DNA from: Macrostomum lignano
Taxonomy: Eukaryota
Reading direction: 5' to 3'
Length of the DNA: 47,736 nt
NCBI GenBank assembly: GCA_002269645.1
Contig: NIVC01004387.1
Location: 1 to 47,736, forward strand
Position 1 is the stretch's first letter; each line of letters begins with the position of its first letter. The notes beneath the pieces are model-generated. The model worked only from the letters and a program-made list of their open reading frames with translations, made no database searches and was not told where the DNA came from. A program made the position numbers and the translations under genes. Of the stretch, positions 1-47,736 are shown one piece after another.

Positions 1-104
1 AGATGATGAGATACTAGTTATCAGGATGTTAAATATCGGCAAGCCCTTATTAGTTACTCAATAAACGGTCGTTGTCCTCCCACACCGCCCTTCCCACTCC
101 GCAG

Positions 105-255
105 TGTTCTTCCTAGACGAGCGGCTGCCGGTCCGTTCGGCGTGCTGCTGAATCACGATGACAAGTACGCCGAGGTGCGGAAGGCGGTGTCAGACAGGTT
201 CGGCATCGATCAGCGCCTCATTGTGCTGGCAGCGGTTATCTCTTCAACTGTGCTG
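105..255 (+). CDS. USP32: USP32-like exon (VFFLDERLPVR/FGVLLNHDDKYAEVRKAVSDRFGIDQRLIVLAAVISSTVL)
   Basis: Acceptor ccgcag|105 and donor 255|gttagc. The exon is 151 nt where phase logic needs 152. Not in the ORF track. Confidence 0.8.
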
Positions 256-3200
256 GTTAGCGTTGTATTTTTGGATTGATCGCACTACTACTCATTAGTA
301 GCAAGTAACGCATTTTTTAACTCAATTGTTTTAAATCTCGGCAGAACTTCCCATCGGACGAGCAACAGATTAAATATTTGGCTTCTGGTAGTTCGCTATT
401 CGCCTACCTGATGCCGTCAGCTGTGCCGATCGTGTCCGTGACCCCGGCCGTGACCCCAGCCGTGACCCCGGCTACCCGTCAGCCAGTTTGCAACGGCAGC
501 AATGGCCCCAGCGCCAACAGCCAGCTGTCAAGGAACAGCTCAGTGAACAGCCTGGCCGAGCAGTTGCCCGATCAGCAGCAGACACAAAGCCTGCAGTCAT
601 CCTCATCGTCCGCGTTGATGTCTAGAACTCTGGGATTTGCTCTAGTGTATCATCGAAAGCAGGTTCGCATGGATGTGTACTTTCTATCTTATCACAAAAC
701 CAGGCTGTCTCTGTTTAGCCTGCCATGCGTGCTGCCTCTGCTGCCGGATGAAGAACTCCGACGTTTATCGCTGCATTTGGATGCAGGTGAGCTGTTGTGC
801 GAATTGGCTAATCCCCTGGTGTTATGAGGGATTAGCGGCCCACTGACTCCCCAGGTGTTATGAGGGATTAGCGGACTAATGACTCCCCAGGTGTTTTGTT
901 ATGAGGGATAGCGGGCCACTGACTCCCCAGGTGTTATGAGGGATTAGCGGCCCACTGACTCCCCAGGTGTTATGAGGGATTAGCGGCCCACTGACTCCCC
1001 AGGTGTTGTGAGGGATTAGCGGACTACTGACTCCCCAGGTGTTATAAGGGATTAGCGGACTACTGACTCCCCAGGTGTTATAAAGGATTAGCGGCCCACT
1101 GACTCCCCAGGTGTTATAAGGGATTAGCGGCCCACTGACTCCCCAGGTGTTATGAGGGATTAGCGGCCCTCTGACTCCCGAGGTGTTATGAGGGATTAGC
1201 GGACCTCTGACTCCCCAGGTGTTATGAGGGATTAGCGGCCCTCTGACTCCCCAGGTGTTATGAGGGATTAGCGGACCTCTGATTACCCAGGTATTATAAG
1301 GGATTAGCGGACCTCTGATTACCCAGGTATTATAAGGGATTAGCGGACCACTTATTCGGAACGCTTAACATCCTACATCAACATCGATCCCGCAGGTGAA
1401 GCGCCTTGTAACTCCCAAGCCGGAGTTTCCCCATTCCAATCACGCCACCTTAGGCGACATGGTGGGCGCCTCCGGCGAGTATCCATTCCAGGTGAAGTGC
1501 ATCAATAGCACCGGTCTGGCCTGCGCCCTGTGTCCCTGGTACCGGTTCTGCCGCGGCTGCCTTGTGCCGTGCGACGATTCCATCTATGACACGTCACGCT
1601 CTGACCATCTGGCTGTAGACTGGGAGCATACAGCTTTGCACCTGCGCTATCAGGCCTCGCTAGAGAGGGACTTTGCTACTGATCCATCTTTGCAGCAATT
1701 GCAAAAGGTTTGCAGCTTGGGTTGTAAGCTTCTTTGTTTAGGGTTGCTGCTATAGTTCACGATCTCGTAATAATGCTTATAACTGGCTTAGGCGTCTCAT
1801 AACCTAGTCACCCTTAAAACGGTCCTGTGTCGTTCTAGGATTCAATAATGTCTGTCTAGGTGTCGCCATATCCACTCAGGCGTCCTTGGTACCCGTCCGT
1901 GTTCATATAGGCGTCCTTGGCACCCGTTCCATGTAAATATAGGCGTTCTTGGCACCCGTTCCATGTTCATATAGGCGTCCTTGGCACCCGTTCCGTGCTC
2001 ATAATAGGCGTCCTTAGAGTTGGCACCCGTTCCGTGTTCATATAGGCGTCCTTAGAGTTCGCACCCGTTCCGTGTTCATATAGGCGTCCCTGGCACTGTT
2101 GCGCTTCCGTTCCGTGCCCTGGACACTGTCCAGTGTTCATTTAGATATCCTTGACACTGTCCCATTTCTACCTAGAGGCGTCCATGACACTGTCCCGTGC
2201 CCATGTATGATAGTCTTTAACTCTCTTGGTTTCTTTATTATTGTTAATAAGTAGGAGAATGCGACTTTCTATTCTTTATCAAGGTTGTCGCCGAGCCAAT
2301 GAACCTGGACGCCTGCTTTCGCGCCTTCACCCGCGTCGAGGAGCTTAACGACAAGGACACCTATTTCTGCTCCAAATGCCGCGAGCACCGCACTGCCAGC
2401 CTGGCCATGCGGCTATGGCGCCTGCCTCCCATTCTCATTCTGCACCTCAAACGCTTCCACTTCGTGGCTAATCGGTGGTGAAGTCGCACAAAGTGGTCAC
2501 CTGTCCTACTCGCGGTCTCCGGCTGCAGCCGCACGCCAGTCCCGGGGCGCCCGCCGCCACAGACGATGCCCAATACCATCTCTACGCTGTGATCTGCCAC
2601 TCTGGCATACTGGGCGGCGGCCATTATGTGTCCTATGCGAGAAACTCCACCGGCCAGTGGTACCTGTTCAATGACAGCTCTGTCAAGGTGGGCGTCTGCC
2701 AAAATTATCTCATTACTATGCTAATGTGCTTTTACACGTGTTAGTTACTCTTCAGTTCATCTACTCTCTACAGTGTCGGCTATCTACTCTCTTGATCCAC
2801 TATCCACTCGCTCGATCCACTCTATACTCTTTCTCTCTCTACTCTCTCAGTCCACTCTCTACTCTCTCAGTCCACTCTCTACTCTCTCAGTCCACTCTCT
2901 ACTCTCTCAATCCACTCTCTACTCTCTCAGTCCACTCTCTACTCTCTCAGTCCACTCTCTACTCTCTCAGTCCACTCTCTACTCTCTCAGTCCACTCTCT
3001 ACTCTCTCAATCCACTCTCTACTCTCTCAGTTCACTCTCTAATCTCTCAGTCCACTCTTGACTCCTTCAGTCCACTCTGTACTCTATCTGTCTACTCTCA
3101 GTCTTTCTACAAATTACTTTGCACACTTATTCACATTCACGCCACATTGCAGCCGGTGTCTGAGGACCAAGTGGACATGACAACCGCCTATTTGTTATTC

Positions 3201-3326
3201 TACGAGCGGGACGATACTAAATTGGAGAAACTGCTGCCGGATGTCACCGGGAGGGCGCCGTGCGAGGGACCGATTCAGGAGGACGAGGTGGACACCGAGA
3301 TGCGCAAGATGTGCAGCCTGCAGTGA
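105..3326 (+). CDS. USP32: USP32-like ubiquitin carboxyl-terminal hydrolase, 3' part (5 exons: 105-255, 345-786, 1396-1707, 2284-2687, 3153-3326); 5' exons lie upstream of the window; three apparent frameshifts
   Basis: Spliced translation matches recalled USP32-specific blocks: LDERLPVR/FGVLLNHDDKY, NFPSDEQ, HRKQVRMDVYFLS, DVYRCIWMQ, CALCPWYRFCRGC, AVDWEHTALHLRYQ, EPMNLDACFRAF, LWRLPPILILHLKRF, the His box HSGILGGGHYVSYA...WYLFNDS, AYLLFYER and terminal CSLQ*. All introns are GT-AG. Frameshifts near 134, 750 and 2478. Confidence 0.9.
345..786 (+). CDS. USP32: USP32-like exon (NFPSDEQ...HRKQVRMDVYFLS...KNSDVYRCIWMQ)
   Basis: Acceptor ggcag|345 and donor 786|gtgagc. The frame changes near 750. 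Confidence 0.85.
818..1349. repeat. 36-bp minisatellite (gtgttatgagggattagcggcccactgactccccag), about 14-15 copies, filling a USP32 intron
   Basis: 36-nt period seen directly (for example unit starts at 931 and 967). Confidence 0.95.
1396..1707 (+). CDS. USP32: USP32-like exon (CALCPWYRFCRGC, AVDWEHTALHLRYQ)
   Basis: Acceptor ccgcag|1396 and donor 1707|gtttgc; phase 0-0. Confidence 0.9.
1879..2210. repeat. Degenerate ~30-bp minisatellite (taggcgtccttggcacccgttccgtgttcata)
   Basis: Recurring ggcgtcctt/cacccgttcc blocks inside the USP32 intron. Confidence 0.85.
2284..2687 (+). CDS. USP32: USP32-like exon with LHLKRF motif and catalytic His box
   Basis: Acceptor tcaag|2284 and donor 2687|gtgggc. 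The exon is 404 nt where 405 is needed: tggtg instead of tgggtg at about 2476-2480. Confidence 0.9.
2760..3105. repeat. 20-bp minisatellite (tctctcagtccactctctac)
   Basis: Direct periodicity in the last USP32 intron. Confidence 0.95.
3153..3326 (+). CDS. USP32: USP32-like terminal exon ending in CaaX (PVSEDQVDMTTAYLLFYER...RKMCSLQ*)
   Basis: Acceptor ttgcag|3153, AYLLFYER motif, stop TGA at 3324-3326. Confidence 0.9.
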   Translation, partial: PVSEDQVDMTTAYLLFYERDDTKLEKLLPDVTGRAPCEGPIQEDEVDTEMRKMCSLQ

Positions 3327-3349
3327 TGCCCGTCCCGACTCACTGACCG

Positions 3350-3351
3350 CC

Positions 3352-3388
<37 letters not shown>

Positions 3389-3482
3389 TTCTGTCTGTCT
3401 GCCTGTCTGCCTGTCTGCCTGTCTGTCTGTCTGTCTGTCTGCCTGTCTTTTTGTCTGCCTGGCTGTCTGTCTGCCTGGCTGG

Positions 3483-3537
<55 letters not shown>

Positions 3538-3701
3538 CCTGTCTGTCTGTCTGTTTGTCTGTATGTCTGCCTGTCTGTCTGTCTGTTTGTCTGTATGTCT
3601 CTCTGCCTGTCTGTCCGTCTGTCTGTCTGTGTCTGTCTGTCTGCCTGCCTGTCTGTCTGTCTGTCCATCTGTCCGTCTGTCCACCTGTCTGTGTGTCTGT
3701 C
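3350..3701. repeat. (CTGT)n microsatellite at the start of the USP32 3' UTR
   Basis: Tetranucleotide repeat starting about 25 nt after the stop; it explains several artefactual ORFs. Confidence 0.95.
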
Positions 3702-4584
3702 TAGCGCGCCAAAGACCCGCGCACTGATCCAGCTGGGCTGTGAGAACTGCAGACTGCGGCAAGCAAACAATAATCATCCCATTGTGATTTCCCTATTATT
3801 AGCTTTGCAGTGTTGCTTTTTCCCCGAATTGTTTGCGCATTCTCCAATCGCGATTGCTACATGCACTTTTGCCAGCGCCTCCGATGCTTCTTGCCCGTAT
3901 CCAGAGCGTGTGCAGGGGTTTGTAATGCTGTCCGATATAGATTATTGCTATGTGTAACAGTATGGCCGAGTAAAACACAGTTACTTCAATGGGGGCACAA
4001 TTACTATATGATAATATTGCTAACACCGTGTTGTATGGATATTCCTATTTATAGACATTTTGTGCGCTTTTTTATTTTTCTACAATTCAGACTTGTATCT
4101 GTAAGTTGATTTAGTAGGCGTAAGCGATGTTTCTATTTGAAGCGCTATGAAGCAGCGGCCAGCGGCTGACGCAGGTGGTGCCTTGCTATGTACACCTAAT
4201 TGTGTTTTCGATGTGCGAGTCTTCAATGGGAACACGTTCATGTATATTGGTCAGTTAAAAAAGGTTCAACGTGAGCCTCACGTTGGCTCGCCTGGCCGCT
4301 GCAAGCCCTCCTCTTATCAGTGCCACTTCTGTTGTCTAAGCTCTCCCATTCTCTAAGCAATATTCAGGACTTGCTATTCGAATGTAGAATAGATTATATA
4401 TATGCTATTGCTTATATATAATGCGTATTTGTTGGCTTGTGATCGATTTAATAATTCCGCGCTAAAAAAAATACAGACTCACCTGCGCCTTCTGATCCGC
4501 GTCTAACCTTGTCGCTTCTGTATTGTGCTGTTTTACTTATCCTAAATGGGATTTTCACTATTCCCTGTCTTACCATAGGGGCTG

Positions 4585-5220
4585 AGGACCTAGAATATGC
4601 CAAAATGGGATTCTTATGGTTCCATATCTCCCTGTATGAGTTGGCAGCCTAAAATATCCCAAAACGGGATTATTATGGTTCCATATCTCCCTGTATAAGT
4701 TGGCAGCCTAAAATATCCCAAAATGGGATTATTATGGTTCCATAACTCCCTGTGTGAGTTGGCAGCCTAAAATATCCCAAAATGGGATCATTATGGTTCC
4801 ATATCTCCCTGTGTGAGTTGGGAGCCTAAAATATCCCAAAATGGGATCATTATGGTTCCATATCTCCCTGTATGAGTTGACAGCCTAAAATATCCCAAAA
4901 TGGGATTATTATGGTTCCATATCTCCCTGTATGAGTTGACAGCCTAAAATATCCCAAAATGGGATTATTATTGTTCCATATCTCCCTGTATGAGTTGACA
5001 GCCTAAAATATCCCAAAATGGGATTATTATGGTTCCATATCTCCCTGTATGAGTTGGCAGCCTAAAATATCCCAAAATGGGATTATTATTGTTCCATATC
5101 TCCCTGTTTGAGTTGACAGCCTAAAAATCCCAAAATGGGATTATTATGGTTCCATATCTCCCTGTTTGAGTTGACAGCCTAAAATATCCCAAAATGGGAT
5201 TATTATGATTTCACATCTCT
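4585..5220. repeat. 59-bp tandem repeat, about 10-11 copies, each with a small hairpin (atccca-aaa-tgggat)
   Basis: The pattern shifts by 1 nt per 60-nt line, giving a period of 59. Confidence 0.95.
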
Positions 5221-6359
5221 CTGAACCCGCGAAGTCGTAGCTACTTATCAACTTATCTGGCACTTATTCAGCATTGTCTTTCTTCCCCCGTTTGTGAGTG
5301 ACTGGAATTGCTCCTTGTCCTTCCTCAGAGACTGTGACTTTGATTTTTGTCTTATATTGTTTCTTTCTAATTATTTTCCGAATAATATTCCTGATCTGCT
5401 CTCGTCCTGAGCTCCATTATCCCAATGGCTATCTGATTATTCGCATGCTTTCTAGTTGAAATTAATTTGATAATTCTTAACGCGATCGCAGCATGTCTTA
5501 TTAAATTTGTGTTTTTACCTTGATTGATGTTCTTCATCGCTTAACTCAAATGGCATATGCACATGTGTACATTGCTGCAACCTTGCTGATAGCGAACTGT
5601 TTAGTAGCAGGATATCAATGAATACACTTGTGTATTGTTGCGGTTTAGAACACTTCTATATAAATCTATTTATAAATAATATCATAATAAATATTCAATA
5701 CTAATGTGGGATAATTATATTGTTATTATGTGTACACACGGACTCGCAGCATTGGCTGGTTTATAACTAACACTGGGAGCTGATTTCAGCTTTCATTTTA
5801 CATGAATTTTTATTGAATTATAGTCAGTGATGAAGATAATGGTATTAGTCCCTAATTGGCACTGTCCCAAAATATATTCTGCTGTAGGTTTCGTCTATTT
5901 AATGATTTTAGTTCAAAATGAAAATACATTATTTATTATAAGTAGCTCGTATACAACTATGCAGTATCTCATCATTAATGATAAGAGTTTATCGCGCAAA
6001 CAGTTTTATATTGCACAAAGTCTGTTTGCTGTTCCAGTGGGCGGGTTGACACACACACACACACACACACACACAGTGCTCACCTGTTTGCATGCACCGG
6101 GTTTTCTTCATTGCGGAATGCGGAGCTCTATAAACTTTTGGCAATTTGCCCTCCAAATCGATATGAAAGCTGCTCATGAACAGTGAGTTGAGCTGTCAGT
6201 TGGCTGTTGGTTAGTGCGCATGCGTCAGCCCATGCAGTGCGTGGGCGGGGCGTCGGCGGATTGAATGGCTGGGCTAAGAGCTCGCATTGAATGTATTATA
6301 CGATACTGATTGCCAACAAAGGAAGTTGTCGCCGCATTTCTTTTTGGCATCCAAAATCA

Positions 6360-7157
6360 AGCCAAGAGACTGAGGGCGCCCATCAAGAGACAGGGGCGCT
6401 AATCAAGAGACAGGGGTACTCACCAAGAAATACGGGCACCCACCAAGAGAAAGGGGGCACCCACCAAAAGAAAGGGGCACCCACCAAGAGAAAGGGGCAC
6501 CCACCAAGAGAAAGGGGACCCACCAATAAACAGGGGCACCCACCAAGAGACAGTTAGCGGCCCACCAAGAGACAGGGGCACCCAACAAGAGACAGTGAGC
6601 GGCCCACCAAGAGACAGGGGCACCCACCAAGAGACAGTTAGCGGCCCACCAAGAGACAGGGGCACCCTAACTGAGACAGTTAGCGGCCCACCAAGAGACA
6701 GGGGCACCCACCAAGAGACAGTTAGCGGCCCACCAAGAGACAGGGGCACCCACTAAGAGACAGTTAGCGGCCCACCAAGAGACAGGGGCACCCACCAAGA
6801 GACAGTTAGCGGCCCACCAAGAGACAGGGGCACCCAACAAGAGACAGTTAGCGGCCCACCAAGAGACGGGCACCCTAACTGAGACAGTTAGCGGCCCACC
6901 AAGAGACAGGGGCACCCACCAAGAGACAGTTAGCGGCCCACCAAGAGACAGGGGCACCCACCAAGAGACAGTTAGCGGCCCACCAAGAGACAGGGGCACC
7001 CACCAAGAGACAGTTAGCGGCCCACCAAGAGACAGGGGCACCCAACAAGAGACAGTTAGCGGCCCACCAAGAGACAGGGGCACCCTAACTGAGACAGTTA
7101 GCGGCCCACCAAGAGACAGGGGCACCCACCAAGAGACAGTTAGCGGCCCACAAGAGA
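6360..7157. repeat. 20-bp monomer array grading into a 42-bp (20+22) dimeric array with core caccaagagaca
   Basis: caccaagagacaggggcacc alternates with caccaagagacagttagcggcc. Confidence 0.95.
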
Positions 7158-7935
7158 CATGTGTACATGTAATTTGAAATAAAAAAATATAGAAATTTTC
7201 TAATTGCTCGTCTGCGGGAAGATTTTCCAAGACAAATTGTAACAAGCCGCAAGTGACTGGCTGCGCAGAATCTCATAAATAGGTCTATTTACATTTCAAT
7301 GCAATTTTTTACCCCTAATTTCCGACAAACAGAACCAAAAACGGAAATGATTTGAGAAAATTAGAGAGAACAGTTGTTAATTCCAGATCCACATGAAAAT
7401 TCTCTTTAATACTATTTTAACACCCTGAGCTTGAGTCCACCTTGGGCCAGGAGTTCAGTTAAAACGTGAGTCAGCCAAGCTTTAAGTTGCACCACGTCTC
7501 CAAAAGTGTTAAAATCCTCACCCAAAACTCTGCACCTGCAGCTTCACATAGCAGCCACTGCATTTGCCGTTCCCATGGAGAAGGAAGGGATTTAGGTATG
7601 GGAAACTAAGTCTGCCAGGTGACGGACAGGCCCAGACGGTCACTAAGGTGGCGTTGGTTGGCTGTTGGCTTTATAGAACTGGATTTTCCATCTATTCAGG
7701 TGCAGAGTGTCACACTATTTCACCCCCCGTCTCTCTCTCGCACCTCTCCTTTATTGGCAAGTCCAAGGAAACTTTAAACCAGTGTCTGGAGTTGACAACT
7801 CTCCATCCCACATAAAATCCTCATTTTCATCCAGCCACTTACATGCAATACGACTAGGCATATTTTAACGTTTTACAATTTTCAACAAAAATGATCATAA
7901 TCCAAATACTAAAAAATGGTAATGATGCTATAGGG

Positions 7936-8478
7936 CAGGGGCCGGTAAACTATTTTCAACTTAAGGGCAGATAGAGAACCTAGCACAGGACTGCGGGTCA
8001 GAGAGAGGAGAGTGGAGAGGAGAGGAGAGAGGAGAGAGAAGTGAAAGTAGGAGAGAACGGGAGAGGAGGGGAGAGAGAGGAGGAGAGAGGGGAAAGAGGA
8101 GGGGAGAAGGGAGAGGAGGGGAGAGAGAAGATAGAGAAGGGGAGAAAGGAGATAGAGAGGAGGGGAGAGAGAAGTGAGGGAGGAGAGAGAGGAGAGGAGA
8201 CGAGTTGGGAGAGGGGAGAGGAGGAGAGAGGGGAAAGAGGAGGGGAGAAGGGAGAGGAGGGGAGAGAGAAGTGAGGGAGGAGAGAGAGGAGAGGAGACGA
8301 GTTGGGAGAGGGGAGAGGAGGAGAGAGGAGATGGGAGATGAGAAAAAAGAGGAGATTAGGGGAAAAAACTCAGAAGAGAAACAAGCCTTTATCGGGCCGA
8401 ATTGCTATTGTGAAGTTTCAAAGGACCCGACAGTGCCGGATAGAGAGGGCTTCATGGGCCGGAGTTTTGCGATTCCTG
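7936..8478. mobile_element. Putative hAT/Charlie-like MITE carrying a GA-rich interior
   Basis: Left end caggggccggtaaact and right end agttttgcgattcctg form an imperfect CAGG-start TIR. The 8-bp flanks ctataggg and ctacagga match at 6/8. The ends resemble recalled MER58-type termini. Confidence 0.5.
8000..8345. repeat. Polypurine GA-rich low-complexity tract with an internal duplication
   Basis: Almost exclusively G/A on the + strand. Confidence 0.9.
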
Positions 8479-8848
8479 CTACAGGAAAACACTGATTTGA
8501 AAGCTTAAAATCTACAAGCTACAGAAGCTACAAATTTTAACAAAATACAGTAGCTAGTATAGCTGTTCTAATTTAGTTTAGAAAACTTAAGTATGACAAG
8601 GTGACGTGTGTGACAAATTGGATACATACTCCAGTTACTCCAGATTTTTGGTCCAGAATCTCTTGTCAAGTCCCAATTTTTTGGGGGGCTGCCTGAGTCA
8701 CTTCAGCACTTCCCACGCCTCCACACACAGCACACAACAGCACAGCAGACGGTTGGGCACAGCAGCTTCAGAACTGACGCTGGCTGGCGGGGGAGGAGCT
8801 AAAAATAGAACACTGCCCCCCCCTGCCCCACCCCCTTCCAACGCCGGC

Positions 8849-8854
8849 TATAAA
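8849..8854 (+). promoter_or_regulatory. TATA box of the secreted-peptide gene
   Basis: TATAAA in a GC-rich context, 130 nt upstream of ATG 8979. Confidence 0.65.
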
Positions 8855-8978
8855 TGCGAGGCCCCGGCGGCGGCCTCCAAGCCCTCCACTTTTCTACGAA
8901 CTCATTCGCAACTGCCAGTCAGACGCAAAAGGCAAAAGAAGACAAAACAACAAAGGAGCAAGAAAGCAGACAGCAGAC

Positions 8979-9272
8979 ATGCAACGATTAAACGGCAGCC
9001 TTCTCATTGCTCTGGTATTCACCATGGCCCTGTGCATCGCCACACTGGACGCTGTGGCCCTGTCTCCATCCGGGGCTCTGCGACTGGAGCTGAACCGCAA
9101 CTCGGCCGCCAGCGAGACCTACTTGATGCGGCAGCGGCCGGATTCCGAGTCCCCAGCGGCAGCACTGCTCAGCCGAAAGCGACGCGGACCTGAGAACGTG
9201 CTCATGCGAGCCTACCAGTGCAACCTGTACCGGAAGCAGGGCAAGAAGCCGCCGCCCAGCCTGAAGTGCTGA
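8979..9272 (+). CDS. Intronless secreted prepropeptide (97 aa): signal peptide, RKRR convertase site, 28-aa C-terminal two-Cys peptide; family unknown
   Basis: Hydrophobic N-terminus (LLIALVFTMALCIATLDA), furin-type RKRR at residues 66-69, mature GPENVLMRAYQCNLYRKQGKKPPPSLKC. GC-rich like the other exons, with a TATA box upstream and AATAAA downstream. Confidence 0.8.
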   Translation: MQRLNGSLLIALVFTMALCIATLDAVALSPSGALRLELNRNSAASETYLMRQRPDSESPAAALLSRKRRGPENVLMRAYQCNLYRKQGKKPPPSLKC

Positions 9273-9714
9273 AGTGTCCTCCGCTCCGGCCGTTACACCA
9301 AATTTGACAGTTTAACTCTTGTGCTGCTCTCGCTAATTAGCGTTGCTATGATGCTGTGATGCTGTACTCTCTACATCATCAATGAATAGTTGAACTCAGC
9401 TAGGAAACTGGCTTTGTAATTGCGCTGGCCAACCAACTCAATTATTCCGCGAAGTTGTCTTTGAAATTTACATTATTTTAAATTTGTGCATGTTTATTCA
9501 GCTTGCTTCACGCGCAAACCAGTCACAACCCACATCTTTACACAGTTCATATGACCTCCAGCTGCTCATACCGCTTGTGCCCTCCTGACCTCAAGTGAGC
9601 TCGGCTCTCAGCTGTTTCTCATTGCTCACTAATTGCTCACAATTGAAAGTCTAAAAAAGTGCCGCCGATTGTATTCAATCGCAAATTTTCTGAGCATTTT
9701 TTGCTTATAAATTG

Positions 9715-9791
9715 AATAAAATAACTGACTGGATCAGAGTTCGATTAAACAAATCCTGCCTTGGATTTTATTTCTTCCGTCAATAAATAAA
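9715..9791 (+). terminator. Candidate polyadenylation signals for the peptide gene
   Basis: AATAAA at 9715-9720 and overlapping copies at 9782-9791. Confidence 0.5.
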
Positions 9792-10102
9792 CGAAAAGTT
9801 CGACGAGCCTGCACTTAAAGCATCGGCAAAATGAGGGCACAAGTGGAAGCAATTGAGCTGTCAGGTGGTATCTCTATGTGCCAGCGCCTATAGGCCCTGG
9901 CCTAGCCATGCTGTGCCAGCGTGCGCACCGCAGACACACAGAGGAGAACAGATAATAAGAAGACAGAGAGGAAGGAGTCACCGACTCTGCCACTTGCTCA
10001 CTGCAAGAGTTTGACTGCACTTAGAACTTTGTTACGGTAGGGGGGGGGGGTCGCCCAGCGCACAAGTTGCCAATGCAGATTGATGGGAATTTTCACGCTC
10101 GC

Positions 10103-10139
<37 letters not shown>

Positions 10140-10402
10140 TTTTAGCTTTCGCATTCCACCTATATAGTCTGGTTGCTCCTGGTTACCAGAGCGCGCCGGC
10201 CGGCATTGAAGTGTTTGTTTGTGGGTGGGGCGAGTAGTTATTTTATAGCAGCACTGCAGACCGAACTGGGAGGGCTGGCGCACAATGCACCCGGCCAGTA
10301 ATAGAGAAGCGATAGGAATGCGGCCACGAACTCCAACGTTTGCCAAGGAGTTCTAGATAAGTACATGTACATCTGGATAGAAAGTTAACTGCTAGCGAAC
10401 TG

Positions 10403-10752
10403 GCACTGATTTTGGCGCTTTGACATCAAACACCTAGCTGGCTTTGGGCACTGATTTTGGCGCTTTGACATCAAACACCTGGCTTTGGGCACTGATTTTG
10501 GCGCTTTGACATCAAACACCTAGCTGGCTTTGGGCACTGATTTTGGCGCTTTGACATCAAACACCTGGCTTTGGGCACTGATTTTGGCGCTTTGACATCA
10601 AACACCTAGCTGGCTTTGGGCACTGATTTTGGCGCTTTGACATCAAACACCTGGCTTTGGGCACTGATTTTGGCGCTTTGACATCAAACACCTGGCCTGG
10701 GCACTGATTTTGGCGCTTTGACATCAGACAACTGGCCTGGGCACTGATTTTG
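10403..10752. repeat. 41/45-bp alternating minisatellite (gcactgattttggcgctttgacatcaaacacct[agct]ggctttgg)
   Basis: Unit starts at 10403, 10448, 10489, 10534, 10575, 10620, 10661, 10701 and 10741. Confidence 0.95.
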
Positions 10753-10854
10753 ACACCCCTAGAGACAAACTTAGGATTAAAGAAGCTAACGAAAATCTAA
10801 GGATAGAACCTTGTTAGAAAAATTGCAAGCATACATGTAGCACCCTATATAACT

Positions 10855-10901
10855 TTGACCAAAGGGGGGCACATGCCCCCCATGTTCCCTCCTTTGGTCA
10901 A
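10855..10901. repeat. Short imperfect palindrome (21-bp arms, 2 mismatches)
   Basis: ttgaccaaaggggggcacatg ... catgttccctcctttggtcaa. Confidence 0.8.
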
Positions 10902-11552
10902 GGTCAGGGTCAGGTGAATGGGCAACTCATTGCAAGTCGCGATTTTCGTCTTAATGTGCGGTATGTAAACCAAAGGATAGTTGTTAGCGAGCCACCAGTT
11001 TCCAATCCAGATAGCTATAGTTTTAGAACTCCATGGATATATGTTCACCGAAGCATGACGTCAACGCGGTTCTTTTATTTCTTAGAAATTTCCGCCGCCG
11101 TTTAAAAATAAAAAATGGAAGTTTTCTGACTGCAAGAGATAGGAGAGCAGTGACGCGCAGATATGTAGTCAAGTTTTTTCAAAGTATTTGCAGCACTTTA
11201 CAGGCAATTGTTGTGCAATTTTATTTCAGATTGTCTGTCTGCTTAACCGCGCATGCGACTGTTCAGTAGATGAAGCGAGTGCGTAGCAAATATAATATTT
11301 GGAAGCCATTTTACACTTAGAGCAAGCAATTTAATTAATCAGTGGGGAAGGGAAATCACGCGCTATAAGATTGATTTCTTAGTAGTCTATGGCCCAAACT
11401 ATGGGCTCTGAGGCGACCAATATAGTAATCGGAGCACTAATTTAATCATTTCCAGTGTCACTGGTGCTGGATTTGTGGAGTAAGCAATAAAGCACAAACA
11501 TTTAGAGAAATATAAAACTGAGCACACAACTGAGCTGAAACTAAAGCGTAAC

Positions 11553-11636
11553 TACACCTTTTCATGTTCAATTTTGATCAAAGTCCAGTTCTAAAAAAAG
11601 CTAGCGGAAATTCAATTCAGACAATTTAGACTGGGG
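11553..11636. mobile_element. Solo copy of the 83-bp arm of the foldback element at 20809-21036
   Basis: Near-identical to 20809-20891 (tacaccttttca...agactgggg). Confidence 0.85.
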
Positions 11637-11934
11637 CCCAGTCTAACCCACAGACAGATAGCAGGAGAAAGAACTGGGTGTGCTAGAATCAGTGAGAGAA
11701 AAGTTTTTTTGCTGGCTCTACGCTAGTTATAAGCTGCTGGCGCGGGGGGGGCGAAGTCTCGCGAACGAGGGATTCCAACCATAGACAGTGAGAATTTGGC
11801 CTCCACTGAAGGAATGGAGAGTGAGCCATCTAGTGTTTATAGAATCTGTGGTCTAACCCCAGTTCAAAACATTATAACACGACGAAGTGTGCATTTAACA
11901 ACATAGTCTATGGCCAAACCGTGGTAATCTATGG

Positions 11935-12123
11935 GCCGTATGCAGAAAGCCTAGTCCAGACTAGCTAGTCCGTACTTGGGTAGTTCAGTCTATAGTCTAT
12001 GGTCCAGCTAGCCTAGTTCTGCTATAGTAGACTGGTCTAACTTTGTGTTTCTGCATACCAAATCCAAGTCTAGACTAGCTTTTCAAGACCGGACTACCCT
12101 AGACAGAGATTTCTGCATACGGC
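11935..12123. mobile_element. Small MITE-like element with 14-bp TIRs
   Basis: gccgtatgcagaaa ... tttctgcatacggc, with internal ctagact/agtctag motifs. No clear TSD. Confidence 0.55.
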
Positions 12124-13199
12124 GGGCCCATTAAGTAAACAGAGTTTGAAAGTAAGCATGCGGTCCTAAAATATAGTCAGCTCACGCGTAGTTCGATCTG
12201 ATTCACTTCAGTGATTAAAAATGCAGTTGTGCAGTAAACCGTAGATGTTGTAGATCACTGTAGACCTGCCATTGCCAGTAGTGTTGGTCAGCGTCGTTGC
12301 GGTGGTGATATTATTTGTTCCACTGTGTTCAGAGACTGGCTCATCACTGTCAATGAATCGATCATCACAACATGTTTCTCTTGATTAGGCGGCTCAACAG
12401 TGGTGTTAGCAGGCTATTGGGCTTTAGGAGTCACGTCACAGCCACGAAGCAGTGCACGTTACATTCTTAGTTCTTACACAAAGCAGGTTTCCAGTAGTTC
12501 CTGGACATTTTTTCCAGATATTCCATCTGTAGGCCTGTAGAGGTGTAGAAATCTTGGACTCAGGGAATGCATCCTTGATCCCTGATAAATCCTTGAGGGA
12601 ATGCGTCAATAAATCTTTGATTTGATCCGTGGACATTCCAAGAAATAATTTCATTTGGAAAGTGCAGCAGGTCGATTATTTTTCTTTTCTCGGTAGTTCC
12701 ATTCTCTTTTTGAGTCAGTAAAGCTAGCTCTGCTTTATTCTTCTCTCTCTTCTCGTCTTCAACGTGCATCTAACGAGACTGCAACCTTTTGTCTATGGTA
12801 ATTCGTAGTATTTAAATGTAATTATATATAGCTGCTGCGTGCTTTAATAGTCTATGGCACTCTTGCGATTAATCCTACATTCTAACCGAAATGTTTCATT
12901 GAAATTGTTAGATGCTAAATGGTATACGCGAAATTATTGTGTTATTATTCATCTCGCTGCAGCATTGCGATAGAGAATGGTCTATGGCCCTATCGTATTG
13001 TTGCATCTGAATGAGCACAGCTCGCTCGGTATTAAAATAAAATGAAAGAAAGAAGCAGCCGAAGGGGAGAGCAAGCTAAGGCTTTAAAAATTTTACCTAA
13101 AGGCCGGCTACACAAATTGTCAAACTCGGAAATTCTCTTTGAATTTGAATTTCTTTGAATTCTTTTGAATGCAAAGAAAGTCTTCTAATTTTTCATTTT

Positions 13200-13532
13200 T
13201 ATATTGTTTTTCAGCTCGTTTTTACTGGTTTATAATGACCTTCAGCTGTAGGAGTGTAGAGGGACTGTATGCACCCATTGTCACACAGCCAACGAGAGGC
13301 ATTGCTGCCCATTCCGCCAACTCCGCTTAGTGTACAGCGGCCCTAACTTTATTTATCGTTAAGCATGTACACATCACTGCGCCTTGGGGGTTGGTCCTTC
13401 AGGGCGTTAATTGCACGAGCAGAGCCAAGCCGAGATTCCAAATTAGCCCCAAATTAAGTTGACTGCACTTGGAATCGAGCCTGGGCCGCTGGCACATCAG
13501 AGCGCCACGCGGGACCGCTGGGCTACGCCCTC
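13200..13532 (-). mobile_element. Putative tRNA-derived SINE
   Basis: Minus strand has an A-box TAGCCCAGCGG (13525-13515) and a B-box GGCTCGATTCC (13481-13471) 33 nt apart. The acceptor stem cannot pair, so this is not a tRNA. The 3' boundary is approximate. Confidence 0.5.
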
Positions 13533-14311
13533 CGAGATGTAGAGAAGATAGTGTTAGGAGACAGAGAGCAAAAAGTTTTGAACAATCCGCTTGGCTTTCA
13601 GCATACGTCAAACAGTTAAGTCTGTCCACTGAAACAGACTTTTTGTTCCAAGTTGCAATCGAATTGCTGCAGAGATTTATTGCTTCTGGGCAAGTGCTTA
13701 TCTGTTCAGTAGCTAAGTGTCGGGGGTTTCAGGCTCTAGATTGTCCAGCAAATACACGAATAGGCTCACACATTGCTTTGATTAAATTTACACATGCAGC
13801 AAAAATAAGTGCTTAGCAAAGCGAATAGAAAGTCGGCTTGAAGCGACAACCGTCTAAATAATTGAAAACAGAACAACGGGTATAAAAAATTGATTTTCAA
13901 ATTATTCACCGAAACTGCAAAAAACTGAAGCACAAAACCAAGTCTTGTACGGTAAATTAGTGCTTCCAATTAACACGCGTCTTGCACAGCAATTGACTAC
14001 AGGGAACTTGAAGATTTTAGTGAGAGAAGAAGAAAACTAAATGGAGGTAGGTAGAGCATGAAAGTGCCGGAATACAATGTTTAACAAATAAAGTATTCAT
14101 AGGGACTCGCGAGGCAATGAGGGAACACAGGTTGTTGTCAGGCTAAAAGCCAGAATCAAAGGTATAAAAACAAACGGTTTACGTGTGGCTGCGCGACTAG
14201 TCTCGCTTTCGATGTGTTTCGCTTTGTCGCTGGATTGCTTGTTTAGGCTTGTCCCGCTGGTTGCCGCAGCGCCGAGATGAAGGAGTTGGAGGCTGGTGAA
14301 GGTTTGCCGAG

Positions 14312-14650
14312 TGGGTGTATGCGGAGTGGGGTGTATGCGGAGTGGGGTGTATGCGGAGTGGGGTGTATGCGGAGTGGGGTGTATGCGGAGTGGGGTGTAT
14401 GCGGAGTGGGGTGTATGCGGAGTGGGGTGTATGCGGAGTGGGGTGTATGCGGAGTGGGGTGTATGCGGAGTGGGGTGTATGCGGAGTGGGGTGTATGCGG
14501 AGTGGGGTGTATGCGGAGTGGGGTGTATGCGGAGTGGGGTGTATGCGGAGTGGGGTGTATGCGGAGTGGGGTGTATGCGGAGTGGGGTGTATGCGGAGTG
14601 GGGTGTATGCGGAGGGGGGTGAATGCGGAGTGGGGTGTATGCGGAGTGGG
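14312..14650. repeat. 16-bp G-rich minisatellite (cggagtggggtgtatg), about 20 copies, probably in the Delta 3' UTR region
   Basis: Direct periodicity. Confidence 0.95.
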
Positions 14651-14813
14651 TAGGGGTGGCTGCGAAGGGGGGTGGGTGTGGAGGAGGGGTGGGTGCCAGA
14701 TGAGGGAGCGCTGCCATTGCAGGAGTGGCTACAGAAGGGCCTGTTGTAGTCGGGCCGGCAGTACCAGGAGCGGCGCACAGGGCGGCAGGGGGAGAGGCAG
14801 CCGCAGCAGATGG

Positions 14814-14954
14814 TCAGGCCCAGCCGTGGCCAAAATCGCAGCTGGGAATGCGGGTATGCCGCATGGCTACAGAGGCGCTTTGCACGAAGGACGAGCTGAG
14901 GCCGGCCCGGCTCACGGTTGCCAGGCGGCCGCTGAACTGCATCGACGAGGAAGG
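14814..14954 (-). CDS. Candidate terminal exon of the Delta-like gene (frame unresolved)
   Basis: GC-rich exon-like block after a cctgcag acceptor near 14955. The coding-looking frame (PSSSMQFSG...GHGWA*) needs phase 0, but the exon-9 donor is phase 2. Confidence 0.35.
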   Translation of the reverse strand, partial: PSSSMQFSGRLATVSRAGLSSSFVQSASVAMRHTRIPSCDFGHGWA

Positions 14955-15483
14955 CTGCAGGCGGGGTCGCGACTGACCGGGCCGCATTCTGGGTGGGGAG
15001 AATCGCGAGGAAATTATCGTTACACTACTGATAGTAGCAAAAACCATGCTCAATTGCCAAGTTCTGCTCGAAAAGCGAGATCCTTAAGACCTTTTGGTTC
15101 AAGGAAAATTTGGAAAATGAAAAAGTTGTTAAGTCCCAATTCACAGAACAGTTACTGAAAGTGGCCAGTCCTTTGTCCGGGGGTGTGTCTGCCACTTCCG
15201 GCTCTTTGGGTTTCACTGTTAATATCCTCGTATCCAACGGGAGCTACGCAACTCAAGAAAGCTCATTTCCGTTGGCAAGGTCCTGCTTAACAAGGGTCAG
15301 AATTTATTCTAAATGCATGAAGACTTCGTTAGCAAAAGAATTGAAGAGAATCAAACTGACATCAAGTGCGATTTCAATCGCCAGAAAGATCTGCAAAAAT
15401 TTCGCTTTGGCAACGCGCCAAGTTAGGGGAATAATTGCTATGAGTTGCTATGCAGCATTTATAGCTCAATGTTGCAAATGAGG

Positions 15484-15946
15484 ACGGTCAGACACACGGC
15501 CAGATACAGTGAGACACACGGTCAGACACTCAGTCAGACACAAGGTCAGACACACAGTCATACACACGGTCAGACACACAGTCAGACACACAGTCAGACA
15601 CACGGTCAGACACACGGTCAGACACACGGTCAGACACACGGTCAGACACACGGTCATACACACAGTCAGACACACAGTCAGACACACGGTCAGACACACG
15701 GTCAGACACACGGCCAGGCACACGGTCAGACACACGGCCAGACACACAGTCAGACACACGGTCAGACACACGGTCAGACACACGGCCAGGCACACGGCCA
15801 GACACACGGTCAGACACACGGCCAGACACACAGTCAGACACACGGCCAGACACACGGCCAGACACACAGTCAGACACACAGCCAGACACACAGTCAGACA
15901 CACGGCCAGACACACGGTCAGACACACGGCCAGACACACGGCCAGG
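15484..15946. repeat. 12-bp minisatellite (cacacggtcaga), about 38 copies, immediately after the Delta exon-9 donor
   Basis: Direct periodicity; reads (RVSD/G)n in the Delta frame. Confidence 0.95.
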
Positions 15947-15953
15947 CCCGTAC

Positions 15954-34589
<18,636 letters not shown>

Positions 34590-35167
34590 CCTGTCGACAT
34601 TGCCAGAAGCGAGCCAGTGGAGTGAAGCAACTGGCGGCGAAGCGACCGGCTAGGAAGGCAGTGAGTCTGAGACTTTAGGGGAGAGAATTAGCCGAGCTTC
34701 TTGGGAATCGCAGCCGGATCTAACAGTGCGCCTGCCTTTTCATAGCGGAGAGCAGACAGACAGAGACCTGAATTGGGGAAGGCACGCAGCCCCCCGCCTT
34801 CGCCTTTCCTTTTCTATGGTTTGCTCAGCGCCCATTGGTCCGAGTCGCTTTGGCAAAGCCAATAAAGCGGGAGTAGCTTAACAGGGTACCATTGAGGCTG
34901 AACAATGGCCAGTATCTCGGCCTAAACGCGCTGGACACTGGTACCCAGCTGCCAAGAACGTGGAACTTGTTAGTTCTGCATTTCAACAACCCCCTGTTAA
35001 AATGCACGTGCGATTTCCATTCATGTTGAAGGCCTTTGGGTGCGGGGGAGGGTGGGTGTTGGCTGCCCATTTCAGTTGGTACGAAATTCGACCTAAAAAA
35101 TCTGCCTTTAGTGCCGGATAGATGATACAGCTCATGGCTGCGGGCCTTCTGCGTGTTTGGCACTTCA

Positions 35168-36960
35168 GAGAGAGGAAGGAGAGGGGAGGAGGAAGAGGAG
35201 AGAAGAGGGGAGAAAAAAGTAGAAGAAAAGAGAGGAGAGGAGAGGAGATGAGAGCAGAGCAGATAAGAAAAGATAAGAGGGGATGAGAGGAGATGAGAGG
35301 AGATGAGAGGAGATGAGAGGAGATGACAGGAGATGACAGGGGATGAGAGGAGATGAGAGGAGATGAGAGGAGATGACAGGGGATGAGAGGAGATGAGAGG
35401 AGATGACAGGAGATGACAGGGGATGAGAGGAGATGAGAGGAGATGAGAGGAGATGACAGGGGATGAGAGGAGATGAGAGGAGATGACAGGGGATGAGAGG
35501 AGATGACAGGAGATGACAGGGGATGAGAGGAGATGAGATGAGATGAGAGGAAATAAGAGGAGATGACAGGGGATGAGAGGAGATGACAGGAGATGACAGG
35601 AGATGACAAGAGATGAGAGAAGATGAGAGGAGATGAGAGGAGATAAGGAAAGATAAGATGAGATGAGAGGAGATGAGAGGAGATAAGAGGAGGTGAGAGG
35701 AGATGAGAGAAGATAAGGAAAGATAAGAGGAGATGAGAGGAGATGAGAGGAGATAAGAGGAGGTGAGAGGAGATGAGAGAAGATAAGGAAAGATAAGAGG
35801 AGATGAGAGGAGATGAGAGAAGATAAGGAAAGATAAGAGAAGATAAGAGGAGGTGAGAGGAGATGAGAGGAGATAAGGAAAGATAAGAGAAGATAAGAGG
35901 AGGTGAGAGGAGATGAGAGGAGATAAGAGGAGATGAGAGGAGATGAGAGGAGGTGAGAGGAGATAAGGAAAGATAAGATGAGATGAGAGGAGATGAGAGG
36001 AGATAAGAGGAGGTGAGAGGAGATGAGAGAAGATAAGGAAAGATAAGAGGAGATGAGAGGAGATGAGAGGAGATAAGAGGAGGTGAGAGGAGATGAGAGA
36101 AGATAAGGAAAGATAAGAGGAGATGAGAGGAGATGAGAGAAGATAAGGAAAGATAAGAGAAGATAAGAGGAGGTGAGAGGAGATGAGAGGAGATAAGGAA
36201 AGATAAGAGAAGATAAGAGGAGGTGAGAGGAGATGAGAGGAGATAAGAGGAGATGAGAGGAGATGAGAGGAGGTGAGAGGAGATGAGAGGAGATAAGAGG
36301 AGGTGAGAGGAGATGAGAGGAGATAAGGAAAGATAAGAGGAGATGAGAGGAGATGAGAGGAGATAAGGAAAGATAAGAGAAGATAAGAGGAGGTGAGAGG
36401 AGATGAGAGGAGATAAGGAAAGATAAGAGAAGATAAGAGGAGGGGAGAGGAGATGAGATGAGATAAGAGGAGATGAGAGGAGATGAGAGGAGGTGAGAGG
36501 AGATGAGAGGAGATAAGGAAAGATAAGAGAAGATAAGAGGAGGTGAGAGGAGATGAGAGGAGATAAGAGGAGATGAGAGGAGATGAGAGGAGGTGAGAGG
36601 AGATGAGAGGAGATAAGAGGAGGTGAGAGGAGATGAGAGGAGATAAGGAAAGATAAGAGGAGATGAGAGGAGATGAGAGAAGATAAGGAAAGATAAGAGA
36701 AGATAAGAGGAGGTGAGAGGAGATGAGAGGAGATAAGGAAAGATAAGAGAAGATAAGAGGAGGTGAGAGGAGATGAGAGGAGATAAGAGGAGATGAGAGG
36801 AGATGAGAGGAGGTGAGAGGAGATGAGAGGAGATAAGAGGAGGTGAGAGGAGATGAGAGGAGATAAGGAAAGATAAGAGGAGATGAGAGGAGATGAGAGG
36901 AGATGGTACGAGTTGGAGGGGAGGAAAGAGGGGAGGAAGATGAGGATAGAGGATAGATGA
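35168..36960. repeat. Polypurine 10-mer satellite (gagatgagag, with variants gataaggaaa and gaggtgagag), about 1.8 kb, upstream of Delta
   Basis: Direct periodicity with block duplications. Confidence 0.97.
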
Positions 36961-37754
36961 GAGGGGAGAGAATAGGAAAGGATGGAAGAGTGAATGAACA
37001 AATATGAAGAAGATGCGGCAGGACAAAGAATTAACGCGGATATTTTCTCTTGCTTTGAAAATAAATTCAAGTCACATGCGAGTCGTGCTGCATCGGGGTC
37101 GCCATCATACTGCTCAAATCAGAAATATGAGTTTGGCTTGTACCCGCACCTGTAGATAGATAGATGCTCTATCAAGACCTCATTGTTCCAGCTTTCCCCT
37201 ACAGCATTGAGATGAAGCGCGGCAGCTGCGGCGGGCCAATTGGGAGTCAACGATGGGAGAACTGGCGCTAGTTGGAGCAGGTGTATTGCTGTACAGTGTA
37301 GGGCGTTGATGAATTATTCATGGGCCTGTGAAAACAACTCAGCGAGAGGGAATACACACGGGGTGGGGCCCGGGGGGAGGCAAGCTTTTGAAATCGATCC
37401 CAAAAAGAACCCCCCCCCACTTTCTTTATACAGCTATAGCTAACTCAATGCTTTGTGTGTCTGACAGTTCTGAATGCAGGGATGCAGGGCAAACAGTATT
37501 TCATGGCTTTTGCCAGGATTTTTCTTGCGCAGCCCGAATGCAAATCGCCTTTTCTCTGGGAATATTGGCGGTGCATGTGCCCCGAGAATTGGGAAGATTT
37601 CGACTTGATACGATTACTTTAATTGTGTTTATTTAATTGAGGGCAAGCAGTGTTTATCTTAAAGAAACAGTTGCTAGGTATAGAAGCATATCTAACCTGG
37701 CCAATTCTTAGGGACCCACCGTACAGAAACGCCATCCTTCAGGTATTCGTGAAC

Positions 37755-38012
37755 CTTGGTGTACATGTGCAGGTAAGCGCAATCTTTGGTGTACATGTAC
37801 AGGTAAGCTTTATCTCTGGTGTACATGTACAGGTACGCACCAGCTTTGGTGTACATGTACACAGGTAACGCATCAGCTTTGATGTACATGTACACAGGTA
37901 ACGCATCAGCTTTGGTGTACATGTACAGATATGCATCAGGTTTGGTGTACATGTACAGATATGCGTCAGATTTGGTGTACATGTACAGGTACGCAGCAGC
38001 TTTGGTGTACAC
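37755..38012. repeat. ~30-bp degenerate minisatellite with the palindromic core tgtacatgtaca
   Basis: Recurring ttggtgtacatgtacag units. Confidence 0.9.
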
Positions 38013-38761
38013 GTATGCCCTTTAGTCAAAGCAAGCTGGCGTCATCCTTAAGATGGACTCTCAATAAAATGCAAATGCCGCACATTATGCCTTTCCATCG
38101 TAGTCATAAAATATTGAACCAAAAACTGGAAATATGAGAATAAATTTATTTCTCAAAGGTGTACTTAACAAAAATCTGTGCCATACAGAATTTGTGTGCC
38201 CCCACACCCAGTTCTTCTCCGACCCGTCAATAAGCCAGCCAAGCCCCCCAATAGCTGAATGGCCGTCTCTACACACGTGAGTAAATAACCGTAAGGATTG
38301 AAAGCTTATCCACCTGCGCCTCAAACGCATTTCAAGCGCGCGACGCGGCACCGGGCTAGGCGAGACTCGTGCGGAGCTGGCACTCGATCCACTTTGCAAC
38401 AATTCGGCTCGTTTAAATCAACACAGCTTCGCCTGCCGCCTGTTTGCTTGACGTCGCCCCTCGTATCCAATAAATTGTCTTACTATAGCTGTTCCTCTCT
38501 CCCCCATTGCGATTGCAGTTTGCTTTTAGGTGCCAGACAGTTATAGATCGAATTTTATGACTATTTACTGACTTATTATATGCTCGGTGAATGCCATTTT
38601 GCGCTGGGGCGTCGTCATAATTATGTTTGGAGAGATTTTATAAGATTTTATAATATTAAGAAATAGTGCTGGCTTGAAAAAGGAATATACAGAGTTCTGG
38701 GTGCTGTCTTGTAGAGACAAGAGGAGACACTGCGGTTTATAGAGGGTGCTATGATCTGTAG

Positions 38762-40600
38762 AGAGCGGATGTCATGGTGTGTAGAGAGAGGGTGTCATGG
38801 TCTGTAGAGAGAGGGTGTCATGGTCTGTAGAGAGAGGGTGTCATGGTGTGTAGAGAGAGGGTGTCATGGTCTGTAGAGAGAGGGTGTCATGGTGTGTAGA
38901 GAGAGGGTGTCATGGTCTGTAGACAGAGGGTGTCAATGGTCTGTAGAGAGAGGGTGTCATGGTCTGTAGACAGAGGGTGTCATGGTCTGTAGAGAGAGGG
39001 TGTCATGGTCTGTAGAGAGAGGGTGTCATGGTGTGTAGAGAGACGGTGTCATGGTGTGTAGAGAGACGGTGTCATGGTGTGTAGAGAGAGGGTGTCATGG
39101 TCTGTAGAGAGAGGGTGTCATGGTCTGTAGAGAGAGGGTGTCATGGTGTGTAGAGAGACGGTGTCATGGTGTGTAGAGAGACGGTGTCATGGTCTGTAGA
39201 GAGAGGGTGTCATGGTCTGTAGAGAGAGGGTGTCATGGTGTGTAGAGAGAGGGTGTCATGGTCTGTAGAGAGAGGGTGTCATGGTCTGTAGAGAGAGGGT
39301 GTCATGGTGTGTAGAGAGAGGGTGTCATGGTCTGTAGAGAGAGGGTGTCATGGTGTGTAGAGAGAGGGTGTCATGGTCTGTAGAGAGAGGGTGTCATGGT
39401 GTGTAGAGAGAGGGTGTCATGGTCTGTAGACAGAGGGTGTCAATGGTCTGTAGAGAGAGGGTGTCATGGTCTGTAGACAGAGGGTGTCATGGTCTGTAGA
39501 GAGAGGGTGTCATGGTCTGTAGACAGAGGGTGTCATGGTCTGTAGAGAGAGGGTGTCATGGTGTGTAGAGAGAGGGTGTCATGGTCTGTAGACAGAGGGT
39601 GTCAATGGTCTGTAGAGAGAGGGTGTCATGGTCTGTAGACAGAGGGTGTCATGGTCTGTAGAGAGAGGGTGTCATGGTCTGTAGAGAGAGGGTGTCATGG
39701 TCTGTAGAGAGAGGGTGTCATGGTGTGTAGAGAGAGGGTGTCATGGTCTGTAGAGAGAGGGTGTCATGGTGTGTAGAGAGAGGGTGTCATGGTCTGTAGA
39801 GAGAGGGTGTCATGGTGTGTAGAGAGAGGGTGTCATGGTCTGTAGACAGAGGGTGTCAATGGTCTGTAGAGAGAGGGTGTCATGGTCTGTAGACAGAGGG
39901 TGTCATGGTCTGTAGAGAGAGGGTGTCAATGGTCTGTAGAGAGAGGGTGTCATGGTCTGTAGACAGAGGGTGTCATGGTCTGTAGAGAGAGGGTGTCATG
40001 GTCTGTAGAGAGAGGGTGTCATGGTGTGTAGAGAGACGGTGTCATGGTGTGTAGAGAGACGGTGTCATGGTCTGTAGAGAGAGGGTGTCATGGTCTGTAG
40101 AGAGAGGGTGTCATGGTGTGTAGAGAGAGGGTGTCATGGTCTGTAGACAGAGGGTGTCAATGGTCTGTAGAGAGAGGGTGTCATGGTCTGTAGACAGAGG
40201 GTGTCATGGTCTGTAGAGAGAGGGTGTCATGGTCTGTAGAGAGAGGGTGTCATGGTCTGTAGAGAGAGGGTGTCATGGTGTGTAGAGAGAGGGTGTCATG
40301 GTCTGTAGAGAGAGGGTGTCATGGTGTGTAGAGAGAGGGTGTCATGGTCTGTAGAGAGAGGGTGTCATGGTGTGTAGAGAGAGGGTGTCATGGTCTGTAG
40401 ACAGAGGGTGTCAATGGTCTGTAGAGAGAGGGTGTCATGGTCTGTAGACAGAGGGTGTCATGGTGTGTAGACAGAGGGTGTCATGGTGTGTAGAGAGAGG
40501 GTGTCATGGTCTGTAGAGAGAGGGTGTCATGGTGTGTAGAGAGAGGGTGTCATGGTGTGTAGAGAGAGGGTGTCATGGTCTGTAGACAGAGGGTGTCAAT
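38762..40600. repeat. 23-bp satellite (tggtctgtagagagagggtgtca), about 80 copies
   Basis: Direct periodicity. Confidence 0.97.
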
Positions 40601-40604
40601 GGTC

Positions 40605-40945
40605 ACTGGTCACTGGAAGGGGTGCCATGGTCACTGGAAGGGGCGCCATGGTCACTGGAAGGGGCGCCATGGTCACTGGAAGGGGCGCCATGGTCACTGG
40701 AAGGGCGCCATGGTCACTGGAAGGGGTGCCATGGTCACTGGAAGGGGCGCCATGGTCACTGGAAGGGGCGCCATGGTCACTGGAAGGGGCGCCATGGTCA
40801 CTGGAAGGGGCGCCATGGTCACTGGAAGGGGTGCCATGGTCACTGGAAGGGGCGCCATGGTCACTGGAAGGGGCGCCATGGTCACTGGAAGGGGTGCCAT
40901 GGTCACTGGAAGGGGCGCCATGGTCACTGGAAGGGGCGCCCTGGT
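40605..40945. repeat. 21-bp minisatellite (tggtcactggaaggggcgcca), about 16 copies, contiguous with the 23-mer array
   Basis: Direct periodicity. Confidence 0.97.
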
Positions 40946-41796
40946 CAGGTTAGTTCACGTAACTATAGCTAATAAAAATAGGCCTATGCATCCAGTCTGG
41001 CACTGTCCGTGTAACTGATGTTGCATCGCAGCCTTCACAAACAGCAGATAATTAGTGAGCGAGTTGCATGCCGCAAAGGCAGGGCCTGGATTGCCCCCTC
41101 CGTCTCTGAAGCCTCTCTCTTTCTTCCTGTCTTGTTGTTCCTAGAAAATTAGCGAGAGCTTAGCAAATAGGCTAATCAGAAGTCTGCACCTGTCACAATA
41201 TCCTCTCTTTAATCTTTCCAATGCCTTCAAGTCTTTCACTTGCATGGCTGTATAGGAGCTTTCTACTGTAATTTCATCATAATTGTCAGGAACCTCTCTG
41301 TTTTTGCGACCCCAGACGCAAAAAATACAAAAACTATATGAGTTTTAGAATAATTGCATATATATTACAGAATGCGGGGCTGCTTACAGTCATGCAAGCG
41401 CATGTCTTTGAGCTGCTATTTTACCAGTTGTATAGTACCGCCCCTTCTCAATATACCTTTGTATAAAGCTATTGTAGTCGGAGGCCAGATTTTCTCACGC
41501 TAAATTGCTCCGCTGTCGTAAATGGTGCCGTGAGAGCCTGTCAATAGTAAACAACCACTTTAGAGCTTGAGTATAGTTGAACTCCTCTTATACCAACTGA
41601 GCATTCGTCTCTTATAATGTACACGTCTGCTCGAATGCAGCTGCAACTTCTAAATTGCTTCTGTTGCTGTAGTTTGTACCGCATCTTAACAAAAAAACAA
41701 ATCGCAAAGTTTGTTGCAATTTTTAAAACAAGTTGAATTTTAAAGCTAACGTTTTGTCTCAGGGTCCTTGTCCGAAACCATAGAAGTTCTTTAGAA

Positions 41797-42600
41797 AGTC
41801 CAGCTCCTTACAGTCCAGCTCCTTACAGTCCAGCTCCTTACAGTCCAGCTCCTTACAGTCCAGCTCCTTACAGTCCAGCTCCTTACAGTCCAGCTCCTTA
41901 CAGTCCAGCTCCTTACAGTCCAGCTCCTTACAGTCCAGCTCCTTACAGTCCAGCTCCTTACAGTCCAGCTCCTTACAGTCCAGCTCCTTGCAGTCCAGCT
42001 CCTTACAGTCCAGCTCCTTACAGTCCAGCTCCTTACAGTCCAGCTCCTTACAGTCCAGCTCCTTACAGTCCAGCTCCTTACAGTCCAGCTCCTTACAGTC
42101 CAGCTCCTTACAGTCCAGCTCCTTACAGTCCAGCTTCTTTGTGACAGTCCAGCTCCTCATTATTGACAGTCCAGCTCCTCATTAATGACAGTCCAGCTCC
42201 TCATTATTGACAGTCCAGCTCCTCATTATTGACAGTCCAGCTCCTCATTATTGACAGTCCAGTTCCTCATTATTGACAGTCCAGCTCCTCATTAATGACA
42301 GTCCAGTTCCTCATTAATGACAGTCCAGCTCCTCATTAATGACAGTCCAGTTCCTCATTATTGACAGTCCAGCTCCTCATTAGTGACAGTCCAGCTCCTC
42401 ATTATTGACAGTCCAGCTCCTCATTAATGACAGTCCAGTTCCTCATTATTGACAGTCCAGCTCCTCATTAGTGACAGTCCAGCTCCTCATTATTGACAGT
42501 CCAGCTCCTCATTAGTGACAGTCCAGCTCCTCATTATTGACAGTCCAGCTCCTCATTAATGACAGTCCAGCTCCTCATTATTGACAGTCCAGCTCCTGAC
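41797..42600. repeat. 15-bp array (cagtccagctcctta) followed by a 22-bp array (gacagtccagctcctcattatt) sharing a core
   Basis: Direct periodicity; the switch occurs at about 42140. Confidence 0.97.
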
Positions 42601-43433
42601 AGCTCCCTAGGAACCGCTCAATAACTTTCCTTACATGGCACATGCGCATCGAGAAGGAACCTTGTTAGGCGATTAATGGAAGTGTCATATAACCTGTTGC
42701 CATGTTAACCATGGGTATTGCCTGGCTATAAGTGATAAGTGATAAATCTGCTATTATATATCCTTCGGAACCTGTCAGCCGTTTTATGATCTGATCACTT
42801 ATAGCTCCTCGTAAGTGTCACAGCGACGCAATTAGCTCGTAATCAACAGAATTTACCATTGGACTATTGGACTCTATTAGACTATTAAGCTTTAATCACC
42901 ACACTAAGTGACACTTGGAAAGGACTAAGGTTTAAAGCTGGATTTGTAAGAAAATTGTATTTTGTATTTTAAGAGCTGCTAAATACGACCTAAAACAACT
43001 TTATGATCGCGGGAAGGTATAAAATCCAACGTTTTTTAGCGTACCTGAAAGCATTTCTTTAATGGCAATAATATTTTTTTATCAAAATTGCAAGCGATGG
43101 TGAAATGGAGAGCATATCTGCGCCTACCTTTCAGACGAGAGAATTTGTTTCTAAAAATAGCACCCACGGATCACCTTACTGTACATTGTTGTACGCGCTT
43201 TCGCAAGAATTTCCCCATCAATCTATCCTACTGACTCAGTACAGTGTTATGATAATGAATGAATTTTTCTGATTACTGTAATAATTATTTCGACTATTTA
43301 GCGCAAGATGCAAATGCATGAAATTGCATTGGTATATAATCAAGCACTCTTTGCCATGCAGCCAGCTGGATAATTAAAGCTCGACAGTTTTTTAGTAATT
43401 TGCCTCTAGATTTCTCATGCGCGGAATAAGCCA

Positions 43434-44268
43434 ATGGCATCTAGTCGGCGTTCAAAGGCTGTGCATTCTGAAATAAAAATGGAGACGGCTGCCGACTCCG
43501 CTGACGAAGGGCTTCGATACGATAATGTGCGCTGCTCTGAGCTGCGCGTCAAAGGCTTCGTGCTGATTGGTGGCAGGCCGTGCAAAATTGTGGAGATGAG
43601 CAGCTCCAAAACTGGTAAGTCTAGAAAGGACTTTTAAGATGTACAAGTGTAGCACGTACGTGTTTCTATGCTCGTAGAATTAAAAAAATGTACATGCACA
43701 AGGAAGGAGTCTAAGACAGTACGTGGTGCTGTACCTGCATGCAGTGTATATGTATGGCTCTTATGACATAAAGGGTTACAGTTACACATAAAATTGCGTG
43801 AAATCATACAAATTTTCTAAATTCCTAAATTTATGTGTAGACTTATTAAATTTTCACAACCCAAACGCGTATGGTATGTATGTATGTATATAAATTTCAG
43901 GAAAGCATGGTAGCTGCAAAATTCATCTAGTTGCAATTGACGTGTTCACTGGGAAGAAGCGCGTCACGGCGAATACCAGTAGTGACGTTGTTCAGGTGCC
44001 ATTGGTTGAGAAGCGCGAATGCCAGCTCGTGAGGATTGTCATGAACAATGACGATGATTCCCGAGACCCGGGACAGCTTCTGGTCGCCGAAAAGTCTGGT
44101 TCAACAGCCACCGTGGGTTTGTGCCCAGATAAAGCGGCCCAGCTTCTTGAAGCTACTCGTCACTGCATTCGGGACGACAACGAGTACCCTGTAATCGTCA
44201 CTGTCATGTCTGCAATGGGCGAGGAAGCTGCTGTTGCCGTACGAAGGGCTAGGGAACGCGGAAAATAG
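43434..44268 (+). CDS. EIF5A: Divergent eIF5A-like protein, 2 exons (43434-43614, 43901-44268), 182 aa (167 aa from Met at 43479)
   Basis: CSELRVKGFVLIGGRPCKIVEMSSSKT|GKHGSCKIHLVAIDVFTGKK and the C-terminal VTVMSAMGEEAAVAV match eIF5A. The intron is gtaagt...tttcag (286 nt) and splits the Gly codon. Confidence 0.92.
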
Positions 44269-44985
44269 TCCCGATCCCCAAAATTGGATCGATTCGATTA
44301 TGACAACATGATTGAGTGAAAAATCTTTTTTATGAAAGGTATAATTAATGTATTCTACTGTTTTTTTTATCCAACGTGTAACACCCATCTCGTAAACCAA
44401 CTGAAAAATTCACTGTATCAAGGAATTGTATACGAGGCACACCTTATATGCTAAAAATAAGCCTTTATACCGAATGTCTGAAAATACATTGCAGTGTAGT
44501 TACCCACCCCAATCACCCAGCGATAAGAAAAGAATATCACCGAAATACTACCCAATAAAAAATCGTTGTTATCGTAAGCATCATCTTTTGGAGAAATAAA
44601 AGCGCAAAAATTAAATTCTCTGTTTTGTCTAAGCAAAAATTATGTTATTTTAAATAAACAAAATATAGTTTCTTAGACCTTTGTTTTGGCCAGATATTAA
44701 GGCTGTCTAGCCTGAGCCACTTTATTACTACTATTAATACTATACAAGCAATTTGATGTATCCATACGCTCGTATACACATAAGTATTTTTTAATAAGTA
44801 ATAACTAAAATGAATAGTGCATATGCATAGTATCCATTTGCTTAATTGCTAAAACCATCTCTTTTTACAAATATTTTTAAAGGAATATTATATACACCGA
44901 ATTGGCCGAAGAGGTTTTTTGCCTGAACCTGAACCAAATATGTGCTGCACAACCCACCACTGACATTCTATTTAAGTACATGCTG

Positions 44986-45175
44986 CAGTAGCGCAACCAG
45001 AAAGTTGTTGACGGGGCGGGTTTTTGAATCTAGAGGGTAAAGATCCAGGGGGGGGGGGTGCGGCTCTGTATTTTGGCAAAAATTCGCTTGGTCCCCCCTT
45101 TCATTTTTTCTGGTCTAGTCCACCTAAAGGGGGGGCGATTGCCCCTCCCGCCCCCTGCTCCCTGGTGCGCCACTG
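44986..45175. mobile_element. Putative hAT-type MITE
   Basis: Imperfect TIR cagtagcgcaaccag ... ctggtgcgccactg, with a G/C-run subterminal region. No exact TSD. Confidence 0.45.
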
Positions 45176-45184
45176 AGTACTATG

Positions 45185-47003
45185 TGTGACGATTATCCGG
45201 TGGCCTCGAAAGTAATTAACGAAGGCAAGCACGGCAGAGGCAAATTTTGTAGCGGTAGCACTTGATGATAGTACGACTGATGCGGGCAATGGCCGCAGTC
45301 TGTTTATTGTAACCGTATGAGAGGATAGTCAGACTTGCTATTATCAATTCCGTCTGGGTGGTCAACAGAGATAGGTCAGTCGATGAGCCGGAGGCAATGG
45401 TGACGATGTGATGGCGGTGAACGTGTGGCGGCGGTGCTCGTAGCGAGAGCTCGTACAGGCAGTAGAGGTGGCGTGACTGAGATTTGGCAGAGGCGTGGTT
45501 TAAAACCGTGGCGGAGCGAGGCGGAGAGTGAAGGCAAGCAAACAAGGAGTGAGGAGTGCCGCGGTGGCAAGGCTCAAAGGGGTCTACGGCGGCAGGGGCC
45601 CGTGCTATAGAATACTCTTAACTCCTAAATCCTTAAGAGTGTCCTAACTCCTAGCTCCTAGCTGGCTTTTCTGTGCTATAGAATCAAGAGTACATTTTAA
45701 GAGCTAGGAGGCTCCTTAAGGACGTTAGGAGACTCCTGGGTGAATTTAGGAGAACTCATTAAGGTCCGTGGCATGCTATAGAATTAGGAGAGGAAGTCTA
45801 GGAGCTAGGAGCTAGGAGCTGGCTTTTAGGAGTGATTCTAGGAGCGCGTGTCCTATAGAATGAGAAAATTTCGCTCCTAACTCTTGACTCCTAAGCAAGA
45901 GTTCAAGGGCCAATTTTTACTCTTAGACAAGCTAGGATTCTAATGTTTTCGGACAGCGAATCGGATTCTGATGAGGAAGGAGTCAATGATAGACGCCGTC
46001 GACAATTTAAGGCAAGAATTAATTTTTTTGAAGAAGATCCAGCCGAGAGTGCTATTGAAAACTTGAAAACGAGCAGCCAGAACTCTACCCAGAGGTGATC
46101 CCGGACATCTTAGAGCCCAACAACGAAGGCGAAATCGTTGTCAACAACAATGGCCGCCGTGATCAACTAGTTAATACGTTTTGAACACACTCGAGCTCTA
46201 AATTACACTCGACACAATTCTTTGATAATTAGACTGGTGTATTATTTTCTTTTATTGATATTTACAAGTACACATGTACATTTAGACTTTTTACTTTTAC
46301 TTTTGATACTTTCTGCATTGCTTGGTCAACGCATATAATAAAACGAGTAAATACGCTGGTATAATTTATACCTCTTTGCGTGCAGAGACGGCTCTCACAA
46401 ATGATATTTTTGAGCAATTTGCATTTTCACTCCTGAGATTCAATCCTTAAGGAGCGTAAAGTTAGGATTGTGATATAGCACACAATTCTCTATCATCCTT
46501 AAACGATTGCGCAACACTCCTTGAACACACCCCCACTACTAGGCTGCACTCCTTGCAAGAACTCCTAGCTCCTAACTCTTAACTCCTGAAATCTATAGCA
46601 CACAAAATTCAATCACTCCTTATCAAGAGTACTCTTGAGTCCTAGCTCCTAACTCCTAACTCCTGATTCTATAGTACGGGCCCCAGGTCCAAGGCGGGTC
46701 TAACCCCGAGCGCCCCAGCCATACAGGACTGATAAGGAGCGGCTGGGGTGGGTGCGCGCGGAGAACTTAATTTCAGGCTAACATAATTTATGCGCGGCTT
46801 TTCTATTGGCCGGCGAGAAAAACAGAAATTATCGATCGCCTACTGTACTTAGGCTTTACAAACGTACGCCAAATTGTTTAAAATTCTTTGGGCACTACTT
46901 TAAGCAGACGTGAGAGTACGAGACCATTAATTAACAATATTATAGATTGGTACCGTATGCTGAAACGGCCCTTGACGGGGCTACTTAAATTGACAACGTC
47001 ACA
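45185..47003 (-). mobile_element. Solo LTR (about 728 bp once the nested insertion is removed)
   Basis: TGTGACG...CGTCACA termini with a perfect 5-bp TSD, CTATG (45180-45184 and 47004-47008). A minus-strand AATAAA at 45308-45303 lies about 120 nt from the end. Confidence 0.85.
45596..46683 (+). mobile_element. Non-autonomous PIF/Harbinger element (1088 bp) nested in the solo LTR
   Basis: TIRs gggcccgtgctatagaat / attctatagtacgggccc, 3-bp TSD CAG (45593-45595 and 46684-46686), many subterminal taggag/ctccta repeats. The internal remnant joins MFSDSESDSDEE..RRRQFKARINF (45943) out of frame to ..NNNGRRDQLVNTF* (46184). Confidence 0.85.
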
Positions 47004-47624
47004 CTATGTACATTAGTCAATAGGTGGCAAGCTTACTAAATCAGTAGCTTACCTTTTAGAATACATGTATTATTTAGTTACTTTAATCACCATGAAATGT
47101 TATTTTAAAATTGGAAATTGCATCATAATGCCAGTGATGGAATTTAAAAACAGATTTGGCTAGCTAAAGTGGCTATCCACAAAGATGCCACCAAAGTTAA
47201 TTGTAGGGGTTAGTTCTACCCTCTAAAATAAGTCTCACTGCTAAGCCACCAAGCTGTGCTAGGGCTATACTCTCCTTTAATTAAATCCAAAAAACGGCCA
47301 CCAAAGTTTCTTAAACCGGTCTGCGTCTTATAGTATATATTTGAGTAATTGTCTCAGTATTGAGTATATGTCTGAGTATCTGTCTGAGTATATATCTGCG
47401 CATTTGTTGCCCTTATGGTAGCCGGCAACCTTCCTATTCTGACTAGCCAGTAAAGGCTGAAGGCTGATTCGAAGCTCGAAAGAGTTGTCTTCTCCTCGCT
47501 GAAAATCGCGTCCTTGTACTAAAATTTCAGTTCGTTTAAAAAATAATTATTACGAATTTGAGACACGTGTATTAAAACAAAATGTTTTCTTAGAACGCGC
47601 AGATTTGAAATTGCATAGAAGTTA

Positions 47625-47736
47625 GATTTTCGATTAGATTTAGATTAGACGTGTCTCAGATTAGATTAGATATAGACTTCTATGCAATCTAATAGATCAG
47701 ATTAGATAATTAGATTTAGATTTAGATTTAGATTTT
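47625..47736. repeat. (TTAGA)n degenerate microsatellite running off the window end
   Basis: Direct periodicity. Confidence 0.85.

What the first reader, a model, noticed from the sequence alone, without database searches (positions are those of the whole stretch)
8849..9791. Orphan secreted hormone- or pheromone-like precursor: 28-aa peptide with a 17-residue C-terminal disulfide ring
Seen: a complete small gene (TATAAA 8849, ATG 8979, stop 9272, AATAAA 9715/9782). It encodes a signal peptide, a spacer, RKRR, then GPENVLMRAYQCNLYRKQGKKPPPSLKC. The only two mature cysteines enclose a 17-residue ring (C-x15-C) and the peptide ends on Cys. Established: natriuretic peptides have a 17-residue ring, CNP ends on the ring Cys and is furin-processed, and somatostatin-28 and Drosophila sex peptide also end in a Cys ring. 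This peptide lacks the natriuretic FG..DRI core and is strongly cationic with a PPP motif, so I recognise no family. Inference: an undescribed signalling peptide (possibly a receptor guanylyl cyclase or GPCR ligand), a seminal-fluid peptide, or an antimicrobial peptide. This is the best candidate in the window for a new system.
Basis: partly seen in the sequence, partly recalled or inferred. Interest (0 to 1): 0.85.

Follow-up and report, generated by a model that had tools for sequence, protein, structure and literature searches.

The report
Orphan flatworm secreted propeptide gene
This is a real, already annotated but uncharacterised small gene of the flatworm Macrostomum lignano that looks like the precursor of a secreted 28-residue disulfide-looped peptide; it has no detectable relatives, its function is untested, and such orphan genes are common in this genome.

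Summary
ORF 8979-9272 (+) encodes the 97-aa protein as read: signal peptide, spacer, RKRR, then a 28-mer with a C-x15-C ring ending on Cys. The window is contig NIVC01004387.1 of Macrostomum lignano (Mlig_3_7). The gene is already annotated from RNA-seq as hypothetical protein BOX15_Mlig013743, with a single exon. Its annotated 5' end lies 35-37 nt downstream of TATAAA.

Coding is supported in three ways. GC3 is 0.77, the same as real exons nearby, while the UTRs are 0.40-0.45. The ATG is the first in the transcript. The diverged subgenome copy differs only by three synonymous codon changes, including CGA>AGG, which keeps the first Arg of RKRR.

No relative was found in Pfam, 5.8 billion proteins, 1.84 billion HMMER representatives, PDB or metagenomes. 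The natriuretic signature is absent.

Function stays inferred. Most likely it is a convertase-processed, extracellular, disulfide-looped peptide, either a signalling peptide or a gland product. An amphipathic antimicrobial helix is not supported. I found no expression site and could not search congeners. Non-conserved genes are very common in this species, so interest is modest.

The parts
8849..8854 (+). TATA box (TATAAA)
   Evidence: Read directly. It lies 35-37 nt upstream of the 5' end of the RNA-seq-derived gene model, and it is conserved in the roughly 95%-identical copy L001. There are 18 TATAAA on the + strand of the window.
8886..8978 (+). 5' UTR (annotated model begins at 8886; the true start is probably a few nt upstream)
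   Evidence: The GenBank model for this contig is a single block, 8886-9272, called 'partial' only because the UTR is open in frame (P0002). There is no ATG in 8880-8978. The start context is ACAGCAGACATGC, with a purine at -3. This is the most diverged part between copies, at 11 differences in 130 nt.
8979..9272 (+). CDS, single exon, 97 aa plus stop
   Evidence: GC1/2/3 is 0.62/0.50/0.77, like the real exons nearby. It differs from L001 at 4 nt in 3 codons, all synonymous.
8979..9059 (+). Signal peptide, residues 1-27 (MQR / LNGSLLIALVFTMALCIATL / DAVA)
   Evidence: Rule-based call. The n-region carries Arg3. The hydrophobic core has a Kyte-Doolittle mean of 2.6 over 15 residues starting at residue 9. 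Small residues sit at -3 and -1 (Ala25, Ala27), giving AVA|LS; the alternative is CIA|TL after Ala21. AF2 predicts a helix over 4-28. SignalP was not available.
9060..9173 (+). Pro-region (spacer), residues 28-65
   Evidence: AF2 pLDDT is below 50 for most of residues 36-69, so it is predicted disordered. pI is 6.3 and net charge about 0. There is no Pfam domain.
9174..9185 (+). RKRR tetrabasic site (R-X-K/R-R, furin / proprotein-convertase consensus), residues 66-69
   Evidence: Read directly. Codon 66 is CGA in the window and AGG in L001, so two nucleotide changes keep Arg. Cleavage itself is inferred.
9186..9269 (+). Predicted mature 28-mer GPENVLMRAYQCNLYRKQGKKPPPSLKC; Cys81 (9219-9221) and Cys97 (9267-9269) enclose a 17-residue ring
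   Evidence: Net charge is about +5, pI 9.8, and mass 3219.8 Da reduced. AF2 predicts a helix over residues 72-86 with pLDDT 72-90, followed by a coil containing PPP. It is identical in all three genomic copies. The disulfide is inferred.
9273..9791 (+). Putative 3' UTR with AATAAA at 9715-9720 and at 9782-9787 / 9786-9791
   Evidence: Read directly. GC is 0.40. It has 10 differences in 519 nt against L001. The actual poly(A) site could not be checked with these tools.

Best explanation
A lineage-restricted (orphan), TATA-driven, intronless gene of Macrostomum lignano encodes a 97-residue secretory pre-propeptide.

Inferred pathway:
1. The N-terminal signal peptide directs the protein into the ER and is removed, most likely after Ala27.
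2. The two remaining cysteines (Cys81, Cys97) oxidise to a disulfide.
3. A furin or proprotein convertase cuts after RKRR69. This releases a disordered 38-residue propiece and the C-terminal 28-mer GPENVLMRAYQCNLYRKQGKKPPPSLKC.
4. The peptide needs no carboxypeptidase trimming or amidation, because it ends at the stop codon.

The product would be a short helix (residues 72-86) tied by the disulfide to a Pro-rich, Lys-rich tail. It would be strongly cationic and act outside the cell. The most likely role is an intercellular signal (neuropeptide, hormone or pheromone-like ligand), by analogy with other precursors that carry one cyclic peptide at the extreme C-terminus behind a basic site.

Shown: the gene, its transcript-based annotation, the coding signature and the motifs.
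Inferred: secretion, cleavage, the disulfide and any signalling role.

My rough sub-confidences are: real coding gene 0.85; secreted 0.8; cleaved at RKRR 0.65; signalling ligand rather than gland or defence product 0.35. The overall confidence of 0.4 is for the whole statement, including the preference for a signalling role.
For: - The ORF and motifs are present.
- Three subgenome copies are annotated from RNA-seq-only evidence (PMC5730564).
- The model's 5' end lies 35-37 nt after TATAAA in both diverged copies.
- It uses the first ATG of the transcript, with a purine at -3.
- GC3 is 0.77, equal to the neighbouring bona fide exons, against 0.40-0.45 in the UTRs.
- There are 0 non-synonymous and 3 synonymous codon differences against the ~95% copy. 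The chance that all are synonymous is about 0.005-0.02. One of them is CGA>AGG at the first Arg of RKRR.
- The N-terminus has the tripartite signal-peptide features, and there is no other hydrophobic segment.
- AF2 gives a signal helix, a disordered pro-region and a confident helix in the mature part.
- RX[KR]R with both Cys downstream and a terminal Cys occurs in 0.3% of composition-matched shuffles.
- A PC2 homologue is used as a pan-neuronal marker in M. lignano, so the processing machinery exists (PMC12435804).
Against: - No expression site is known. The gene ID was absent from every supplement that could be searched.
- There is no homologue anywhere, so the Cys spacing and cleavage site have not been tested by evolution.
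- Local divergence between copies is low everywhere (0-5 differences per 100 nt over 8300-10100). The within-genome selection test is therefore weak (genome-wide SNP rate 2.2% overall and 1.1% in CDS).
- A tetrabasic furin-type site is as typical of constitutively secreted gland products as of neuropeptides.
- There is no amidation signal and no repeated peptide copies.
- SignalP and ProP could not be run.
Confidence: 0.4

Rival explanations
1. It is an exocrine secretory product rather than an internal signal. The peptide would be made in gland cells (prostate/seminal fluid, cement, rhabdite, pharyngeal or adhesive glands) and released to the outside or into the mating partner. It would act as a seminal-fluid, mucus-associated or defence (antimicrobial) peptide.
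For: - It has the same secretory architecture.
- TATA-box, non-conserved genes are typical of tissue-specific secreted products.
- A furin-type RKRR suits the constitutive pathway.
- The peptide is cationic (+5, pI 9.8) with a C-terminal disulfide loop, as in Rana-box or thanatin-like peptides (my own knowledge).
- Many prostate-limited, fast-evolving secreted transcripts are described in this species (abstracts of PMC5977470 and PMC7336406).
Against: - The predicted helix is not amphipathic. Its hydrophobic moment is 0.15, below the shuffle mean of 0.26.
- The pro-region is neutral, not anionic.
- There is no BRICHOS or other antimicrobial-precursor domain.
- There is no real similarity to thanatin, brevinin or arenicin beyond a KKP/PPPS stretch.
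- The ID is not in the seminal-fluid-protein screen supplements that are held, but those files are small and use other ID schemes, so this is weak.
Confidence: 0.3
2. It is a transcribed but functionally unimportant young ORF. In this reading the locus is a recently arisen or decaying gene, and the signal-peptide-like and RKRR features are fortuitous.
For: - There is no homologue in any database.
- Orphan genes are very numerous in M. lignano.
- The between-copy comparison has only 4 substitutions, so purifying selection is not firmly shown.
- The window is full of repeat-derived ORFs.
Against: - The codon-position GC profile is indistinguishable from conserved genes in the same window.
- The ORF is not in a tandem repeat; the arrays flank it at 8019-8331 and 10402-10752.
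- All three codon differences are synonymous, including a two-step Arg-to-Arg change.
- It uses the first ATG, with a well-placed TATA box.
- The joint motif arrangement is rare in shuffles, at 0.3%.
Confidence: 0.12
3. It is a highly divergent member of the natriuretic-peptide (CNP-like) family that signals through a receptor guanylyl cyclase.
For: The ring has 17 residues, the peptide ends on the ring Cys, and a basic processing site lies upstream, as in CNP (knowledge of CNP is my own).
Against: - There is no Pfam hit of any kind at E up to 10, including the natriuretic peptide model.
- The signature C-F-G-x3-[DEA]-[RH]-I-x3-S-x2-G-C is matched only at the two Cys.
- The local alignment score against CNP-22 is below the shuffle mean (z = -1.2), and ANP gives z = 1.7.
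- Natriuretic peptides are not established in protostomes (my own knowledge).
Confidence: 0.02

Closest known systems
C-type natriuretic peptide (CNP) precursor
   Same: Small precursor with a signal peptide, a pro-region and basic processing. There is a single bioactive peptide at the extreme C-terminus, a 17-residue disulfide ring (C-x15-C), and the peptide ends on the ring Cys.
   Different: None of the conserved ring residues (CFG...DRI...SGLGC) is present, apart from the two ring-closing Cys. There is no Pfam or HMMER match, and the pairwise score is below random. The ring here is Lys- and Pro-rich. The family is not established in protostomes.
Somatostatin-28 / cortistatin, allatostatin-C, urotensin II and MCH-type precursors
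   Same: They share the layout of signal peptide, spacer, basic site and a non-amidated cyclic peptide at or near the C-terminus. Somatostatin-28 is also 28 residues long and ends on Cys.
   Different: Ring sizes differ: C-x10-C, C-x6-C, C-x4-C and C-x8-C, against C-x15-C here. There is no FWKT-type core, no Pfam hit, and pairwise z-scores are near 0.
Drosophila sex peptide / DUP99B (seminal-fluid peptides)
   Same: A short secreted peptide with a C-terminal disulfide loop that ends on Cys. These are lineage-restricted and fast evolving.
   Different: There is no sequence similarity (z = 1.0) and no Pfam hit. Sex peptide is released by signal-peptide cleavage alone, has a Trp-rich N-terminus, and has a C-x11-C loop. 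There is no evidence that this gene is expressed in male accessory tissue.
Exendin-4 C-terminus / Trp-cage miniprotein (structural analogy only)
   Same: An alpha-helix is followed by Gly and a PPPS segment. The candidate has NLY...G..PPPS, and the remembered Trp-cage sequence is [20 protein letters not shown]. This suggests a helix/polyproline fold-back, here stapled by a disulfide.
   Different: The match is only the RPPPS/KPPPS pentapeptide (z = 3.0 with 13 comparisons made, so not significant). There is no Trp and no glucagon-family N-terminal part. The analogy rests on a single-sequence AF2 model and on remembered sequences.
Cationic loop antimicrobial peptides (Rana-box brevinins, thanatin, arenicin)
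   Same: Net positive charge, and a disulfide loop at the C-terminus.
   Different: The loops are much smaller (brevinin, thanatin) or form a beta-hairpin (arenicin). The candidate's helix is not amphipathic, its propiece is not acidic, and there is no BRICHOS domain.

Membership tests
Natriuretic peptides (Pfam ANP family / PROSITE signature) | 17-residue disulfide ring (C-x15-C) | tested here: met
   The ring CNLYRKQGKKPPPSLKC is 17 residues long.
Natriuretic peptides (Pfam ANP family / PROSITE signature) | Conserved ring signature C-F-G-x3-[DEA]-[RH]-I-x3-S-x2-G-C (signature recalled from memory) | tested here: not met
   The regular expression does not match. Only the two Cys coincide.
Natriuretic peptides (Pfam ANP family / PROSITE signature) | Match to the family profile HMM | tested here: not met
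   hmmscan against all of Pfam-A returned 0 families at E up to 10.
Natriuretic peptides (Pfam ANP family / PROSITE signature) | Activates a receptor guanylyl cyclase | not testable with these tools
   This needs a cGMP assay with synthetic peptide.
Somatostatin / allatostatin-C type peptides | Profile match, and the characteristic ring (C-x10-C with FWKT, or C-x6-C) | tested here: not met
   There is no Pfam hit. The ring is C-x15-C. Alignment z-scores are -0.1 and 0.0.
Drosophila sex peptide family | Profile match or sequence similarity | tested here: not met
   There is no Pfam hit. The alignment z-score is 1.0.
Convertase-processed secretory peptide precursors (prohormone-type; a functional class, not a homology family) | N-terminal cleavable signal peptide | tested here: met
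   Rule-based only. Arg3 in the n-region, a 16-residue hydrophobic core with Kyte-Doolittle mean 2.6, AVA at -3/-1, and no second hydrophobic segment. AF2 predicts a helix over 4-28. SignalP was not available.
Convertase-processed secretory peptide precursors (prohormone-type; a functional class, not a homology family) | Basic cleavage site flanking the peptide | tested here: met
   RKRR at residues 66-69 fits R-X-K/R-R. Arg66 is kept through CGA>AGG in the diverged copy.
Convertase-processed secretory peptide precursors (prohormone-type; a functional class, not a homology family) | Mature peptide detected, and expression in neurons or endocrine cells with PC2 | not testable with these tools
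   No peptidomics or expression table containing Mlig013743 could be found. A single-nucleus atlas exists but uses Mlig_4_5 IDs.
Convertase-processed secretory peptide precursors (prohormone-type; a functional class, not a homology family) | Conservation of the peptide, cleavage site and Cys spacing in related species | not testable with these tools
   Only the three M. lignano subgenome copies were reachable, and they are identical at protein level. No other Macrostomum sequence is in the searchable collections.
Cationic antimicrobial peptides (helical / Rana-box / BRICHOS-derived) | Net cationic mature peptide | tested here: met
   Charge is +4.7 at pH 7 and pI is 9.8.
Cationic antimicrobial peptides (helical / Rana-box / BRICHOS-derived) | Amphipathic structure, an anionic propiece or a BRICHOS domain | tested here: not met
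   The hydrophobic moment of ENVLMRAYQCNLYRKQ is 0.15, and 78% of shuffles are at least as high. The propiece has charge -0.2. There is no Pfam domain.

The most novel reading that the evidence does not exclude
The 28-mer is the founding member of a Macrostomum- or flatworm-specific class of disulfide-stapled helix/polyproline peptide hormones or pheromones. It would be made from a one-peptide precursor and act on a dedicated receptor (a GPCR or receptor guanylyl cyclase). It would have converged on the CNP/somatostatin precursor layout and on a Trp-cage-like fold.
Probability: 0.15. Interest if true: 0.55.

Novelty: new member of a known kind. Interest (0 to 1): 0.3.

Why it matters
If the peptide is made and acts as a signal, it would add a lineage-specific ligand to the flatworm peptide repertoire. 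M. lignano has transgenesis, RNAi and a single-nucleus atlas, so the promoter, knock-down, peptide and receptor could all be tested directly. It would also be another case of convergence on the layout 'one cyclic peptide at the C-terminus behind a basic site'.

The present evidence only establishes an uncharacterised secretory-type orphan gene, one of very many in this genome. It opens no long-standing question and contradicts nothing.

Tried and rejected
1. Homology searches all came back empty.
   - Pfam at E up to 10 gave nothing.
   - The 5.8-billion-protein word-indexed search found only the gene itself.
   - The full HMMER scan of 1.84 billion representatives found only itself plus P0003. 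P0003 is a 650-aa translation of a tandem repeat whose score comes from three summed stretches, and BLASTP finds no alignment to it. I rejected it as spurious.
   - PDB sequence search found only an 8-residue match to a designed repeat protein.
   - Foldseek of the AF2 model against PDB gave 0 hits.
   - The JGI metagenome scan gave 304 pattern hits, none confirmed.
   - Rfam on 8000-10500 gave nothing above noise.

2. Paralogues. tblastn of the precursor and the 32-mer against the window, L001 and L002 found only the gene itself.

3. Transcript look-up by exact protein. The 97-aa form is not on record, and the annotated forms occur only in the NCBI genome assembly.

4. Expression. 'Mlig013743' is absent from the full text of the library. 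It is also absent from the held supplements of PMC5730564, PMC5816591, PMC5946080, PMC7336406, PMC12896417 and PMC5977470. PMC10786194 has no held supplements. Many of these files are truncated or use other ID schemes, so the absence says little.

5. Rate-based selection test. I rejected it as uninformative, because the whole 8300-10100 interval is only 0-5% diverged between copies.

6. Amphipathic-helix antimicrobial reading. I rejected it on the hydrophobic moment.

7. Gene-family expansion. I rejected this reading of the three copies, because they are the three subgenome copies expected for about 85% of this assembly.
Full report
**Identity of the window.** The 47,736-base window is the whole contig NIVC01004387.1 of the Macrostomum lignano assembly Mlig_3_7 (GCA_002269645.1).

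**The observation.** Every coordinate checks out.
- TATAAA is at 8849-8854.
- The ATG is at 8979 and the TGA at 9270-9272.
- AATAAA is at 9715-9720, and at 9782-9787 overlapping 9786-9791.

The ORF gives the 97-residue protein MQRLNGSLLIALVFTMALCIATLDAVALSPSGALRLELNRNSAASETYLMRQRPDSESPAAALLSRKRRGPENVLMRAYQCNLYRKQGKKPPPSLKC. RKRR is residues 66-69. The C-terminal 28-mer holds exactly two cysteines, Cys81 and Cys97. They are separated by 15 residues, and the last one is the final residue. A third cysteine, Cys19, lies in the signal peptide.

**Is it a gene?** It is already annotated.
- GenBank carries it as 'hypothetical protein BOX15_Mlig013743g1, partial' (PAA64917.1). That entry is the copy on NIVC01001700.1.
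- The window's own model is a single block, 8886-9272.
- 'Partial' only reflects that the 5' UTR is open in frame.
- The Mlig_3_7 GenBank annotation was built exclusively from RNA-seq and transcriptome assemblies, followed by TransDecoder (PMC5730564). The model therefore implies a transcript.

Its 5' end lies 35-37 nt downstream of the TATAAA. That spacing holds in the diverged copy as well. TATAAA occurs only 18 times on this strand in 47.7 kb.

Several further features point to coding.
- The 5' UTR contains no ATG, and position -3 is a purine.
- GC by codon position is 0.62/0.50/0.77. Two real exons of the Delta-like gene in the same window give 0.63/0.49/0.78 and 0.50/0.52/0.77. The UTRs are 0.45 and 0.40.
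- The ORF sits between tandem-repeat arrays (8019-8331 and 10402-10752), not inside one. This matters because the window's other long ORFs are repeat artefacts.

**Copies and selection.** The assembly holds three copies, all in the same gene neighbourhood: a 1456-aa gene upstream and a Delta-like gene downstream on the opposite strand.
- The window and L002 (NIVC01000995.1) are 99.7% identical, and identical across the gene.
- L001 is about 95% identical overall.
- Three copies is the norm for about 85% of this neopolyploid assembly. The mean SNP rate is 2.2% genome-wide and 1.1% in CDS (PMC10733133). This is therefore not a family expansion.

Between the window and L001 the CDS differs at 4 of 294 nt in three codons, all synonymous.
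- Cys19: TGC>TGT.
- Pro30: CCA>CCG.
- Arg66: CGA>AGG. Two changes preserve the first Arg of RKRR.

With 77 synonymous and 214 non-synonymous sites, the chance that all are synonymous is about 0.005-0.02. This favours purifying selection but is thin. The whole 8300-10100 interval is only 0-5% diverged, so the low rate by itself proves nothing.

**Anatomy of the product.**
- *Signal peptide.* The N-terminus has the classical three parts: a basic n-region (Arg3); a 16-residue hydrophobic core with Kyte-Doolittle mean 2.6; and a c-region with small residues at -3 and -1 (AVA27|LS, or alternatively CIA21|TL). There is no second hydrophobic segment.
- *Predicted structure.* A single-sequence AlphaFold2 model has mean pLDDT 65. 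It shows a helix at 4-28, pLDDT below 50 for most of residues 36-69 in the pro-region, and a confident helix at 72-86 (block pLDDT 72-90). The Gly/Lys/Pro-rich tail follows.
- *Charge.* The pro-region is neutral (pI 6.3). The 28-mer is cationic, at about +5 with pI 9.8, and weighs 3219.8 Da reduced.
- *Cleavage sites.* RKRR fits the furin/convertase consensus R-X-K/R-R. The internal RK and KK-Pro pairs are poor convertase sites (general knowledge), so an intact ring is the likely product.
- *Helix character.* The helix is not amphipathic. Its hydrophobic moment is 0.15, below the shuffle mean of 0.26.
- *Motif rarity.* In composition-matched shuffles of the post-signal part, RX[KR]R with both Cys downstream and a terminal Cys occurs in 0.3%.

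**Relatives.** None were found.
- Pfam gives no family at E up to 10.
- The 5.8-billion-protein search and the exhaustive HMMER scan of 1.84 billion representatives return only the gene itself. One additional hit is a tandem-repeat artefact that BLASTP does not align.
- PDB sequences, Foldseek against PDB, JGI metagenomes and Rfam add nothing.
- There is no paralogue in the window or the two other loci.
- I made direct comparisons with remembered sequences of CNP-22, ANP, somatostatin-28, sex peptide, MCH, urotensin II, allatostatin-C, elevenin, arenicin, thanatin, brevinin, exendin-4 and the Trp-cage. They give nothing beyond KKP/PPPS low-complexity matches. The natriuretic signature matches only at the two Cys.

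The searchable collections hold no Macrostomum data other than the annotated M. lignano proteome. The key test, conservation in congeners, could therefore not be run.

**Mechanism.** The best-supported reading is a secretory pre-propeptide. The steps are signal-peptide removal, Cys81-Cys97 oxidation, and convertase cleavage after Arg69. This releases a 28-residue, disulfide-looped, cationic peptide that needs no further trimming. A PC2 homologue is a pan-neuronal marker in this species (PMC12435804), so the machinery exists.

All of these steps are inferred from motifs. What the peptide does is open.
- The one-cyclic-peptide-at-the-C-terminus layout is that of CNP, somatostatin, urotensin II, MCH and allatostatin-C precursors. 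This favours a signalling ligand.
- The TATA promoter, the furin-type site, orphan status and positive charge fit an exocrine gland or seminal-fluid product equally well.
- An amphipathic-helix antimicrobial peptide is not supported.
- A functionless young ORF is unlikely given the codon signature, but it is not excluded.

**A structural curiosity.** The mature part reads helix-Gly-x-x-PPPS, with NLY in the helix. This recalls the helix/polyproline fold-back of exendin-4 and the Trp-cage, here possibly stapled by the disulfide. This is an analogy from memory and a single-sequence model, not a finding.

**Expression.** I could not locate any. The ID is absent from the searchable full texts and from the held supplements of six M. 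lignano transcriptomic papers; a seventh, PMC10786194, has no held supplements. A single-nucleus atlas exists but uses a different assembly's IDs.

**Verdict.** The gene is already in GenBank as a hypothetical protein. Non-conserved genes (lacking homology to human) make up 42.9% of the non-trans-spliced genes of this species (PMC8629364). It is therefore a reasonable candidate for a new peptide ligand or gland peptide, but not a surprising object. I rate it a new member of a known kind, with interest about 0.3.

Noticed in passing
window 14814 to beyond 29275, minus strand: This is a Delta/Serrate-type Notch ligand gene (757-aa product with MNNL, DSL and EGF domains). Its introns are packed with minisatellite arrays that create long spurious ORFs. 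The EGF/transmembrane exon lies around 16000-16750, and the DSL-coding exon around 28106-28400.
   Followed up: partly
window 1 to about 3330, plus strand: By alignment with L002 (offset 1112), the start of the contig corresponds to the 3' part of a 1456-aa gene with no Pfam domain. That gene is annotated in the two other copies but not in this contig, presumably because the contig end truncates it.
   Followed up: no
whole window, e.g. 812-1352, 4589-5223, 6362-7159, 21150-22618, 27018-27873, 35230-36905, 38741-40604: The density of tandem repeats is very high, with about 25 distinct arrays of periods from 4 to 141 nt. They account for nearly all ORFs of 150 aa or more in the six-frame list, and they produce strong local GC and AT skews.
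   Followed up: partly
window vs L001 (NIVC01001700.1) and L002 (NIVC01000995.1): The window and L002 are 99.7% identical over about 10.7 kb, while L001 is about 95% identical with many indels in repeat arrays. So two of the three 'subgenome' copies here are nearly identical and one is clearly older. The published analysis reports unimodal divergence among the three paralogues.
   Followed up: partly
P0003 (database protein, not in the window): This 650-aa 'protein' is a translated tandem repeat. It reached E = 2e-4 against the query in the exhaustive HMMER scan by summing three weak stretches. It is a reminder that repeat translations can produce false orphan 'relatives'.
   Followed up: yes
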